Shown: in pieces, positions 1-64,000 of the stretch
How the letters are laid out: every line of letters begins with the position of its first letter
Numbering within the stretch: the stretch's first letter is position 1
Source of the DNA: an uncultured Lachnospiraceae bacterium
GTDB lineage: Bacteria; Bacillota; Clostridia; Lachnospirales; Lachnospiraceae
DNA length: 64,000 nt
NCBI GenBank assembly: GCA_900314085.1
Contig: OMTX01000138.1
Span: forward strand, 340-64,339
Reading direction: 5' to 3'
Position numbers and translations under genes: made by a program
The notes under the pieces: generated by a model
What the model was told of the DNA's origin: nothing
Databases searched by the model: none
The model's input: only the letters and a program-made list of their open reading frames with translations

Positions 1-1943
1 GTATCGGAAACCGTGATGATTCGGGAGTTGGCCTGGAAGCCTCGCTGGGTCGTAATCATGTCCGTGAACTCCTGGGCCAGGTCGACGTTTGACATCTCAA
101 GCTGGCCGGTGCTCATGGAGCCGCCGTCCGCCGTGACGTCCACGCCGATGCCGTCGAAGTCTCCGGAGTTCAATGTGGTTCCGTAGCAGTTATTGCCGAG
201 GGACTCAAGACCGGAGGCGTTCGCAAACTGGGCTACAGCGATCTGTCCGAGGAGAACCGTGTTGCCATTGTCATAGGAGCCGAAGATCCGGCCGTTCTCG
301 GAAACGGAGACGCCGGTCAGGGCGCCGAGGGCTTTACCTGCACCGACGGTGGAGTCTGCTGCCGAGCCCCTGTCCGCGCCGATCGTGGACTGGCCGGCAT
401 TGTCGTAATTCAGTGTCTTCGAGAAGTCCATCGTAATGGTCTGGTTCGTCAGGCTGGGGAAGATGTCCTTTAAGGCATCGAGCTTGAAGGCTGCAAAGGC
501 GCTGCCCTCTTCCGCAAGTGTCGGAGCATCCGTAGCCGCTGCAGGCGTCTTTGAGGGGCCATAGGGATCGGTCGTACTGTCCGCATTGTTGTTGTCGATG
601 ACCTGCTTGAAGGTACCGTCATTGGGGTTGAACTGCAGGATGCAGGTCGTATCGTGGTAGGAAACCTGCAGGTTGCCGGTCAGGGGGTTGATGGTAACTC
701 TCTCCGCTGTCGGAAGAGGCTGCTTTGCATCGTCTGCAGTTGTTCCTACATATTTCGCACTGGAATCAGGGATGTTGCTGACGCTGTATATGTCGCTGAA
801 AGTAGCCTTAACCGTTTCACGGGTATTGCCGTTGGTATCCTGCTCAAATGCGTTGTTTGCCGGAGGGATGGACTCTCCGGAAGCCAGCTTGTAGAATGTG
901 ACATTTGTCTTGGGGGTCACGGTCGTGCCGCTGCCGTCCGCAGACGTCGTACCATCCGTAAAGCTTCCATCCTTAATCGGTTTGGAAACATAGGTCGTCA
1001 CGGTCGTGCCGCTCTTGACCGTATAGGTCAGGCAGCCGTTCGTAAGGCCGTAGCCGGACTGCAGGGTGTATTCGTCCTGGTTCCAGGAATCCGGATCGCC
1101 GAAGACCTTGTAGAGGCTGGTGGAATCTACATCGTTTCCATTATCATCTTTAATTGCATTACCGTTCGCATCCGTTGAAGGTGAAGAAGTGGAGTCAAGC
1201 CACTGCTTCAGGATGTCCTTCTGCTCGGAGTCATAGATATTTGTGAGCTTGACGGAATAGGTACCCTGGTTGGCATTGAGGGACTTGAGTACGAATCGGG
1301 CGGAATAGGAGTAACCCTCGGAATCATAGAAGCCCAGGGTGAAGGCCCGGCCGGACGTGGACTTGACATTCGAATCCTTCTTGTCGACAACGCCGGTGAC
1401 ATTGGCCTGGGTCGTAGCCTCAGGCTTGGATGTCATATTCTCAGCTGCCATGATGCGGAGGGGAGATACGGTATCCTTCTGGATGGTCCGGGAGCCGTCG
1501 TCATTGTCAACCGCCTGCCAGCCCCGAACGAGGTAGCCGGTCGTCGTCATGGCAAGGTCGCCGTTGCCGTCGAGGTAGAAGGAGCCGGCTCTTGTGAAGA
1601 GATTCTGGACGCCGTTGTTTACGATGAAGAAGTTCGTGGAGTTTGCGTCCGTGAGCTTGATATCGAGGGCATCGCCCGTGGACTGGGAAGATCCGCCGTT
1701 CGTGATGGAGATCTTCGTCGCGCCGACCGTGGTACCGAGACCGATCTGCTTGGCGTTCTTGCCGCCCTTGGTCTCCGTGGCGCCCGTCGCTGCCGACGTC
1801 GTCTGGTACATGATGTCCTCGAAGGAAACGGCCGAAGATTTGAAGGCGGTCGTGTTGACGTTCGCGATGTTGTTACCGATGACATCCATACGGGTCTGGT
1901 GGGTCTTAAGGCCCGCAACACCGGAATAGAGTGATCTCATCAT
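1..1943 (-). CDS. flgE: Flagellar hook protein FlgE (3' end runs off the left edge, about 10-15 aa missing)
   Basis: Minus-strand frame is open from ATG at 1943 (ggaggt SD upstream) to position 1, and is absent from the ORF track only because no stop lies in the window. N-terminus MMRSLYSGVAGLKTHQTRMDVIGNNIANVNTTAFK and the C-terminal stretch QLEMSNVDLAQEFTDMITTQRGFQANSRIITVSD are the conserved rod/hook termini. It follows flgD as in fla/che operons. Confidence 0.9.
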   Translation of the reverse strand, partial: MMRSLYSGVAGLKTHQTRMDVIGNNIANVNTTAFKSSAVSFEDIMYQTTSAATGATETKGGKNAKQIGLGTTVGATKISITNGGSSQSTGDALDIKLTDANSTNFFIVNNGVQNLFTRAGSFYLDGNGDLAMTTTGYLVRGWQAVDNDDGSRTIQKDTVSPLRIMAAENMTSKPEATTQANVTGVVDKKDSNVKSTSGRAFTLGFYDSEGYSYSARFVLKSLNANQGTYSVKLTNIYDSEQKDILKQWLDSTSSPSTDANGNAIKDDNGNDVDSTSLYKVFGDPDSWNQDEYTLQSGYGLTNGCLTYTVKSGTTVTTYVSKPIKDGSFTDGTTSADGSGTTVTPKTNVTFYKLASGESIPPANNAFEQDTNGNTRETVKATFSDIYSVSNIPDSSAKYVGTTADDAKQPLPTAERVTINPLTGNLQVSYHDTTCILQFNPNDGTFKQVIDNNNADSTTDPYGPSKTPAAATDAPTLAEEGSAFAAFKLDALKDIFPSLTNQTITMDFSKTLNYDNAGQSTIGADRGSAADSTVGAGKALGALTGVSVSENGRIFGSYDNGNTVLLGQIAVAQFANASGLESLGNNCYGTTLNSGDFDGIGVDVTADGGSMSTGQLEMSNVDLAQEFTDMITTQRGFQANSRIITVSD

Positions 1944-2128
1944 AAGGCAGGTACCTCCACAAATATAGTGTCTTCTGCAGCTGCTGCCGCATTCTTTTTT
2001 CCGTCCGTGGGGATTATCCTTTTCACATCCTTGTGATGAGGAGTCAGATACGAAGAAGAAAAACTATCTTACGTTATAATTTATCGGAGACGTTCCGGGA
2101 AATATTAGACTTGTCCCATAAAAAATCT

Positions 2129-2905
2129 TCAGGCGTTTTCTGTCTCGTCCATTGAAGGAGTTTCATCGGACGCTTTTTCAGTTTGCGGGCTTTCGTCCGT
2201 ATTTTTTTCCGTTCCGTCTTCGCCCTCATTCAGGGAATCGACGGTGCCGCCCTCCTGCTTGGCCTTGACGAGGGCCTCAACGCGGTTGTAGAGAGACTGA
2301 ACGACAGCCACCTTCTTCTCGTCGACGGACTTCTTCAGGTCGTCACTCATGGAATTGTAGAGGTCTGCAATCTCCTTGACCTGCTTCTCGTCGTTGACGG
2401 TCAGCTTGTCGAGGGAAGGAAGCTTGCTGTAAAGGTCTTCGAAGGAATTCAGCATATAATTATTGTGATAATATTCGGAATCCTCGACAGACGTGACTTT
2501 TGAAGCATCATAAAGCTTGCCGCCGATCGAGACCTTCTTCGTCCCGTCCACTTCCGTCACATAGTCGACAGGGCCCTCGTGTGTCGTTCCGTCTTCGTCC
2601 GTGACCTCGACGATTTTTCCGACGTAGTTCGATGCCCCCATGTCTTCCATGGTCTGCTGCATATTCTGCAATGACTCAACCTGGGAGAAGGTCGCCATTT
2701 CCTTCACATACTCGGAATTGTCCGTGGGCTCCATGGGATCCTGGTACTGCATCTCCGTGACCAGGAGCTTCAAGAACATGTCCTTGGTCTCGGAGGCCGT
2801 CTTCACCTCGCCCTTGGAGGTCGAAGTCTTCGAATTGTTCACATTGGAAGCGTTCTTGTCCTTGTTTACGACCTGCCCGTTCTGGATTTTCTCGACAAGT
2901 GACAT
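2129..2905 (-). CDS. flgD: Flagellar hook assembly/capping protein FlgD with a ~110-aa acidic C-terminal extension
   Basis: 258 aa. Contains FLKLLVTEMQYQDPMEPTDNSEYVKEMATFSQVESLQNM (FlgD N-terminal signature) and a beta-rich core (YVGKIVEVTDEDGTTHEGPVDYV). AAGGAG SD lies before the ATG. Sits between fliK and flgE. Confidence 0.85.
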   Translation of the reverse strand: MSLVEKIQNGQVVNKDKNASNVNNSKTSTSKGEVKTASETKDMFLKLLVTEMQYQDPMEPTDNSEYVKEMATFSQVESLQNMQQTMEDMGASNYVGKIVEVTDEDGTTHEGPVDYVTEVDGTKKVSIGGKLYDASKVTSVEDSEYYHNNYMLNSFEDLYSKLPSLDKLTVNDEKQVKEIADLYNSMSDDLKKSVDEKKVAVVQSLYNRVEALVKAKQEGGTVDSLNEGEDGTEKNTDESPQTEKASDETPSMDETENA

Positions 2906-2919
2906 ATTCTTTCTCCTTT

Positions 2920-2933
2920 ATGACTAATATAAA
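2920..2933 (-). promoter_or_regulatory. Instance 1 of recurrent motif TTTAYATTAGTCAT (sense to flgD, ends 14 nt before its ATG)
   Basis: Plus strand reads atgactaatataaa, so the coding strand reads tttatattagtcat followed by aaaggagaaagaatATG. Confidence 0.4.
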
Positions 2934-2953
2934 GCGTGAGCTCATCTGCCCAT

Positions 2954-4747
2954 TCAGGCATTAATGGAAATGGTGTTCCCCTGTTCCTTCATGATCTGTG
3001 CCGCCAGCCGCTCATCCTCCGAGAGATTGGAAAGACCTTCCTGATCAAGGGATCGCATGTCGATATTCCCGATCCGGCCGTTACCCCGCCGGCCTTCTTC
3101 TTCGTTGCGGAAAGTACCGCTGTTTCCGCCTTCGGCTCCGGCCATGTCCGCTGCCTGCCCCTCTTCGAGATTCCGCTCGAACTGGTGGGCATCGGCTGTG
3201 ACGGTGACCTCATTTACCTTGATGCCCTGGGCCTCGAGGTTCTGTTTCAGGATGCCCATCTGGGTTTCCATGGCCGTGCGGACATTTTCATTTTCGAGGG
3301 TGACATGGGCGTTGACCTGCCCCTCTTCCGAGGTCACCCGGATGGACATCTTGCCGAGATTTTCCGGATTGAGCTGCAGTTCCATCGTCGTAGCCCTCTC
3401 CGTGATGGCTGTCCGGATGCCGGTAGCCATCTGGTTCAGGATGTCCCGGGTGTCGATATTCTGCTGCGTAGTGTAGGATACAGGAACCTCAGGCGTTTCC
3501 GCCCGCATCTCTGCAACGGGCGTCTGTGGCTGCTGGTTCATGTTCAGGGCATTCTGGTGGTTCTCGTTTGCCCCGGTCTGGGCGCCCTGGTTCTGAGTAT
3601 TCTGGGAAGCAGAGGCCTTTACGGTATTGTCCGCTCCCATATCCTTTGTCGCAGTGAAGCTGTCGTCAGAAAGGTCGGCAAGGTTGTCCGTTGTGTCAGT
3701 CGTCTTTTCTTCTGCCGCAGGAGCCGTCAATTCGACGGTTTCTTCCGCAGAAACCGTGTCCTCTGTAAGGGCTGCTGCATCATCGGTTTCAGCAGCGGCC
3801 GTTTCCTCAGCCGCCTGTGTATCCGCAGTATCCGAAAGAATCTCCGTCATCTCATCAGAGGATGCCGCTGCTGCCGGATCTGCTGTAGCAGCAGTTCCTG
3901 CATTGTCAGAGGCAGCCGGCGTTATATCAGATGCTGCCGTATGCGTCTGAGCCGTATTCACATCAGCTGCCTGCTTTCCGGCAGTTTCATCCGTATCGGA
4001 AAGGTTGAGATTGATTTCTTCCGACCCGTCCGCAGGCGTCAGGTCCGAAATGTCGATGCCGTTTTCCTTTGCCTCTGTCAGCATGCCGTCGATAGCGGTA
4101 AGCTGCTGCATGGAAAGGCCGGTCGTCTGAAAAAGATCCTGAGCCAGGTCGTTGATGGAATTTTTGATGTCGGAAAAATTCTGCAGAGAAAGGAGGCTGG
4201 CCGCGTCGAAGTCGTTTCCGAGAAGCTGCATCATGAGCTTGGCCAGGGCATTCGTGTCCGTGAGGTCCAGGTAGGAAAGACCGAGATCTTCCATGGCTGC
4301 CTCTATATCCTCGTCCGTGACGCCGAGTTCCTTTTTCAGGACGTCGTTGATGCCTGTCTTGAAGTCATCGAGAGCTTTTGAGACTCTGCCCAGGTCGTCC
4401 TTTGAAAGCGTCACCGGGCTGTCAGTTCCCGCTGCATTCGAAGCGTTCGCGGAAGACGTATTTTTTATAATATTCTGATTGGAAAGAGAAACGCCCTGCC
4501 CCTTCGCACTAATGGAGAAGACCTCCGCCCGGACGGTCCGGGAAGAAGCTGTCACGGAAACGGTACTGCCCGCCTGCTTTGCGCTGATTTCCTGTACAGA
4601 CGTGGAAATCTTCGCAGTCATCACCATCGTGAAGTCAGCGTTTTCGTCGTCCGGTGCCTTGCTGCGCAGGGGCTTATAATTCGTGCCTGCCGCAGGCATA
4701 TTCATAGAGGGAGTATTCAGAGTTGAAAGGATATCTGTTCCGGTCAT
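2954..4747 (-). CDS. fliK: Flagellar hook-length control protein FliK
   Basis: 597 aa. Low-complexity Ala/Thr/Asp-rich centre. The C-terminal ELQLNPENLGKMSIRVTSEEGQVNAHVTLENENVRTAMETQMGILKQNLEAQGIKVNEVTV matches the FliK (Flg_hook) C-terminal domain. Occupies the syntenic slot before flgD. Confidence 0.8.
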   Translation of the reverse strand: MTGTDILSTLNTPSMNMPAAGTNYKPLRSKAPDDENADFTMVMTAKISTSVQEISAKQAGSTVSVTASSRTVRAEVFSISAKGQGVSLSNQNIIKNTSSANASNAAGTDSPVTLSKDDLGRVSKALDDFKTGINDVLKKELGVTDEDIEAAMEDLGLSYLDLTDTNALAKLMMQLLGNDFDAASLLSLQNFSDIKNSINDLAQDLFQTTGLSMQQLTAIDGMLTEAKENGIDISDLTPADGSEEINLNLSDTDETAGKQAADVNTAQTHTAASDITPAASDNAGTAATADPAAAASSDEMTEILSDTADTQAAEETAAAETDDAAALTEDTVSAEETVELTAPAAEEKTTDTTDNLADLSDDSFTATKDMGADNTVKASASQNTQNQGAQTGANENHQNALNMNQQPQTPVAEMRAETPEVPVSYTTQQNIDTRDILNQMATGIRTAITERATTMELQLNPENLGKMSIRVTSEEGQVNAHVTLENENVRTAMETQMGILKQNLEAQGIKVNEVTVTADAHQFERNLEEGQAADMAGAEGGNSGTFRNEEEGRRGNGRIGNIDMRSLDQEGLSNLSEDERLAAQIMKEQGNTISINA

Positions 4748-4913
4748 GGCAAAAGCCTTTCAAAGTTGCCGTTCTGCCATCCCTTGCAGATTCCCCGCAG
4801 TCCTTTGCGGGAGTGATATGAGGAAGCCTGTTTCACCTTTCTCTGGAATTTTTATCGGACACCCGGTCAAAAGACTTTAGGATGATCCGGAAATTTCTCT
4901 GCCGTCTTTTTTT

Positions 4914-4950
4914 GCAAAAAACGCTGCCCCTGAAAAATCAGAGGCAGCGC
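4914..4950 (-). terminator. Intrinsic-terminator-like hairpin inside the flagellar operon (after the ylxF-like gene, before fliK)
   Basis: Minus strand reads gcgctgcctctg-atttttc-aggggcagcg followed by ttttttgc. The stem is 10-12 bp and GC-rich with a U-run. Confidence 0.4.
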
Positions 4951-4954
4951 AAAT

Positions 4955-5782
4955 TCACTTGGGATTCATGATTTCCGTCACCTTGGCCGCTGTATCGGCG
5001 TTCATCGCCCCGAGAATGGCGCCGCGGTTGCTTGCCGACATGGCGTTCAGAATTTTTGCGACCAGGTTCAGATTGTCCGTCATCGTGTCAAAGATGCCGG
5101 CCGCTTGGCTCGCCTTCATCGAAGAATAGGTCTTCGCATAGTCCTGGATCTTCGAATCCGCCTCGTCCTGCTGGACGACCTGCTTGTAGATGGCCTCGGC
5201 GTTGTCCGGCTCAATCTCCTCATAGTACTGGCGGTAAGCGGACGTATCCGGGGCATTGTCCGAGTAGACGATGTCCTCGTAGAACTGCTGCTTCTCCTGC
5301 TCGAACTTGGCCTCGTTCTGCTTGTAGGTCTGCAGTTCCGCCGCCTGGGCCTGAAGATCCGCCAGCGTCGCGGCATCTGTCGTTGACTGGTCCTGGGCTG
5401 CTTTGAGCTGGGCCTCGAGTTCCTTGATTCGGGCGACGGCCTGGTCCATGGTGGCAAACTGATAGGCGGAGTCCTCCTGGGCATAGTCGTCCTTCACATC
5501 AGGAAGGATCTTGTTCAGATAGGGGACGTTCTTCAGAATGGGATACATGACGGTGGACCCGAATCCGCCCACATCGGTTTTTATGAGTAATGCAAAGATC
5601 GCAAGCCAGATGATGACAACAAGGATGGCAACAAGAGCCACGACAAGGCCGCCGCCCTTCTTGTCCTCGTCTTCATCAGGCTCCTCGTCCTTACCCTTCT
5701 TTCCCTTGGTATCCTTCTTGCCCTTGGCGTCAGCTTTCGCCTTTTCGTCTTTTGCGGGCTTCTTTGCTTCTTCGTCTGCCAT
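4955..5782 (-). CDS. Flagellar-operon protein with MgtE_N-like C-terminal domain (YlxF/FlbB/MotE-like)
   Basis: 275 aa. Lys/Glu-rich N-terminus, one TM helix (LVVALVAILVVIIWLAIFALLI), a coiled coil, and a C-terminus AAGIFDTMTDNLNLVAKILNAMSASNRGAILGAMNADTAAKVTEIM. Same slot as B. subtilis ylxF between fliJ and fliK. Confidence 0.6.
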   Translation of the reverse strand: MADEEAKKPAKDEKAKADAKGKKDTKGKKGKDEEPDEDEDKKGGGLVVALVAILVVIIWLAIFALLIKTDVGGFGSTVMYPILKNVPYLNKILPDVKDDYAQEDSAYQFATMDQAVARIKELEAQLKAAQDQSTTDAATLADLQAQAAELQTYKQNEAKFEQEKQQFYEDIVYSDNAPDTSAYRQYYEEIEPDNAEAIYKQVVQQDEADSKIQDYAKTYSSMKASQAAGIFDTMTDNLNLVAKILNAMSASNRGAILGAMNADTAAKVTEIMNPK

Positions 5783-5923
5783 CGTACTTCTCCGATCTGC
5801 CGGATTGTTTCAATACACTGCGGTCCCGGACAGGACCGGAATCTGTATATATTCGTCTCTGTATGCGCACCGGACACACGCTGCCGTAACACCTGGCTTT
5901 CTTATGTGCCCGTGTACTTCAGC

Positions 5924-6376
5924 TCATTCTTCTTCAGGAGGAATTGAATGAGTATAGGATGTGAGCTGGTCGATTTCCTTGACCTCTTCTGCCTTCAGGT
6001 CCTGCTTGAAGACCTCGAAGGCCTTCTCCCGGAGCTTTTCGTGCGTCTTCCGGTCCTTCATGACTTCGTCGAGCTTTGCCCTCTCGATGTCGAGGGCCTT
6101 CTCAGCCTTCCGCACATTCATCATCTGATCGCGGATCAGGGACTTCATTGCGTTGATGGAGTTTCTCGCCTGGTTGATGCGCTTCAGGTCAATCACCCCG
6201 TGCATCATCTCCTCGAGCTGCTTTTCATAGGAGGCCCGACGTACATAGAGGGCCGTCAGCTTGTCCTGCTCCGCCTTTAAGGCATTCGCCGCCATCGTAT
6301 AGGCAATCTTCTCCTGGTCCTCCATCTTCCGCTTGAGTTCCAGAATATTCTGCATGCGGTAAACGAATTTTGCCAA
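5924..6376 (-). CDS. fliJ: Flagellar export chaperone/stalk protein FliJ
   Basis: 150-aa all-coiled-coil protein. TTG start with AGGTGA SD 6 nt upstream. Located directly after fliI. Confidence 0.7.
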   Translation of the reverse strand: MAKFVYRMQNILELKRKMEDQEKIAYTMAANALKAEQDKLTALYVRRASYEKQLEEMMHGVIDLKRINQARNSINAMKSLIRDQMMNVRKAEKALDIERAKLDEVMKDRKTHEKLREKAFEVFKQDLKAEEVKEIDQLTSYTHSIPPEEE

Positions 6377-6504
6377 GATGCGTCACCTGCCTTAGGAAGC
6401 GGCCTGCCTATTGGGGAACGATACACGATTTCAAAGCAAGCATCCACCAAACCACGGACGGCGGACGGGCTCACTGCGGCGTTTCACTGCAAACTTCCAC
6501 CATA

Positions 6505-7830
6505 CTATGAGGCTTCCTGCTTGCTTTCCTCTTCCGGGAACATGTCCTCCAGCTGCTGCACCTCGTCCTCGAAACTGAACTTGTCGTGGGTGGCCTGCAG
6601 GAGGAAGTCGTTCACCTGGTCAATCTTTGAAATGGCGAAGTCAATATTTTTGTTCGAGCCCTTCTTGTAGGCGCCGATATTGATGAGGTCTTCTGCTTCA
6701 TTGTAGGTGGCCATGACATTCTTTAGCTTGCCGGCCGCCTTCTTGTGTTTGCTGTCTGCAACCGCCGACATAACTCGGGAAATGGAGGCCAGGACGTCGA
6801 CTGCCGGGTAGTGGTTCTTCTGAGCCAGGGCCCGGTTTAAAACGATGTGGCCGTCCAGGATGGACCGGGCGGTATCCGTGATGGGCTCGTTGAAGTCATC
6901 GCCGTCTACAAGAACCGTGTAAAGGCCGGTAATGGAGCCTTCCGCCGCATTGCCGGCCCGCTCTAAGAGCCGGGGAAGTTCAGCATAGATGGAAGGCGGA
7001 TAGCCGCGCGTCACGGGCGGTTCCCCGGAAGCGAGACCGATTTCCCGCTGGGCCATGCAGAAACGCGTCAGGGAGTCCATCATGAGAAGCACATCCTTGC
7101 CCTGGTCGCGGAAGTACTCGGCGATGGCGGTTGCAGTCAGAGCCGCCTTCTTTCGAATCAAAGCCGGCTTATCGGACGTCGCAATGACAACCACCGACCG
7201 CTTCATGCCCTCGGGGCCTATATCGTGCTCTACGAATTCCCGTACCTCACGGCCGCGCTCGCCGATCAGAGCCATGACCGTGATGTCGGCCCTGGTGTTT
7301 CTCGTAAACATGCCCATCAGCGTTGACTTGCCGACGCCGGAACCTGCGAAGATGCCGATACGCTGGCCTTTTCCGACCGTGATCAGGCCGTCGACGGCTT
7401 TCACTCCGAGGGGCAGGGGATCTGAAATGATGACTCGGGACATGGGGTCGGGAGGATCCGCTTCTGCAGGATAATATTCGTCGAACTCTATCTTTTCATC
7501 CGTATCCGTGGGATTGCCGAGGCCGTCGACCGTATGGCCTAAAAGCTTCTCCCCGACAGGTATCATCAGGGGCTTTCCCGTGTTTTCCACGACGCAGCCG
7601 ATCTTGATGCCTTCGACTGCATCGTAGGGCATGAGGATGAGCCGCTTGTCTTTAAAGCCCACGACCTCCGCCATGACGTAGTTTCCATCGTCGAGGTAAA
7701 TCTTGCAGAGGTCCTTCAGCTTGGCATCCGGGCCCAGGGACTCGATCGTCAGCCCGACTGCCTTCATTACCTTGCCCAAGTGGTCGAAGTGGGTTGTCTG
7801 CAGGACTGAATAATATTTTGTCGTATCCAT
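6505..7830 (-). CDS. fliI: Flagellum-specific ATP synthase FliI
   Basis: Walker A GSGVGKST, Walker B LLMMDSLTR, F1/T3SS-ATPase fold throughout. Start placed at ATG 7830 (GAAGGAG 9 nt upstream) rather than the longest-ORF start at 7881. Confidence 0.95.
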   Translation of the reverse strand: MDTTKYYSVLQTTHFDHLGKVMKAVGLTIESLGPDAKLKDLCKIYLDDGNYVMAEVVGFKDKRLILMPYDAVEGIKIGCVVENTGKPLMIPVGEKLLGHTVDGLGNPTDTDEKIEFDEYYPAEADPPDPMSRVIISDPLPLGVKAVDGLITVGKGQRIGIFAGSGVGKSTLMGMFTRNTRADITVMALIGERGREVREFVEHDIGPEGMKRSVVVIATSDKPALIRKKAALTATAIAEYFRDQGKDVLLMMDSLTRFCMAQREIGLASGEPPVTRGYPPSIYAELPRLLERAGNAAEGSITGLYTVLVDGDDFNEPITDTARSILDGHIVLNRALAQKNHYPAVDVLASISRVMSAVADSKHKKAAGKLKNVMATYNEAEDLINIGAYKKGSNKNIDFAISKIDQVNDFLLQATHDKFSFEDEVQQLEDMFPEEESKQEAS

Positions 7831-7948
7831 CTGAATCATCTCCTTCTCAACCCATTGGCAAAACCATGATGCAAAAACCATGTTTCATGGTCGGGCGTCA
7901 ATTGCAAATACTGTGATGCCTGACCGGCATGGCTCCTAAAAAAACAGG

Positions 7949-8956
7949 TCATTGAAGCGAAAGCTCTTTCAGTTCCTTCACGATGGACTTGAGCTCCGTG
8001 TCGATACTGCAGTCATAGATGCCCCCGTCCGTTTCGATCAGGCACTTGCCCTCTTCGAGGGTGGGATCCATGATGATGTCGACGGTCGCATCCTCCCCGA
8101 CCTTTGCCCGGAGGGCGTCCGTTTCGGCGGAAAGGTCCTCGTACTGGCTCTGGGCCACATGAATGAGAAAGGTCCGGGAGTTTTCGATATTGAGGAGAGC
8201 ATTCTCGATGACGTGCATGAGAACATCCTTGCGGTCGCTCAATTCTATCCGGAAGTACTTCGCCATGACGTCGGAAATGGTAGCCACGAGATCCTTTTCC
8301 ATGGAGGCAGCCTTCTCGTCGTAGTCTGCCTGCAGGGCTCTTTCCTCATCTTCAAGAGCCTGCCGCTGCTGATCAAGTTCTGCCATGGCTTCGTCATGCC
8401 CGGCATTGTAGCCGGCCTGCCGGCCCTCTTCCTCCGCCCGGCTTTTCAGGGCATCTGCCTGAGACTGGGCATCGGCAAGGATATCATCCGCCTGCGACTG
8501 TGCTTCCTGTACGAGACGTTCGGCCTCGGCATGGGCCTCGGCCAGGAGCTCGTCCGGATCCGGGGCTTCCTCTGCCGGCTCGGCACCGGCCTCGCCTTCC
8601 ACGTCCCCGATTCCTTCCCCAAAGCCCTCTTCTGCCTCCCCGGAAGCGATTTCCGCCGGTGCGTCAAGGATGGGAACCCCGTCCTCGGACAGCGAAAAAA
8701 GAGGATTCCCTTGGGAGTCCTCCGGTATGACGATATTTCCTGCTTCATCCCTGGGGTAGACGATATTTCCGTCATCGTCGGTCTGAAGCGCCCGCTTGTA
8801 CTGCTCGAGCTTCAGGGACCTTTCTTCGTAGATCCGCTTCACGGCCAGCTCCGCATAGCGGTCGATGGCCGCCTGCATGCGGTCGTTTGAATTGATGACG
8901 GCAGAATCGTCTGCGTCTTCATTTACCGCATAGTATTTGATAATACGCTCAGACAA
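7949..8956 (-). CDS. fliH: Flagellar assembly protein FliH
   Basis: 335 aa. Acidic coiled-coil N-half (AEAHAEAERLVQEAQSQADDILADAQSQADALKSRAEEEG) and a FliH-type C-terminal domain. TTG start overlaps the fliG stop with GGAGGTGA 8 nt upstream. Lies between fliG and fliI. Confidence 0.75.
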   Translation of the reverse strand: MSERIIKYYAVNEDADDSAVINSNDRMQAAIDRYAELAVKRIYEERSLKLEQYKRALQTDDDGNIVYPRDEAGNIVIPEDSQGNPLFSLSEDGVPILDAPAEIASGEAEEGFGEGIGDVEGEAGAEPAEEAPDPDELLAEAHAEAERLVQEAQSQADDILADAQSQADALKSRAEEEGRQAGYNAGHDEAMAELDQQRQALEDEERALQADYDEKAASMEKDLVATISDVMAKYFRIELSDRKDVLMHVIENALLNIENSRTFLIHVAQSQYEDLSAETDALRAKVGEDATVDIIMDPTLEEGKCLIETDGGIYDCSIDTELKSIVKELKELSLQ

Positions 8957-9974
8957 CTAAGTCATCACCTCCGCCGCGGGAAATGACGATCTCACCGGCA
9001 TCCTCGAGTTTCCGGATGACGCCGACGATCTTCTGCTGGGCTTCCTCGACGTCCTTCATACGAACGGGGCCCATGAACTCCATATCTTCCTTGATCATCG
9101 ATGCAAGACGCTGGGAGAGGTTGCGGAAGACGCAGTTCTGCACGTCCTCGTTTGCGCTCTTCAGGGCGACCGCAATATCCTTGTTTTCGACCTCGCGGAG
9201 GACACGCTGGATAGCCCGGTCGTCTAATAGCATGATATCCTCGAATACGAACATCTTCTTCCGGATTTCTTCGGCCAGCTCCGGCTCCTCGATTTCGAGG
9301 GACTCCATGATGCGCTTCTCTGTGCCGCGGTCGACGGTGTTCAGGATATTTACGATGGCATCTACGCCGCCGGCAATCGTATAGTCCTGGGAAACGACGG
9401 AGGAAAGCTTCCGCTCGAGGACGCGCTCGACTTCCTTGATGACTTCAGGCGACGTCCTGTCCATCATGGCGATACGCTTGGCCACATCGGCCTGCTTCTC
9501 GGGAGAAAGGGCGCCGAGAATCTGGGAGGCCTGGGCTGCGGACAGGTAGGAAAGCACCATGGCGATGGTCTGCGGGTGCTCGTCCTGGATGAAGTTCAGT
9601 ACCTGCGAAGGCTCGGTCTTCCGGATGAACTCGAAAGGACGGACCTGCAGCGATGCGGTGAGACGGGTAATGACGTCCTGGGCCTTCTCTGCGCCCAGGG
9701 ACTTTTCGAGCAGGTCCTTGGCATAGCCGATACCGCCTTCTGCGATGTACTGCTGAGCCAGGCAGACCTGGTAGAACTCGTTGATGACCTCTTCCTTGAC
9801 GTCGGGGGCGACGGACCGCGTATTTGCGATCTCAAGCGTCAGTTCCTCGATCTCGTCCTCCTTGAGGTGTTTGAATATCTCCGATGACTTTTCCGGTCCG
9901 AGGGCGATGAGAAGAATCGCCGCCTTCTGGACCCCGGTCATTTCAGCTGTTTTTGATGCTGTCGCTTCCGCCAT
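8949..9974 (-). CDS. fliG: Flagellar motor switch protein FliG
   Basis: 341 aa. Contains MTGVQKAAILLIALGPEKSSEIFKHL and EHPQTIAMVLSYL. The C-terminal torque-helix region is conserved. Confidence 0.95.
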   Translation of the reverse strand: MAEATASKTAEMTGVQKAAILLIALGPEKSSEIFKHLKEDEIEELTLEIANTRSVAPDVKEEVINEFYQVCLAQQYIAEGGIGYAKDLLEKSLGAEKAQDVITRLTASLQVRPFEFIRKTEPSQVLNFIQDEHPQTIAMVLSYLSAAQASQILGALSPEKQADVAKRIAMMDRTSPEVIKEVERVLERKLSSVVSQDYTIAGGVDAIVNILNTVDRGTEKRIMESLEIEEPELAEEIRKKMFVFEDIMLLDDRAIQRVLREVENKDIAVALKSANEDVQNCVFRNLSQRLASMIKEDMEFMGPVRMKDVEEAQQKIVGVIRKLEDAGEIVISRGGGDDLVV

Positions 9975-10190
9975 ATCCCGGCCTCAAATCCGTTACTTTA
10001 TATCACATCCATGTACCTTGCTTTATATGTAACTATTCAGCACACAGAATTGCAAATGCGTTGAATACTTGTATTCATAAGCAATTTGCAATTCTGTGTG
10101 GCCTGGCGGCGGAGCAGCCCGGAACCCCTAGCAACGAGAATTTCGAAGAAATTCGAGTTGTTTGGGGTTCTGAATAGTTACATAGGGGCG

Positions 10191-11810
10191 TCACCCGCCC
10201 CAGTCCTCGTTCAGCCAGTTGCGAAGCAACGAAGCCACAGCCTCGGGGTTCTCGTCCACGAACTTCTCGATGAGCTTCCGGGCCTCGGACTTCTCGGTGT
10301 AGCCGATATCCTCGAGCTCTTCCTGAGGCTGCTCCTCGAGCAGAGTCTCGACCGTAACCTCTTCCTCTTCTTCTTCTTCCTTGTTCTGACGCAGCGTCCG
10401 GAAGACGACGAAGAAGAGAAGGAGAAGAATCAGGAGTGCCATCACGAGTTCCAGAATGTCCTTCAGGCTGAAGCGGGCTTCCTCGTCCTCGAAGAAGGGA
10501 ACCGTGTAGCAGAGCATCGTGATGTTTTCTTCCGGAATGCCGGTCGCCTTGGAAACTGTGGCGATGACGTCCGGATCGGCGTCAACCTTCGTCGGGGCGG
10601 AGTTCTGGGCCTCGTACTGCTCCCAGGTCGTCCCGTTCAGGGTGCCGTCCGCCTTCAGAACCGACTCGCGATAGGTGACATACTGGTAGGCGACAATTCC
10701 GATGGAGGAATTTGCCTTGTCAATCTTTCCGGACTCGCCGGTCGTCTTCGTGATTTCTTCGTCCGGGAGGTACTTGTTCTGGATTTTTGAAGAGGAAGAC
10801 GAAGAACCGGCCCCGTCCTGGATGACGTAAGTCGTGTCGTCGTTCGAATCCGTACCGGGGGTTCCGGCCACCCCGTTCTTCGTCTCCGTCGACTCTTCGA
10901 GATGGGAATCGAGGTAGCCCTCGTCCCGGCCCTCATCGACGGAATAGTCGTATTTCAGGATTTCCGTGGCATCGAAGTTCATGTCATAGGAGACGCCGAT
11001 CTTTACGTTGTTGAAAAGAGCCGCCCCGTTGGCGCCGGCGCCGGCCAGGATTCCGCGAACCTTCTCCGCTTCCGCCGCCTCTGCCTGCTGCTTCACGGAC
11101 CTGTTCGCCGCAGCAACTGCATAGCTTGACGCCTCCTCGCCCCCGGAAAAGATGGAGTTCGAGTTCTGGTCCATGATCGTGATGTTCTGGGTATCGTCGT
11201 TTCCGATATTGGTCGCGATGAATTTCGCAATCGTTGCGGCCTGGGCCTGCGTCAGTTCGGAATTCAGTGTCAGAATAGCTTCGCCGTAGGCGGGCATCTT
11301 CGAAGAAATGAGTGTCCCGTCGTCGTCCGGCATATTGAGGTTGACCTTTGCCGCGTCGACCTGGTCAAGTGTCTCGAGATCCTGGGCCAGCTTGCTCTCG
11401 AGGAAGTACTGATACTTCCGCTTCGTATTCGCTTCCGTCGTGGAAAGGGCGTTCCCGCCGAGGGCATCTTCAAGCGTATAGGCATCCGTCTGGATGTCCG
11501 CCCCGCCGAGGGTGATGCGGGCCTGCCCCTGCTGTTTCGAATCGATATAGAAGGTGAGGCCGTCGTCGGAGGTCTTGTAGTCGTAGGTCGTATCGGCGCC
11601 GTCCAGAGCAGACTTGATGGAGTTGGCCTCCGTCCCGTCCTTTGCCGTGACGAGGGTGACATAGTTCGTCTTGTTCATCGTCACGCCGAGGATGATCAGG
11701 GCCACGACGACAATGGCCGCCGCCGAAATGATGGCCGCCTTCTGCCGCGTGGAGAATTTCGCCCACCAGTCGCGGATCCGGTTTAGGATGTTTTGCAGTG
11801 CTTCAGGCAT
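10191..11810 (-). CDS. fliF: Flagellar M-ring protein FliF
   Basis: 539 aa. N-terminal TM (AAIISAAAIVVVALIILGV), periplasmic ring-building domains, C-terminal TM (LVMALLILLLLFFVVF), and an acidic tail ending LLRNWLNEDW. Confidence 0.9.
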   Translation of the reverse strand: MPEALQNILNRIRDWWAKFSTRQKAAIISAAAIVVVALIILGVTMNKTNYVTLVTAKDGTEANSIKSALDGADTTYDYKTSDDGLTFYIDSKQQGQARITLGGADIQTDAYTLEDALGGNALSTTEANTKRKYQYFLESKLAQDLETLDQVDAAKVNLNMPDDDGTLISSKMPAYGEAILTLNSELTQAQAATIAKFIATNIGNDDTQNITIMDQNSNSIFSGGEEASSYAVAAANRSVKQQAEAAEAEKVRGILAGAGANGAALFNNVKIGVSYDMNFDATEILKYDYSVDEGRDEGYLDSHLEESTETKNGVAGTPGTDSNDDTTYVIQDGAGSSSSSSKIQNKYLPDEEITKTTGESGKIDKANSSIGIVAYQYVTYRESVLKADGTLNGTTWEQYEAQNSAPTKVDADPDVIATVSKATGIPEENITMLCYTVPFFEDEEARFSLKDILELVMALLILLLLFFVVFRTLRQNKEEEEEEEVTVETLLEEQPQEELEDIGYTEKSEARKLIEKFVDENPEAVASLLRNWLNEDWGG

Positions 11811-11853
11811 TTTGCTTTTCCTTTTTTATTATTAATATTTCATTGACGGCAGG

Positions 11854-12186
11854 TTAGATCTGCATGTTCATAATCGTATTATACCCCTGCAAAAATCGAT
11901 CCCGGACTGCAACGGTAAACTGCAGAGCTATCGCTGCCTTCTGCTCTGCGATCATGAGGTCGTGGGTGTTGTTCGACTGGCCGAGGGCGAATTTGATTTC
12001 CTCGTCCTGGGCTGTGTTCTGGGCGGCATTCGTCTCGTCCACCATCTGGATGGCGGAGTTCAGGATGGCGCCGAAGCCGTTGTCGTCTGTCTGCACCTTC
12101 TGAAAGGCACTGTCGTCAAAAACCGGGGTGATTTTGTAGGCGGTGTTGTAGGTGCCGATATTGGTCAGGTTTGCGAGTGTATCCAT
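11854..12186 (-). CDS. fliE: Flagellar hook-basal body protein FliE
   Basis: 110 aa. C-terminal AEQKAAIALQFTVAVRDRFLQGYNTIMNMQI is typical of FliE. Lies between flgC and fliF. Confidence 0.85.
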   Translation of the reverse strand: MDTLANLTNIGTYNTAYKITPVFDDSAFQKVQTDDNGFGAILNSAIQMVDETNAAQNTAQDEEIKFALGQSNNTHDLMIAEQKAAIALQFTVAVRDRFLQGYNTIMNMQI

Positions 12187-12263
12187 ACAGTCATTCCTTC
12201 AAAAAAGCCTTGTCTTTAATCTTTTGGAATCCGATAGCAGATAAAATCAGCTATTCAGACGAA

Positions 12264-12710
12264 TCAACTGTTTCCGATGGAGATGCCGGAGGAGGCCATC
12301 TGCTTCAGGGCGCCAAAGGCCGTGACATTCGCCTGGTAGGACCGGGAGGAATCGATGAGGTTCGTCATTTCGGTCACGGTATTGACATTCGGGTAGCGGA
12401 CATAGCCGTTCTCGTCCGCATCCGGGTGGGAGGGATCGTAGACCATGGTGAAATCCGTCTCTGTGTCCTCATAGACGCGGTCGACCTTGACGCCGTTCCC
12501 CTGGAAATTGTCGAGGTAGTCGCCAAGCGTTTCTGAAAAGACAGGATTTAAGGAGCGGGCCTCGAAAGTCACGATGTGCCGCCGGTAGGGCTCACCTGTC
12601 TCCGTCCTTGTCGTATTTACATTTGCAATATTCTGGGCGATGGTATCCATGCGGAAGCGCTGGGCCGCCATGCCGGATGCCGCGATATCAAACGATTGAA
12701 AAAGTCCCAT
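12264..12710 (-). CDS. flgC: Flagellar basal-body rod protein FlgC
   Basis: 148 aa. N-terminus MGLFQSFDIAASGMAAQRFRMDTIAQNIANVNTTRT. AGGAGG SD. Confidence 0.9.
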   Translation of the reverse strand: MGLFQSFDIAASGMAAQRFRMDTIAQNIANVNTTRTETGEPYRRHIVTFEARSLNPVFSETLGDYLDNFQGNGVKVDRVYEDTETDFTMVYDPSHPDADENGYVRYPNVNTVTEMTNLIDSSRSYQANVTAFGALKQMASSGISIGNS

Positions 12711-12768
12711 AAGGCATATCCTCCTGCAGAAAACGAAAGAAAAAGCTTCGCCTGCCCTGTCTCAACGA

Positions 12769-13164
12769 TTACTGAATGGACGCTGCCGTCTTGAAGCGCT
12801 GGAATTCCGCGGATGTCGCTGTCGAAATGGCCTGATACTTAAGCTGCTCACTGGCCAGCTCGACGTTTTCCGTATCGATGTCGACATTATTCTTGTCGAT
12901 GCGGTAGGAGAAATTTTCGGCGTCCGTGTAGACCTCTCCTTCGAGGTCGTCCATATCCGCATGGCGGATGGCCTGGTCGCGGTTTTTAAACCGGATGTCC
13001 TCAATCTCGTCCTTCAGGATGTTTGAAAACGTGACGTCCTGCCGCTTGTAGCCGGGGGTGTCGACGTTTGCGATATTGTTCGCAATTGCCGTCTGCCGCT
13101 TCCAGGAGGCGTCGAGCGTCCGGTCGAGGATGTTTACATAGGAGAATGCGTCGGATGTAAGCAT
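12769..13164 (-). CDS. flgB: Flagellar basal-body rod protein FlgB
   Basis: Contains QTAIANNIANVDTPGYKRQDV. Start placed at ATG 13164 (AAGGAAGG SD 4 nt upstream); the longest ORF would start at 13209. Confidence 0.9.
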   Translation of the reverse strand: MLTSDAFSYVNILDRTLDASWKRQTAIANNIANVDTPGYKRQDVTFSNILKDEIEDIRFKNRDQAIRHADMDDLEGEVYTDAENFSYRIDKNNVDIDTENVELASEQLKYQAISTATSAEFQRFKTAASIQ

Positions 13165-13218
13165 AATTCCTTCCTTTCCGTGTACGAGGCAATCTTCGCC
13201 TGAATACACTCAATAAGT

Positions 13219-13246
13219 ATTATATAGGTTCTCCGTCAAAACGCAA
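13219..13246 (-). promoter_or_regulatory. Candidate sigma-A-type promoter of the flagellar operon (TTGCGT-16 nt-TATAAT)
   Basis: On the minus strand the -35 ttgcgt is at 13246-13241 and the -10 tataat at 13224-13219, about 50 nt upstream of the flgB ATG. Confidence 0.3.
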
Positions 13247-13304
13247 GAATTTTTACAAGGTATGGTGTTTTTTCACCCGTTCATCCACAAGACATTGTTG
13301 TTCC

Positions 13305-13318
13305 ATGACTAATATAAA
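13305..13318 (-). promoter_or_regulatory. Instance 2 of recurrent motif TTTAYATTAGTCAT (about 140 nt upstream of flgB)
   Basis: Plus strand reads atgactaatataaa, so the coding strand reads ttttatattagtcat. It is preceded by a short GC hairpin. Confidence 0.4.
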
Positions 13319-13346
13319 ACGCCGTGTACCCCGCCGGCACAGGGTT

Positions 13347-13366
13347 TGTGAAACATTGTGAAACAT
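13347..13366. repeat. Perfect tandem 10-mer TGTGAAACAT x2 between the codY terminator and the flagellar promoter
   Basis: tgtgaaacat occurs at 13347-13356 and again at 13357-13366, followed by tttcatgaaaaca. Confidence 0.6.
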
Positions 13367-13373
13367 TTTCATG

Positions 13374-13413
13374 AAAACAAAAAGGATTTAAGCGCTTCTC
13401 AGCGCCTAAATCC
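13374..13413 (-). terminator. Rho-independent terminator after codY
   Basis: Minus strand reads ggatttaggcgc-tgagaa-gcgcttaaatcc followed by tttttgtttt. Confidence 0.6.
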
Positions 13414-13457
13414 CTTTATACCAAACATCCTTGAAAATATTATTTTGTAAACTTTTT

Positions 13458-14237
13458 TCAGCTCCGCTCCGCCTCGAGCCGCTCGAGCTCGGGGAAGACC
13501 GCGTCGTTTAAGACCTTGATGTAGGTTCCCTTCATGCCGGAGGACCGGGTTTCAATGACGCCGGCGGATTCAAACTTCCTTAGAGCGTTTACGATGACAG
13601 ACCGCGTGATGCCGACCTGGTCTGCAATACGGCTCGCTACGAGCTTTCCCTCCCGGCCGTCGAGTTCCTTGAAGATGTGGATGATTGCATCCTGCTCGGA
13701 AACGGAAAGTGTATGAAGGGCAGACTTCACAATCTGCTGCTTGCGCGTCTCCTCGGACTTTTCCTCGTTCACGGACCTGAGCATTTCAAGGCCGACCACC
13801 GTCGTTCCGTATTCGGAGAGGATGATGTCGTCGATGTCATAGGACTTCGAATCCCGGTAGAGGAAAAGGGTTCCGAGCCGTTCGCCTGCGATGTCGATCG
13901 GAGTCACAATGGCATGGACATTCTTCGCGCTCTCCTCCGCAAAGCCCAGCGTCAAAAGATCCACGTTTTCCTTTGTGGAAAGGACGGAAAGCAGGCGCTC
14001 GTTGAAGTCCTTGTCTATGAAGTCGCCGACATTCCCTGTAATGAGCTCCGTCAGCTTGTTTTCTTCCGTGTTCAGGCTCTTGCCGAGAATCTTCCCCTTC
14101 TTCGAGATCACATAGATATTCGAATCGAGAATATCCGTGAACACCGCGCAGATATCGTTGAAAATGAACTTGGACGAATTGTTGTTGTGGAGGAAACGCC
14201 CGATCTTTCTGGTCTTGTCTAATAATTGTACACTCAT
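13458..14237 (-). CDS. codY: GTP/BCAA-sensing global regulator CodY
   Basis: 259 aa from ATG 14237 (MSVQLLDKTRKIGRFL). C-terminal wHTH ASRIADQVGITRSVIVNALRKFESAGVIETRSSGMKGTYIKVLN. The longest ORF (to 14315) would overlap topA. Confidence 0.9.
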   Translation of the reverse strand: MSVQLLDKTRKIGRFLHNNNSSKFIFNDICAVFTDILDSNIYVISKKGKILGKSLNTEENKLTELITGNVGDFIDKDFNERLLSVLSTKENVDLLTLGFAEESAKNVHAIVTPIDIAGERLGTLFLYRDSKSYDIDDIILSEYGTTVVGLEMLRSVNEEKSEETRKQQIVKSALHTLSVSEQDAIIHIFKELDGREGKLVASRIADQVGITRSVIVNALRKFESAGVIETRSSGMKGTYIKVLNDAVFPELERLEAERS

Positions 14238-14250
14238 GATGCCACCGTTT

Positions 14251-16467
14251 TCAGTCTTCCGTCTCTGTCTCCTGCTTCGCTTCGCTGTATCCGCACGAAG
14301 GATCGGAGCAGACAATCCGGTTCCCCTTGATTACCATATAGTTCCCGCACTTGGGGCACTTCTTTTCCACTGGCCGGTTCCAGCTCATGAAATCACACGC
14401 CGGATAATCCTCGCACCCGTAGAAGCGTCGGCCCTTCTTTGTCTTCCGCTCGACAATCTCCTTGCCGCACTTGGGGCAGGCGACGCCGATCTTCTCGAGA
14501 AGGGGCTTTGTGTTTCTGCATTCGGGAAAGCCCGGGCAGGCCAGGAACTTTCCGTGAGGACCGAATTTGATGACCATGTTGCGGCCGCATTTCTCACATT
14601 TGATATCGGTCACTTCGTCCTCGATTTTTACCTTGCCAAGCTCCTCATCCGCCTTTTTGACCTCGGCCTCGAAGTCGGGATAGAAGTTCCTTATGATGGA
14701 TTTCCAGTCATTGTCCCCTTCTTCGATGGAATCCAACATGGACTCGAGATTGGCTGTAAAGGACAGATCAACGATCTCCGGGAAGGACTCCTTCATAATG
14801 GAGTTTACGACCTCGCCCAGCTCCGTCACGAAGAGGGACCGCTGCTCCTTCGTCACATAGTGCCGTTTCTGCAGCGTCGTGATGGTCGGCGAATACGTCG
14901 ACGGCCGGCCGATGCCCAGTTCCTCCATCGCGTGTACGAGAGAAGCTTCCGTGAAGTGGGCCGGCGGCTCCGTGAAATGCTGCTTCTCATCAAAGGAGTC
15001 GAAAGAAAGCTTTGAGGAATCTTTGATCTTGAAGACCGCCTCATTCGTATTCTCCTCTTCCTTCTTCTTTTCGGCCCGGTAGACCATCTCCCAGCCTTCG
15101 AAGGCGATTCTGGAACCGGAAGCCGTAAAGACAGCTTCCCCGTTTTTCACTCTGACGGACGCCGTATCGTAGCGGGAAGGCGCCATGCGGGATGCCATGA
15201 AGCGGTTCCAGATCAGCTGGTAGAGCCGGTACTGGTCACGCGACACCTGGTCCTTCACCTCGGAAGGCAGGAGGTTCACGTCAGCAGGCCTTATGGCCTC
15301 ATGGGCGTCCTGGACATTCTTTCCGCCCTTCGCGCCCCTCTCCTTTTCGTTCTGGTACTCATCCCCGTAGTGAGCAGAGATGAAAGAAGCCGCCATCTCC
15401 TTTGCCAGGTCAGAAACCCGGGTGGAATCCGTACGCAGGTAGGTGATAAGGCCGACAGTCCCGCGTCCTTTGATCTGGACGCCTTCGTAGAGCTGCTGGG
15501 CTACCCGCATGGTCCGGCTGACCGAGAAATTCAGTGCCTTGGCGGCGGACTGCTGCAGGGTGGATGTCGTAAAGGGAAGGGGCGGGTTCTTCGTCCGGCT
15601 GCCTTCCTTCACGGAATCAAGGGCGAATGTTCCCTTTTCACAGGCTTTGCGGACAGCATCCACCTCCGCCTTTGTGAGAAGCCCGTCTGCATCCACCCCC
15701 TTGCCTGCATAGGCAAATTCAACGGGCTTTTTGCTGCCGTCAAATGTCAGCATCGCAGACAGGGTATAATATTCCTTCGGGATAAAGGCGGAAATCTCAT
15801 CTTCCCGGTCACAGATCAGACGCAGGGCAACGGACTGAACGCGGCCGGCGGAGAGCCCCCGCTTCACCTTTGCCCAGAGCACCGGGCTGATTTCATAGCC
15901 CACGATCCGGTCAAGGACGCGGCGGGCCTGCTGGGCATCGACGAGGTTCCCGTCAATATCCCGGGGACTTTTCAGCGACTCTTTGACCGCCGTCTTTGTA
16001 ATTTCATTGAAGGTAATCCGCTTGTATTTCCCTTCCGGAAGATTAAGTGCCGTGATCAGGTGCCAGGAAATGGCCTCTCCCTCGCGGTCCGGATCGGTTG
16101 CGAGATAGACGGTTTCGGCAGCTTTGGCGTCCTTCCTCATATCCTTCAGGAGGTCGCCTTTACCGCGGATCGTGATGTACTGGGGCTCGAAGTCGTTCTC
16201 GATGTCGACGCCGAGCTTGCTCTTCGGCAGGTCCCGGACGTGTCCCTTCGAAGCGATAACCTCATAATTCGAACCGAGGAATTCCTTGATAGGCTTCACC
16301 TTTGTCGGAGACTCGACGATGACGAGATTCTTTGCTTTCTTCACCCCGGTCTTTTTTGCTGCAGGTTTCTTTGCAGCTGCAGCCGTCCTTTTCTTTGCAG
16401 CAGTTTTCTTCGATGCCGCGGTTTTCCCCACCGGCGCAGCGCCGGCCTTCTTCTTTGCTTCTGCCAT
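14251..16467 (-). CDS. topA: DNA topoisomerase I, with an unusual ~45-aa Ala/Lys-rich N-terminal tail
   Basis: 738 aa. Toprim NLVIVESPTKVK, type IA core, and three C-terminal Cys4 zinc ribbons (CEKCGRNMV, CPKCGKEIV, CPKCGNYMV). An alternative GTG start at 16344 would give a canonical MKKAKNLVIVESP N-terminus. Confidence 0.95.
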   Translation of the reverse strand: MAEAKKKAGAAPVGKTAASKKTAAKKRTAAAAKKPAAKKTGVKKAKNLVIVESPTKVKPIKEFLGSNYEVIASKGHVRDLPKSKLGVDIENDFEPQYITIRGKGDLLKDMRKDAKAAETVYLATDPDREGEAISWHLITALNLPEGKYKRITFNEITKTAVKESLKSPRDIDGNLVDAQQARRVLDRIVGYEISPVLWAKVKRGLSAGRVQSVALRLICDREDEISAFIPKEYYTLSAMLTFDGSKKPVEFAYAGKGVDADGLLTKAEVDAVRKACEKGTFALDSVKEGSRTKNPPLPFTTSTLQQSAAKALNFSVSRTMRVAQQLYEGVQIKGRGTVGLITYLRTDSTRVSDLAKEMAASFISAHYGDEYQNEKERGAKGGKNVQDAHEAIRPADVNLLPSEVKDQVSRDQYRLYQLIWNRFMASRMAPSRYDTASVRVKNGEAVFTASGSRIAFEGWEMVYRAEKKKEEENTNEAVFKIKDSSKLSFDSFDEKQHFTEPPAHFTEASLVHAMEELGIGRPSTYSPTITTLQKRHYVTKEQRSLFVTELGEVVNSIMKESFPEIVDLSFTANLESMLDSIEEGDNDWKSIIRNFYPDFEAEVKKADEELGKVKIEDEVTDIKCEKCGRNMVIKFGPHGKFLACPGFPECRNTKPLLEKIGVACPKCGKEIVERKTKKGRRFYGCEDYPACDFMSWNRPVEKKCPKCGNYMVIKGNRIVCSDPSCGYSEAKQETETED

Positions 16468-16543
16468 GAAAAGAAAAACTCCTATGATAGATTAGCGCAC
16501 ACAATTTCTCTAAAAACAGGGAAGGCGCGCTGCAGACAGGCGG

Positions 16544-17653
16544 TCAGCACCTGATGTACTCGTTCTTGAAGACTTCCTTTAAAAGCCCCCGTTCGCAGAG
16601 CCCCATCACGATGGACAGGAAGGCGAGGGGCGAATAGTCTGTCTCCTTGCAGGCCGCCTCGAGATTTTTCGGATAAAAATCGAAGATACTATACACCACA
16701 AGTTCGTCCTTTTCAAGGGAGTTGATGACAGAATTTTCTGAATTGTGTTCATCAGAGGCTGAATTCTGCCGGGGGAATGGCAGGCTGTCCGGAAGGGCGA
16801 GAAAGTCCGCAATCACCTGTTCCTTCGATAGAATAATATTTGCCCCCTCGTAGATCAGCCGGTTCGTTCCCGCGCTCATCGGATCCGTGTCCCGCCCCGG
16901 CACCGCATAGACGTCCCTCCCCTGCTCGAGGGCAAAGTCCGCCGTAATGAGGGAACCGGACCGTTCGCGGGCCTCCACGACGATGGTCTTTTCAGCGAGG
17001 CCGGATATCAGCCTGTTGCGTGAGGGAAAATGCTGCTTTAAGGGGACGGTTCCCGGCGGGAGTTCAGAAAGAACCGCCCCGTGCTCTATTACAGAATAAT
17101 ATAAATCCTCGTGTTTCTTCGGATAGATGACATCCACCCCGCAGCCCAGGAGGGCATAGGTCTTCCCGCCTGCCCCAATGGCTCCCGTCTGGGAAAACCC
17201 GTCAATGCCGAGCGCCATGCCGGAGACAATCCCAAAGCCGTTTTTTACAAGGGCCCCGGCCAGCTCTGTCGCCATCTTCTTTCCGTACCCTGAGCACTCC
17301 CGCGATCCCACCATGGCAATGAGGCGGTCATCCGGTGCCGGCAGCGTGCCCCTGTAGTAGAGAATATAGGGCGGATGGTAGACCTCGGAAAGGCGGGACG
17401 GATAGGCTTTGTCAAAGGCCGTCACTATGGAGATCTCCTTTTCCAGGAGCTCATCCCACTCACGCGTGAGGTCAAAGGTCCGGCGGAAGGATAGAAACTT
17501 CGCCCTCTCTGCGTCCTTCAGACAGGCGCACTCCAGGATGTCTTCGTCAGAAGCCTTATACAGAGCCTCCTCACTGTCAAAGGCCATGCGAAGTCCGATC
17601 TTCACCGCATTGGGAAGGTCCGCCCGGCCCAGGAAATATTCGTATTTGTTCAA
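16544..17653 (-). CDS. dprA: DNA-processing protein DprA (Smf)
   Basis: 369 aa. Contains GSRECSGYGK, GMALGIDG and a Rossmann-like DprA core. TTG start with GGAGG SD. Confidence 0.9.
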   Translation of the reverse strand: MNKYEYFLGRADLPNAVKIGLRMAFDSEEALYKASDEDILECACLKDAERAKFLSFRRTFDLTREWDELLEKEISIVTAFDKAYPSRLSEVYHPPYILYYRGTLPAPDDRLIAMVGSRECSGYGKKMATELAGALVKNGFGIVSGMALGIDGFSQTGAIGAGGKTYALLGCGVDVIYPKKHEDLYYSVIEHGAVLSELPPGTVPLKQHFPSRNRLISGLAEKTIVVEARERSGSLITADFALEQGRDVYAVPGRDTDPMSAGTNRLIYEGANIILSKEQVIADFLALPDSLPFPRQNSASDEHNSENSVINSLEKDELVVYSIFDFYPKNLEAACKETDYSPLAFLSIVMGLCERGLLKEVFKNEYIRC

Positions 17654-17723
17654 AAGAGCCTCCTATCTCCGGGATAATTCATTCCGCAGACAGCTGCTGC
17701 CTCAGGTTTCCCGGAAGCTATCT

Positions 17724-19349
17724 TCAGGCAATCCCTTCCCAGAAGGATTTTTCGATGGTCCGGTAGCAGATGGCTTCATTCAGATGATCCCGCCTGATGC
17801 TTTCGCTTCCGTCCATGTCCGCTATCGTCCGCGCCGTACGCAGGATCCTATGGTATGCCCGCGTCGAGAGGCCAAGCCTTACAAAGCACTGCCTCATGAA
17901 GTCCGTGTCATCGGGCGAAAGCCCGCAGTACCTGTCCATCAGCGTCGATGGAATACGGGAATTGAAGGAAAAGTCTTCCTTCCTGTAACGATCCGCCTGT
18001 ATGGCATGAACCTTCTCCACCCTCTTCCGGATTTTCGCAGAGCTTTCTTCCCTTCCATCAAAGGCGCTCTCTTCAAAGGTCAGCGGCTTTACCTCTACCG
18101 AGATGTCTATCCTGTCCAGGAGGGGGCGGGAAAGCTTCCCGATATAGGACTCGATCTGGGCGCTTGTACAGTGGCACCGCTTCCTGTCCGGATAATAGCC
18201 GCAGGGGCAGGGATTCATGGCGCAGACGAGCATGAAGTCGGCCGGATAGACATTCCTTTCCCCCGCAGAACCGTATGTCTTGATAGAGCCCTCTTCCAGA
18301 GGCTGCCGCAGGACTTCAAGTGTTCCGGTCTTAAACTCCGTAAGCTCATCGAGAAAGAGGACTCCCCGGTGGGCGAGGGACATCTCCCCCGGTTCTCTCT
18401 GTCCCGTCATCGTACTCTGGGAAATCGTGTGGTGGGGAGCCCGGAAGGGACGGGTGTTTAAGGCAGCCGCCCGCTCCTCAAAGAGACCGGCCAGGGAATA
18501 GAGCTCTGCAATTTCCACCATCTCTTCATAGGTAACCGGTGGCAGAATGGAGGGGATAGCCTTGGCTGCCAGCGTCTTTCCGGCCCCGGGCGGTCCCGTC
18601 ATCAGGAGATTGTGCATGCCGGAAACGGCAATTTCACAGGCTCTCTTCAGCATAGTCTGCCCGTGGATGTCGGCAAAGTCAACGGGGTAGACGGTCTCTA
18701 CAGGCGCTTCTGCTGCCCGGCCTTCAGTAACTTTCAGGTTTCCACTGAATTCCGACGCAGAATTTGCAGCAGACAATACCACCCTGTCCTCATCTGAAGC
18801 TTCTTCCTTCTCAGCGCCTTCCCAGGGCAGGCTGCCTCCCAGTCCCCCGGTCAGAAAATCGATGGCTTCAGGAAGCTTCTCAACAGGCACGATACGGGCT
18901 CCCTGCAGCAGGGAAGCCTCAACAGAATCAACGGCAGGCACAAGAAAGACCTCCGTCCCCTCTTCCGCCGCCCTCCTGATCTGGGGCAATAGCCCCGGGA
19001 CATGGCGGACGCTGCCGTCCAGCCCCAGTTCGCCTGCAACAAAGGTCTTTCGTCCCGGCACCGGAATCGTCCCCTCCGCCATCAGAAGGGACAGGGCGAT
19101 GGCCAAGTCAAATGCAGTTCCCGACTTCTTCTCCGAAGCCGGTGCCAGGTTTACGGTAATGCGCTTGACGGGAAGGCTGTAGCCCGAATTGACGAGGGCT
19201 GCCCTCACCCGCTCCTTTGCCTCGCGAAGCTCTGCCGAGACATATCCCACGAGCTCAAATCCGGGAAGCCCGGATGAAATGTCAGTCTCTACCCGGACGG
19301 GAATCGTCTTCATCCCCCGGGACAGGCCTGCATACAGGCATGAATACAT
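17724..19349 (-). CDS. comM: YifB/ComM-family Mg-chelatase-like AAA+ ATPase
   Basis: Lon-like N-domain, Walker A GPPGAGKT, Walker B VLFLDEL, ChlI-type C-terminus. Start placed at ATG 19349 (GAGGAG SD); the longest ORF starts at 19397. Confidence 0.85.
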   Translation of the reverse strand: MYSCLYAGLSRGMKTIPVRVETDISSGLPGFELVGYVSAELREAKERVRAALVNSGYSLPVKRITVNLAPASEKKSGTAFDLAIALSLLMAEGTIPVPGRKTFVAGELGLDGSVRHVPGLLPQIRRAAEEGTEVFLVPAVDSVEASLLQGARIVPVEKLPEAIDFLTGGLGGSLPWEGAEKEEASDEDRVVLSAANSASEFSGNLKVTEGRAAEAPVETVYPVDFADIHGQTMLKRACEIAVSGMHNLLMTGPPGAGKTLAAKAIPSILPPVTYEEMVEIAELYSLAGLFEERAAALNTRPFRAPHHTISQSTMTGQREPGEMSLAHRGVLFLDELTEFKTGTLEVLRQPLEEGSIKTYGSAGERNVYPADFMLVCAMNPCPCGYYPDRKRCHCTSAQIESYIGKLSRPLLDRIDISVEVKPLTFEESAFDGREESSAKIRKRVEKVHAIQADRYRKEDFSFNSRIPSTLMDRYCGLSPDDTDFMRQCFVRLGLSTRAYHRILRTARTIADMDGSESIRRDHLNEAICYRTIEKSFWEGIA

Positions 19350-19544
19350 ACTATTTCTCCTCTCAGACACGCAGGCTTTGGAATGGTGCAGAGACATCGG
19401 GACCCTGTTTCAGGGTGCAAAAATCAAAGCCCGCTGATCAATTCAGAGGAGACAGATGAAAAAAGGTGTTTCGATGAAGCGATGCTCCATCGGCGAAAGC
19501 AGGAAGGCTTCCGCAGAAAGAAATGTTCGCTTGAATATTAATAT

Positions 19545-19590
19545 AAAAAAGTCCTCCGTGCAAGAGAAATTTCAACCCTTGCGGAGGACT
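19545..19590 (-). terminator. Terminator hairpin overlapping the 3' end of the 178-aa gene (bidirectional-looking)
   Basis: Minus strand reads agtcctccgcaag-loop-cttgcacggaggact followed by tttttt. A U-run is also present on the plus side. Confidence 0.55.
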
Positions 19591-20108
19591 TCTTTTTTTA
19601 TGTAGGCAAAGGTCTCGTCTTCGCCTTTTTCAGCCAGCATGGTGAGAAGCTGTGTCAGCAATCTTTCCGTCTCCGGATGCATGAGGTAGTGAGCCTTGCC
19701 CTTTTCGAAATATTCCAGAGGGCTCCGGTCCGTATACTTTTCCTTCTGGTAGGTCTTGCAGGCGGCAATCCGGTCCATAACCATCTCGACCACGTATTTC
19801 ACGGGCATCTTCATGCCGCAGATTCGGTGGTCACCGTCAAGAGAATAGTCAATCCAGTACTCGAAATGGTGCTTGTTTCTGCCCTTGTGGTGGAGCCAGG
19901 CCGTCGAAACGCCGGTGGCTTCCCGCTCCGCATTGTTGGGACTGCGGTCTCCCTGAAAGTACTTCGCCCCGACATGAAACTCCGTCCACGAATACTTCGA
20001 CAGGTCATGGGTGACTCCCTGCCAATAGAGACCGACGCGGAAGCAGTACTTCCGCACCAGGCGCCGGTGGTGGGTAATCGTTTTGAAGTGTTCCCATGCC
20101 TTGTTCAT
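19572..20108 (-). CDS. Conserved hypothetical protein (DUF5662-like, HD-type motif HDLSK)
   Basis: 178 aa. MNKAWEHFKTITHHRRLVRKYCFRVGLYWQGVTHDLSKYSWTEF. Family name is from memory only. Its ATG overlaps the upstream stop (ATGA at 20105-20108). Confidence 0.5.
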   Translation of the reverse strand: MNKAWEHFKTITHHRRLVRKYCFRVGLYWQGVTHDLSKYSWTEFHVGAKYFQGDRSPNNAEREATGVSTAWLHHKGRNKHHFEYWIDYSLDGDHRICGMKMPVKYVVEMVMDRIAACKTYQKEKYTDRSPLEYFEKGKAHYLMHPETERLLTQLLTMLAEKGEDETFAYIKKEVLRKG

Positions 20109-22033
20109 GAAGCAGGCACGGCTTTCTCAGCGAAAGACTTTTCAGGCACTGCTTTTGCGCTGCCCGGCTGATTCACTTTGCCTTTTTTTTCGCTGCCTTC
20201 CGCCTTCCCGATCAGAACCGTGCAGGTGCCGCCTGGCACAATGGCAGCCTTCTGGTCATGAAGCAGGTCCCCGGCCGCATTCCAGGCGAAGTCTCCCGTA
20301 TTGTTCACGAAATACCACTTCTTTCCACCGGGAAGCGTGGGCAGGGCAAATGTCTCCTCCCCGTAGTAGAAGTTGTAGAGGAGCATCACGTCCTCCATCT
20401 CCTCGCGCCGCCCGTAGGCGCCGGCAAAGAGGATGCCCAGAGCCTTCTTCTCGTTTCCGATGCCCATGATCCAGGGCTCGCGGCCGTGGTAAGAAAGGTC
20501 GGGAAGGCCAGCATGCAGGTAGTCTGAAAAGCGGACCGGATCCTTTCCGGACAAACAGGTATGGCTCTTTCGGAAGGCGATGAGGGCCGCGAGATAGTCC
20601 CGCATGTCCTTGTTGACCTTCTTTCGGCCGAAGTCCGGCCAGCCGATTTCATTATCCTGGCAGTAGGGATTGTTGTTGCCCGCCTGGCTGTTCAGGCTGC
20701 CGTCGCCGGCATTCACCATGGGGATGCCCTGGGATGTGAGAACGGCAAGCAGGGCTGTCCTCACTGACGTGAGGCGCAGGCGGTTCGTTACCCTGTTCTT
20801 CGTCTCCCCCTCATAGCCATTGTTCGCGGAGACATTGTAATTGTTTCCGTCGCGGTTGTTCTCCCCGTTCGGCTCATTGTGCTTGTCCCCGTAGGAATAG
20901 GCGTCGTAGAGCGTCATACCGGTGGAATCCGCCGCATAATTCAAGTACCCGTACGACCGGTTCTGCCGCCGCAGCATCTCTGAAAACTCGGCGGCATTCC
21001 CGTCCATATGGTTCTGCAGGCGCCGCAGGGGATACTGGAAGCCGTCGTCCGTGACGAAGAGGTGCTTCGTTCCCTGCTCCCGGTTTAAAAGTTCATAGGA
21101 AAACCCGTTGTAAAAAATCTTCGTTCCGGAAAGGTAGGGATTGTCCGCAATCCTCTCCGCAGGAAGCCCGGCACCGAGCAGGCGGAAACCGTCGATATGA
21201 TATTCCTTCACCCAGTAGACGAGGGCATCGATGAGCTCGTCGTCAGGGATCTTTTTTTCAAAAGAAAATTCCAGAATAATTTCAATCCCGAGTCCGTGAG
21301 CTGCGTCCACGACTTCCTTCATATGAAGGTCCGGCTCCGCCCCGAAATACGAGGCCTTGGGCGCAAAATAATAGCCGGTCCCGTAGCCCCAGTAGTTTAC
21401 CGCATAGGGCTCCTCGTTGACCGTCACGGTCTCTCCCTTTTCATCCATCTCCAGATGGCTCCGGAAATAGAGATCTTCAAACTCATAGACCGGCATGAGT
21501 TCAATCGCATTGAAGCCGTATGCCGCAATTGCAGGCAGTTTTTCCAGAAGTCCCCGGTAATTTCCCCGTGACCGGGACTTCACTCCGGGTGCTTTCATGG
21601 TAAAGCCACGGAGATGGAGCTTATAGAGAATCATGTCTTCCGGAGCAATGGACGGAGCGGCATTCTTCCAGGAATAGCCGGCTACGGCAAATCCCCCGGC
21701 AATCCGGTAATTGCTGATATAGCGGTCCTCATCGGCCCACTTTTCCCGGCCGGTAATGACACAGGCGTAGCGGTCCACTTCCGAATGGCCGTCGCGTTCG
21801 ATGAGGTAGGAAAGTTTTTTGAAGTCATATCCAGAAAGGGTGACCGACCAGACATGCCCCAGCCGCATGGCAGGGGTAAGTTCGATTCGCTCGGAAAGGC
21901 TCCCGTCCGCCCTGTCAAAAAGAAGAATGGCGGGAACGAGATCTGTCTGAACAGGGAAGGTAAAGGTGCAGCTGTCAGCGTAACAATAAGTCCCGAACTG
22001 GGAAAAATCGCCGGTTCTGACTGTCTTTTTCAT
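20105..22033 (-). CDS. GlgX/isoamylase-like GH13 protein with substituted catalytic residues (probable pseudoenzyme)
   Basis: The C-terminal half aligns by eye to E. coli GlgX (HNEPNGENNRDGNNYN..., LTSQGIPMVNAGDGSLNSQAGNNNPYCQDNEIGW). The N-terminus is CBM48-like. Start placed at ATG 22033 (GAAGGAG 8 nt upstream). Confidence 0.8.
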   Translation of the reverse strand: MKKTVRTGDFSQFGTYCYADSCTFTFPVQTDLVPAILLFDRADGSLSERIELTPAMRLGHVWSVTLSGYDFKKLSYLIERDGHSEVDRYACVITGREKWADEDRYISNYRIAGGFAVAGYSWKNAAPSIAPEDMILYKLHLRGFTMKAPGVKSRSRGNYRGLLEKLPAIAAYGFNAIELMPVYEFEDLYFRSHLEMDEKGETVTVNEEPYAVNYWGYGTGYYFAPKASYFGAEPDLHMKEVVDAAHGLGIEIILEFSFEKKIPDDELIDALVYWVKEYHIDGFRLLGAGLPAERIADNPYLSGTKIFYNGFSYELLNREQGTKHLFVTDDGFQYPLRRLQNHMDGNAAEFSEMLRRQNRSYGYLNYAADSTGMTLYDAYSYGDKHNEPNGENNRDGNNYNVSANNGYEGETKNRVTNRLRLTSVRTALLAVLTSQGIPMVNAGDGSLNSQAGNNNPYCQDNEIGWPDFGRKKVNKDMRDYLAALIAFRKSHTCLSGKDPVRFSDYLHAGLPDLSYHGREPWIMGIGNEKKALGILFAGAYGRREEMEDVMLLYNFYYGEETFALPTLPGGKKWYFVNNTGDFAWNAAGDLLHDQKAAIVPGGTCTVLIGKAEGSEKKGKVNQPGSAKAVPEKSFAEKAVPAS

Positions 22034-22147
22034 CTGCTGCACTCCTTCTTCGGGTCCAAAATCACAAGTCCATTTAGTATACCATTTTTATTCTCCTATT
22101 ACTAATTTTTATTGCAAACGGTTTTTCCCCCATATATAATCAAAGCT

Positions 22148-22498
22148 ATGAGCGAGAAAAAGAAAAATCAAACTGAAGCCCCTGTAAATGCATCCGGTGA
22201 CATCTTCCCAATCGACTCGAACGACACCGATGTCATGGTGACGCTGGACCTCGACGACGGAACGACGATGGACTGCGAAATTCTGACCATCTTCGATATC
22301 GGGGAGCAGAACTACATCGTCCTCCTGCCGGTGGATGAAAACGACATCCCCTACGACTACACGTCCGTCGTCATCTACCGCTATTTCGAGGACGAAAACG
22401 GTTCCCCCTATCTCGACAATATCCAGTCGGACGAGGAGTACGCCGCTGTTGAAAAGCGCTTTTCGGAAATCCAGGATCAGCTCGAAGCCACAGAGTGA
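22148..22498 (+). CDS. DUF1292-family small acidic protein
   Basis: Contains ILTIFDIGEQNYIVLLPVDEND...VVIYRYFEDENG...SDEEYAAVEKRF. ATG at 22148 is preferred over the TTG at 22112. Confidence 0.7.
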   Translation: MSEKKKNQTEAPVNASGDIFPIDSNDTDVMVTLDLDDGTTMDCEILTIFDIGEQNYIVLLPVDENDIPYDYTSVVIYRYFEDENGSPYLDNIQSDEEYAAVEKRFSEIQDQLEATE

Positions 22499-22528
22499 TT
22501 CGGCGACTCCCGCTGCTCTTCCGCTATT

Positions 22529-24376
22529 TCATGCCTGCGCTGTCTTTTCGGAGAAGCCTTTCATTTCATAGAGAAACCTCGAAGGGGAAAGGGCATCCTT
22601 TCCTCTTTTTTTGATGCAGGAAAAGACCAGTTTTTCCTTGGCGCGCGTCATGGCGACATAGAAGGCCCGCCTCTCTTCCTCCACCTCTTCCGTGGTCACT
22701 GCCTTCTTTGAGGGCACGATGGTTTCGTTTACCGAAAGCAGGATGACCTCGCTGAACTCCAGTCCTTTCGATCCGTGATAGGTGTAGAGAAATACATGAT
22801 TTTCCCCCGTCTCATCCTTTTCTGTCACATCAAGGGCCTTCTCCTTTTTTCCCTGCATATAGGATAATAGCTGGTCCGGCCGCCGGAAGGCCTTTGCCTC
22901 TTCAAAGAGATGCGCAAACTCTGCTTCCGCCAGGGATCCCTTTTCCGGGCTCTGCTGCTTCAGGTCGGACAGCACCTGCTCATAGCCGCAGGCTTTTTTG
23001 ATATAGAGAAGGCATGTCCCGAGCGCCATCCGCCGCAGGGCATAGATCAGATTGACAAAGGCCTGCACCCTTTGCTTTGCTGCCGGATCCCCGTCAAAGG
23101 CAGCAATCCATTTCTGAAAGTCCACATTTTCATCGTCGAGCCCGTAGCGGGGAATCCGCCGGTCGGGAAGGTTCATAACCCGGAGCACATCCGCCCGGCG
23201 GCTGCCCCCGGAGGCCAGAGAAAGCCAGGCACAGACATCATCCCAAAAGACCGGAAGGGCATTTCCCTTCTTCTTTGTTCCCCCGTAATAGGGAATACCG
23301 GCGGCATCAAGTGTCTCCATCAGGAAGGCTGCATCTGCCCGGTGGCGGGAAAGTACGGCCAGTGTCCGGCCGTCTTTGAAGTCGAAATCCCTGATGTAAT
23401 TCAGGATGAAGGAACACTCCTCCTTCTCCCCCGCGTGCAGGGACATCGTAATCTCTCCCGGCCGTCCGGTCTTTGAAAGGGGCGTCTTTTCAAAGCGCTC
23501 TTTATTATTCATGATGAGGGTGCCGGAAGCTGCCACGATGCGTCCGGCGCAGCGGTAATTGTTTGAAAGACGGATGACCTGACAGTCGGGATAGTCCCTG
23601 CCGAAATTCAGAAGAAAGCCCGCGGAGGCCCCACGGAAGCCGTAGATGGACTGGTCGTCGTCCCCCACGAGAAAGAGGTTACTGCTCTCGGCGGAAAGCA
23701 GCTTCATGCAGTCATACTGCAGCGCATTCATGTCCTGGGCCTCGTCAACGAGGAAATAACGGAAGCGCTTCCGGAGAGACGCGATGAGGTCCGGATCCGT
23801 CTCGAAGGCTTCCTTCGCCAGGGATAGCATGTCGTCGAAGTCGAGCATGTGATAATCCCTCTTGCGCTTTCCATAGAGGGAATAGAGCCTTTCAAACTCC
23901 TGCCCGGTGAGTCCCGAGCGGATCCGCTTCAGGGAGGCATTCCCCGCGGCGGAAATGTCTCCTTCGAGAAGATCAAAGGTTTCGGGATTCGCATCGGAAA
24001 GAAGGGAAAGGGAGGCGGCACACTCCCGGATGAAGAGGTTTTTGTTTTTCCCGGTAAGCAGGGTAAAGTCCTTGAAGGAGGACCGGTTCCGAAGGATGGC
24101 ATAGAAAATGCTGTGAAAAGTGCCGAAGGTCACCGGCGGTCGCTCGACAGAACCGCTATCCATCATGAGTTTGTAGAAGCGGTCTCTCATTTCAAGAGCC
24201 GATGCTCTTGTAAAGGTAATCACCATCAGGCTTTCCGCCGGAATCCCGTACTTCGTAATCATGATATGAATCCGGTTTACGAGCACCGTCGTCTTGCCGG
24301 ATCCCGGTCCGGCCAGGACCAGGCAGGGCCCATCCTTCACATCAATGGCCTTCTGCTGCATTTCGTCTGCGTGCAT
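22529..24376 (-). CDS. UvrD/PcrA-family (SF1) ATP-dependent DNA helicase, short form
   Basis: GPGSGKTT (Walker A), DEAQD, VGDDDQSIYGFRGA, YVAMTRAKEKL. Start placed at ATG 24376 (AAAGGAG 8 nt upstream). Confidence 0.85.
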   Translation of the reverse strand: MHADEMQQKAIDVKDGPCLVLAGPGSGKTTVLVNRIHIMITKYGIPAESLMVITFTRASALEMRDRFYKLMMDSGSVERPPVTFGTFHSIFYAILRNRSSFKDFTLLTGKNKNLFIRECAASLSLLSDANPETFDLLEGDISAAGNASLKRIRSGLTGQEFERLYSLYGKRKRDYHMLDFDDMLSLAKEAFETDPDLIASLRKRFRYFLVDEAQDMNALQYDCMKLLSAESSNLFLVGDDDQSIYGFRGASAGFLLNFGRDYPDCQVIRLSNNYRCAGRIVAASGTLIMNNKERFEKTPLSKTGRPGEITMSLHAGEKEECSFILNYIRDFDFKDGRTLAVLSRHRADAAFLMETLDAAGIPYYGGTKKKGNALPVFWDDVCAWLSLASGGSRRADVLRVMNLPDRRIPRYGLDDENVDFQKWIAAFDGDPAAKQRVQAFVNLIYALRRMALGTCLLYIKKACGYEQVLSDLKQQSPEKGSLAEAEFAHLFEEAKAFRRPDQLLSYMQGKKEKALDVTEKDETGENHVFLYTYHGSKGLEFSEVILLSVNETIVPSKKAVTTEEVEEERRAFYVAMTRAKEKLVFSCIKKRGKDALSPSRFLYEMKGFSEKTAQA

Positions 24377-24528
24377 AGACATTTCTCCTTTCAAACATAT
24401 AGAAAAAACACCACACACTCTCCGCAAATTTTCTGCGTTGAGCGTATGGTGTTTTTACCGAAGCATATTTCTCTTCAGCCGTCAGCAGCGGATTTGCGTG
24501 AAATCCGGAGTGAAGCCAAATGATTCAT

Positions 24529-25986
24529 TCAAACGGCACCCTCGAGCTTTTCGATGGCGGCGCGGATCCGGGCAAGGGACTCGTCCTTGCCGAGGAGCTC
24601 CATCAGTTCCGTTGCCCCGCCCGGCGTTGTAGGCTTGCCGGAAAGGGCGGTCCGGATGGGCCAAAAGACGAAGCCGTTCTTATAGCCCTTTTCCGATGCA
24701 AATTCTCCGCAGGCAGCAAAGAGGGCGTCGTTGGAATAGTCGTCCTGCTTTTCGAGAACCGGAAGGATTTCCTTCAGAAGCGTAAGGGAATTCTCCGGAT
24801 TCGTCTTCATCTTCTTGTGCGTATATAGGTCGATGGAATAGTCCGGTACAGCATCGATGAAATCAAAGAGCTCTGTCACATCCGGGAAGATTTCGATCCG
24901 GGACTGGGACATTTCTGCAAGCTTCCGATAGTCGACATCCCGCTTGACCGCATCCTTGAGATAGGGAAGAACCATCTCATAATACTTGTCGGGATCAAGC
25001 TTCTTCACATATTCCCCGTTCATCCACTTGAGCTTTACGGTATCGAAAACCGCCGGGGACTTGCTGATCCTGGTATAGTCAAAGGCCTTAATGAGTTCGT
25101 CAAGGGACATGACCTCATTGTCATCCTCCGGGCTCCAGCCAAGCAGGGCGACAAAGTTTACGACCGCCTCCGTCAGATACCCCTGCTCGATCAGGTCTTC
25201 AAAGGAAGAGTGGCCGCTGCGCTTTGAAAGCTTCTGGTGGTCCTCATTTGTGATCAGGGGGCAGTGGATATATTTCGGCACTTCCCAGCCGAAGGCCTCG
25301 TAGAGGCGGTTGTACTTGGGCGAGGAAGAAAGATACTCGTTTCCGCGGACAACATGGGTGATGCCCATGAGGTGATCGTCCACGACATTGGCGAAATTGT
25401 AGGTGGGGAAGCCGTCGGACTTGATCAGGATCATGTCGTCAAGCTCGGCGTTGTCCACCGTAATGTCCCCGTAGATTTCGTCGTGGAAGGTCGTCGTTCC
25501 CGTCCGGGGATTGTTCTGGCGGATGACATAGGGCATGCCGGAATCCAGATTTTTCTGCACCTCTTCCGGCGTCAGGGACAGGCAATGCTTGTCGTAAATC
25601 GATATTTCTTTCCCGTTCACGGTCTGCTTCAGGCCTTCAAGGCGCTCCGGCGTACAGAAGCAATAGTAGGCCTCGCCCTTCGCAATCAGTTCCTTCGCGT
25701 ATTTGAGATAGAGACCGGCCTCCTGCCGCTCGCTCTGCACATAGGGGCCGAAGTCTCCGCCGATATCCGGGCCTTCGTCCCAGGTCAGTCCTGTCTCCTT
25801 CAGGGTCCGGTAGATGATGTCAACGGCCCCTTCCACCTCCCGCACCTGGTCCGTGTCCTCAATGCGGAGGATGAAGTCACCGCCGGCATGGCGGGTAATG
25901 AGGTAGGCATAGAGCGCCGTGCGCAGATTGCCGACGTGCATGCGGCCGGTAGGGCTGGGGGCGAAACGGGTACGTACTTTTGACAT
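24529..25986 (-). CDS. gltX: Glutamate--tRNA ligase
   Basis: 485 aa. HIGH-type HVGNLRTAL and KMSKS-type KLSKRSG. Confidence 0.95.
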
Positions 25987-26190
25987 TATCGTAAACTTCC
26001 TTTCAGATCAGAATAATATATAACGCCTTCTTAAGTGCCGGAACGAATGCCGGGCGCAGAAAACAAAAGCCGGCAGCGCCCTAAAAAGCGCCGTGTGCTA
26101 ATATAACACTTTTGCATTTCTGAAACAACGGCGGAAAAAGGAACCGTCATACAGCGGAAACAGCGCCTGCAAAAATGCCATCGCTTCTTG

Positions 26191-27372
26191 TCACTTCCCG
26201 GCCAGCCCGCAGAGCCTGTCCACGGAGGTGATGATTTCCAGAATTTCCGGCACGTAGTAGTCGTGTTCCCGCATCAGACGGTTGATCTCATCCCGCTCGC
26301 TCTTCACGGATTCCGTGTCATCTGCAATCTCCTGCGTGACCTTCTCCCGGCGGGCCAGAAGCTCCTCCTTTACCTTTTCCATATCGGAGCCCTTCACCAG
26401 GGAAGCCGGCTGCGAAAGCCAGATCTTCCGGTCATAGAGATCGAGCGGGGCAAGGAGGCGCATGAGCTTGCCCGAAAAATATTCGAGATCTTCATTGTCC
26501 GCCATATACTGCTCCTGCTCGCGGACAGCGGCAAGGTAGGCCTCCCACTTGTAATTGAGCTCATAGGAGGAGCCGACTTCAAACCGCGTCTTTTCGGACT
26601 CGAGGGCCCGTGACACTGTCGCAAACTTCACGCGGACGGAGTTCAAAAGAGACGTCGTCTGGTTCATTTGCCGGATTCGGGCACGCCGCTCCTTCCGAAG
26701 CGCCGACTGGCGAAGGAAAATCAGAAGTCCCGTCACGCCGCCGGCCAGGAGAAAGACGAGCATATAGTTTGAAACATCAATATCCGTCTGCATCCGCACC
26801 GCCATGAGGATGAAGAAGAACAGGGCGAAAACCACGAGGGCAAAGATGGAAAAACGGCCGAGAAGCCGGTCCGCCTTCCGGTTTCCCTCGATCTCATACC
26901 GGGCCTCTCCCCGCTCCCCCTCCAGAGTCGCCATATCGCGGCGGATTTTTTCCTGATAGTTTTCATTATTCTGCATGCGGACGATTTCTTCCGGCATCGT
27001 GTCGTCGTACTGCTGCATCAGGGTGAAGACGGAATCCGTGACCTTCTTGTCCTTCTTCAGGTAATCGTTTCTGGACTTCGCCAGATCCGTCACCTTCCCC
27101 GCCGTCTCGGAAATCTCCTTCCGCTTGTCCGCAGGCAGGTTTTCAATCTTCTCAACGTCTGCGATATAGGAATTGATGACGCGCAGGGACTTCTTCTCTC
27201 CCTCGACTTCCTTTGTCAGCGTGATGATCTGCTCGCAGGAATCCAGAATATAATGCTCGATCTTCCGCGGATCATCCCAGTCATCAATGGCTCGTATTTC
27301 CTTGTAGACCTCTTCGAACTGCTCGTCTAATTCTTCACTTTTCTTTTTTTTCGCTTTTCCGAACAAATGCAT
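26191..27372 (-). CDS. Hypothetical 2-TM coiled-coil membrane protein (last gene of the four-gene operon)
   Basis: 393 aa. Long charged helical N- and C-terminal halves flank two hydrophobic helices (FSIFALVVFALFFFILMAV and YMLVFLLAGGVTGLLIFL). No recognisable catalytic motif. Confidence 0.6.
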   Translation of the reverse strand: MHLFGKAKKKKSEELDEQFEEVYKEIRAIDDWDDPRKIEHYILDSCEQIITLTKEVEGEKKSLRVINSYIADVEKIENLPADKRKEISETAGKVTDLAKSRNDYLKKDKKVTDSVFTLMQQYDDTMPEEIVRMQNNENYQEKIRRDMATLEGERGEARYEIEGNRKADRLLGRFSIFALVVFALFFFILMAVRMQTDIDVSNYMLVFLLAGGVTGLLIFLRQSALRKERRARIRQMNQTTSLLNSVRVKFATVSRALESEKTRFEVGSSYELNYKWEAYLAAVREQEQYMADNEDLEYFSGKLMRLLAPLDLYDRKIWLSQPASLVKGSDMEKVKEELLARREKVTQEIADDTESVKSERDEINRLMREHDYYVPEILEIITSVDRLCGLAGK

Positions 27373-27430
27373 TCCTCGAAATAAATTTATGAATTACCGC
27401 AGGGCTTCGCAATTTTTTGGCACTTGTAAT

Positions 27431-28258
27431 TCAGATCCGGCATATTTTCCGGTAATCCTCTTCAAAGCCGCTGATGATGCGGGAAAGTTCCCTGTGGTAG
27501 GTCTCCCGGTCAGAATAATCCGAAGACATCCGGTCGACGCGGGAAGAAAAGTCCTGCACCGCCGGCCGGTTCATCGCTTCCTCCGCCCGCTTCTTCAGAC
27601 GCTGCTTTTCCTCAGCGCTCAGCAGGTACCGGTCTGCCTCGGAAGAAAAATTCTCCTCCTCCCCGTCAATGCAGAGGGTGACAAGGTAGGAGTATAGGGA
27701 CTCCCGGCTGCGGTTGGCCTCATAGGCGGAAAGGAAGCACTCCTCCGCTTCTTTAAAAAAGAAAAGATACGAGTAGCAGACGCCCAGGTTGTGGCGGATG
27801 TCACCCAGCAGGGGAAGGGCAATGTTTTCGGGATTTTCCAGGAGATACCCGTACTCGTACACGCTATCCACAATCCGCCCGCTCTGAAAAAGACGGTCCG
27901 CCCGCATCTTCCTGCATTCCGCCTCGGACTTGTTCTCGAAAGAAGAAAGCACAGAAAGGGTATCCCGCACTTCCTTCATCGTGAGATAGCCGTTTGCTGT
28001 CAGGATTTCCGCGACGAAATCCGTGAGCGTCGCATCATCGGAAATGAGGCGGCGCAGTCGGTCAGCCAGGTCCGATAGTCCCAGCTCTTTCTCAATCCAG
28101 TCCGCCAGCGAAGTGGACATAAAGTCATGGTTTAAAAGCCAGACATTGTGATAGATGTAATAGGACAGTTCCTCAACGGAATAGATGTTCAGGGACAGTT
28201 CGTCGATATAGTAGGGACTCGCCGCGACGCCGGAACAGGTTTTGATGAGTTCGCCCAT
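27431..28258 (-). CDS. Hypothetical helical (TPR-like?) protein
   Basis: 275 aa, all-helical composition. The ATG lies 3 nt after the upstream stop, with a GGAGAGAGAGG SD inside the upstream gene. Confidence 0.6.
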   Translation of the reverse strand: MGELIKTCSGVAASPYYIDELSLNIYSVEELSYYIYHNVWLLNHDFMSTSLADWIEKELGLSDLADRLRRLISDDATLTDFVAEILTANGYLTMKEVRDTLSVLSSFENKSEAECRKMRADRLFQSGRIVDSVYEYGYLLENPENIALPLLGDIRHNLGVCYSYLFFFKEAEECFLSAYEANRSRESLYSYLVTLCIDGEEENFSSEADRYLLSAEEKQRLKKRAEEAMNRPAVQDFSSRVDRMSSDYSDRETYHRELSRIISGFEEDYRKICRI

Positions 28259-28261
28259 AGC

Positions 28262-29578
28262 CTAGCCTCTCTCTCCGATCGTCGTTTCCCATGTCTTCTT
28301 GGTCTGGGGGGAAATCTCCCCGAAGCCCAGATCCCGGATGACGATCTTCACCTTCTGGTCAGATACGGGAACCGCTTCAATCCGAAGCCGTGTCGTCCGG
28401 TTTTCCCTTTTCGGCATGTCGTCAAGGGGAATCGTGAAGACCTCTCCCGTCCGTTCGTCCGGCTTCTGCAGCCAGCATTCGATTTCCGGAGAGCCGTCCA
28501 GTATGACCTCGCACTCTCCGTGGGCCTCGTACCAGCTGTCTCCTGCCGTAAGCAAGGTCACGAAACCCATTTCATTCCTGTCGAGAACCTTGAGGGAAAT
28601 ATTGACCTTGAGCTCATTGTCTCCGATGTAGACGAATGGCCAGTCGATATCCCCTCTCTCCACGATTCCTGCATAGCAGGCACCCTTGGAATAGAGGTTT
28701 TTCCCCATGAAAACCCGGCTCCCCTTCAGCATCCGCTGCAGGGAAATATTCATCCAGTTTCCCTCGAAGCCGCTTCCAATCAGGTAGACCGCGGAAATGG
28801 TATGGTCTTCGTAAATGCCGGAAAGGATATTGTCAAAGCAGAGGTCCCGGTTTTCCAGCATTTCCCCGTCCCCCGCACTCTCAAGGCTTACGGTTTCCGG
28901 CGTCGTGCTGCGGTTTCTCGTCAGCAGGCAGTGCATGATCCGTCCCCCGTCGTAGTCAAAAAGGAGGACGTCGCTCCGGTAAAGCTCGGGCTTCTGAGAC
29001 AGGGCATAATAATAAAAGCTCTCCGTCCTGTCTATGAGAAGCAGACAGTCCTGCTCGATGGAAAGGCGGCGGCAGACGGAAGAAAAGGTCTCGTGCAGAG
29101 CCTTTCCCGTATGCTCGGTACAGATGACCAGGCGGGAAAGAGGGCGTTTCTGAAAACCGATCAGGGGCAGCGTCAGAAGCTTCTTGAGGAAAACGGCCAG
29201 CAGGTCGCGGGCATCGTATTCCTCGGAATCCAGGTAGACCTTTTCCTCCCGCTCCGCCCTCTCCAGAAAGTCCGTGGCAGGAAGGGCCATGGAAAGGCGG
29301 ATCTGAGACAGGGCGTCGCTGCCGAAGAACCACTGGCCCAGCCCCTTCTTCTTCGCAAGAACCGTCGGAATCTGAAAGGAGTCCTCCCCCATGACTGTGC
29401 TGATGGTCTCCGGTTCCTCCATGCCCTCTACATAGTAGCTGACAAAAGTATATTCTCTTCCAATGTCGATGCCGACGATGACACCGTCTCTTTCATCTTC
29501 CATAGCAATCATTCCTGCTTTCCGCAGGCTGGGCAAAAAATGTGAAAAAGGGAACCGGGACGTCCGAAACCGGATCAC
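28262..29578 (-). CDS. Degenerate Hsp70/actin-fold ATPase-like protein with beta-sandwich C-terminal domain
   Basis: VIVGIDIGREYT (phosphate-1-like), VLLFDYDGGRI (phosphate-2-like), AVYLIGSGFEG (adenosine-motif-like), then a beta-rich C-terminus (KVNISLKVLDRNE...RLRIEAVPVSDQKVKIVIRDLGFG). The GTG start at 29578 overlaps the upstream stop (GTGA). Alternative ATG starts at 29512 and 29503. Confidence 0.6.
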   Translation of the reverse strand: MIRFRTSRFPFSHFLPSLRKAGMIAMEDERDGVIVGIDIGREYTFVSYYVEGMEEPETISTVMGEDSFQIPTVLAKKKGLGQWFFGSDALSQIRLSMALPATDFLERAEREEKVYLDSEEYDARDLLAVFLKKLLTLPLIGFQKRPLSRLVICTEHTGKALHETFSSVCRRLSIEQDCLLLIDRTESFYYYALSQKPELYRSDVLLFDYDGGRIMHCLLTRNRSTTPETVSLESAGDGEMLENRDLCFDNILSGIYEDHTISAVYLIGSGFEGNWMNISLQRMLKGSRVFMGKNLYSKGACYAGIVERGDIDWPFVYIGDNELKVNISLKVLDRNEMGFVTLLTAGDSWYEAHGECEVILDGSPEIECWLQKPDERTGEVFTIPLDDMPKRENRTTRLRIEAVPVSDQKVKIVIRDLGFGEISPQTKKTWETTIGERG

Positions 29579-32500
29579 CTCAGCGAGTAGAGTTCCCGGA
29601 CTGCCGAATCCAGGGCGGAAAAGCGCTTCATTCCGGAAAGCGTCTGCCGGTCATCCGAGAAATAGAGACCGGACCGCATGCGGTTGATGAGGCTGTAGCG
29701 GCTCTCCTGGCCTCCCGGAAATTCATCTGTACAGGAAATTTCGCCGGAATAGAGGACTGTCTCCGGTTCATCCCTGAGGCAGACCTCGTAGGAAACTTTG
29801 TCCCCAAAAAAGAGGACGAACTGGCAGACATAAATGCTGGGATACATCTCCACCATTTCCGCGTGAATTTCCCCCCTGTCCCCATTTCGAAGGCAGATGT
29901 CGATGCGCTGCCCCTCTTCCCCCTCGTAGGTGATGAAATACTTGTCATAGAGGTGAAAGCGGATCCGAAGGTCATCCGGGCACTGCCTGTAGAAGTCGAA
30001 GTAGAGATTCTTCCGGATGGCTTCCGACAGAAGCTTTGTCAGAAGCGCCTTTTCCTTCCCGGAAAGCGCATCCTTCCTGCAGAGAAATGAAAGCAGGCCG
30101 ACGAGACAGCTTTCATTCAGCTTCTCTCCCCTGTCATAGTAGGCCGTGAGGTGGCTGAAGACAGACGCCGGAACATCTTCCCGGTGCTTCAGGTAGGCAT
30201 GAGCCCAGTAGGTAATCCAGGCTTCCGCAATCATACGATTGGGATGGGCGGACAGGTAGTCCTCGAATATAGTTTCTGCTTCGTCCGGGAATTTTTCCGC
30301 ATAGAGCATTTCCGTCACGGTCCTCTCGGCCAGGTCGGCCGTCGGCAGGGACAGGGCATTCATGTGCTTCCAGATTTCCGCCATGACCTTTTCCGGTCCT
30401 ACATAGAAGTCTCCGAGGTAGGAAATCGTCGTCTCATTGTCCAGATACTGGCTCATGAGATACGCCGCCATGGATATGAGGAAATCATCCGGATTTGAGG
30501 GATTTTCCCCGATCTCATGTGTCACCAGGGAAAGCAGAGACCGGCCGGTCGCCCCAAGTCCGATATAGGACCGGAGCAGGGAATAGGCAGCCTCCGGATT
30601 TCCACCGATGGAAAAGAGGTCGATGCAGTAGCAGATGGTTCGCGTGTCGAGGCAGGAATAGTCTGTCTCCCTCAGGAGGTAGCGTTCAAAAACATCCTCC
30701 CGGAGGACTCTCCGCAGATATTGAATGAATAATGTAAAGCGCTCCGTTTTGTAGCAATAGCGGATATCCGGGCAGTCTAAGAAGGCGCCGACCGTATCGG
30801 CTGCATCCGGCCCGATTTCCTTTTCCGTTGTAATGTCATTCAGTTCATAGCGGAAATAGGGAAGAAGGTCTTTGGCTTCCTTCGTAAGCTTCGGCAGAAT
30901 CCGCGAGAGGTCCATCATCTCCCGCGTAAGGATGAAACCCTTTTCAGCTACATAGAGCCCGCCGTCGAGTTCGAGAAAGACACGGAAAGTCTTACAGGAT
31001 ATGGGGGCAAAAGCGGTATTTCGTATGACGGGAACATATACGGGCTCCTCCGAATCGTCCGTCACAATGACCGCCCTGCGCACATCCCCGATGCTGCAGG
31101 ATATCTGCACGGGAACGAGCAGGTCGGCAAAGGAAGCCGCCACGTCACTGTCAATGATTCCCCGGTCCAGCACATCCTGGTAAATGACCGCCAGATTGTC
31201 GTCGAGCCGCCGATGCCTCATCATCTCCAGGGCAAAGGTTTCAACGGTCTTCTTTGTCTCTTCATATACCGAAGGGCACTCCGCCTTGTGGGAAATCATA
31301 GAGGCGTAGACAAAAGCCTTTCGGTCAAAGCTGATGGTATTCGTATAGCCGAAGTAGCGGAGTACGTCCTCCGGCAGCGGCCTGGCATAATCCTCAGGAA
31401 GGCTCATCACATAGGCTTCGTAAAGCCCCGTCAGGGAAAGCCCGCTCTTGACGGCCAGGGCATACCAGGGCAGGGAGTCAGGCCCGTAGATGCTGTTTCT
31501 GAGCAGGTAGCGGAGGGCAGCGTCCAGAAGTTCCGGGGAAGGATTTGCCCCGTAGCACTTCCGGACAAGGAAGAAGACCTTTTTGTCAAAGACCTTCTCC
31601 CTGCCAAGCAGGGTGGCAAGCCGCATGGCGATATTCCCTGTCAGACGGTCCTTCCGGGCTCCCCAGGTCAGAATGCGGAGGGTAAAGGGATCGAATTCTT
31701 TGATGAGCAGTGGGTCCTTTTTCAAGACAGACAAGGCTTCCACATATAGAAACGGAGACGAGCAGCCGGCCATGACGAACTGCCGGATGTCGGAAAGCTC
31801 CTTCATTCCGTTTGACACATAGTCTTCCCGCAGGAAAAGGAGAAGCCAGAAGATGCGCACATCTCCCTCCCGCTCGCGGAAAATGCCCTCGACCTCTGCC
31901 GTCAGCCGGTCCACATAGGTCTTGTCCCGTTCGAGCAGGGTACAGAGGTAGAGGAGGTAGGCCCATTCAAAGGACTTGCGGTCGGGGATGTCCGCCCGCA
32001 GGTCTTCTACCATGGACAGGGCTTCTGCCTTCTTGCCATCCACGATGAGGACCTGGGTCCTGATCAGCTTTAAGAGCAGCTCCCTGTCCTCAGTACAAGC
32101 CCCCTCCATCGTATCAAGAACGGCAGCCGTTTTTCCCAGCCATTCATCCGCAGAGAACTTTCCGAAACGGTAATTGAGATAGCCTTCCGCCAGGGAAACT
32201 GAGCCCCTCAGGAGAATCCTCTCCGTATCATTCCGGTCATGGCCTGCGGACTTTCGGGTACACAGAAGTGTCAGCGTCTTCTCGTCATTGGTTCCGGAAA
32301 AGGTAATGCGGCAGTAGTTCTTTCCCGCATGCATGCGCTCCGGGTGGAGGAAAAAGCTGTACCTGCAGACACTGCCCACAAAGAAATCATTGGTCAGATC
32401 CGTCTGCCCCAGGGTAACGAAGTCACTATCACAGGAAACCCGGATTCTGAGATAGCCCCACGCGGACCGGGAAATTTCAATGGTCTTTCTCTCCGTCTCC

Positions 32501-33096
32501 TCTCCGACGGCATACGTCAGGGATGTCTCGGAAATTTCGAAGTGGACTCTTGCCTTAAGTCCCGCCCCCGTCAGAAATTCCTCCATATTGTCCGGCGTTT
32601 TCGGGAATAGGCGGTAGCCTCTGTAGAGAAGTTCAAACTCCTTCCCGCACCGTCCGGCGAAAGACGCAAAGGCATCCGAGGAAAAGAGCTCCATCGCAGC
32701 CGAAGGCTTTTTCCGGTAAAGATCTGCAAAGTCTTCGGGTGTTCGGATTTCTTCCCCTTCCGCAAGCAGTTTTTTGGGAACATAGGTAATCCGATAGGGA
32801 ATATCAAAGGTCTTTCCCTGGATGAGAATATAGAAATCCCCGGAAAGGACATCGCCGGCCCGGGCGCCTGCCATCGCGGCGGAAAAGCGGATAGCAATCT
32901 CAACTCCTTCAAAGGAAGGGTTCAAAACTGCAACATAGGGATTGGAAGAGAAAGCCATCCCACGGAGAACCGTGCCGTCAGTGGAAGAAAAGGAAAAAGT
33001 CCCGGAAAAAGGCTCCCGTTCCACGGCCGTGAGATCGATGGACTCCGTATCGAATTGTATGTGCTCCGGTGCCGGATCAAACCGGTCCTCGGACAT
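29575..33096 (-). CDS. Giant hypothetical protein (~1170 aa): N-terminal beta domains, ~750-aa alpha-helical repeat body, C-terminal beta domain
   Basis: Uninterrupted ORF with coding-like composition. ATG at 33096 is preferred over TTG at 33117. No nucleotide-binding or catalytic motif recognised. May correspond to a DUF5717-type family, but that is from memory and unverified. Confidence 0.65.
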   Translation of the reverse strand: MSEDRFDPAPEHIQFDTESIDLTAVEREPFSGTFSFSSTDGTVLRGMAFSSNPYVAVLNPSFEGVEIAIRFSAAMAGARAGDVLSGDFYILIQGKTFDIPYRITYVPKKLLAEGEEIRTPEDFADLYRKKPSAAMELFSSDAFASFAGRCGKEFELLYRGYRLFPKTPDNMEEFLTGAGLKARVHFEISETSLTYAVGEETERKTIEISRSAWGYLRIRVSCDSDFVTLGQTDLTNDFFVGSVCRYSFFLHPERMHAGKNYCRITFSGTNDEKTLTLLCTRKSAGHDRNDTERILLRGSVSLAEGYLNYRFGKFSADEWLGKTAAVLDTMEGACTEDRELLLKLIRTQVLIVDGKKAEALSMVEDLRADIPDRKSFEWAYLLYLCTLLERDKTYVDRLTAEVEGIFREREGDVRIFWLLLFLREDYVSNGMKELSDIRQFVMAGCSSPFLYVEALSVLKKDPLLIKEFDPFTLRILTWGARKDRLTGNIAMRLATLLGREKVFDKKVFFLVRKCYGANPSPELLDAALRYLLRNSIYGPDSLPWYALAVKSGLSLTGLYEAYVMSLPEDYARPLPEDVLRYFGYTNTISFDRKAFVYASMISHKAECPSVYEETKKTVETFALEMMRHRRLDDNLAVIYQDVLDRGIIDSDVAASFADLLVPVQISCSIGDVRRAVIVTDDSEEPVYVPVIRNTAFAPISCKTFRVFLELDGGLYVAEKGFILTREMMDLSRILPKLTKEAKDLLPYFRYELNDITTEKEIGPDAADTVGAFLDCPDIRYCYKTERFTLFIQYLRRVLREDVFERYLLRETDYSCLDTRTICYCIDLFSIGGNPEAAYSLLRSYIGLGATGRSLLSLVTHEIGENPSNPDDFLISMAAYLMSQYLDNETTISYLGDFYVGPEKVMAEIWKHMNALSLPTADLAERTVTEMLYAEKFPDEAETIFEDYLSAHPNRMIAEAWITYWAHAYLKHREDVPASVFSHLTAYYDRGEKLNESCLVGLLSFLCRKDALSGKEKALLTKLLSEAIRKNLYFDFYRQCPDDLRIRFHLYDKYFITYEGEEGQRIDICLRNGDRGEIHAEMVEMYPSIYVCQFVLFFGDKVSYEVCLRDEPETVLYSGEISCTDEFPGGQESRYSLINRMRSGLYFSDDRQTLSGMKRFSALDSAVRELYSLR

Positions 33097-33222
33097 CCGC
33101 CAGATCTTCCGTCTCAAGGGAACGCGCTCCTAAGTGAATATGCTATAATGAAAAAAGGCTATAATAATAAAGATTATAACTTATTTCTAAGGAAATTGGA
33201 AAACTTTTGGAGGACCAGGAAT

Positions 33223-34314
33223 ATGCCGGACATACAGGAACAGTTTCACGGATCTGACCTTGAAAAGATAGAAGCAGTATACCACATCCGGAAGGAAGAA
33301 ATCACCTCTTTTTCCGCGAATGTGAATCCTTTAGGCATCTCCCCTCTCCTCCGGACGAAGCTCGCCGAGAACATCGACTGCATCACGTCCTACCCGGACC
33401 GCAACTACACGGACCTGAAGGCGGCCATCGCGGATTATGCCGGTACCCGGCCGGAAAACATCCTGGTCGGCAACGGAACAACGGAACTCATTTCATTATT
33501 CATAGATATTGTATCCCCGAAAAAGGCGCAGATTCTCGGTCCCACCTATTCCGAATACGAGCGGTCCGTCTCCCTCTGCGGCGGGCGGACGACCTACTAT
33601 CCCCTGCAGGAAGCGGATGACTTCCGTCTGGATATCAAAGATTTCACAAAAGCCCTGACCGCGGATACGGACCTCCTCATCATCTGCTCCCCGAACAATC
33701 CGACGGGCACGGCTATCCGGCGGTCCGATATGCGGCGGATCCTCGACGTCTGCAAGGAGAAGGCCATCTTTGTGATGGTGGACGAGACGTACATAGAGTT
33801 TTCGGACGACGTCGAAGAATTCACGGCGATTCCGCTGACGGATTATTATAATAATCTTTTTGTCCTGCGTTCGACATCCAAGTTCTTCGCCTGCCCGGGC
33901 CTCCGCCTCGGCTATGCCGTCACAGGAAACCGCGATATGTTCTCTGACGTGAATCGGAAGAAGAACCCCTGGATGATCCACTCGCTCGCTGCGCTCGCGG
34001 GGCAGTACATGTTCCGCGACGAAGAATATATCTGCGCCACGCGGAGCCTCATTTCCGCAGAAAGAAAAAGGCTCTTTGAGATGTACTCAAAGAGCCCCCG
34101 CTTCAAGCCCTATAAGCCCGAAGGGAATTTCATGCTGATGCGGATAGAGGATGAAGGAACGAATGCCCACGCCCTCTTCGAAAAAGCCATCAAAGAAAAG
34201 ATGATGATTCGCGACTGCTCAAGCTTTCCCTTCCTCTCCGACCGCTACATAAGGATCTGCTTCATGAATCCGGCGGACAACGACAGGCTATACCGGTGCC
34301 TGACTGAGAGCTGA
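33223..34314 (+). CDS. PLP-dependent class I/II aminotransferase family (HisC / CobD threonine-phosphate decarboxylase-like)
   Basis: 363 aa from ATG 33223 (GGAGG SD). SANVNPLGISP...ILVGNGTTELI...RSTSKFFACPGLRLGY (PLP-lysine motif). Confidence 0.8.
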   Translation: MPDIQEQFHGSDLEKIEAVYHIRKEEITSFSANVNPLGISPLLRTKLAENIDCITSYPDRNYTDLKAAIADYAGTRPENILVGNGTTELISLFIDIVSPKKAQILGPTYSEYERSVSLCGGRTTYYPLQEADDFRLDIKDFTKALTADTDLLIICSPNNPTGTAIRRSDMRRILDVCKEKAIFVMVDETYIEFSDDVEEFTAIPLTDYYNNLFVLRSTSKFFACPGLRLGYAVTGNRDMFSDVNRKKNPWMIHSLAALAGQYMFRDEEYICATRSLISAERKRLFEMYSKSPRFKPYKPEGNFMLMRIEDEGTNAHALFEKAIKEKMMIRDCSSFPFLSDRYIRICFMNPADNDRLYRCLTES

Positions 34315-34331
34315 CAGCAAAGATTGGGGGA

Positions 34332-34352
34332 CTGTCGTTGACACAACGACAG
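34332..34352. terminator. Hairpin between convergent genes (no clear U-run)
   Basis: ctgtcgtt-gacac-aacgacag, an 8-bp perfect stem. Confidence 0.3.
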
Positions 34353-34397
34353 CAGGGAGCCACGGCAGGACTGTCCCCTCCAGAGCCTCCACATCAA

Positions 34398-35054
34398 CTA
34401 GTACAGCATCGCTCCGCCTTCGAAGTCGAAGTAGGAATTGAAATCGAAGTACACGACCTCCCCCGTCTCCTTGTCGCAGGTTCCTGCGTGAAGAAGCCCG
34501 CCCGGGGTTCCGGCTGCCTCATTCGGCGGGACAATCCGGAAAAGGAAGGTATAATTCTTCCCTGTCATCTGCAAGGTCTTGTCCAGCTTGACACAGAGCC
34601 GCTTCCACCCTGTCATGGGGAAGGAGACGCCGCAGAGCTTGTCGCAGGCCTTTTCAAACTGGGCCTGCACGGACTTTTCCTGACCTGTCCAGAAAGCGTC
34701 AGCTGCGTGAATTTCCTCCGGCGTGGAGATATTCCACTTGAACCTGGTCTTCCAGACCGTAATCAGGCCATCGCGATTCTCCGTGAAGAGGGGACGGCAG
34801 ACATAGTCGATGGAGCCGGGCACGATGAAGGAGTGCTGCCCGTCGTTGTCTCCCTTGGCAGCGACAATCGTTCCGCAGCAGTCCCGGACAAATTCGTCGT
34901 CCGTATCCGCCCCTTTCCTGTAGTTGAAAAGGATGAAGCCGTCCGCAGCCTTCACATCGATGTCCCGGGCATCGAAATCCTCCCGGATCTTTTCGATTGT
35001 AAGGTCGGAGCTTTCCGACAGGGCATTCAGATAGTCTTTGAGTACTGCAGCCAT
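34398..35054 (-). CDS. Hypothetical protein (218 aa)
   Basis: ATG 35054 with AAAGGGGG SD 7 nt upstream. Coding-like composition. No confident family assignment. Confidence 0.6.
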   Translation of the reverse strand: MAAVLKDYLNALSESSDLTIEKIREDFDARDIDVKAADGFILFNYRKGADTDDEFVRDCCGTIVAAKGDNDGQHSFIVPGSIDYVCRPLFTENRDGLITVWKTRFKWNISTPEEIHAADAFWTGQEKSVQAQFEKACDKLCGVSFPMTGWKRLCVKLDKTLQMTGKNYTFLFRIVPPNEAAGTPGGLLHAGTCDKETGEVVYFDFNSYFDFEGGAMLY

Positions 35055-35074
35055 AGCGCTACCCCCTTTTCCCA

Positions 35075-35083
35075 AGTATAGCA
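35075..35083 (-). promoter_or_regulatory. Candidate extended -10 promoter (TGcTATACT) for the 218-aa gene
   Basis: Minus strand reads tgctatact, about 20 nt upstream of ATG 35054. Confidence 0.3.
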
Positions 35084-35131
35084 TAAATATGCACGCAATG
35101 GGGAGAATTCACAGTCCTCCTTATTTGTAGT

Positions 35132-35967
35132 ACGGCCCTTTCACCGGCGGCTCCCTGCCTTGTTCTCAGAAAGGCCGTGCGGCAGCTCACTCCCTCAGGC
35201 CCTCCTCCCCGAATTATAAGGCACCTTGCAACAGCCTTCGAAAATGTGACTCAGCAAGAGCCGGCAGATCGGATCCCGCGGAAAAGAAGGGTACCCCGCC
35301 GGTCGCCAGGCGGTCTACGGACCGCTCGCGGCGCCCGTCAGGGCACGCCTTCTTTTTCCTGCTTACTCTTACATCAGGCCAGGCTCTTATGTACTCACAT
35401 TTTCTACAGGCGGGTTTGGCTTCTCAACGAATTTCCGTGACGGACCTTCAGGAGTATCGTGCCTTCGGCTTCCACGGAACCCTTGCTGACCGGCAGGAAC
35501 GCGCCGGGCTCCGGAACCTTTCGGGTGGAGACCATCCTTTCGTTTCACCGCAGTTTGAATATACATTCAGCAAAGTGTCCGGTGCTGCAGCCGGCGCGAG
35601 CCTGCCGATCAGCAAGGGTAGTATGGAAGCCGCAGGAATCCCCCTCGGAGGAGACCGGCCGGAAACCGCTCCTGCGGCCAAACTGCTCCGACACGCACGG
35701 CTTCGCAGGGCAGACGGTGTGGAAATCATACGGAAGCAGAGAAAAGTCCCTCATCGGACGCCGCGAGCGGTCCGTAGACCGCCAGGGCGACCGGGAGGGG
35801 CTTTTTTGCTGCGAACGAAATCCGTACGCACTGCCCGGAGAAGGCGTGAGCATACGGAGCATCAATTGCACCAAAGAGAAAATACAGTCAGAAGGCCGAT
35901 GGCCGAGGGGGTTCCGATACCGGCCTTTCTGAGAGGAAGGCAGACGAGCCGCCGGAGAAAGGGCCGT
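35132..35967. repeat. Giant imperfect inverted repeat (two ~415-nt arms symmetric about ~35549), non-coding
   Basis: Near-perfect complementary blocks at 35132-35177/35921-35967, 35299-35346/35746-35794 and 35465-35507/35591-35633. The intervening segments are of matching length with weaker complementarity. No RBS-preceded ORF. Confidence 0.85.
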
Positions 35968-35972
35968 GCCGC

Positions 35973-36002
35973 AAAAAAAGAGGGCTGTGTTGTTCACAGC
36001 CC
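35973..36002 (-). terminator. Rho-independent terminator of the nfnAB operon
   Basis: Minus strand reads gggctgtg-aacaa-cacagccc, then tc, then ttttttt. Confidence 0.75.
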
Positions 36003-36021
36003 CCTGATCCGATTTTCAGAT

Positions 36022-37404
36022 TTACTTATTTTCAAAATACTGCATGATGCCCTTTGCCGCAGCCTTTCCGGCGCCCATGGCAAGGATTACCGTGGCGGCT
36101 CCGGTGACAGCGTCGCCGCCGGCATAGACGCCCTCGCGGGTGGTCTTTCCAAATTCGTCCTCGGATACGATACAGCCCCGCTTGTTGGTCTCGAGCCCCT
36201 TCGTCGTCGAAGAGATGAGCGGGTTGGGCGAAGTGCCGAGCGCCATGATGACGGTGTCGCAGGGGATCTCGTACTCGGAGCCGGGTACCTCGACAGGACG
36301 GCGGCGGCCGGATTCATCGGGCTCGCCAAGCTCCATTTTGATGACGCGGATGCCTCTGACATCCCCGTTCTCATCCGTCAGGATTTCCGTCGGATTCTGC
36401 AGGAGGTCAAAGATGATGCCCTCTTCCTCCGCATGGTGCACCTCCTCGGCTCTGGCCGGAAGCTCTGCCATGGACCGGCGGTAGACGATATGGACTTCTG
36501 CCCCGAGGCGGAGGGCCGTCCGGGCAGAATCCATAGCGACATTTCCGCCGCCGACCACAACGACCTTTTTCCCGTGGTGGATGGGGGTAGGCCCGTCCTT
36601 ATAGGCCTTCATGAGATTGTTTCTCGTCAGATATTCGTTCGCAGAAAAGACGCCGTTGGCCTGCTCACCGGGAATTCCCATGAAACGGGGAAGGCCGGCG
36701 CCGGAGCCGATGAAGACTGCCTCAAAGCCGCGGCTTTGCATCAGGTCGTCAATGGTGACGGACTTTCCGACAACGACGTCGGTGTCGATCGTGACGCCCA
36801 GGTTTTTGACATTCTCCACTTCCTTGGCTACGACATCATCTTTCGGCAGACGGAATTCAGGAATGCCGTAGACAAGGACGCCGCCGGCCTTGTGCAGGGC
36901 CTCGAAAATCGTGACGTCATATCCTGCCTTGGCAAGATCCCCTGCGCAGGTCAGACCGGAAGGGCCGGCGCCGATGACCGCTACCTTGTGGCCGTTCTTT
37001 TTGCTTTCATTCTTCGGAGCGATACCGTTCTTCCGTGCCCAGTCAGCGACAAAGCGCTCGAGCTTTCCGATGGCAACGGCTTCTCCCTTGATTCCCCTGA
37101 CGCAGACACCTTCGCACTGGGTTTCCTGAGGGCAGACACGGCCGCAGACCGCGGGAAGGGCGGAAGACTCGGAGATGATTTCATAAGCCCTTTCAAAATT
37201 TCTTGCCTTCACTTCCTGAATGAAGGCGGGGATATTGATGGAGACAGGGCACCCGCCAACGCAGCGGGGTACTTTGCAGTTAAGACAGCGGGAGGCCTCT
37301 TCTACTGCTTCTTCCTCGGTATAACCGAGACACACCTCATCGAAATTTGTCGCGCGAACCTTGGGATCCTGCTCGGCAACCTTCGTTCTTACATTCATAT
37401 CCAT
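36022..37404 (-). CDS. nfnB: GltD-family NADPH oxidoreductase (NfnB-type large subunit)
   Basis: 460 aa. N-terminal Cys clusters (CLNCKVPRCVGGCPV; CGRVCPQETQCEGVC) and Rossmann motifs GAGPSGLTCA and VVGGGNVAMD. Overlaps the upstream PyrK-like subunit by 1 nt (TAATG). Confidence 0.85.
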   Translation of the reverse strand: MDMNVRTKVAEQDPKVRATNFDEVCLGYTEEEAVEEASRCLNCKVPRCVGGCPVSINIPAFIQEVKARNFERAYEIISESSALPAVCGRVCPQETQCEGVCVRGIKGEAVAIGKLERFVADWARKNGIAPKNESKKNGHKVAVIGAGPSGLTCAGDLAKAGYDVTIFEALHKAGGVLVYGIPEFRLPKDDVVAKEVENVKNLGVTIDTDVVVGKSVTIDDLMQSRGFEAVFIGSGAGLPRFMGIPGEQANGVFSANEYLTRNNLMKAYKDGPTPIHHGKKVVVVGGGNVAMDSARTALRLGAEVHIVYRRSMAELPARAEEVHHAEEEGIIFDLLQNPTEILTDENGDVRGIRVIKMELGEPDESGRRRPVEVPGSEYEIPCDTVIMALGTSPNPLISSTTKGLETNKRGCIVSEDEFGKTTREGVYAGGDAVTGAATVILAMGAGKAAAKGIMQYFENK

Positions 37405-38294
37405 TATTTGTCACCTCCGCAGTTTCCACAGCCGCCATGATGGGTGGCGCCTTCCTCAAGTTCCAGCTTTTTGCGCCCCTCCTCAGTCTTGTACTGGGCC
37501 GCCCGTTTCATGGCCAGGTCAAAGTCCACGAGATGGCCGTCAAACTCCGGTCCGTCAACGCAGGCGAACTTCACCTGATCACCGACGATCAGGCGGCAGG
37601 CCCCGCACATACCGGTGCCGTCCACCATGATGGGGTTCATGGAAACGATTGTGTGGATGCCCAGCTCCTTCGTCAGCTTGCAGACGAATTTCATCATGAT
37701 CATGGGACCGATGGCGACACAGTGGTCGTAGCGCTTGCCCTCGTCCCAAAGGACCTGCAGCTGGTTCGTTCCCATGCCGTGGAAACCGTAGGTGCCGTCG
37801 TCCGTCGTGACGTAGAGATTTTCCGCCACGGATTTCATCTCGTCCACATAGAAGAGAAGGTCCTTTGTCCGGGAGCCCATGATGACATCCGAAGGAATGC
37901 CATGTTCCTTCAGCCACTTGACCTGGGGATAGACAGGGGCAGTGCCGACGCCGCCGGCAATGAAGACGATGTGTTTTTTCTTCGTCTCTTCCAGGTTTTC
38001 CTCCCGGCAGAGTTCGGAGGGCTGCCCCAGGGGGCCTACCACATCCGTGAAGCAGTCGCCTTCGTTTAATTCCGCCATCAAAAGCGTCGATGCGCCGACC
38101 GTCTGAAAGACAATAACGACATTACCGGTTGCCCGGTCGTAGTCGCAGATGGTCAGGGGAATCCGCTCGCCGTCCTCACCGGACCGCACAATCAGGAACT
38201 GGCCGGGCAGGCAGCGCTCGGTGACATTCGGGGCGTGGACCTCCATCGCATAGATTCTGTCCGCGAGAAGCTCCTTCTTCAGAATCTCAAACAT
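37404..38294 (-). CDS. nfnA: PyrK-like FAD/[2Fe-2S] ferredoxin-NADP reductase subunit (NfnA-type small subunit)
   Basis: 296 aa from ATG 38294 (GGAGAAGG SD). Contains GGVGTAP and GTGMCGACRLIVGDQVKFACVDGP. Confidence 0.8.
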   Translation of the reverse strand: MFEILKKELLADRIYAMEVHAPNVTERCLPGQFLIVRSGEDGERIPLTICDYDRATGNVVIVFQTVGASTLLMAELNEGDCFTDVVGPLGQPSELCREENLEETKKKHIVFIAGGVGTAPVYPQVKWLKEHGIPSDVIMGSRTKDLLFYVDEMKSVAENLYVTTDDGTYGFHGMGTNQLQVLWDEGKRYDHCVAIGPMIMMKFVCKLTKELGIHTIVSMNPIMVDGTGMCGACRLIVGDQVKFACVDGPEFDGHLVDFDLAMKRAAQYKTEEGRKKLELEEGATHHGGCGNCGGDK

Positions 38295-38424
38295 TTTCCT
38301 TCTCCTCTTTCTTCTTTCCAATATGTGCCACAGGCAGCACGTATGCAGCGCCGCCCGGTGAAACCTGAAGATAAGGCCCTTCCTTTCCGGGGGAAAGCTC
38401 TCCGAAGCGGCCTCTTTTCAGGGA

Positions 38425-39393
38425 TCAGTTGAAATAGACGAGCTCGTCCGCCGGCTTCTCGGCGGGCCTGATCTCCACGGGATAAAGAACGGGACCTTTG
38501 CCCCGGTACTCGGTTGCAAACTCATTTTTGACCGTAGCCGTAAGGTCGATCCAGGACTTGTGGCCGATCTTCTCAGCATCCGCGAACTTACACTTCATGC
38601 CGAGAAACTGGATATCCTCGGCGCAGCAGGTCATGGCGAAGCGGCCGGGAACGAAGATGCCCTTCTTGAGCTTTCCCTTGCCGTCCGTCGGATTGTAGAC
38701 GAGGCCGAGGAAGTGGACCTTTTTCCCGTCGTACTTCTTCGGATGATCCATGCAATCCATGAACCAGAGGGCGTAGTCAGAGTCCGGAATATCGATGGTG
38801 TCCTTCGAAAGATCAAAGGGCAGCTCCTCCGGTGTATCGTCAACCGTCCCGTCCGTCCGGATGTAGGCAATCTGACAGGCGCGGTTTATGGACTTCACAT
38901 TTGCCCGGAACTTGGCCTTTTTCACGCCTTCCGGGCAGCGGTTGAAAATGACGACGTCAGCCTTGAAGAGCTGCTCGCTCATCATGGTCCGCATATTTTT
39001 CATGTACATCTCAAAGGTCGTCGCGTCAACGGTGCAGATGGACTGGACGATGACCCAGTCATTCGGGCCGTCCATCTCATAGACAGGACCGGTTTCCCAT
39101 GTGCCGTTGTACTCGATGAAAACGGCCTCGGGATGATATTTGTCGGAGAGCTCCTGCAGGCGCTCCTCGTTGAAGTCCTCTTCTTCGTCAATCGTGACCA
39201 GGGTTCCGCCGATCTGCTTTAAGGCGGCCTCGTCGTACTCCTCGTCGCCGTCCTCGCAGACAATGAGGAGGAAACGATTGATGTCATCCGCAAAACCGTT
39301 GTCAAAAAGGGTTTCCCGAATCATGGACGTCTTGCCCGAATCCATGAACCCGTAAAACATATAGACGGGAATTTCATTTGCTTCGTTTGCCAT
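38425..39393 (-). CDS. G3E-GTPase-like N-domain (degenerate P-loop) fused to a DUF1980/YcgQ-like CCxxD C-terminal domain
   Basis: 322 aa. GFMDSGKTS replaces the canonical GFLGAGKTT. The C-terminal VHFLGLVY...GRFAMTCCAEDIQFLG resembles the TIGR03943/DUF1980 C-terminal motif (from memory). Confidence 0.55.
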   Translation of the reverse strand: MANEANEIPVYMFYGFMDSGKTSMIRETLFDNGFADDINRFLLIVCEDGDEEYDEAALKQIGGTLVTIDEEEDFNEERLQELSDKYHPEAVFIEYNGTWETGPVYEMDGPNDWVIVQSICTVDATTFEMYMKNMRTMMSEQLFKADVVIFNRCPEGVKKAKFRANVKSINRACQIAYIRTDGTVDDTPEELPFDLSKDTIDIPDSDYALWFMDCMDHPKKYDGKKVHFLGLVYNPTDGKGKLKKGIFVPGRFAMTCCAEDIQFLGMKCKFADAEKIGHKSWIDLTATVKNEFATEYRGKGPVLYPVEIRPAEKPADELVYFN

Positions 39394-39416
39394 AGTATTT
39401 CATTTACCCACCATGC

Positions 39417-39430
39417 ATGACTAATGTAAA
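39417..39430 (-). promoter_or_regulatory. Instance 3 of recurrent motif TTTAYATTAGTCAT (23 nt before the ATG of the 322-aa gene)
   Basis: The coding strand reads cccggag-agcgttc-ctccggg (7-bp hairpin), then tttacattagtcat. Confidence 0.4.
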
Positions 39431-39544
39431 CCCGGAGGAACGCTCTCCGGGAAAGCACCGGCACGCATTAATAATGTCGTTTTGATACAAGAATACAGTC
39501 CACCGGAAAAACCGATGAACTGTACTGAAAAACTTTTGTTTCTA

Positions 39545-40648
39545 TCAGAGGCCATAGCCTTCTGCAATCGCCTTCTCATCGAGATGCTGCCCGATGACGA
39601 CCAGGCGGCCCGTATAGTCAGGAGCGCCTGTCCGGAGCTCATACTCTCCGTCGACGAGATCGTAGTATATCCATGTCCCGTCGGTAACAGGCACCATGCC
39701 CTTGGCCCGGATGACTTCGCCATACTTTGTACCTTCTGCGAACTCCTTCAGCATGGCCGCAATATTATTCTTCTCGAATACGTGCGGCGTCTCAATGCCC
39801 CAGGTATCGAAGATCTCGTCGGCATGATGGTGATGATGGTGGTGTTCGTGCTCATCCTCAGCGTGATCGTGGTGATGGTGCTCGTGCTCATCCTCATCGT
39901 GGTCGTGATGATGGTGCTCATGCTCTTCATTATGGTCATGATCGTGATGCTCGTGATCATGGTCATCGTGATCGTGGTGATGGTGCTCTGCCTCGTGCTC
40001 CTTCTCCTCTTCTTCGTGGTGAAGCTCGGACAGGGCCTTGGCTTCGAGATTGTCAGCGCCTTCAATGACGTCAGCAATCTTTGCCCCGTCGAGGTCATCC
40101 CAGGGAGTTGTGATGACATGGGCTTTCGGGTTCAGCTCCTGAATAGCCTTCGTTGCAAACTCAATCTCCGCAGGATCCGCGCTCTGGGTCCGGGACAGGA
40201 TGACCGTCGTCGCATGGGCGATCTGGTCGTTGAAGAACTCGCCGAAGGCCTTCATCTGCTTCCGGGCCTTCTTTGCGTTGACGATGGTTGCCATTCCGCA
40301 AAGCTCCATGTCGAGTTCCTTCTCGAGGCGGATGACGGAAGCCGCTACGTCGGAAAGCTTGCCCACGCCGGAGGGTTCGATCAGAATGCGCTCGGGAGAA
40401 AACTTCTCCATGACCTCGCGGAGATTCCTGTCGAAGTCCCCGACCAGGGTGCAGCAGATGCAGCCGGAATTCATCTCCGTGATCTGGATGCCGGAGTCCT
40501 TCAGAAAGCCGCCGTCAACGCCGACTTCCCCGAACTCGTTCTCAATGAGAACGACCTTCTGCCCCTTCCAGGCTTCCGCAATCAGCTTCTTGATGAGCGT
40601 CGTCTTGCCGGCGCCGAGAAAGCCCGAAAAAATATCTACCTTTGTCAA
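39545..40648 (-). CDS. COG0523-family (CobW/ZigA/YjiA-like) metallochaperone GTPase with a very long His-rich insert
   Basis: GFLGAGKTT (Walker A), GCICCT (CxCC metal motif), ENEFGE. TTG start at 40648 (AAGGAAG 7 nt upstream) is preferred; the longest ORF starts at 40666. Confidence 0.85.
   Translation of the reverse strand: MTKVDIFSGFLGAGKTTLIKKLIAEAWKGQKVVLIENEFGEVGVDGGFLKDSGIQITEMNSGCICCTLVGDFDRNLREVMEKFSPERILIEPSGVGKLSDVAASVIRLEKELDMELCGMATIVNAKKARKQMKAFGEFFNDQIAHATTVILSRTQSADPAEIEFATKAIQELNPKAHVITTPWDDLDGAKIADVIEGADNLEAKALSELHHEEEEKEHEAEHHHHDHDDHDHEHHDHDHNEEHEHHHHDHDEDEHEHHHHDHAEDEHEHHHHHHHADEIFDTWGIETPHVFEKNNIAAMLKEFAEGTKYGEVIRAKGMVPVTDGTWIYYDLVDGEYELRTGAPDYTGRLVVIGQHLDEKAIAEGYGL
39824..40021 (-). 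repeat. Low-complexity coding repeat encoding a His/Asp/Glu tract (~66 aa, about half His)
   Basis: HHEEEEKEHEAEHHHHDHDDHDHEHHDHDHNEEHEHHHHDHDEDEHEHHHHDHAEDEHEHHHHHHH. The DNA consists of reiterated catcgtgatcgtggtgatggtg-type units. Confidence 0.85.
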
Positions 40649-40801
40649 AATACCGCTTCCTTTCAAAGAAAATCAACAGGCCCGCCATGCTTCGCAGCTT
40701 TCGCGGTCCCCGTAAAAAGTGACCTATGCTAACTTAGGACAACCCAAGATAATGTGGTGTGATATCTGCAACATTCGGAGAAATAATTGTAACCTTTCCG
40801 A

Positions 40802-42574
40802 TTACATCTTTTCCGGCGCTGCAAATCCGAGGAGATCAATGGCTTTTTCCAGTACCCTCTGCGTCAGAAGGACGTCAGCGATATAACCCGCCTTTTTCTC
40901 TTCATCCGGGCAGGTCAGAATCTTCGTGTCGTGGTAAAAATGGTTGAAGTCGTTGCAGAGGGCGTAGATGTAGGCACAGAGAATATTGGGGGAAAGGTTC
41001 TCCCAGGCACTCCGTACTTCTGCCGAAAACAGGGCAATCCGCTCGAGCAGAGCCTTATCTGAAGCCCCGGAGGGAGCCTGGGGCTTGCAATTCGTAATAT
41101 CCCCTCCTGCCTCCGCAAACTTCCGCAGGATGGACTTCGTCCGGACAATCGTGTAGAGGATATAGGGACCGGTATCGCCTTCGGAGGAAATAAACTTGTT
41201 CAGGTCAAAAATATAATCCTTCGAGGGCTGGTTCTTCAGGTCTCCGTACTTCAGGGCTGCAAGGGAGACAGTCTTTGCAATTTCGTGAGCTTCACTGTCT
41301 TCCATATCCGCCGAGGACTCTTTGATCTTTGCATACATGGCGTCCTCGATATCCTGTATGAGGTACTCAAGGCGCATGACACCGCCCTCCCTGGTCTTTA
41401 GAGGCTTTCCGCCTTCACCGTTTACGGTGCCGAAGCCAAGGAAAGTGAGTTTCTTCTCAGCCGGAACGATTCCGGTCTTCTTCGCGCAGCGGAAGCACTG
41501 GATGAAGTGGAGCTCCTGGCGGGAATCGACGACGTAGAGGACCTCGTCCGGATCATAGTCTTTCATCCGCCAGATCAGGGTGGCAAGATCCGTCGTGTCG
41601 TAGAGGGCTGCCCCATCAGACTTCAGAATCATGCAGGGAGGAATGGTTTTCTTGTCCCCTTCCTCTTCAACGTCGACAACCAGGGCCCCGTTTGATTCAT
41701 GGGCATAGCCCTTTGCCTTCATGTCTTCGACCATGCCGGGAATATAGGGCTCGCAGTCGGACTCGCCCTTCCAGAGGTCAAAGTCCACATTGAGGCGGGC
41801 ATAGTTCTTTTTCAGGTCGGCAACGGAAATCTCCATGATCAGCCGCTGCAGCTCCCGGTAGCCCCGTTTTCCCTCCTGCATCTCCTTCGTAGCGGCCAGG
41901 GCCTTTTCATGAAAAGCCTCATCCGCCTTGGATTTCGCCGATGCTGCGGGATAGATGTCCTCCAGCTCGGAAATCGTGAAAGGCGCTTCTGCCGGATAGT
42001 CTCCGGTGAAAGAGTCATCAAAGTAGGGAAGATCCGGTTTTCGCTCACGGAGTTCCGTGATGATGAGTCCCATCTGCAGGCCGAAATCGCCGAGATGAAC
42101 ATCTGCCGTCACTTCATTTCCCTCGAAGCGGGCAAGGCGCTTCACGGCTTCGCCGATGACAGCGCTGCGGAGGTGGCCGACGTGCAGGGGCTTTGCCACA
42201 TTAGGTCCCCCGTAATCCATGAAAAGTTTTTCCGGATGAGCCGTTTTTTCCGCGCCAAGGCGGTCTTCATCGTCATACATTCCGGAAACATAGTCCCGGA
42301 TGAATTCGGGTGATGCCTTGAGATTTAAGAAGCCGGGCTTTGCGACCGTCACTTCGGAAAATGTGCCGGATTCCGAAAGGACCTGAGCCACTGCTTCCGC
42401 CGTCTCCACAGGGTTCTTATGAAATTTCTTTGCAGAAGCGAGAGCTCCGTTGCACTGGTACTCGCATAGCTCCGGGCGGTTCGAAAGGGAGACGGTCCCG
42501 TAAGATACATCCACACCGGCTTTTTCAAAGGCCTGTCCCACTTCTTCGGATAATATTGTCAGAAGTTCTTTCAT
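40802..42574 (-). CDS. argS: Arginine--tRNA ligase
   Basis: 590 aa. Contains KPLHVGHLRSAVIGEA, a class I core and a DALR-type anticodon-binding C-terminus. Confidence 0.95.
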   Translation of the reverse strand: MKELLTILSEEVGQAFEKAGVDVSYGTVSLSNRPELCEYQCNGALASAKKFHKNPVETAEAVAQVLSESGTFSEVTVAKPGFLNLKASPEFIRDYVSGMYDDEDRLGAEKTAHPEKLFMDYGGPNVAKPLHVGHLRSAVIGEAVKRLARFEGNEVTADVHLGDFGLQMGLIITELRERKPDLPYFDDSFTGDYPAEAPFTISELEDIYPAASAKSKADEAFHEKALAATKEMQEGKRGYRELQRLIMEISVADLKKNYARLNVDFDLWKGESDCEPYIPGMVEDMKAKGYAHESNGALVVDVEEEGDKKTIPPCMILKSDGAALYDTTDLATLIWRMKDYDPDEVLYVVDSRQELHFIQCFRCAKKTGIVPAEKKLTFLGFGTVNGEGGKPLKTREGGVMRLEYLIQDIEDAMYAKIKESSADMEDSEAHEIAKTVSLAALKYGDLKNQPSKDYIFDLNKFISSEGDTGPYILYTIVRTKSILRKFAEAGGDITNCKPQAPSGASDKALLERIALFSAEVRSAWENLSPNILCAYIYALCNDFNHFYHDTKILTCPDEEKKAGYIADVLLTQRVLEKAIDLLGFAAPEKM

Positions 42575-42644
42575 GAAACCCGCTTTCTAAAATCAGGCCG
42601 GCACCGATGAAAATGCCGGTCCGGAAAGATTATGAATAATATCT

Positions 42645-43181
42645 TTATGCCGCTTTTGTCGACTCCTGCGGCTTGTCCTCTACCGATGAAGGAAAAATCA
42701 CGTAGCGGTTTTTCCACAGGGCTTTCTTCAGAAGCAACCCGAGGAGTATGCAGCAGACAGCCTCGCCGATACCGACAGTCACCACCATGAACCACCAGGC
42801 GTCTCCTACCCCGTAGGCATAGCGCAGGACAAAGGGTACGATGACCATGTTCGAAAGTACCGGCGGCAGGGTGCAGACAACCTTCGTCTTTCGAAGAAGA
42901 TATGTCCCGACAGCGCCGATCAGTGTCGCAATGCTGCCGAAGAGGATGTCCCAGATGACGCCGCCGGCAATGATATTTGAAATGAGGCAGCCGACAAAAA
43001 GGCCGGGAATGGCGGCCGGCGTGAAGACCGGAAGGATCGTCAGGGCTTCGGAAATCCGAAACTGGATGACGCCGGATGAAAGTCCGAAGAGGGAAGATAC
43101 CACAGTCAAAACGACATAGAGGGCCGCAATAATGGCGCCTTCCGCTATGTAGCGGGCGCCGGACATCTTGTTCTTTTTCAT
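42645..43181 (-). CDS. queT: QueT-family queuosine-precursor transporter (ECF S-component type)
   Basis: 178 aa, about 5 TM helices. AIIAALYVVLTVV...IQFRISEALTILPVF...GCLISNI is typical of QueT (from memory). AAGGAG SD. Confidence 0.7.
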   Translation of the reverse strand: MKKNKMSGARYIAEGAIIAALYVVLTVVSSLFGLSSGVIQFRISEALTILPVFTPAAIPGLFVGCLISNIIAGGVIWDILFGSIATLIGAVGTYLLRKTKVVCTLPPVLSNMVIVPFVLRYAYGVGDAWWFMVVTVGIGEAVCCILLGLLLKKALWKNRYVIFPSSVEDKPQESTKAA

Positions 43182-43430
43182 TTGTTTTCTCCTTAGTTTT
43201 GATTCGGACCGGCAGATGAGCCTCCTATGCTCTCTATTTCTGCATGTGACAGCCCGCAGAAAATCTCAGCCGGTTCGGCGAGGATGGTTTCGAACTCGCC
43301 TTGGTTCATGAGTGACTATTTGTAAAAGCGGCCCAGGTCAAAGAACCGCTCCTACGCAAGAAAATGACAATTCAGCCCATGCAGTGAAGAGTCCTCAGGC
43401 ATTCGGGCACGGGCTTTGGAATAGCTTTCA

Positions 43431-44765
43431 TCAAAGATTCTTCTCGACGACCTTTACCATCCGGTCAACGTACTGGCGGCAGAGGTCATCCGTCTCCGCT
43501 TCCACCATGACGCGGACGACGGGTTCCGTTCCCGAAGCCCGGAGGAGAATGCGGCCGGATTCCCCGAGATCAGCGGTGATCCGGTCTTTCTCCGCAAGGA
43601 CATCTGCATTGTTTAAAACCTTGTCCTTGTCTGTGACCTTGACATTCTGAAGGAGCTGGGGATATTTCCGCATCCCGGAAGCCAGCTCTGACAGAGACTT
43701 CTTCTCCTCAAGAATGACCTCCATCAGCATAATGGCCGTCAGAATTCCGTCTCCGGTCGTCGCATGCTTGGAAAAAATAATGTGGCCGGACTGCTCGCCG
43801 CCGAGACAATAGCCCTTCTCCACCATGTCTTCATTCACGTACTTATCGCCCACCGTCGTGACGTCATATTCAATGCCGTTCCGCTCAAGAGCCTTGAAGA
43901 GGCCGAGATTTGACATGATCGTGACGACAACGTGATTCCCGGACAGGCGCCCGGTCTTTTTGAGGTAGCGGCCGCAGATATAGATGATAGCATCCCCGTC
44001 CACGACCTCGCCATTTTCATCGACGGCAATACAGCGATCCGCATCCCCGTCGAAGGCAAATCCGCAGTCCAGCTCCTTCTCCTTCACCTTGGCCTGCAGG
44101 GCCTCGATATGGGTGGAGCCCACGTTTTTATTGATATTGAGACCGTTCGGCTCGTTTCCGATGACATAGGTCTTGGCGCCGAGGGCATCAAAGACGCTCT
44201 TTGCAATATTGGACGTCGATCCGTTCGCGCAGTCGAGGCCGATCCGCTTGCCCTTGTAGGACCGGGTGGCCAGGGAAATCAGATAGCCGATATAGCGGTT
44301 CCGCCCGATGGCGTAGTCCGTGGCAACACCGATGTTTTCGCCTGTCGGGAAAGGCAGTTCCTCCGTCTTTCCGTCGAGGTAGTCCTCGATACCGGAGAGA
44401 ACGCCGTCGCCCATCTTGTGCCCGTTTCCGTCGACCAGCTTGATGCCGTTGTCGAAGTAGGGGTTGTGGGAAGCCGAAATCATGACGCCGCAGTCAAAGT
44501 CCTCTGTCCGCACGACGTAGGCTACGGACGGAGTTGTCGTGACGTGCAGGAGGTAGGCATCAGAGCCGGATGCGATGATGCCGGCAACGATGGCATATTC
44601 AAACATGTAGGAGGACCGCCGCGTATCCTTGCCGATGACGATACGGCCCTTGTGATCGCGATTGTAGTACCATCCGATATAGCGGCCGATTTTGTAGGCG
44701 TGGTCCGCCGTCAGAACCTTTCCGGCCTCCCCGCGGAAGCCGTCCGTACCGAAGTATTTCATCAT
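43431..44765 (-). CDS. glmM: Phosphoglucosamine mutase
   Basis: 444 aa. MKYFGTDGFRG, phosphoserine loop ISASHNPYFDNGIK, metal loop FDGDADR. Confidence 0.95.
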   Translation of the reverse strand: MMKYFGTDGFRGEAGKVLTADHAYKIGRYIGWYYNRDHKGRIVIGKDTRRSSYMFEYAIVAGIIASGSDAYLLHVTTTPSVAYVVRTEDFDCGVMISASHNPYFDNGIKLVDGNGHKMGDGVLSGIEDYLDGKTEELPFPTGENIGVATDYAIGRNRYIGYLISLATRSYKGKRIGLDCANGSTSNIAKSVFDALGAKTYVIGNEPNGLNINKNVGSTHIEALQAKVKEKELDCGFAFDGDADRCIAVDENGEVVDGDAIIYICGRYLKKTGRLSGNHVVVTIMSNLGLFKALERNGIEYDVTTVGDKYVNEDMVEKGYCLGGEQSGHIIFSKHATTGDGILTAIMLMEVILEEKKSLSELASGMRKYPQLLQNVKVTDKDKVLNNADVLAEKDRITADLGESGRILLRASGTEPVVRVMVEAETDDLCRQYVDRMVKVVEKNL

Positions 44766-44776
44766 GCTGTCTTTCT

Positions 44777-44790
44777 ATGACTAATGTAAA
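44777..44790 (-). promoter_or_regulatory. Instance 4 of recurrent motif TTTAYATTAGTCAT (11 nt before the glmM ATG)
   Basis: The coding strand reads gggttttacattagtcat, then agaaagacagcATG. Confidence 0.4.
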
Positions 44791-44857
44791 ACCCGTTACC
44801 TGCCAAAAAGCCCTCTTTATGCGGATGCTCCGGACAGGCAGAATCTCTCTCCTCCGG

Positions 44858-45769
44858 CTACTGGGGCTTCTTTGCTGCCGGAGCAGCGCCGGCTGCTGCA
44901 GCCTTGGCCTTCGCAGCTTTCTGCTTCTTCGCCTCTTCAAGTAGCTTGTTTTTGAGGTCGTAACACTTGTCCTTGACACGGGGGTTCGTAGAATTCGTAA
45001 GCAAACGGGAAACGAGCCGGCTGGCGGAACCGTAGTCATGAAGCTCCATCGCCATATTGGCCAGCATGAATTCAAGCGTGGAACCGTCAATTCCGCAGTA
45101 GGGACCGGACTCTTCGGATGCCGCCTTCGTGAAACCCTCATAGGCCTGCTTGTAGAAGCCCAGGTACTCTTCTTTGACCTCGGCCTTTTTCTGCTTCTCT
45201 TCATTTGTGCCTTCCGGCAGCTCGGGAAGCTGGGCCCGGCGCAGCCAGGCAATCTTCAGGCAGATATAGGACTTCTCGGAAAGCTTGGCCCGCTTCGTCA
45301 TGGCGCAGACCAGGGCCAGCTTCGCCCGGTCAACGGCCTCGTCGTAGGTATATTTCGCCTTGTGCTCGTCCGGCATATGCTTGAACTTCACGCCGACTGC
45401 TTCCTTGATCCACTTGATCTGGGCGGAGGAAACATGGATGAATTCCTTGTTGAGCGCCGCATAGCCGCAGTAGGGACAGGCAGCGACATCGTACTTCACC
45501 GTATCAATGCCCTCGTAGCGGGGCCTGAGGTCGTCGTCCGGCTCTAAGCGTTTTGCCTTTCCGGTCTTCACCGTCAGGGTTTTGAACTTGCGATCGCAGA
45601 CCGGGCACTGGATTTCCTTTTCAAGCACCAGGTCTTCTTCCTGCAGGGGGGCCGCTGCCGCCTTCTGGGGAGAAGCCGCCTGCTTCTTCGCAGCCTGCGG
45701 ATCTTTTGTGATGTCCAGATTTCCATCGGACTTGATGCCGAATTTTTCCAGGCCGGCAAGTAAATTCAT
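44858..45769 (-). CDS. DUF2225-family zinc-ribbon/helical protein
   Basis: CPVCDRKF...CPYCGYAA zinc ribbon followed by a helical domain. ATG 45769 has a GGAGGAAG SD. Confidence 0.7.
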   Translation of the reverse strand: MNLLAGLEKFGIKSDGNLDITKDPQAAKKQAASPQKAAAAPLQEEDLVLEKEIQCPVCDRKFKTLTVKTGKAKRLEPDDDLRPRYEGIDTVKYDVAACPYCGYAALNKEFIHVSSAQIKWIKEAVGVKFKHMPDEHKAKYTYDEAVDRAKLALVCAMTKRAKLSEKSYICLKIAWLRRAQLPELPEGTNEEKQKKAEVKEEYLGFYKQAYEGFTKAASEESGPYCGIDGSTLEFMLANMAMELHDYGSASRLVSRLLTNSTNPRVKDKCYDLKNKLLEEAKKQKAAKAKAAAAGAAPAAKKPQ

Positions 45770-45893
45770 AATCTTCCTCCATTTCAACTGCCGCAAAAGA
45801 AAGCGGCAGACCAAATGGCAATACTTCAATAGACGTTTTCGCGCGTTCGTTAATGAAACGCTCTGCCCGAAGCCGTCAAAACGGCACCCGCTC

Positions 45894-47600
45894 TCAATTC
45901 CGAGCAGGCAGCTTGTAGGAACTCTTCAGGGAAACAATCCGGTTGAATACGGGCTCTCCGGGCTTCGAGTCCTTGGGATCAACGGCAAAAAATCCGTTCC
46001 GGACGAACTGGAAACGGTCGTACGCCTTCGCATCCTTCAGGGAGGGCTCAACATAGGCATTCATCACGGTTTCCGAATTCGGGTTCAGGTTTAAGTCCCC
46101 GTTTTCATCGTAGACGCCCTTCTCCTCATCAACGATATTCTCATAGAGGCGGGCCTTCACCGGGATGGCCGTCCCCGCATTCACCCAGTGGATTGTGCCT
46201 TTGACCTTGCGGCCGTCGGGAGAATCTCCGCCCTTTGTAGCGGGATCATAGGTGCAGTGGATCAGTGTCACATTCCCGTCCGCATCCTTTTCGCAGGACG
46301 TGCAGGTCACATAGTAGGCGTTCATGAGGCGGACCTCATTGCCGGGATAGAGGCGGCGGTACTTGGCCGGAGGCACCTCCATGAAGTCCTCGCGCTCGAT
46401 ATAGAGCTCGCGTGAGAAGGGAACTGTCCGTGAGCCCAAAACCGGATTTTCCACATTATTCTGAACGGGAAGCTCCTCCGTCTGTCCCTCGGGGTAGTTG
46501 TCAATCACGAGCTTCACGGGATCGAGAACCGCAAAGATGCGGGATGCCTGTACTTTCAGGTCTTCCCGGATGCAGTACTCGAGCATGGCATAGTCCGATA
46601 CCGCATTCGACTTCGCAATGCCGGAAAGCTCGACAAACTTCCGGATGGACTCCGGCGTGAAGCCGCGGCGGCGAAGGCCTGCAATCGAGACAATGCGGGG
46701 ATCGTCCCAGCCGTCCACCATGCCGTTCTCCACCAGCTTTTTGATGTAGCGCTTGCCGGTGACGATATTTTTCAGGTACATCTTGGCAAACTCGATCTGC
46801 CTGGGCGGCTTCTCCCAGTCCGTATTGTTCACCACCCAGTCATAGAGAGGCCGGTGGTCTTCAAACTCCAGGGTGCAGAGGGAATGGGTGATGCCTTCAA
46901 TCGCGTCCTCAATCGGGTGGGCGAAGTCATACATGGGGTAGATGCACCACTTGTCGCCGGTCCGGGCGTGGGAAATATGGGCGACGCGGTACAATATGGG
47001 ATCGCGCATATTGATATTGGGAGAAGCCATGTCGATCTTCGCCCTGAGGACCATCTCTCCGTCTGCGTATTTGCCGGCCTTCATGTCGGAGAAAATCTGC
47101 AGGGATTCTTCCATCGGCCGCTCGCGGTTCGGATCATTCGTACCGGGTTCCGTCAGGGTGCCTCTCGTTTCCCGGATCTGATCCGCGGAGAGATCCGAAG
47201 CGTAAGCCAGGCCCTTTTTGATGAGGGTTACGGCGCACTCGTACATTTTGTCGAAGTAGTCGGAAGCATAATAAATCTTGTCCCCGAAATCAGCGCCCAG
47301 CCACTTGACGTCCTCGACGATGGAGTCCATGAACTCGGATTTTTCCTTCGTCGGGTTCGTGTCGTCGAAACGCATATGGAAAGTGCCGTTGTATTCCTTT
47401 GCGATTCCGGAATTCAGGATGATGGACTTAGCGTGGCCGATATGCAGGAAGCCGTTGGGCTCCGGCGGGAAGCGGGTAACGACCTCCGAATAGCGGCCGC
47501 TCTCGAGATCCGCATCGATTGCTTCCTCAATGAAATTGCGGCTCTTCTTCTCTGAGTCCTCTGCTGCTTCTGTCGCGCTTGTTGTTGCTTCTTCAGACAT
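45894..47600 (-). CDS. glnS: Glutamine--tRNA ligase
   Basis: 568 aa. FPPEPNGFLHIGHAKS (HIGH) and a GlnRS-type beta-barrel C-terminus. Confidence 0.95.
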   Translation of the reverse strand: MSEEATTSATEAAEDSEKKSRNFIEEAIDADLESGRYSEVVTRFPPEPNGFLHIGHAKSIILNSGIAKEYNGTFHMRFDDTNPTKEKSEFMDSIVEDVKWLGADFGDKIYYASDYFDKMYECAVTLIKKGLAYASDLSADQIRETRGTLTEPGTNDPNRERPMEESLQIFSDMKAGKYADGEMVLRAKIDMASPNINMRDPILYRVAHISHARTGDKWCIYPMYDFAHPIEDAIEGITHSLCTLEFEDHRPLYDWVVNNTDWEKPPRQIEFAKMYLKNIVTGKRYIKKLVENGMVDGWDDPRIVSIAGLRRRGFTPESIRKFVELSGIAKSNAVSDYAMLEYCIREDLKVQASRIFAVLDPVKLVIDNYPEGQTEELPVQNNVENPVLGSRTVPFSRELYIEREDFMEVPPAKYRRLYPGNEVRLMNAYYVTCTSCEKDADGNVTLIHCTYDPATKGGDSPDGRKVKGTIHWVNAGTAIPVKARLYENIVDEEKGVYDENGDLNLNPNSETVMNAYVEPSLKDAKAYDRFQFVRNGFFAVDPKDSKPGEPVFNRIVSLKSSYKLPARN

Positions 47601-47630
47601 GATTTTTTCTTTCTAAAATATTCTATTTGT

Positions 47631-47807
47631 ATTGTATAACCATCGGATTGCTCCGTCGCTGCGCGACTCTCGCAATCCTCCCCTCAAGCTCACGCTTTAC
47701 TGCTGTATACACAGCATCGCGTTCGCTTGAGGGGGCGGGCCATTAACGAATGTCCATTGAAAAACAGGTTTTCCAATGTCCATTCGTTTTGGCCCTGGTT
47801 ATACAAT
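47631..47807 (-). other. Compact multi-hairpin (four-way-junction-like) element between the rhomboid-like gene and glnS
   Basis: A 12-bp closing stem (47631-47642/47796-47807) encloses three abutting hairpins at 47645-47678, 47680-47734 and 47738-47794, with linkers of 0-3 nt. Confidence 0.5.
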
Positions 47808-48746
47808 GTGTTTGTGCGTGAAAAGGTGGTCGTTGCAATACTCGTGATTCCCCTTGCACTTCGAACAGTAGCGGAAGGTAAGCTCGGGATTTGTAATTTC
47901 CGTCCGTCCGCAGATCTCGCACTTGTGCACCCGGGGAGCCCCCTGGGACTTCCGTGCGCTCTGAGCGCCGCCGAAGGGATTGAAGCCTCCGGAACCGCCG
48001 CCGGTGTAAGGATTCCCGCCGGCCGTCCCGTATCCGGCGCTGCCCCTGCTTCCTTCATAGGCCTTCTTCCAGTCGTGCTGCCGCTTTCTCTCTCGGGGAT
48101 CGATCCGCCGCCAGTTTCTGGTCGACAGGAAGAAGATGAAGAAGTTCAGGAGCGAGGCCCCAATGGCTAGGCGCCCGCCCATATCCGTCTGGATGAATTC
48201 GAAGACGATGAGAGCCGCATAGACGATGGCCATCCACTTCATCTTGATCGGGATGAAGAAGTAGAGCAGGATCTCCATGTCCGGATAGCAGACCGCAAAG
48301 GCCAGGAAGATCGACATATTGATGTAATAGGTCGAGAAGTAGGTTCCGATGCCGATGACCGGTACCCCGTTCACGGCGTAATAGATGCCGTACAGGAGAA
48401 AGGCGCCGATGATGGTGAAGAGAATCCCGCCGAAGATATAGCAGTTGTAGCGGAAGGTTCCCATCGTCTGCTCGAGCTGGGTTCCCAGCTGCCAGTAGAA
48501 AATCATCATGATGATGGCAAAGATGATATTCTCCCGCGGAGGCATCAGCACCCAGGATATGAGCCGCCATATGTGAAAATTGTGAATAATGTACCAGGGT
48601 TCCAGGCTGACCCACTCAAGAACATTCAGGCTGGTAAAGGTCGCCCCGAAGTATAGGAGGTAGCCGATCACATACCCTCCGATCAGGTAATTCGTCAGGT
48701 GACGAATGGCGTACTTCCCGAATTTCCGTTCCATTTTGTCTAGCAT
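47799..48746 (-). CDS. Polytopic membrane protein, rhomboid-like fold lacking obvious catalytic Ser/His, with Gly-rich linker and C-terminal Cys/His zinc-ribbon
   Basis: 315 aa. HIWRLISWVLMPP...QLGTQLEQTMGTFRY resembles rhomboid TM2-TM3 motifs. No GxSG motif seen. C-terminus KCEICGRTE...YCSKCKGNHEYCNDHLFTHKH. Confidence 0.5.
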   Translation of the reverse strand: MLDKMERKFGKYAIRHLTNYLIGGYVIGYLLYFGATFTSLNVLEWVSLEPWYIIHNFHIWRLISWVLMPPRENIIFAIIMMIFYWQLGTQLEQTMGTFRYNCYIFGGILFTIIGAFLLYGIYYAVNGVPVIGIGTYFSTYYINMSIFLAFAVCYPDMEILLYFFIPIKMKWMAIVYAALIVFEFIQTDMGGRLAIGASLLNFFIFFLSTRNWRRIDPRERKRQHDWKKAYEGSRGSAGYGTAGGNPYTGGGSGGFNPFGGAQSARKSQGAPRVHKCEICGRTEITNPELTFRYCSKCKGNHEYCNDHLFTHKHIV

Positions 48747-49115
48747 GAAAATAGCCTCAATATGTGTCCTACAGGCTGTCCGCGCGTCTGTTTCAGAGGA
48801 AACGTGTGTGCCGATATTCGTTTCCTCCGGACATAAGACACGCTTTTACATTATAGAAATCCTGTTTTTCTTTGTCAACGGAGAGAGCCTCCAAAGAAAA
48901 TCCCAAAATAATACAATTTTTCCTCAAATGTTGCATCCGCTACAAAGCAAACCTTTTGTCAGTTGCTACAATGCAGCCCGTAACCTATAATACGCTACGG
49001 CTCGATGGGGAGCTCTATTTTTATATGTAGAAACAGTTTACAAACATTTTATAATTACCGCCGCAAACCTATGCTAAGATATTCGGCGGATTTCTGTTAA
49101 TTGTCTTCCGCATTT

Positions 49116-49176
49116 AATTATGCATTATGAATTATGCATTATGAATTATGCATTTATTCAGCATTATGCATTTATG
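49116..49176 (+). repeat. Four copies of ATTATGCATT (three in a 14-bp tandem array) immediately upstream of the 1423-aa gene
   Basis: Cores at 49117-49126, 49131-49140, 49145-49154 and 49163-49172. Each contains the palindrome ATGCAT. The last copy ends 20 nt before the ATG at 49193. Confidence 0.75.
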
Positions 49177-49192
49177 AAAGGGTAATATTTTC

Positions 49193-52100
49193 ATGTCAGA
49201 TTTCTGCAAAATGGGCATAGACATCGGCTCCACGACAGTGAAAGTTGCCGTGATGGACGAAGCCGACAATCTCCTCTTCTCCGACTACAAGCGACACTTC
49301 GCCAATATCAGAGAGACTCTTCTCGACCTCGTAAAAGAGGCTTACGATGTGACAGGCGATGTCACAATCGCTCCCATCATCACAGGCTCCGGCGGTCTTT
49401 CCCTGGCAAAAAGCCTGGGGATTCCTTTCGTCCAGGAGGTTGTCGCCGTTGCCACTGCCTTAAACCACTTCGCTCCGCAGACGGACGTCGCCATCGAGCT
49501 CGGCGGCGAGGATGCAAAGATCATCTATTTCGAGAACGGCAACGTCGAGGAGCGGATGAACGGTATCTGCGCCGGCGGCACCGGCTCCTTCATCGACCAG
49601 ATGGCCTCCCTCCTGCAGACGGATGCCACCGGCATGAACGAGTACGCCAAAAATTACAAGGCCGTCTACCCCATCGCCGCCCGCTGCGGCGTCTTTGCAA
49701 AGACCGATATTCAGCCCCTGATCAATGAGGGGGCTTCGAAGGAAGACCTCTCGGTTTCCGTCTTCCAGGCCGTCGTCAACCAGACCATTTCCGGCCTGGC
49801 CTGCGGCAAGCCCATCCGGGGCCACGTGGCCTTCCTCGGCGGACCCCTCCACTTCCTGGATCAGCTTCGGGCCTGCTTCATCCGGACCCTGAAGCTCGAT
49901 GACGAGCACACGATCATCCCGGAGAATTCCCACCTCTTCGCAGCCATGGGCTCTGCCTTAAACTACGACGAGAATACGACCCTCTCCATGGCCGAACTCA
50001 AGAAGCGCCTGTCCGGCGACCTCAAGGTCGAGTTCGAGGTAGCCCGCATGGAGCCCCTCTTCAAGGACCAGGCCGAGTACGACGCCTTCACCGAGCGCCA
50101 CGCCAGGGCCCATGTAGAGACCGGGAAACTCGAAGAATCCCGCGGGAATCTCTTCCTTGGGATTGATGCCGGATCCACCACGACCAAGCTGGCCCTCGTG
50201 GACGAAAACGGCAAACTCGTATATTCGTTCTACGATAATAATCAGGGCTCTCCCCTTCTGACCTCCATCCGGGCCATGAAGGAGATCAAGGAAAAGCTCC
50301 CTGCCAATGCGCACATTGTCCACTCCTGCTCCACCGGCTACGGGGAGGCCCTCTTGAAATCCGCCTTCAAGCTGGACGACGGAGAAGTCGAGACCATCGC
50401 CCACTACTATGCGGCTGCTTTCTTCGACCCCAAGGTTGACTGCATCCTCGATATCGGCGGCCAGGACATGAAGTGCATCAAGATCAAGGACGGCACCGTC
50501 GACTCGGTCCAGCTGAACGAGGCCTGCTCCTCCGGCTGCGGCTCCTTCATCGAGACCTTCGCCAAGTCCCTGAATTATTCGGTCAAAGACTTCGCCAAAG
50601 AAGCCCTCTTCGCAGAGCACCCGATTGACCTGGGCACCCGCTGCACGGTCTTCATGAATTCGAAGGTCAAGCAGGCCCAGAAGGAGGGGGCTTCGGTCGC
50701 GGACATCTCCGCCGGCCTGGCCTATTCGGTCATCAAAAACGCCCTCTTCAAGGTCATCAAGCTGGCTGATGCCAGGGACCTCGGGGAAAACGTCGTCGTC
50801 CAGGGCGGCACCTTCTATAATAATGCAGTGCTCCGGGCTTTCGAGAAGATTTCCGGTGTCCAGGCCATCCGCCCGGATATTGCAGGCATAATGGGCGCCT
50901 TCGGCGCAGCACTTATCGCCCGGGAGCGCTTCGAAGAGACGGGAAGCACTACCATGCTGCCCATCGAGGACATCCTGAACCTCACCTTTACGTCCTCCCT
51001 GGACCGGTGTCCTCACTGCAACAACCACTGCCTACTCACCATCAACCACTTCTCGGACGGGAGAGAATTCATCACCGGAAACCGCTGCGAGCGGGGCCTG
51101 GGCCTTCCCAAGAAGAAGGACGATGTTCCGAACCTCTACGACTACAAGTGGAAGCGCCTCTTCTCCTACTATAAGCCCCTGACCGATGAAGAGGCTGTCC
51201 GCGGGACCGTGGGCCTGCCGAGGGTTCTCAATATGTACGAGAACTACCCCTTCTGGGCCGTCTTCTTCGAGGACCTCAAGTTCAAGACCGTCCTTTCTCC
51301 CCGGTCCACGAGGAAGGTCTACGAGCTGGGCATTGAGTCCATTCCCTCGGAGAATGCCTGCTACCCGGCGAAGATCACCCACGGCCACATCAAGTGGCTC
51401 ATAAACAAGGGCGTGGACTTCATCTTCTACCCCTGCATTCCCTACGAGCGGAATGAATTCGCCGACTCCAACAATCACTATAACTGCCCGGTCGTCACCA
51501 GCTACGCCGAGAATATCAAGAACAATGTCGAGGAGATCACAAGCGGAAAGGTCCGCTTCCTGAACCCCTTCATGGCTTTCTCCACGGAGAAGATTCTCAC
51601 CGACCAGCTCGTGAAGGTCTTCGGGGAAGAGTTCCCGGACATTCCCGCTGAGGAGGTGAAGCACGCTGCCCATGAAGCCTGGGAGGCCCAGGGCCGTTTC
51701 CGGACCGATATGGAAAGGAAGGGGGAGGAAACCCTCCGCTGGCTGAAGGAGAACCACCGCCGGGGCATCGTCCTCTGCGGTCGGCCTTACCACATCGACC
51801 CGGAAATCAACCACGGCATTCCCGAACTCATCACGGGCTACGGTCTGGCGGTCCTGACCGAGGATTCGGTTTCCCACTTAGGGAAACTGGAGCGGCCCCT
51901 CATCGTCCTCGACCAGTGGATGTACCACACCCGCATGTATTCGGCCGCCGAGTATACGACCCACCGGGACGACCTCGATGTCATCCAGCTGAACTCCTTC
52001 GGCTGCGGGGTGGACGCCGTCACAACCGACTGCGTCTCCGACATCCTGACCCGGTCCGGGAAAATCTATACCTGCCTGAAGATAGACGAAGTAAACAATC

Positions 52101-53464
52101 TGGGAGCCGCCCGGATCCGTATCCGGTCTCTTCTGGCTGCCCTCCGCGTCCGCGACCGGCAGAAGAAGAAGCGGACCCTGAACCCCACGGACTATATCCG
52201 CACTCCTTTCACCAAGGAGATGAAGAAGACCTATACGATTCTGGCTCCGGAGATGTCCCCGATTCACTTCGAGGTCATCGCCCCGGCCTTCCAGGCGGCA
52301 GGCTACAATCTCATCGTGCCGGAGGTTCCGAGAGAGGCCTGCATCGACTACGGCCTCAAGTACGTAAACAACGATGCCTGCTATCCTTCCATGATGGTGG
52401 TCGGCCAGTTCATGGCGGCCATCGATTCCGGCAAATATGACATGGATCATACTGCCCTCCTCATCACCCAGACGGGCGGCGGCTGCCGGGCATCAAACTA
52501 CGTGGGCTTCATCCGGCGGGCCCTTGCCAAGGCGGGCTACGGCACCAAAGTTCCGGTCATCTCCCTGAACACACTCGGCATGGAGAAAAATCCCGGGTTT
52601 TCCATCACGCCCCAGCTGGTTCAGCACGGTCTCTACGCCCTGGAATTCGGCGACATCTTCATGCGCTGCCTCCTCCGCGTCCGACCTTACGAGAAGGTGC
52701 CGGGTTCTGCGGACAAGCTCCACGAGAAGTGGAAGAAACGGGTAATTGCCTTCGTTTCGAACAACAAGGTTCTCTCCCACGCCAGATACAAAAAGATGTG
52801 CCGGGACATCATCCACGACTTCGATACCCTGCCCATCACGGATGAAAAGAAACCGCGTGTCGGCATTGTCGGCGAGATTCTCGTCAAGTTCCTGCCGGCA
52901 GCAAACAACCATCTCGTGGAGCTTCTCGAAGCAGAAGGCGCCGAGGCCGTCGTTCCGGATCTCACTGACTTCCTCCTCTACTGCTTCTACAATACGAATT
53001 TCAAGGAGGAGAATCTCGGTGCCTCCAAGAAATCGCAGATTGCCGGCAACGCTGTCGTCCGCTTCTTCGAGTGGCTCAGGAAGGATGCGAGAGCGGCCTT
53101 TGAGGAATCCGACCGCTTCACCCCGCCCAACCACATCGAAGAGCTGGCGGATCTGGCCAAGCCCATTGTCTCCATCGGGAATCAGACCGGCGAAGGCTGG
53201 TTCCTGGTCGGCGAGATGATGGAACTGATCCGGTCCGGGGCGAAAAACATCGTCTGCATCCAGCCCTTCGGCTGCCTGCCGAACCACATCGTCGGCAAGG
53301 GCGTGCTGAAGAAGATTCGGACGGAGCATCCCGACGCCAACCTTGTGACCATCGACTACGATCCCGGCGCTTCCGAGGTCAACCAGCTGAACCGTATTAA
53401 GCTCATGCTTTCCACGGCTTTTAAGAACCTGAAACAGGATGAGGCGGAAGAAGCCGTTTCCTGA
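49193..53464 (+). CDS. Fused acyl-CoA dehydratase activase-related protein (two BcrAD/BadFG ATPase modules plus HgdB/DUF2229-like modules)
   Basis: 1423 aa. GIDIGSTTVKVAV and GIDAGSTTTKLAL ASKHA-type phosphate loops, CSSGCGSF, and Cys-rich CPHCNNHC. The C-terminal two thirds resemble 2-hydroxyacyl-CoA dehydratase-component-like domains. Confidence 0.85.
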   Translation: MSDFCKMGIDIGSTTVKVAVMDEADNLLFSDYKRHFANIRETLLDLVKEAYDVTGDVTIAPIITGSGGLSLAKSLGIPFVQEVVAVATALNHFAPQTDVAIELGGEDAKIIYFENGNVEERMNGICAGGTGSFIDQMASLLQTDATGMNEYAKNYKAVYPIAARCGVFAKTDIQPLINEGASKEDLSVSVFQAVVNQTISGLACGKPIRGHVAFLGGPLHFLDQLRACFIRTLKLDDEHTIIPENSHLFAAMGSALNYDENTTLSMAELKKRLSGDLKVEFEVARMEPLFKDQAEYDAFTERHARAHVETGKLEESRGNLFLGIDAGSTTTKLALVDENGKLVYSFYDNNQGSPLLTSIRAMKEIKEKLPANAHIVHSCSTGYGEALLKSAFKLDDGEVETIAHYYAAAFFDPKVDCILDIGGQDMKCIKIKDGTVDSVQLNEACSSGCGSFIETFAKSLNYSVKDFAKEALFAEHPIDLGTRCTVFMNSKVKQAQKEGASVADISAGLAYSVIKNALFKVIKLADARDLGENVVVQGGTFYNNAVLRAFEKISGVQAIRPDIAGIMGAFGAALIARERFEETGSTTMLPIEDILNLTFTSSLDRCPHCNNHCLLTINHFSDGREFITGNRCERGLGLPKKKDDVPNLYDYKWKRLFSYYKPLTDEEAVRGTVGLPRVLNMYENYPFWAVFFEDLKFKTVLSPRSTRKVYELGIESIPSENACYPAKITHGHIKWLINKGVDFIFYPCIPYERNEFADSNNHYNCPVVTSYAENIKNNVEEITSGKVRFLNPFMAFSTEKILTDQLVKVFGEEFPDIPAEEVKHAAHEAWEAQGRFRTDMERKGEETLRWLKENHRRGIVLCGRPYHIDPEINHGIPELITGYGLAVLTEDSVSHLGKLERPLIVLDQWMYHTRMYSAAEYTTHRDDLDVIQLNSFGCGVDAVTTDCVSDILTRSGKIYTCLKIDEVNNLGAARIRIRSLLAALRVRDRQKKKRTLNPTDYIRTPFTKEMKKTYTILAPEMSPIHFEVIAPAFQAAGYNLIVPEVPREACIDYGLKYVNNDACYPSMMVVGQFMAAIDSGKYDMDHTALLITQTGGGCRASNYVGFIRRALAKAGYGTKVPVISLNTLGMEKNPGFSITPQLVQHGLYALEFGDIFMRCLLRVRPYEKVPGSADKLHEKWKKRVIAFVSNNKVLSHARYKKMCRDIIHDFDTLPITDEKKPRVGIVGEILVKFLPAANNHLVELLEAEGAEAVVPDLTDFLLYCFYNTNFKEENLGASKKSQIAGNAVVRFFEWLRKDARAAFEESDRFTPPNHIEELADLAKPIVSIGNQTGEGWFLVGEMMELIRSGAKNIVCIQPFGCLPNHIVGKGVLKKIRTEHPDANLVTIDYDPGASEVNQLNRIKLMLSTAFKNLKQDEAEEAVS

Positions 53465-53540
53465 TTCCGAAACTGTTAAAAAGAAGGGCATGCTCCGCGG
53501 GACGTGCCTTTCTCCTTTAAGAGACAATTTTCATTATTTG

Positions 53541-53567
53541 TTAGCACTCTTTTAAAAAGAGTGCTAA
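53541..53567 (+). promoter_or_regulatory. CIRCE operator (HrcA binding site)
   Basis: TTAGCACTC-TTTTAAAAA-GAGTGCTAA is a perfect match to the TTAGCACTC-N9-GAGTGCTAA consensus. Confidence 0.85.
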
Positions 53568-53574
53568 TTTTTTG

Positions 53575-53603
53575 TTGACTTTTGGTCAAAGGATTACTAA
53601 GAT
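53575..53603 (+). promoter_or_regulatory. Candidate sigma-A promoter for htpG (TTGACT-17 nt-TAAGAT)
   Basis: ttgact at 53575-53580, a 17-nt spacer, then taagat at 53598-53603. Confidence 0.35.
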
Positions 53604-53689
53604 TACTTTTGTGCAATTAAAGCGGACAAGGGAATTTTGCCTCTCCCCGTGTATTCCTGCAAGGCGAGAGGGACGTTTCCGCGCCGGCT

Positions 53690-53703
53690 TTCAGATTAGT
53701 CAT
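53690..53703 (+). promoter_or_regulatory. Instance 5 of recurrent motif (TTCAGATTAGTCAT; 18 nt before the htpG ATG)
   Basis: ggctttcagattagtcat, then aaaaaggagtgattttctATG. Same orientation relative to the gene as the four minus-strand instances. Confidence 0.4.
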
Positions 53704-53721
53704 AAAAAGGAGTGATTTTCT

Positions 53722-55881
53722 ATGGCAGAGAAAAAAGGCAGCCTTTCGATCACGAGTGAAAATATCTTCCCCGTCATCAAAAAGTGGCTGTATTCCGATC
53801 ACGACATCTTCTACCGCGAGCTGATTTCAAACGGGTGCGACGCAATTACGAAACTGAAGAAGCTGAATATGATGGGCGACTATGCCCTGCCCGAGACTTA
53901 CAAGCCCCGGATTGATATCCTCCTCGACGACAAGAAGAAAACGATCACCGTAAAAGATAACGGTCTTGGCATGACAGAGGAAGAGGTCGACGAATACATC
54001 AATCAAATCGCCTTCTCCGGAGCCACGGACTTCCTCGAAAAGTACAAGGACAAGGCGAATGAAGACCAGATCATCGGCCATTTCGGCCTCGGCTTCTACT
54101 CGGCCTTCATGGTCGCTGACCGCGTCACGATTGACACCCTCTCCTACAAGGACGGCGCCAAGGCGGTTCACTGGTCCTGCGATGGCGGCACCGACTACGA
54201 GATGGGCGACGGGGACAAGGAAGGCGTCGGCACGGAGATCACCCTCTTCGTAAACGACGACTGTCTGGAATTCGTCAATGAATACAAGGCCCGCGAGGTT
54301 GTGGAGAAGTACTGCTCCTTTATGCCCTATGAGATTTACCTGAAGAATGTCAACGCGGAAACGGCTTACGAGACCATAGACGAAAAGGACAAGCTCGACA
54401 CGGATACCGTTGTCGAGACCATCAACGTTCCGGCAAAGACCGAAGAAAAGACGAAGGACGACGGGACAAAGGAGACCGTTGAAACAGAGCCCGCGAAGAT
54501 TCAGTACAAGATTGTAAAGCGTGAGCACCCTCTGAACGACACGAATCCCCTCTGGAACAAGACACCTTCGGAATGTACGGACGAAGAATACAAGGCCTTC
54601 TACAGAAAAGTCTTCAATGACTATCGCGAGCCCCTCTTCTGGATCCACCTGAATATGGATTATCCTTTCCGCCTGAAGGGCATCCTCTACTTCCCGAAGA
54701 TCATGTCGGAATACGAATCCGTCGAAGGAACCATCAAGCTCTACAACAACCAGGTCTTCATCGCGGACAATATCAAGGAAGTCATCCCCGAGTGGCTGCT
54801 GCTCCTGAAGGGCGTCATCGACTGCCCGGACCTGCCATTAAACGTTTCCCGAAGCGCCCTGCAGAACGACGGCTTCGTCACGAAGATTTCCGAGTACATC
54901 ACGAAGAAGGTTGCGGACAAGCTCACCGGCCTCTGCAAGACGGACCGCGAGAACTACGAGAAATACTGGGACGACATCTCCCCCTTCATCAAGTACGGCT
55001 GCCTCAAGGATGAAAAATTTTTAGGCCGCATGAACGACTACATCCTCTTCAAGGATATCAACGACAAGTATCTCACCCTGCCCGACCTCCTCGCCAAAGA
55101 AGAGGAAAAGAAGGATGAAGATAATGTAAAGCCCGAGATCCTCGATGCCGACGGCAATCCGATCAAAACCGACGGTGCAAAGGCTGAAGAAAAGAAGGAT
55201 GAAGAAGCCGGGGAAAAGGACGAACGGAAGCCCGTCTACTACGTCACCGATACGAAGCAGCAGGCCCAGTACATTACCCTCTTCAAGGAGCAGGGTGAGA
55301 ACGCCGTCATCCTCGACAAGGTCATCGACACTTCCTTCATCACCCAGCTTGAGCAGAGGAACCCGACCTACAAATTCCTCCGCATCGATTCCGATGTGAC
55401 GGATTCCCTGACGGAAGACGTTTCCGAAGAAGACTTGAAGAAGGAAACGGATGCCCTGACAGAGACCTTCCGCAAGGCGCTCGGCAAAGACAATCTGACC
55501 GTGAAGGTTTCAAAGTTCAAGAACAAAGACATTGCTTCCATGATCACCCTCGGCGAGGAAACCCGCCGCATGGCAGATATGATGAAGCTGTATAGCCGCA
55601 GCAATGACTTCGATGCAAGTATGTTCGGAAACGATGAGACGCTGACGCTCAACGCGAACCACCGGATGGTGAAGTACATCTTCCGCCATGGCAAGGATGA
55701 AAACACAGACCTCTTCTGCCACGAGCTCTATGACCTGGCCCGCATCATGAATGCCCCCCTGCCTCCTGCCGAGATGAGCGATTTCCTGAAGCGGACGAAT
55801 GACCTCATGCTCCTCCTCACGAAGGAAGAAAGCAAGGTAAAGAAGGCAGAGAAGGAAGCAAAGAAGGCTGCAGAAGAATAA
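53722..55881 (+). CDS. htpG: Molecular chaperone HtpG (Hsp90)
   Basis: 719 aa. ELISNGCDAITK, DNGLGMT and GHFGLGFYSAFMVA (GHKL ATPase). Long charged linker. Confidence 0.95.
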   Translation: MAEKKGSLSITSENIFPVIKKWLYSDHDIFYRELISNGCDAITKLKKLNMMGDYALPETYKPRIDILLDDKKKTITVKDNGLGMTEEEVDEYINQIAFSGATDFLEKYKDKANEDQIIGHFGLGFYSAFMVADRVTIDTLSYKDGAKAVHWSCDGGTDYEMGDGDKEGVGTEITLFVNDDCLEFVNEYKAREVVEKYCSFMPYEIYLKNVNAETAYETIDEKDKLDTDTVVETINVPAKTEEKTKDDGTKETVETEPAKIQYKIVKREHPLNDTNPLWNKTPSECTDEEYKAFYRKVFNDYREPLFWIHLNMDYPFRLKGILYFPKIMSEYESVEGTIKLYNNQVFIADNIKEVIPEWLLLLKGVIDCPDLPLNVSRSALQNDGFVTKISEYITKKVADKLTGLCKTDRENYEKYWDDISPFIKYGCLKDEKFLGRMNDYILFKDINDKYLTLPDLLAKEEEKKDEDNVKPEILDADGNPIKTDGAKAEEKKDEEAGEKDERKPVYYVTDTKQQAQYITLFKEQGENAVILDKVIDTSFITQLEQRNPTYKFLRIDSDVTDSLTEDVSEEDLKKETDALTETFRKALGKDNLTVKVSKFKNKDIASMITLGEETRRMADMMKLYSRSNDFDASMFGNDETLTLNANHRMVKYIFRHGKDENTDLFCHELYDLARIMNAPLPPAEMSDFLKRTNDLMLLLTKEESKVKKAEKEAKKAAEE

Positions 55882-55903
55882 TTAATAAAGGCAGAGAAAT
55901 GAT

Positions 55904-55939
55904 GAAGGCCCGGCGCAAATGTGCGCCGGGCCTTCTTTT
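55904..55939 (+). terminator. Rho-independent terminator of htpG
   Basis: gaaggcccggcgca-aatg-tgcgccgggccttc followed by tttt. Confidence 0.85.
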
Positions 55940-55951
55940 CAAAAGCAGCAT

Positions 55952-55986
55952 CAAAAAAGGACCATTTCCCTATGGGAAATGATCCT
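55952..55986 (-). terminator. Rho-independent terminator of the 155-aa Ala/Lys-rich gene
   Basis: Minus strand reads aggatcatttccc-ata-gggaaatggtcct followed by tttttt. Confidence 0.75.
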
Positions 55987-56011
55987 GCTTTTTCTATAAA
56001 TCCCCAATGGA

Positions 56012-56479
56012 TCAGAAAAGGGTAAGGGATCCTGCAGTGCCGTCTGCTACGTAGTAAATAGCGTTCTCTGAAGGCTTTACATAGATGTCGATCTTTTTCA
56101 GGGACTTCTTGTTTGCCTTTGCAAGAACCTCTGCCTTCAGGTCGTCGATGCTCTTAGAGTTTCCGAAGTCATCCTGAATCTCGACATTGACCTTTGCCTC
56201 AGATGCCTTTGCAGCAGCCTTGGCAACTGTCTTCTTTGCGGAAGCGGATGCCTTCTTGACTGTAGCGGAAGCCTTCTTCGTAGCAGCAGCCGTGGACTTC
56301 TTTGCAGCAGCGGTCGTCTTCTTTGCGGAAGCCGTAGCCTTTGCAGCTGTCTTCTTGACAGTCGTCGTAGCCTTCTTCACTGCCGTGCTGGCCTTCTCTT
56401 CAACTTCCTTGGCGTCGTTTGCAAGCTCGGTGGCGAGCTTCTTCATGTCCGCCTCGGGCTTCGTCGTCTTCTTTTCCAT
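56012..56479 (-). CDS. Histone-H1-like Ala/Lys-repeat protein with small globular C-terminal domain
   Basis: 155 aa. Repeated (A/T)AKK(A/T) units (VKKATTTVKKTAAKATASAKKTTAAAKKSTAAATKKASATVKKASASAKKTVAKAAAKA), then VNVEIQDDFGNSKSIDDLKAEVL...YYVADGTAGSLTLF. AGGAGG SD. Confidence 0.6.
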   Translation of the reverse strand: MEKKTTKPEADMKKLATELANDAKEVEEKASTAVKKATTTVKKTAAKATASAKKTTAAAKKSTAAATKKASATVKKASASAKKTVAKAAAKASEAKVNVEIQDDFGNSKSIDDLKAEVLAKANKKSLKKIDIYVKPSENAIYYVADGTAGSLTLF

Positions 56480-56651
56480 AATCCTTTTCCTCCTGATTTC
56501 TTTTGTGAAAAAATCAACGTCGTTTCAAAAGACTTTTCAAGTATACCACTTTTTTTCGAAATCAAATAGCATTAATGTGGAAAATGTCAAAAAATCAGAA
56601 TACTTTTTGTGCGGTTTGTTGTTATGAAAAAGATTATGTGTACTATCTGTA

Positions 56652-57641
56652 TTAGTACTTGTAATATTTGTCAAGAATCAGAAAAAAGGTCTTTGTTTCC
56701 ATCCCGTCCGTTTCCGGAGACAGGCTTACAGACTCCCAGAAAGTCTTGTTAATCCGGCTGTAGTACTTGTCATCGGACGTTTGGAAAAGTTCCGTCAGAA
56801 CATTATTCTTGCGATTGGCGAGGATCTTTGTCTTGTTTTCTTCCGACAAGGTCTCGTCGTATTTGCTGATACAGTGAACGATATAATAATCATTTCCCGA
56901 GACGATGAGGGGAGAGACCTCGTCATTCTCCAGGCGGAAGATCACGTCTTCCACATCGGCAGGGTACGTGTTTCTTCCGAAAGCCTGCTCTGTCTTGTCT
57001 CCCTCCCCGTAGGTAGAAAGCACCGTATCAAAAGAGGTTCCTGCCGCAAGAGCAGCCTCTGCGGCAGTTGCAGCTGCGGCGTCTGTCGTGTGAAGGACAT
57101 AGGCTCTAATGATTCGGGCCTCATCCTCCGACACCTCCTCATCCACGGTCTCCATCAGAGTGGAATATACCTTCTCAGCAAGGGCATAACGGGTGTACAT
57201 CTCACAGATGTCCTTCTCCCGGACACTGCAGAATTTCTTTTCTTCATCCGTCAGCGACTCGTAGTACTCCTTGGCCGCCGTCGTGAGCTTGTCCGTATCC
57301 GTATCGGAAAGTTCAATTCCCTTGTCCTTTGCATAAAGGTTTAGGATATAGACCTCGGACAGAATATCAATGCAGGACGTCTTCAGGGAAGAGGTCAGCC
57401 GGCTCTTGTCGAAAAGGCCTGCCCAGAGATTCTGGTCTTCAATGGTGCTATAGAGGTTCTTGTAATTCAGAAGATAGACGTAGGCCTCCTCCCGCGGGCA
57501 CTTCATGTCACCGATCTGAAAGGCTGTAGACATGGCATTGCCGACGGAAAAACGGACATCCTTTCCTGCAAGGGAGCAGGAGGAAAGAAGGAGGGAGGCG
57601 GCCAGCAAAAGGGCCGGCAGGATCAGTTTCTGCTTTTTCAT
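56652..57641 (-). CDS. Lipoprotein, SurA-N/PrsA-like foldase-type chaperone (no clear PPIase core seen)
   Basis: 329 aa. Signal peptide plus lipobox LLLSSC. Helical SurA_N-like region. Confidence 0.55.
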   Translation of the reverse strand: MKKQKLILPALLLAASLLLSSCSLAGKDVRFSVGNAMSTAFQIGDMKCPREEAYVYLLNYKNLYSTIEDQNLWAGLFDKSRLTSSLKTSCIDILSEVYILNLYAKDKGIELSDTDTDKLTTAAKEYYESLTDEEKKFCSVREKDICEMYTRYALAEKVYSTLMETVDEEVSEDEARIIRAYVLHTTDAAAATAAEAALAAGTSFDTVLSTYGEGDKTEQAFGRNTYPADVEDVIFRLENDEVSPLIVSGNDYYIVHCISKYDETLSEENKTKILANRKNNVLTELFQTSDDKYYSRINKTFWESVSLSPETDGMETKTFFLILDKYYKY

Positions 57642-57655
57642 TATTCTAAAAATTC

Positions 57656-57916
57656 CTAACCTTCCACAAAAAGATAACGGCCGTCGGGCAGGGCAAATAC
57701 CTCGTCCTGGGAAAGCATCTCTTCCTCGCTCATGCCGGAGACGTCCAGCTCGTCCTTCATCATTTTGAAAAGCGCCTTCTTGTCCTTGAAGACCAGGGCG
57801 CAGACTTCGTCGAGAAACTCGTCGGCTTCCGCCGGGCTCTCCGCCACCGGCTCCGGAAAGAGCTGCAGCTGCTTTTCAAGAAAGGTGTCTATGCAGACCT
57901 TGTCATATGCGCTCAT
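57656..57916 (-). CDS. Small acidic hypothetical protein (86 aa), translationally coupled to addA
   Basis: ATG 57916 overlaps the addA TGA (ATGA), with an AGGAG SD 8 nt upstream inside addA. Confidence 0.5.
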   Translation of the reverse strand: MSAYDKVCIDTFLEKQLQLFPEPVAESPAEADEFLDEVCALVFKDKKALFKMMKDELDVSGMSEEEMLSQDEVFALPDGRYLFVEG

Positions 57917-60900
57917 AGAATAATCTCCTGTGAAAGCGTGAGCGAATAGATGAATTTTTCCCTGCACGCTTTTCCGTAATTTCTCGCCAGGGCTTCTCCG
58001 TAGAGGTCGAGCTGGGAAGCGTAGCGTTTTTTCAGAACCTCCGGATCCCTTACCCTGTCCGTCTTGTAGTCGAGAAGAATTATATCATTTCCTTCAAAGA
58101 AATAGGCATCAATAATTCCCTGCACAAGCACTTTGTCCTCTGTTCCCTCCGGCAGAATTTCGGACGCCCTTTTTTCCATCACGAAGGCCTTCTCCCGGAA
58201 GAGGTTTCCGGATACAGCCGCCGCATGCATGCGGGCTGCAACCGGGCTTTTTAAGAATAATCGTAAAGCCCGCTCATCCAGCATAGCCCCCTCTTCTTCC
58301 GTCAGAAGCCTGCCGGAAAGTATCCGTTCCTTTTCCGCGGCATACCTCTCTGCAAAGTCATCCGCCGAAAAGTCGAAGCATTCGAGGAAGCGGTGCATGG
58401 CAGATCCCCGCTCCGCTCCCCTGGGACTTTCTTCCTTCCCGCCAAGAAATTTCGGAAGAATATGCTCCTCTTCCTTTTCTGCCGGAAACAGGGAGGCCCC
58501 GTCAGAAAGCTCCGCCTGAAAGCCCTTGTCCTTGATTTCCGAAACGGAATACTTCGTCTTGTAAACGATGCTGTCCGCATAGGGGTACTGAAAAGACAGG
58601 TACTGTGTCAGTTTCTGCAGGCGTTTCTGTCCGGTCGATGATGCGGCAAATTCTGCCTCAGCCCCTTCCAGATCTTTTTTTCGGGCGGTCCGGTTTTCGT
58701 TCTCCTCCTCTTCCATCGCTGCCGCGTCAGGAAGCCCCAGAATCCGGATGTCAAAGAGACCGGGTGTCTGCGCCGCTGCCGGCAGGATGTAGTCAAGCAT
58801 CGAGGCGGCCTGCATGCGGCAGGTATAGGAAAGGGGCAGGATTTCGGCGCGAGCCTGCGCGAGCGCCGCTTCCGACTCCTCCTCATTTCCGACCGTGCCG
58901 GTGATGATGAGTTTTTCCTTGGCCCGCGTCAGGGCGACGTAGAGGACGCGGAGGTTCTCCCCCAGTCCCCGGCCTGTCTCCCGGAGCTTGGCAATCTCTG
59001 CGGATGTCTGGGGGCTCATGATCCGCCTCCCCGCATCGAAGGCAGCCATATAGAGGCCGTGTCCCTTCTCGAGGTAAATATTATCCTTGCCGTTTTCCCG
59101 AATGAAGCCCTTGGCAGAGGCAAAGAGGAAAACCACCGGAAATTCCAGTCCCTTGCTCTTGTGGATTGTCATGAAGCGGACGGCATCAGCTTCCGAAGCC
59201 ACACCCCCGCCGCCTGAAACCGTATATTCCTTCTGCTTTTCCACCATGCGGAGGAAGCCGAATATCCCCTTCATGGCATTCTTCTCATAGGCGACCGCGA
59301 GGTCAAAAAGACGCAGGAGGTTCTCCCTCCGGACTTCGCCGCCCGGCATGGCCGTCATGAGATCCAAAAAGCCCGTCTCCCGGTAGATATCCGAAAGCAG
59401 GACATGAATCGGCGTATAGGAAGCCCGATTCCTCAGGTCTCCGAGACAGGTATAGAAGGCCGTCAACTTTTCATCTTCCGGATGCGCGTCAGCATACGCC
59501 CTGACTGCGGAGAAGAAAAAGCCCTCCCCGTTCTCATTCCGCACACAGAGAAGTTTTTCATCGGAAAGGCCGACGATGGGGCTCTTCAGGACGGCCGTCA
59601 GCGCGAGGTCATTCCGGGGATTGTCAATGAGCGTCAGCAGACTCGTGATGACGCTGACTTCATAGCTTTCGAGATAGTTCTCCTTCTCCACCATGAGGAA
59701 AGGGATGCCCGCTCTCTCAAAAGCCCGGGAAATGACCGGATACGTGGCCGACGTACTCCGTGTCAGAATGGCAATGTCCGAGTAGCGCAGGGGACGCCTG
59801 GCTTTTGCCTCCATGTCATACACCTGAAAGGAAGCCATAAGTTCAGAAATCCGTTGTGTCAGCAGGGCCGCCTCCACATCGAGATTGTCATCGAGGTCCT
59901 CCCTGCCCTCCCCCTTGTCCGGAAGGATGGCAAGCTCTATTTCCGTCCGGTTTTCGGGACCGTCTGCCGGAAAAGCTGCCCCTGCCTTCAGGGACTCGGC
60001 CTCCGAATAATCGACGCCGCCGACATCGGGAAGCATGCAGGTTTTGAATATGCTGTTCACGGAGGAAATGACCGCTTCCCGGCTGCGGAAATTTTTGTCC
60101 AGGCGGATCAGAAGGTCCCTGGCATCCGCATCCTCCGAGAAAGAATAGAGCTTCCCCGCAAAGATTTCAGGATCAGCCGCCCGGAAGCGGTAGATGGACT
60201 GCTTGACGTCCCCGACCATGAAGTAGTTGCCATGCGTTTCGTCCTCGGAAACGATGCTTTTCAGGATGGTCTCCTGCAGTTCGTTCGAGTCCTGGTATTC
60301 ATCCACCATGATCTCTTCAAACCAGGAGGAAAGCTCCTTTGCCGCGCTCTTCTTTTCTCCGCTTTCCTCATCGACGAGGATGGAGAGCGCCATATGCTCG
60401 CAGTCGGAAAAATCCATGACGCCCTGCTCAAGCTTTGCAGCGAGAAAGGCGTGATAGAACTCCTTGGCCAGCGCAACAAGCTCCCTTGCCAGAGGCTCTG
60501 CCGTCTTCAGGTTTTCGAGGACGGTTTCCGGACGGACAGCGCAGTATTTTTTTACAAAATCGTCCCTTTTTTTCTTCAGCTTATCCCGGACATCGAGGGC
60601 ATAGTTGTCCGTTTCGTCCCGGTTTTCCTTCTTCTTGGTCGGCAGCTTCCCCGCAGCATCCCTGTAGGCGGAGATGGCATCCACGAGCTCCGGATAGGTT
60701 CTTTTTTCCGCAATGGCGGCATAGGCCGATGCCTCCCGCCGGAAATAGTCTCCGTAGCTTCTGTCGTCCTCCGGGTAGAAAGCCGCCAGCCTTTCAAACT
60801 GTTTTCCCAGGTCTTCAAAGAAATGAATAATATATTCCGTCAGGAAGGAAAAATCGGGGGAACCCAGCAAGTCTCCCACATCTTCACAGGCGTAGGGGGA

Positions 60901-61488
60901 AAGCAGGCTGTCTAAGTACCTGTCCGGCCAGGGAACGCTCGTCAGGGAATTCAAGAGAGAAATCAGGGCTCCCTCCAGACTGCCGCTCTTGTCTTTGGCG
61001 GAAAAGAAATCGCAGAGGGCCAGAAATTCCGGTCTTCCCTCCTCAAACTTCTCTTCCAGAAGGTCGGCGAGCACCTTGTCCCGGATGGTTCCCCCTTCCG
61101 CCTCATCCATGAGTCTCAGATCCGGATCTGCATCGATGTCCTCAAAGTAGTTCCGGTAGACATAGACACAGAAGGAATCGATGGTCGTGATCTTTGCATT
61201 GTGAATCAGCGTCAGCTGCCGGCGGATATTCCGGTCGGAGGGATTTTCTGCCGACAGGGCGGAAAACTTTTTGTAGATCCGCTCTTTCATTTCCGCGGCG
61301 GCAGCCCGGGTAAATGTCAGAACCAGGATCCGGTCCACGTCGACGGGATGGTCTCCTTCCGTACACTTTTTGATGACGCGCTCCGAAAGGACAGCCGTCT
61401 TTCCGGATCCCGCCGCTGCAGAAACCAGGATATTTTTTCCCCGGGTGTCTATGACACGTTTCTGTTCATCTGTCCACTTCACTGCCAT
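57913..61488 (-). CDS. addA: Helicase-nuclease AddA
   Basis: AAAGSGKT (Walker A), UvrD-like helicase motifs, and a C-terminal RecB-type nuclease (GIIDAYF...LLDYKTD). ATG 61488 is preferred over GTG 61497. It overlaps the addB 3' end. Confidence 0.9.
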   Translation of the reverse strand: MAVKWTDEQKRVIDTRGKNILVSAAAGSGKTAVLSERVIKKCTEGDHPVDVDRILVLTFTRAAAAEMKERIYKKFSALSAENPSDRNIRRQLTLIHNAKITTIDSFCVYVYRNYFEDIDADPDLRLMDEAEGGTIRDKVLADLLEEKFEEGRPEFLALCDFFSAKDKSGSLEGALISLLNSLTSVPWPDRYLDSLLSPYACEDVGDLLGSPDFSFLTEYIIHFFEDLGKQFERLAAFYPEDDRSYGDYFRREASAYAAIAEKRTYPELVDAISAYRDAAGKLPTKKKENRDETDNYALDVRDKLKKKRDDFVKKYCAVRPETVLENLKTAEPLARELVALAKEFYHAFLAAKLEQGVMDFSDCEHMALSILVDEESGEKKSAAKELSSWFEEIMVDEYQDSNELQETILKSIVSEDETHGNYFMVGDVKQSIYRFRAADPEIFAGKLYSFSEDADARDLLIRLDKNFRSREAVISSVNSIFKTCMLPDVGGVDYSEAESLKAGAAFPADGPENRTEIELAILPDKGEGREDLDDNLDVEAALLTQRISELMASFQVYDMEAKARRPLRYSDIAILTRSTSATYPVISRAFERAGIPFLMVEKENYLESYEVSVITSLLTLIDNPRNDLALTAVLKSPIVGLSDEKLLCVRNENGEGFFFSAVRAYADAHPEDEKLTAFYTCLGDLRNRASYTPIHVLLSDIYRETGFLDLMTAMPGGEVRRENLLRLFDLAVAYEKNAMKGIFGFLRMVEKQKEYTVSGGGGVASEADAVRFMTIHKSKGLEFPVVFLFASAKGFIRENGKDNIYLEKGHGLYMAAFDAGRRIMSPQTSAEIAKLRETGRGLGENLRVLYVALTRAKEKLIITGTVGNEEESEAALAQARAEILPLSYTCRMQAASMLDYILPAAAQTPGLFDIRILGLPDAAAMEEEENENRTARKKDLEGAEAEFAASSTGQKRLQKLTQYLSFQYPYADSIVYKTKYSVSEIKDKGFQAELSDGASLFPAEKEEEHILPKFLGGKEESPRGAERGSAMHRFLECFDFSADDFAERYAAEKERILSGRLLTEEEGAMLDERALRLFLKSPVAARMHAAAVSGNLFREKAFVMEKRASEILPEGTEDKVLVQGIIDAYFFEGNDIILLDYKTDRVRDPEVLKKRYASQLDLYGEALARNYGKACREKFIYSLTLSQEIIL

Positions 61489-64000
61489 TGTCTTCACCTG
61501 TGATGTCAGAAAGTCCTTTCTTCGTAAGCCGCCTCAATTCATAGCCCGGCAGCCGGCTGTCAAAGCCACAGATACTCCGGTAGCTGCAGTAGGTGCAGGA
61601 AAACTTTGAATCCGTCCGGCAGGGAGAAACCGGGAATTCACCCCGGGCAATGGCGCCGGCAAAATCCTTTTCCTTCCCGCGGACAAAGTCGATGATCCTG
61701 CTCATGTCCTCCGTCCTGATTCGGGCGGTTTCACTGCGCGAGGCGGCAGGCGTTCCGTCCTTTTTCAGCGAAAGGCTGACGACCGGCGACTTGCCCCCGA
61801 ATTCATCGTCCGCCTCATAGATCTTCCCGTCCATGGCGCGAAGATTCTTCTCATCATCCGTATAGGTTCCGGCCAGGCGGAAAGCGTTGAGGCGATTCTT
61901 CTCCACCTCCTCATCCCCGGCCGTCAGCTCGGAAAAGAGAATGGGATCGTAGATGTGGCTGTAGAGAAAGCCGCCGGGCAGGACTTCAGGCCTTCTCCCT
62001 TTTCTGCCCTCCGCCTTTTCAATCAGAGAGAGAGCCATGCCCATATAGGTGGGAAGCTGCAGGGAAAGGCCGTTAAAAATCTCCGTTGTATCTATCTTCT
62101 TTTCCGAAGACTTGTAGTCAATGATGCGAACGAAAATCCGGTTGTCCGCTGCAAAGGTATCGATCCGGTCAATGGAGCCCTTGAGCTTTAAGTGCTTCCC
62201 GTTGCCGACCGCCCATTCCTCAGCCGAGAAATCCGCTGCCCTGCCCAGGGGAACCTCAACGGCTGCCGGCCGATAGCCGCCCCGCTCCACCTGCCGCCGC
62301 ATGGCCCATACCGTCCGCCCCAGCGTCTTTCTGATATTTGAAAGCGCATGCATTTCCGAAGGCAGATCCAGTGCTGCGGTATTCTGCACGCTTTCCAGAC
62401 CGGCAGCAAAAGCCGCATCGAGACGGCGGTCACTTTCCTCGTCGGAAATGACCGTCATGTCCACACCGTCCGCAAGGATTCCGGAGAGATAGGCCTGGAG
62501 AACGGAGTGATACAGGGTACCGATATCCGAGGCGGAAAGAGACGCCTCTGCCCCCTCATCCAGGGACAGGCTATACCTGAGGAAGTAGCGGTAGGGACAC
62601 GAAGCATAGGTCTCCAGATTTGAAACGGAGCCGATGACGAAAGAACCGATTGCCTGATTCAGGGCCTCCGCGCCGATGGTCTCCGGCCGGTAGCTGAAAA
62701 AGGCAGAATCGATCAGGGCCTCCTTCCGCCTGCACTCTTCTGCAGGAAGACAGGAAAGCAGGAGAAGCATCTCTTCAAAGTCTTCCCGATCCAGGGTTCC
62801 GGCCGCGTAGGCCGAAAGCTCCCGGGACAGGCGTTTTTGGAGGCCGCCCGGCAGGATGTCCGCCTCGAGAGGAAGGGCATCCATGCATTTCCGGATATCC
62901 CTGCCGAAAAGCCCGAGAAGCTCTGTCACCAGATAGGACGGGCGGACAGCGCTTCCATCCGCGCTCTTTCTGCTGTAGAAGACATGCAGCGCCTCGGACG
63001 GCTTCGTCAGGGCGAGATATAAATAATATTTCTGGATGAAGGCATCTTCTCTGGCCGTCGGCGCCAGCTCCAAGGTCAGGGACAGGAGTCTCTCCCGTTC
63101 GGATTCCGAAAGAATGCCGCCTCCTGAAATCCTTTTGGGAATGGCGGCATCCGTCGCTCCGAGAAGAAAGAGATGACGGATGCCTTCTACCCTCGTCCGT
63201 GTCAGATCGCCGATGACAACGCAGTCACTGCTGGCCGGAAGGACTCCCGTCGATAGCTCGGACAGAGCCAGCGTCATTGTCTTCCCGAAAGCGGAGACAT
63301 CCGTGGGTTCCTCCCCGGAAAGCTCCGCCATCCGGTCCATAGCAGAAATGACAAGCCTGTAAATCTCCCCGTATTCCCGGGTTCGCAGTTCATCCCCCGC
63401 TTCCTCGAAGGCATCTGCCTTTGCCTTCATCTGTCCTTCGACGTCAAACGCCGAGAAAAGCCGGTACAGGGCCGTAAGGGCGGAGAGTACCGTCAGGTCC
63501 TTCTTCCGGACAGCATCGTGAAAAGGGGCAAAGGCCGTCATGAAACGGGACCGGAGGCCGTTGATTTCAGCCAGTGAACTCTCATCAAAGCCCTTGGGAA
63601 TTACCGTAAAATCCTTTTTGTACTTCGTCACGCCGGTAATGCCGGATGCAAAGAGGTAGGAATCGAAAAGATCCGTCTCCTCCCGGGAAAAACCGGTAAG
63701 CCCGGTCCTGAGGAACCGCATAACGTCTTCATAGGAAAAGCGGTAGGCCGAAACGCTGACGGCAGCCGTGATGAAGGAAAGCAGGGGATTGTCGCTGATA
63801 TCCGTACTCTGATCGAGGAAGAAGGGAATCCCGGCTGCAGTAAATATTTCCGGCGCCAGGAAAGAATATTCCGTCATGTCGGCGCACAGAATGACACAGT
63901 CCCTGTAGTGGAGGCCTTCCTCCTGCGCAGCCCTGCGAATCAGGTAAACCGCATAGGTAAGCTCCTCCCGGGGATCCGATAGTTCTGTGACATCAACACT
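61466..64000 (-). CDS. addB: Helicase-nuclease AddB (5' end beyond the right edge)
   Basis: The frame stays open from 63877 to 64000 (…YRDCVILCADMTEY…). C-terminal nuclease IIDYKS and Fe-S cysteines (CPYRYF…CTYCSYRSIC). Confidence 0.9.
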   Translation of the reverse strand, partial: SVDVTELSDPREELTYAVYLIRRAAQEEGLHYRDCVILCADMTEYSFLAPEIFTAAGIPFFLDQSTDISDNPLLSFITAAVSVSAYRFSYEDVMRFLRTGLTGFSREETDLFDSYLFASGITGVTKYKKDFTVIPKGFDESSLAEINGLRSRFMTAFAPFHDAVRKKDLTVLSALTALYRLFSAFDVEGQMKAKADAFEEAGDELRTREYGEIYRLVISAMDRMAELSGEEPTDVSAFGKTMTLALSELSTGVLPASSDCVVIGDLTRTRVEGIRHLFLLGATDAAIPKRISGGGILSESERERLLSLTLELAPTAREDAFIQKYYLYLALTKPSEALHVFYSRKSADGSAVRPSYLVTELLGLFGRDIRKCMDALPLEADILPGGLQKRLSRELSAYAAGTLDREDFEEMLLLLSCLPAEECRRKEALIDSAFFSYRPETIGAEALNQAIGSFVIGSVSNLETYASCPYRYFLRYSLSLDEGAEASLSASDIGTLYHSVLQAYLSGILADGVDMTVISDEESDRRLDAAFAAGLESVQNTAALDLPSEMHALSNIRKTLGRTVWAMRRQVERGGYRPAAVEVPLGRAADFSAEEWAVGNGKHLKLKGSIDRIDTFAADNRIFVRIIDYKSSEKKIDTTEIFNGLSLQLPTYMGMALSLIEKAEGRKGRRPEVLPGGFLYSHIYDPILFSELTAGDEEVEKNRLNAFRLAGTYTDDEKNLRAMDGKIYEADDEFGGKSPVVSLSLKKDGTPAASRSETARIRTEDMSRIIDFVRGKEKDFAGAIARGEFPVSPCRTDSKFSCTYCSYRSICGFDSRLPGYELRRLTKKGLSDITGEDNGSEVDR

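Follow-up and report, generated by a model that had tools for sequence, protein, structure and literature searches.

A conserved four-gene operon of Lachnospiraceae with a predicted lidless Hsp70-like protein

In a window of 64,000 nt from an uncultured Lachnospiraceae bacterium (the whole stretch of DNA that was analysed), four genes of the minus strand form an operon that is a conserved set of uncharacterised proteins. The reading that we prefer, with a probability of roughly 45%, is that these proteins make up a membrane-tethered complex around an Hsp70-derived protein (gene 2), which would have a chaperone or assembly role, without J-protein or nucleotide-exchange factor, in growing Lachnospiraceae cells. 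The genes, the promoter candidate and the downstream neighbour are located as follows:

29575..33117, minus strand: gene 1, DUF5717 scaffold protein (open reading frame read, Pfam, model)
28262-29578, minus strand: gene 2 open reading frame as first called; corrected gene 28262..29503, DUF5716
27431..28258, minus strand: gene 3, 275-aa TPR-containing partner
26191..27372, minus strand: gene 4, 393-aa predicted membrane anchor
33173..33202, minus strand: candidate sigma-70-like promoter TTTCCA-18-TATAAT (consensus scan, 10/12 matches, consensus match only)
24529..25986, minus strand: gltX, glutamate-tRNA ligase (TIGR00464, E 2.6e-147), downstream neighbour and not part of the core

The four co-directional open reading frames described in an earlier note are all present, and so are the 58-nt gap between genes 3 and 4 and, at the junction of genes 2 and 3, the 3-nt spacing (TAG gct ATG, in frame in the window) with a Shine-Dalgarno stretch (GGAGAGAGAGG) within the end of gene 2, ahead of gene 3. 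The GTGA that had been read as a start/stop overlap between genes 1 and 2 does exist at 29575-29578, but it is not likely to be the start of gene 2. Since the identical database protein has 413 aa, with homologues of 409–419 aa, and since the family consensus begins 10 residues before GIDIG, the start was placed at ATG 29503, which shortens the protein from the 438 aa first proposed to 413 aa and leaves 71 nt of spacer between genes 1 and 2. Gene 1 itself most likely starts at TTG 33117 (1180 aa), with AGGAG 9 nt upstream and an MRxxIxRxSED N-terminus common to its homologues in support of this start; from the alternative ATG 33096, it would have 1173 aa. The promoter candidate lies in a divergent intergenic region of about 105 nt (33118-33222) between gene 1 and an aminotransferase gene.

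The gene-neighbourhood survey called for in the earlier note agrees with its view of a single, tightly coupled operon: of 67 related loci long enough to contain the whole set, 66 have the four genes together with order and strand unchanged, and the median intergenic gaps are 11, 4.5 and 16 nt. This arrangement is far beyond chance and is still intact where the identity of gene 1 drops to 22–30%. Gene 2 is the most conserved of the set (median identity of 49% vs. 32–39% for the other three genes). No fewer than 586 species carry the module, which makes up over 1600 clusters at 50% identity; its hosts are Lachnospiraceae of the gut and rumen, hundreds of species in all, including Roseburia, Agathobacter, Butyrivibrio and Pseudobutyrivibrio, the last two with strong conservation. 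At least one distant clade (L081/L082) has the cluster without gene 4, and in L032 the gene escaped detection. The module may do without this membrane tether, or another may take its place.

At the level of protein families, the labels DUF5716 and DUF5717 mentioned in the earlier note proved correct, genes 2 and 1 being clear members of these already catalogued Pfam families. Gene 2 belongs to DUF5716 by its match to DUF5716_C (PF18980; E 7.9e-94, 314.4 bits vs. a gathering cut-off of 34.7), while membership in DUF5717 is defined by scores above the gathering cut-off for both PF18984 and PF18983, and gene 1 passes both (DUF5717_N: E 6.5e-198, 659.9 bits; C-terminal HMM DUF5717: E 6.6e-71, 239.4 bits; cut-off 25). 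In profile searches, genes 3 and 4 belong to no Pfam family named for them. The two DUF entries carry no functional description in Pfam, and a literature text search found no discussion of their function; its sole match to the DUF names was a paper from 2021 that deals with mismatch repair and curcuma derivatives and names DUF5716 a single time.

According to its AlphaFold2 model (pLDDT 88, pTM 0.82), gene 2 would have the architecture of an Hsp70, with a two-lobed actin-like nucleotide-binding domain, a linker and a beta-sandwich:

residues ~1-287, nt 28643-29503, minus strand: nucleotide-binding domain (AlphaFold2 model)
residues 288-299, minus strand: conserved linker (model and conservation)
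residues ~300-410, nt 28274-28606, minus strand: sandwich resembling the beta part of the Hsp70 substrate-binding domain, SBD-beta (AlphaFold2 model)

When this model was compared to the PDB with Foldseek, as had been recommended, the top 50 matches were all Hsp70 or Hsp110 chains (best E 8.1e-20). Chains of DnaK, BiP, Hsc70 and Ssz1 aligned over 506–567 columns (E 8e-20 to 1e-12), the Ssz1 matches including one entry whose SBD is occupied by a pseudo-substrate. Model and matches both bear out the C-terminal beta-sandwich postulated in the earlier note, and its claim that the three ASKHA loops keep their order and spacing with substituted residues stands too: GIDIGREYT, LLFDYDGGR and VYLIGSGFEG are present and sit, in the model, on the hairpins and loop of the phosphate-1, phosphate-2 and adenosine motifs. 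The last beta-strand spans residues 404-410 and the protein ends at 413, so that the model has no alpha-helical lid (homologues likewise have 409–419 aa); moreover, subdomain IIB appears reduced to about one helix.

Residue conservation was computed across 202 family members. It is high in the acidic core (D13 95%, D158 99%, E161 99%, D183 85%), in the adenosine loop, of the form G-D-G (G243/G245 99–100%), and in the linker (W288 98%, G294 99%, N296 97%, K299 99%). The phosphate loops are degenerate, with positions 15-18 and 185-188 variable and G186 at 54%, and the glycine-rich phosphate-1 (DxGTTxS) and phosphate-2 (DLGGGTFD) loops of Hsp70 are not conserved in these sequences, which may mean that ATP binding or hydrolysis has been lost, by analogy with Ssz1.

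Like the Hsp70 of the DnaK–DnaJ–GrpE system, gene 2 thus has, in its model, the succession of actin-like domain, conserved linker and beta-sandwich, a motif order and spacing that follow Hsp70 logic, and the core acidic residues. Unlike DnaK, it is devoid of sequence-level similarity to Hsp70: there was no match to Pfam HSP70 (PF00012) at E <= 1, none to the PDB by sequence or by profile, and hhalign against E. coli DnaK returned a probability of 0.3% (the DnaK query sequence matched a real dnaK at 57% identity). It is also about 225 residues shorter, without a lid and with IIB at about one helix according to the model, and its phosphate loops are not glycine-rich. In addition, a Pfam search found no DnaJ/J-domain or GrpE in the four proteins or their immediate neighbours, in line with the earlier note; in the place of these, gene 2 is accompanied by TPR/solenoid proteins and a membrane protein. 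A canonical DnaK is also encoded in a related genome, and gene 2 is therefore an extra paralogue, not a replacement. Altogether, the fold search on its model and the loop conservation support gene 2 as an Hsp70-type ASKHA protein with a substrate-binding-type sandwich and substituted nucleotide loops.

Gene 3 has two recognizable parts, followed by a helical-looking tail:

residues 1-100, minus strand: conserved N-terminal domain
residues 156-189, nt 27692-27793, minus strand: TPR motif (TPR_2)

The TPR_2 match recurs in 38/38 orthologues and a search with the gene 3 profile retrieves consensus TPR proteins (E 1e-33), with just one TPR motif statistically robust. Among the best 150 matches of gene 2 (the 150th being the protein of the window itself), six of the 149 other 50%-identity representatives, from at least six lineages, are natural fusions that carry gene 3 at the C-terminus of gene 2. 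The gene 3 parts are unambiguous (E 1e-33 to 5e-74), the linkers measure 12–31 aa, and the junctions, one of which was read on its contig (L093), keep no start methionine. These fusions are strong evidence that the two proteins work together, and they imply a permanent partnership similar to that of Ssz1. The pairing of a TPR protein with an Hsp70-fold protein recalls Hop, CHIP, FKBP51, Tom70 and Sec72, i.e., TPR-clamp co-chaperones of Hsp70/Hsp90 with which gene 3 shares its TPR, and the gene 3 profile does match FKBP51-type TPR domains weakly (residues 105-259, E 0.003–0.03); Tom70 and Sec72 also illustrate the principle of a membrane-tethered TPR receptor for Hsp70, to which the operon can be likened. 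Unlike in these systems, the C-terminus of gene 2 is without an EEVD-type TPR docking motif (it ends in WETTIGERG, family consensus WEHTIxxx), gene 3 has a single robust TPR motif and, when fused, follows the sandwich at the lid position instead of docking to a C-terminal peptide.

Gene 1 was modelled with a mean pLDDT of 87, and its domain boundaries are given in the numbering of the 1173-aa model (AlphaFold2 throughout):

residues 13-117: beta-sandwich
residues 120-177: helices
residues 186-281: beta-sandwich
residues 286-659: solenoid, TPR-like
residues 662-726: central beta domain
residues 734-1046: solenoid, TPR-like
residues 1052-1121: beta-sandwich
residues 1133-1169: C-terminal helices

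The beta domains, helical repeats and lack of a catalytic motif noted earlier are all recovered, but the central beta domain had been missed. By Foldseek, the model matches tandem ASH/PapD-like (Ig-like) domains and TPR superhelices; it resembles only scaffolds, with no enzyme-like match. Gene 1 has 104 homologues (21–100% identity), and its invariant residues are mostly aromatic or glycine. These results support gene 1 as a non-catalytic scaffold of predicted beta domains and solenoids. As for gene 4, hydropathy reveals a hydrophobic block of about 57 residues (~167-223, nt 26704-26874) compatible with a two-helix hairpin, which is kept in 35/35 orthologues and flanked by charged, predicted cytoplasmic domains, where the conserved polar residues fall; a C-terminal motif, SVDKLCG, is conserved as well. 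Its role as a two-helix membrane anchor, already suggested in the earlier note, is therefore supported as a prediction from sequence. In contrast, the long coiled coils once assigned to it are not, the maximum score in a crude heptad test being reached by 19% of shuffles. Gene 4 has no significant Pfam or PDB match, its 333 homologues are all unnamed and without Pfam domains, and no clear homologue from a characterised system emerged for either gene 1 or gene 4.

The flanks of the cluster are housekeeping genes, and its chromosomal position is the same across genera. In the window, gltX begins 204 nt after gene 4; in related genomes, gltX or valS is often directly downstream. Of 36 loci, 17 have fewer than 100 nt between gene 4 and gltX, and in eight the two genes overlap or are no more than 17 nt apart; in one lineage a single ORF joins gene 4 to GltX. 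From this spacing, the cluster would often be co-transcribed with gltX or valS. A plasmid search yielded no cluster matches, and the sole “viral” records carry housekeeping genes along with the cluster (gltX and a helicase gene in MT835719, valS in MT835486, an aminotransferase gene in an IMG/VR contig); hence, they are mislabelled bacterial DNA and there is no genuine phage link.

Other explanations were weighed against these data. The one to be taken most seriously, though we consider it somewhat unlikely, is that gene 2 is a pseudo-Hsp70, i.e., a purely structural subunit that has lost its ATPase and serves as a static adaptor, with the sandwich permanently holding a segment of gene 3, 1 or 4 and the activity coming from elsewhere. 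Its model is Ssz1, an atypical Hsp70 of yeast that is a subunit of the ribosome-associated complex with Zuo1. The variable phosphate-binding hairpins, the missing lid, J-domain and GrpE, the stable fusions to gene 3 and the presence of Ssz1 chains, pseudo-substrate entry included, among the structural matches would all suit such an adaptor, and both proteins have a truncated substrate domain and may be constitutive partners rather than free chaperones. However, the four acidic residues and the adenosine loop are still 85–100% conserved, and a near-invariant interdomain linker is unexpected if nucleotide-driven coupling has been lost. The operon further differs from Ssz1–Zuo1 in that the partner of gene 2 is a TPR protein and not a J-protein, and in adding a membrane anchor and an 1180-aa scaffold, while the only hint of a ribosome is the recurrence of adjoining aminoacyl-tRNA synthetase genes. 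The ASKHA fold is also compatible with an actin-like cytoskeleton for shape or division, in which gene 2 would form filaments on gene 4 in the manner of MreB, FtsA or ParM, with gene 1 as scaffold. A membrane-anchored partner, a core-genome distribution vertically inherited within one family and the curved-rod morphology of many host genera would fit, yet this is quite improbable: the nearest structures are exclusively Hsp70/Hsp110, including the SBD-beta sandwich, which cytoskeletal ASKHA proteins are not known to have; gene 2 has no Pfam match to MreB, FtsA or any other actin family; and the related loci surveyed do not have division or cell-wall genes as constant neighbours.

Two further possibilities are both most improbable. 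Defence systems often feature repeat-rich sensors and small membrane effectors, and an anti-phage or conflict system with gene 1 as sensor, gene 2 as switch and gene 4 as effector is suggested by this architecture and by weak sub-threshold PADLOC matches of gene 4 to a “4TM effector” (E 0.006). However, PADLOC gave no significant match (none at all for genes 1 and 2, noise at E >= 0.005 for genes 3 and 4), and the lack of plasmid or phage links, the fixed housekeeping surroundings and the probable co-transcription with the essential gene gltX also speak against such a system. Similarly, a sporulation-specific morphogenetic complex of Clostridia would agree with the restriction of the module to Firmicutes and with the proximity of spoIIA-sigF (L083) or cotJABC (L090) in some genomes, but these neighbours are inconsistent across genomes, the upstream promoter candidate is sigma-70-like, the cluster is apparently co-transcribed with gltX in many genomes, and conservation is strong in Butyrivibrio and Pseudobutyrivibrio, which are described as non-spore-forming.

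Returning to the preferred reading of a membrane-tethered complex, the architecture suggests a membrane-associated structural or remodelling machine, and we infer that all four proteins physically form one complex with a chaperone or assembly role. Its conserved core would be gene 2, a minimal Hsp70 with IIB almost deleted, a conserved linker and a lidless beta-sandwich. Gene 3 would bind directly at the C-terminal side of this sandwich, in the place of the ordinary Hsp70 lid, gene 1 would offer a large non-catalytic Ig-like/TPR platform for clients or further partners, and gene 4, through its hairpin, would anchor the whole on the cytoplasmic side of the membrane. The sandwich would clamp an extended peptide, which could belong to a client or, as a pseudo-substrate, to a partner, and clamping may be controlled by the nucleotide state of the N-terminal domain of gene 2. 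The complex would be constitutively expressed in growing cells. An extension of this scheme, which we regard as clearly unlikely, is that the module represents a class of Hsp70 machine not recognised before (a core without lid and IIB, a separate or fused TPR protein at the lid position, a giant Ig/TPR scaffold and a membrane tether, without J-proteins or exchange factors) that may serve translation at the membrane, either as a bacterial counterpart of the ribosome-associated complex or by scaffolding aminoacyl-tRNA synthetases; this link is suggested by gltX and valS recurring directly downstream, often overlapping, and by the single ORF joining gene 4 to GltX.

Few protein machines have been studied as thoroughly as the Hsp70 systems, whose need for a J-protein, and in bacteria also for GrpE, is the accepted rule. 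The module departs from this rule, with a minimal Hsp70 fold and entirely different partners in a conserved four-protein set. The four families are core genes of an ecologically important bacterial family, whose members that carry them include dominant butyrate-producing bacteria of the gut and rumen. If the role of the module were solved, two Pfam DUFs and two families outside any classification would gain a function, and the limits to which the Hsp70 fold can be pared and fitted with new partners could become apparent.

The four genes lie on the minus strand of the window and are numbered here in transcription order. The ORF list, a promoter candidate and the neighbouring synthetase gene give the following layout.

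33173-33202, minus strand: candidate sigma-70-like promoter (TTTCCA-18-TATAAT), in the short divergent intergenic region 5' of gene 1
29575-33117, minus strand: gene 1, TTG start, 1180 aa (DUF5717 giant)
28262-29578, minus strand: gene 2, longest form, GTG start, 438 aa (DUF5716, Hsp70-like)
27431-28258, minus strand: gene 3, 275 aa (TPR protein)
26191-27372, minus strand: gene 4, 393 aa (two-helix membrane protein)
24529-25986, minus strand: gltX, downstream of gene 4

The earlier note had described these genes as packed like a single translational unit, a description that was largely right and needed two corrections. Reading the DNA directly confirmed a spacer of 3 nt between genes 2 and 3 (TAG gct ATG, same frame), with the purine-rich Shine-Dalgarno stretch of gene 3 sitting within the end of gene 2, and a gap of 58 nt between genes 3 and 4. 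The GTGA at 29575-29578, there taken as the overlap between the stop of gene 1 and the start of gene 2, is present but unlikely to have this role: the database protein identical to gene 2 has 413 aa, its homologues have 409–419 aa, and the DUF5716 family consensus starts 10 residues ahead of GIDIG, so that the true start is probably the ATG at 29503, 71 nt past the stop of gene 1. For gene 1 itself, the TTG at 33117 is the most likely start, because an AGGAG lies 9 nt upstream and the homologues share a common N-terminus (MRxxIxRxSED). The GC content of the operon region is unremarkable, and Rfam and tRNA scans gave no match within the operon; the sole Rfam match of the window is a Clostridiales-1 RNA at 47635-47803 on the minus strand (RF01699, 93.3 bits, E 1.3e-19). 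An ORF of 465 aa antisense to gene 2 (28148-29545, plus strand) is unsupported and resembles a shadow ORF.

The genes themselves are not new, as genes 1 and 2 fall into families already catalogued, though without a known function. Gene 1 matches Pfam DUF5717_N (E 6.5e-198) and DUF5717 (E 6.6e-71), and gene 2 matches DUF5716_C (E 7.9e-94), the very names suggested in the earlier note, while genes 3 and 4 have no family in Pfam. With all four proteins as queries, NCBIfam returned nothing significant (a lone gene 4 match, far below threshold, at E 0.32), and sequence and profile searches of the PDB yielded just generic TPR matches for gene 3.

A scan that took one genome from each species found relatives of gene 2 in at least 586 species, and an exhaustive profile search recovered 1603 clusters at 50% identity (E <= 1e-3), or 627 at E <= 1e-30; the protein matches include a homologue from Butyrivibrio fibrisolvens. 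The 80 loci that were kept belong to Lachnospiraceae wherever a taxon below the order is given, three records being labelled merely “bacterium” or “Clostridiales bacterium”, and include Roseburia, Agathobacter, Pseudobutyrivibrio, Lachnobacterium, Candidatus Pullilachnospira and Candidatus Weimeria. Of the 67 loci with sufficient room, 66 carry all four genes on one strand and in unchanged order, the median gaps being 11, 4.5 and 16 nt, and the arrangement is still kept where gene 1 identity falls to 22–30%; one distant clade has genes 1–3 alone. Gene 2 is the most conserved (median identity of 49%, vs. 32–39% for genes 1, 3 and 4).

The flanks of the operon in the window are of a housekeeping nature: a divergent CobD/HisC-like aminotransferase, a glutamate synthase gene, gltX, a UvrD/PcrA-like helicase gene and glgX. 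The PLP aminotransferase (33223-34314, plus strand) scores slightly under the NCBIfam cut-offs for CobD (277.6 vs. 290.55 bits) and HisC, and adjoins gene 1 across a common intergenic region of about 100–200 nt in 49 of the 80 close loci and in three distant ones (L081, L087 and L090). Genes lying further upstream in the distant clades are clade-specific and were thus discarded as core members. A phage or plasmid origin was also rejected. The plasmid search gave no match to the cluster, and the viral-labelled matches amount to five “Bacteriophage sp.” records and one IMG/VR contig, all unverified metagenome contigs. The three of these that were examined carry the whole cluster beside housekeeping genes, namely gltX and the helicase gene (MT835719), valS (MT835486) or the aminotransferase gene (UViG_3300007793_000024), and are therefore mislabelled bacterial chromosome fragments.

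Sequence-based searches found no relative of known structure for gene 2, and hhalign saw no relation (probability 0.3%) between its profile and an E. coli DnaK query that is 57% identical to a real dnaK product of locus L006. A confident AlphaFold2 model built from 51 homologues (mean pLDDT 88.1, pTM 0.82) retrieved only Hsp70/Hsp110 chains among its top 50 Foldseek matches in the PDB (DnaK, Hsc70, BiP, mortalin, Ssb, Ssz1 and Sse1; E down to 8.1e-20). These alignments span 506–567 columns, and thus take in the beta-sandwich as well as the nucleotide-binding domain. In the model, the chain terminates directly past the sandwich, hence without a helical lid, and about one helix separates the phosphate-2 hairpin from the adenosine strand, which implies that subdomain IIB is almost missing. 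Gene 2 is therefore Hsp70-like in fold and layout, yet without several defining sequence features of Hsp70s, and is a putative ATPase. Since the related genome of L006 has a genuine DnaK, gene 2 is an extra paralogue in hosts that also retain a normal Hsp70. This canonical dnaK (L006:3078-4820) lies about 1.6 kb 5' of gene 1 on the same strand, probably by coincidence.

The TPR_2 motif of gene 3 was recovered in 38 of 38 orthologues. Searched as a profile, gene 3 resembles consensus TPR proteins (E 1e-33) and shows a weak similarity to FKBP51-type TPR domains; conservation is highest in its first 100 residues. According to hhalign, gene 3 bears no relation to gene 1, and was rejected as a paralogue of a gene 1 segment. 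In a survey of the 150 top-scoring gene 2 family representatives, the protein of the window among them, six of the 149 others proved to be gene 2–gene 3 fusions of 684–745 aa, with a clear gene 3 portion (E 1e-33 to 5e-74), linkers of 12–31 aa and, in none of the six, a methionine kept at the gene 3 start position. In contig L093, the junction is read through without a stop. Fusions of this kind in nature argue strongly that the Hsp70-like and TPR proteins act jointly. In the fusions, gene 3 directly follows the beta-sandwich, i.e., it takes the site of the lid in ordinary Hsp70s.

For gene 1, a model based on 67 homologues (19–72% identity to the window protein; mean pLDDT 87.0) shows the following succession.

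residues 13-117: beta-sandwich
residues 120-177: helical insert
residues 186-281: beta-sandwich
residues 286-659: alpha-solenoid
residues 662-726: beta domain
residues 734-1046: alpha-solenoid
residues 1052-1121: beta-sandwich
after the last beta-sandwich: two C-terminal helices

Its Foldseek matches fall into two groups, devoid of enzyme folds: tandem ASH/PapD-like Ig domains (ciliary central-apparatus proteins, the CEP192 SPD-2 domain and P. gingivalis 2qsv; E 1e-7 to 1e-4) and TPR superhelix scaffolds (Naa15, Ctr9, Ski3, IFT-A subunits and UNC-45; E 4e-6 to 3e-4). Invariant positions are chiefly aromatic or glycine. Judging from the model, gene 1 is a scaffold. A short form of about 1030 aa (homologues P0204/P0209) is very abundant in metagenomes (1108 member sequences), while long variants (P0203, P0205–P0207 and P0210) reach 1283–1352 aa. 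In P0205 (loci L081/L082), the sole long-variant member examined, the cluster is without gene 4. A membrane anchor within the longer variants was looked for and not found, the added length being a 100–160-aa insertion near profile position 524.

Gene 4 has 333 detected homologues, all unnamed and without a Pfam domain, and Pfam scans of 35 orthologues returned only noise caused by the transmembrane hairpin. In 35 of 35 orthologues there is a hydrophobic stretch of some 57 residues, long enough for two membrane helices and a very short loop. Within this hairpin, hydrophobicity alone is conserved, the conserved residues being located in the flanking cytoplasmic parts, including a C-terminal SVDKLCG motif. 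The long coiled coils previously proposed on both sides found no support in a heptad test (home-made and crude).

Downstream of gene 4, gltX follows on the same strand in 36 of the 80 loci, at less than 100 nt in 17 of them and at 17 nt or less, or overlapping, in eight. In distant clades, valS takes its place, in some preceded by its own T-box leader. Altogether, a synthetase neighbour was seen among loci L001–L080 and in L081–L084, L088 and L091, and two different synthetases at one position would seem more than chance should give. In one lineage only (L087:13473-16325, JGI metagenome 3300022135), a single ORF of 950 aa contains a complete gene 4 homologue (HMM E 6e-114) connected to a complete GltX by an acidic, Glu/Lys/Pro/Thr-rich linker of about 75 aa, the 225 nt of which are purine-rich and free of in-frame stops; this could be a genuine fusion or a stop-free spacer. 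The predicted co-transcription with gltX, an essential gene, argues for operon expression in growing cells, and the arrangement may or may not also mirror a functional tie to translation.

We tentatively propose, at slightly below even odds (about 0.45), that genes 1–4 encode a membrane-tethered complex, expressed constitutively and centred on an Hsp70-derived clamp. This clamp would be gene 2, possibly under nucleotide control, with its TPR partner (gene 3) in the lid position, gene 1 as a large non-catalytic platform and the gene 4 hairpin anchoring the four-protein assembly in the membrane, for a chaperone or assembly role that would dispense with a J-protein and GrpE. A missing exchange factor would be consistent with the loss of IIB. 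The interpretation in the earlier note is supported in part: the Hsp70-like protein, the solenoid scaffold and the membrane anchor stand, the long coiled coils found no support in the crude test, and a membrane-associated structural or remodelling machine would be a reading of the architecture.

Sequence conservation in gene 2 speaks both for and against the main rival, in which this protein has lost catalysis and serves as a structural subunit resembling Ssz1. Across 202 family members, the acidic core and adenosine loop are kept (D13 95%, D158 99%, E161 99%, D183 85%, G243 100%, G245 99%), as is the interdomain linker (W288 98%, G294 99%, N296 97%, K299 99%); both phosphate-binding hairpin loops are variable, with G186 in just 54%. 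We regard this rival as rather improbable. A cytoskeletal, defence or sporulation module is less likely; PADLOC gave no significant match for any of the four proteins.

Full-text searches of the literature (DUF names, Pfam accessions, Hsp70-like proteins in Lachnospiraceae) retrieved no account of function; the one text match for these names comes from a 2021 paper about mismatch repair and curcuma derivatives, the matching text of which names DUF5716 once. In the literature searched, four aspects appear undescribed: the recognition that DUF5716 derives from Hsp70 and is lidless and IIB-poor, the obligatory pairing of this protein with a TPR protein (fused in some lineages), the giant Ig/TPR scaffold with a membrane anchor, and the recurring synthetase neighbour. 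The module would be of the same general type as Hsp70-type systems, but would depart from the rule that these work with a J-protein and GrpE, and its importance would lie in breaking this rule in a system that belongs to the core of bacteria abundant in the gut and rumen.

Follow-up and report, generated by a model that had tools for sequence, protein, structure and literature searches.

What is the large, GC-rich palindrome that separates nfnB from an orphan gene in an uncultured rumen Lachnospiraceae bacterium? In the window, the 64-kb stretch of DNA that was analysed, the two flanking genes both lie on the minus strand and outside the palindrome, nfnB (beta subunit of an NADPH-dependent oxidoreductase; Pfam Fer4_20 and Pyr_redox_2) at 36022-37404 and the gene for the 218-aa orphan protein at 34398-35054. 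An earlier note had described an imperfect palindrome of ~840 bp between them and had offered three readings: a long hairpin RNA, two paralogous structured sRNA genes, or a cruciform or recombination site acting at the DNA level. The analysis described here identifies the region as a copy of a previously undescribed, non-coding, hairpin-forming repeat of ~0.9 kb that is present at several sites in the genome. Because the repeat occurs at several places, a small mobile element is likelier than a new giant RNA gene, and is in fact the most likely identity of the region.

The palindrome is real, but its symmetry reaches further out than had been described, from ~35100 to ~36011, and includes the hairpin that had been taken for the nfnB terminator. 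We place the whole element, an intact head-to-head dimer of a foldback repeat, at 35100-36011 (~912 bp, with ends uncertain by a few nt); like the blocks, inner palindromes, B-type hairpins and centre piece described below, it is listed without a strand. On the right, similarity to other copies stops at CGGAT(G)CAGGGGG, a sequence common to the left end of the copy at locus L133, and on the left it stops at the terminal hairpin. The position is as claimed, between the nfnB terminator and the extended -10 promoter of the orphan gene (TGCTATACT, hexamer at 35080-35075), which is kept in relatives and lies outside the element. The region is also as GC-rich as described, with a GC content of 0.60 against 0.32-0.59 in six other spacers and 0.80-0.82 in the B blocks, and it is the sole inverted repeat of at least 30 nt within 1.5 kb across the window. 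Short-read contigs often terminate within it.

At this locus, the one for which the comparison was made, five sister lineages lack the element between nfnB and the orphan gene. These are L011, in which NfnB is 95% identical, and four more with orphan-gene homologues at 85-72% identity; in all of them nfnB is followed by a terminator, an ordinary one of 30-50 nt at the same site, and then by the orphan gene. As the orphan gene comes 100-235 nt after nfnB in all five, the element is an insertion. The repeats that follow nfnB in L071 (Oscillospiraceae) are unrelated AT-rich tandem units.

The three colinear inverted blocks on which the original description rested sit where they had been placed and stand far above chance. 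Block A (35110-35177), the left terminal inverted repeat, is 84% complementary over 69 nt to block A' (35921-35989), the right one, in which the columns GGCCTTTCTGA..AGGCAG..GAGCCGCCGG are invariant across seven units. The cores of blocks B and B' (35299-35337 and 35755-35794) match over 40 nt at 92.5%. Block C (35462-35507), the inner end of the left unit and a diverged A-type end, is 83% complementary over 46 nt to block C' (35591-35636), the inner end of the right unit; its counterpart at L131 is a true A block that aligns to C'. When the right arm is reverse-complemented, its alignment with the left arm scores 168 (shuffled sequences, -61 +/- 16), and the region folds far better than its shuffles, with z = -18 and -13 for RNA of the plus and minus strand, respectively, and -16.7 for DNA. 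The small apical palindrome TGAAT-ATAC-ATTCA was located at 35556-35569, and the outward GGGG..C with its T-run is seen in both arms.

The segments between the blocks had been said to pair partially across the arms, but this pairing is no better than chance (z about 0), and they pair within their own arm instead. Around B, a left inner palindrome of 284 nt (35178-35461, z = 6.1) forms an arm-specific stem in which Ls1 is 69% identical to the reverse complement of Ls2, with fold z scores of -4.1 on the plus and -5.7 on the minus strand. Its equivalent around B', also of 284 nt (35637-35920, z = 12.1), has 66% identity between Rs1 and the reverse complement of Rs2 and fold z scores of -6.2 and -6.4. 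No homology was found between left-arm and right-arm spacers, and each arm is its own imperfect palindrome of ~400 nt centred on block B. With the pairing inside the arms, the object is an outer stem around three hairpins rather than a pair of fully homologous 415-nt arms.

Two units are recognised by an nhmmer unit profile. The right or R-type unit (35509-36011, plus strand, E = 2e-129) consists of a centre piece, C', a stem half, the B' hairpin, a second stem half, A', an A-run and the terminal hairpin, in this order, and the left or L-type unit (35100-35513, minus strand, E = 6e-88) belongs to the same family but has diverged. The left foldback carries at its tip the extended B hairpin (35279-35351), with the loop TACG at 35317-35320 and an A-run and a T-run on its flanks; the right foldback is tipped by the extended B' hairpin (35740-35808), whose core is followed by CTTTTTTG on the plus strand. 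The sequence of A-run, hairpin and T-run is kept at B and B' in all units and resembles a bidirectional terminator. The centre piece (35508-35590), which holds the apical mini-palindrome, belongs to the R-type copy and is shared with locus L129 (91-94%) and in part with L130, and the motif TCCGGAACC marks the inner boundary in all four loci. The basic unit is a foldback of ~410-500 nt ending in A-type or C-type inverted repeats, and in its stems sequence drifts while complementarity stays, with a strongly conserved GC-rich hairpin, B, at the tip.

Both outer ends carry a further hairpin. On the right, AGGGGGCTGTG-AACAA-CACAGCCCTCT plus T7 (35972-36005, minus strand) was also picked up by the terminator scan as 11 pairs followed by T7 at 36005-35979 on the minus strand, 16 nt past the nfnB stop, and from its sequence it probably acts as the intrinsic terminator of nfnB. 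This hairpin is element-borne: it recurs at the left end of L133, and homologous variants with compensatory changes are found at L130 and L133b. We had considered a native nfnB terminator with a copy at the left end, generated by fold-back duplication in situ, and rejected it on the finding that the terminal hairpin belongs to the repeat in the other copies. The left end has a variant hairpin with a T-rich run (35100-35126, plus strand) that aligns with other ends; its minus-strand reading is GGAGGA-CTGTGAA-TTCTCC, it faces transcription arriving from the left, and it resembles the right-end hairpin of L129, GGAGA-CTGCTGCTGCA-ATCTCC. All ten aligned element ends show the hairpin, the T-run and then (A)TGCGG(T/C)ACGGCCCTTTC.CCGGCGGCTC. 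With an inward hairpin and T-run at each outer end, transcription entering from either side meets a predicted intrinsic terminator.

Other copies were reached by way of a spurious gene. An index-free phmmer search with a 157-aa ORF on the plus strand, the only search that revealed them, returned four 'proteins' that are translations of copies elsewhere. Some 'hypothetical proteins' in public collections (P0001, P0011-P0014) are spurious products of the family. The copies define five unlinked intergenic loci, namely the one in the window, L129, L130, L131/L132 and L133, all from metagenome assemblies and assigned to a single genome by their co-occurrence in the same samples. A lone right-arm unit, 93.6% identical over 455 nt and representing the right arm only, is found at L129:6075-6529. 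At L130 an R-type unit (5020-5453, 90.4% to the right unit) is accompanied at 4912-4966 by the left A block together with the adjoining 9 nt of spacer, 98% identical to the left unit of the element, so that this locus is a deletion derivative with the left-arm end of the element at 35100-36011. L133 is a second head-to-head dimer (88.8% and 73.8%), with the match to the right unit at L133:4693-5109 (88.8%), and L131/L132 is a single foldback. Deletion derivatives of the same L+R dimer type occur elsewhere too. When 115 loci (969 kb) were searched with the nhmmer unit profile, only the loci of this species matched. Given the related copies at four other loci, the element is the intact ~912-bp dimer of a dispersed foldback repeat family.

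The copies always lie just past the 3' end of a gene; their units are oriented either way with respect to adjacent genes, and copies with truncations or deletions persist. An end hairpin with its T-run faces the converging gene at four loci (nfnB in the window, a 4HBT gene at L129, an NFACT gene at L130 and an ECF gene at L133). No direct repeat indicative of a target-site duplication flanks the copies in the window, L129, L130 or L133, whose termini are uncertain by a few nt, and no Y1_Tnp or other transposase is present among the 45 ORFs scanned in the window. As no transposase, RAYT or recombinase was found in the window or beside the other copies, mobility is deduced solely from the distribution. 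Tn3-type ends, with a GGGG start and a 5-bp duplication, were considered and set aside, there being no duplication and GCAAT standing against TGATC. In phage and plasmid collections, blastn found nothing that matched the element, and exact and degenerate motif scans of IMG/VR returned nothing or chance 19-mers. Thirteen JGI metagenome matches to a 20-mer from block B were likewise dismissed as chance matches of 20-22 nt in contigs of 60-77% GC.

All units of the family are imperfectly palindromic around B (complementarity 67-73%, z = 9-28). Across seven units, 91.5% of the cells are paired, against 39-46% when the partners are slid. Pairs changed on both sides number 28 in these units but 10.1 +/- 2.3 in shuffles, none of 500 of which reached 28, and 4-14 in the slid-partner control. 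The B hairpin corresponds to helix 13 of the family structure; 94.9% of its cells are paired, and both partners have changed in 8 of its 25 pairs. The earlier note had argued for selection rather than a recent duplication, and these family-wide compensatory changes, which keep the foldback, support non-neutral maintenance of the structure. Within the species, strain SNPs mostly break predicted pairs and are uncompensated, which indicates that current constraint on the stems is weak. Mismatches in the stems are mostly of the transversion type. The arms of inverted repeats can arise, lengthen and become homogenised by template switching (PMC8604942, PMC13100816), and compensatory evolution of the kind seen here fits structured RNA or such homogenisation equally.

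Taken together, we consider it probable, though by no means certain, that this region represents one intact copy, of ~912 bp, of a dispersed repeat that lacks coding capacity and is restricted to this Lachnospiraceae species, likely a non-autonomous mobile element of the MITE/REPIN type. It would belong to a new family, with the whole dimer as the replicating unit. Movement may occur in trans, by an enzyme that would recognise folded hairpin DNA, and this proposed recognition could explain why structure is kept rather than stem sequence. At the present locus the right terminal hairpin would now terminate nfnAB, and the element may be a barrier to transcription from both directions, placed before the promoter of the orphan gene itself. 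Of the readings proposed in the earlier note, the one at the DNA level is therefore best supported, more exactly as a dispersed foldback repeat, a feature that could not be seen from the window alone. The idea of two paralogous sRNA genes is right in part: there are indeed two paralogous units, with the right arm occurring alone at L129 and the left arm a more diverged unit of that family, but their nature as RNA genes finds no support in an Rfam match, a convincing promoter or a G-U bias.

An alternative that we hold unlikely is a multicopy family of large structured ncRNAs, with the unit or the dimer transcribed and selection on RNA structure accounting for the compensatory changes. It would be in line with the strong family-wide covariation and the very low folding energies, with a GC content that is high for an intergenic region, and with a B hairpin closed by a C(UACG)G-type tetraloop if the unit is read from its A end inward to the C end. 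Weak promoter-like sites on the minus strand, at 35427-35399 and as a perfect TATAAT at 35218-35213, point in the same direction. There is however no convincing promoter in the element and none conserved among the copies, a strong predicted terminator lies directly upstream on the sole strand with a promoter-like site, and the inward-facing terminator at each end would stop transcription from entering. The Rfam check that the earlier note had called for was run, and just as its author had recognised no known RNA, the element matches no family. Scanning the window against Rfam 15 at gathering thresholds gave Clostridiales-1 at 47635-47803 as the sole match, and a permissive scan of 34900-36200 yielded only two chance matches below E = 10 (E = 3.6 and 8.9). 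Covariance models for families that include ROOL, GOLLD, OLE, HEARO, raiA, group II intron domains, 6S, SRP, RNase P and tmRNA found no match, and ARAGORN detected no tRNA or tmRNA. Folding of the alignment is nearly symmetrical between the strands (alifold, -103 vs -98 kcal/mol), and with 63 vs 54 G-U pairs neither strand is enriched in them. Helices of 40-70 bp that contain long Watson-Crick runs resemble inverted repeats of DNA, and as RNA they would be RNase III substrates. Further arguments against any RNA gene are the pair-breaking strain SNPs, the presence of units in both orientations to their neighbours and the persistence of deletion derivatives at unlinked sites. Two narrower candidates were also discarded: an SRP-like or 6S-like RNA with a conserved tip on a variable hairpin, for which no model matched, and a group IIC intron, a class that inserts after terminators, for which no domain V/VI match was obtained and the palindromic layout is unexpected. 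The ORFs in turn offer no coding capacity, being rich in R, S and P, without Pfam match and with other copies of the repeat as their only relatives; a protein-word search with a 150-aa minus-strand ORF found its own cluster only, and a protein search with an 87-aa left-arm ORF found no match.

We judge it similarly improbable that the host maintains the repeat as an intergenic BIME/REP-type module, in which terminator-like hairpins form an array that spreads by recombination or template switching without transposing and is retained for terminating or insulating transcription or for stabilising 3' ends. The location of all copies just downstream of gene 3' ends, the end hairpins turned towards converging genes at nfnB, L129, L130 and L133, the terminator-like B and B' in all units and the known homogenising effect of template switching are all consistent with such a role. 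Sister lineages nevertheless manage with a terminator of 30-50 nt, so that function alone hardly justifies 900 bp, and the composite L+R dimer at unlinked loci needs a copying mechanism in any case.

A unique inverted duplication in situ, produced by accident at the nfnB terminator, through fold-back or template switching, and followed by neutral decay, is very improbable: the inverted repeat does take in the 3' half of the terminator and its T-run, stem mismatches are mostly transversions and strain SNPs go uncompensated, but as a sole explanation it is refuted by the right arm standing alone elsewhere at 94% and by a family of at least five loci, and the terminal hairpin is part of the repeat while the spacers of the two arms are non-homologous. 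Equally improbable is an invertible promoter switch (inverton), in which A and A' would be recombination sites around a 743-bp segment carrying the promoter of the orphan gene; although inverted repeats do flank a segment directly upstream of that gene, the TATAAT at 35218-35213 faces it and Logan contigs break inside A and A', all seven assemblies spanning the element show one orientation, the breaks reflect strain variation since they fall on SNP positions of strain L001 (35480 and 35936), the arms are merely 84% identical, the orphan gene retains its own conserved promoter outside the repeat, no recombinase is nearby and the copies elsewhere sit between convergent genes.

The dispersed foldback repeat removes a tempting false lead, that of a new giant RNA akin to ROOL or GOLLD, and it suggests a way to check such palindromes, which is to seek further copies in the same genome. 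We know of no description of dispersed hairpin repeats of this size from Firmicutes, and the previously undescribed family in this uncultured rumen Lachnospiraceae behaves like a REPIN enlarged tenfold. There is some small chance that the family is new in kind, either as a class of mobile element based on hairpin DNA or as a large multicopy RNA. As a mobile element it could be a 'giant REPIN' of ~0.9 kb in Firmicutes, whose folded single strand would be propagated by an enzyme that is either domesticated or unknown, and its own bidirectional terminators could let it settle behind any gene; as an RNA, its units could be transcribed into long, branched hairpins that serve some function in the cell. 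The moving enzyme, if found, would widen the known range of hairpin-DNA transposition systems.

Comparison with known systems places the element in context. ROOL RNA also originates from rumen samples (PMC12286853). Like ROOL, GOLLD, OLE, HEARO and raiA RNAs, the element is intergenic, GC-rich, highly structured and several hundred nt long, but those RNAs adopt multi-junction pseudoknotted folds and are not palindromic dimers with helices of 40-70 bp. The eukaryotic Foldback (FB) and other long-TIR foldback transposons consist almost entirely of inverted repeat and snap back into a long hairpin. The present element is likewise nearly all inverted repeat, with copies that vary in size and carry internal deletions, whereas FB elements belong to another domain of life, have tandem-subrepeat arms and show no homology to it.

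Bacterial MITEs, such as the Correia elements of Neisseria, ERIC/IRU and RUP, are non-autonomous and non-coding, have terminal inverted repeats and form single-strand hairpins; they are dispersed between genes, polymorphic for insertion between relatives and able to bring promoters or terminators to their neighbours. The element shares with them the lack of coding capacity, the terminal inverted repeats (A/A' and the motif conserved at ten ends), the dispersed copies at five loci and the presence or absence at the nfnB site. Typical MITEs measure 100-400 bp and have a clear target-site duplication and an identifiable parent IS, while here neither a duplication nor a parent IS was found, the conserved part includes the centre (B) and not just the ends, and the intact form is a head-to-head dimer with predicted terminators at both ends.

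REPINs, finally, are extragenic, non-coding, species-restricted, multicopy elements often located at gene 3' ends, with conserved inverted ends, a spacer length and hairpin capacity kept by compensatory changes, and a doublet as the replicative unit of which singlets are decayed remnants (PMC3116915). The foldback element resembles them in its inverted doublet, in the 284-nt inner segments on both sides and in the 28 pairs changed on both sides. The differences are in number and scale. REPINs of ~70-110 nt or more, made from REPs of 20-40 nt, occur in hundreds of copies and beside a RAYT gene, whereas the foldback element is known from at least five loci in a Firmicute, with RAYT absent from the window, and combines units of ~410-500 nt into a nested dimer of ~900 nt in which an outer stem surrounds three hairpins. 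At 0.4-0.9 kb, and nested, it is far larger than typical bacterial MITEs and REPINs.

The element between nfnB (36022-37404, minus strand) and the gene for a 218-aa orphan protein (34398-35054, minus strand) extends from approximately 35100 to 36011 (912 bp). Two units make it up, head to head: one of R type and a diverged one of L type. Three inverted blocks are found where the earlier note had seen them: A (35110-35177) and A' (35921-35989) are 84% complementary over 69 nt, B (35299-35337) and B' (35755-35794) 92.5% over 40 nt, and C (35462-35507) and C' (35591-35636) 83% over 46 nt. The small palindrome at the apex and the outward T-runs described there are both present, the location between the nfnB terminator and the promoter of the orphan gene was given correctly, and a GC content of 0.60 against 0.32-0.59 in other spacers bears out the reported GC-richness. 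Global alignment of the left arm with the reverse complement of the right arm scored 168 (shuffled sequences: -61 ± 16), and no other inverted repeats of 30 nt or more lie within 1.5 kb of each other anywhere in the 64-kb window. An 896-nt stretch folded with z values of -18 and -13 for RNA of the plus and minus strand, respectively, and of -16.7 for DNA. The partial pairing across the arms that had been proposed for the stretches between the blocks did not exceed chance (z ~0), and pairing occurs within each arm instead: 35178-35461 and 35637-35920, each of exactly 284 nt, are imperfect palindromes centred on the B loop (z = 6.1) and on B' (z = 12.1), respectively. The overall shape is that of three long hairpins inside one outer stem.

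The Rfam search that had been suggested yielded no match in the element at the gathering scores of Rfam 15 and just two at E < 10, both of them chance matches. Neither a tRNA nor a tmRNA was found in it, and its ORFs, rich in R, S and P, had no match in Pfam. Note that the sole Rfam family of the whole window is a full-length Clostridiales-1 RNA (RF01699) at 47635-47803 (minus strand; 93.3 bits, gathering score 48), which adjoins, on the upstream side, a glutaminyl/glutamyl-tRNA synthetase-like gene at 45894-47600. Gene callers place ORFs of 150-208 aa inside the repeat copies (in the window 35545-35997, minus strand, and 35459-35932, plus strand), and their translations form a small spurious family of 'hypothetical proteins' in public collections (P0001, P0009, P0011-P0014). 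It is owing to these entries that other copies were discovered. Scanning viral and JGI metagenome collections for motifs gave no genuine match, and protein searches that use a word index, with two spurious ORFs as queries, gave nothing new; an index-free search (phmmer) returned four 'proteins' for the 157-aa plus-strand ORF. These are translated from related DNA at four other loci, of which three lie in the metagenome assembly of the window locus itself and one in that of strain L001.

At the first of these intergenic loci, L129 (6075-6529), only the right half of the element is represented (35509-35963, 93.6% over 455 nt). In L130 an inverted A block, 98% identical to the left A of the window, and then 9 nt of its left-arm spacer come before an R-type unit (90.4%). 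A further head-to-head dimer is found at L133, with 88.8% and 73.8% against the right arm, and L131/L132 is one single foldback with A-type ends. With an nhmmer profile of the unit, run against 115 loci (969 kb) including 80 nfnB loci of other Clostridia and Bacteroidia, matches were confined to the loci of this species. Every copy lies immediately downstream of the 3' end of some gene, and the end hairpin with its T-run faces the incoming gene in the window (nfnB), L129 (4HBT), L130 (NFACT) and L133 (ECF).

As evidenced by an alignment of seven units, the common order is centre piece, C', stem half, B hairpin, stem half, A', A-run and terminal hairpin, where C' is an A-type end that has diverged; L131 has a genuine A block at this position of the alignment. 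All units are imperfect palindromes around B (complementarity 67-73%, z = 9-28), and all ten aligned element ends show a hairpin, a T-run and then (A)TGCGG(T/C)ACGGCCCTTTC.CCGGCGGCTC. The 'nfnB terminator' hairpin and the preceding CGGAT(G)CA recur at the left end of L133, and the right end of L130 has a variant changed on both sides (CTGTG/CACAG to CTGAG/CTCAG); the hairpin is therefore part of the repeat, and we rejected the view that it is native to nfnB. From their junctions, a CCGG microhomology in L129 and a step from spacer position ~10 to the final ~10 nt of C in L130, both copies appear to have arisen from the same L+R dimer by internal deletion, so that the dimer rather than the single unit seems to be the copied entity.

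The window element is nearly unchanged in seven metagenome assemblies of the same species. In RUG151, the closest other species found (NfnB 95% identical), nfnB and a terminator are followed by the orphan gene ~100 nt on and the element is absent, and four further lineages with orphan-gene homologues of 85-72% identity have the same element-free order. Judged by this gene order, the element is an insertion relative to the sister lineages, and as the window and these relatives agree at just 50-57% of four-fold degenerate sites, it may be an old one. Its effect at the nfnAB locus is probably modest: the orphan gene has its own conserved extended -10 promoter immediately outside the element, and nfnAB is probably terminated by the right terminal hairpin, a predicted terminator. 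A perfect TATAAT in the left unit (35213-35218, minus strand; weak -35 TCGAAG, 17-nt spacer) faces the orphan gene and might serve as its second promoter. The orphan protein (P0002-P0008) has no Pfam domain and is 50-85% identical among relatives; its gene always directly follows nfnAB, in a small group of rumen Lachnospiraceae, and a functional link to NfnAB may exist. A 1180-aa DUF5717 protein (29575-33117, minus strand) is encoded next to the nfnAB-orphan-aminotransferase block, in a conserved arrangement also seen at L105, L109 and L112, and in relatives a DUF5716 protein comes next. Downstream of nfnB in Oscillospiraceae MGBC143865 (L071:3725-5260) we observed AT-rich tandem units of 136-138 bp with TTGACC-type motifs, unrelated to the window element, that recur inverted 1.1-1.4 kb off with a 224-aa ORF in between.

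In the RNAalifold foldback of the seven units 91.5% of cells are paired, a share that falls to 39-46% when the partners are slid. There are 28 pairs with changes on both sides, eight of them in the B hairpin, compared with 10.1 ± 2.3 in shuffles (0 of 500 reached 28) and 4-14 in slid alignments, counts for which the structure was taken from the very alignment tested. Both results point to a hairpin architecture that is maintained while the stem sequence drifts, which explains why the window arms have only blocks A, B and C in common. Note that template switching homogenises the arms of inverted repeats and can mimic selection (PMC8604942, PMC13100816, PMC8794818). That the copies represent a multicopy structured RNA is improbable, as both strands fold equally well (-103 and -98 kcal/mol for the consensus) with similar numbers of G-U cells (63 and 54), the few promoter-like sites are not conserved from copy to copy, predicted terminators at both ends face inward, and of 14 within-species SNPs (strains L001, L115 and L121) most disrupt a predicted pair and go uncompensated. 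Nor are the 14 SNPs depleted in the blocks, and nothing argues for the RNA rather than the DNA level. We give similarly little credence to a terminator or insulator module maintained by the host and spread by recombination. An inverton is unlikely, since all seven spanning assemblies show one orientation and the contig breaks are accounted for by SNPs; a unique inverted duplication in situ is ruled out by the copies at other loci.

As for these breaks, Logan contigs, assembled from the short reads of at least eight runs (L007-L010, L119-L123), stop at the same few sites in A, C and A' (35161/35164, 35478 and 35938), the latter two being 2 nt short of the L001 SNPs 35480 and 35936; the G>C change at 35936 regains a base pair in the A:A' stem. 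L121 (SRR33964909; ~35055-35478) has eight SNPs clustered in 35340-35474, with the adjacent 285 nt and the orphan gene free of them, which looks like a recombination mosaic or an exchange with another repeat copy.

The palindrome is thus real and non-random, but most likely no new giant RNA. Best supported is its reading as a copy of a new non-coding foldback repeat family that behaves like a non-autonomous mobile element. Insertion, multiple copies, a recurrent composite dimer with deletion derivatives, a conserved structure and the lack of coding capacity are established for the family; its mobility and the mechanism are both what we infer. Neither the 64-kb window nor the surroundings of the other copies contain a transposase or recombinase, and the flanks of the window, L129, L130 and L133 copies, with termini uncertain by a few nt, have no target-site duplication. 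In logic the closest analogue is the REPIN, but in size and copy number the family falls outside that class. We consider the element an intact, species-restricted nested foldback repeat of ~0.9 kb, and a new, unusually large variant of the MITE/REPIN type.
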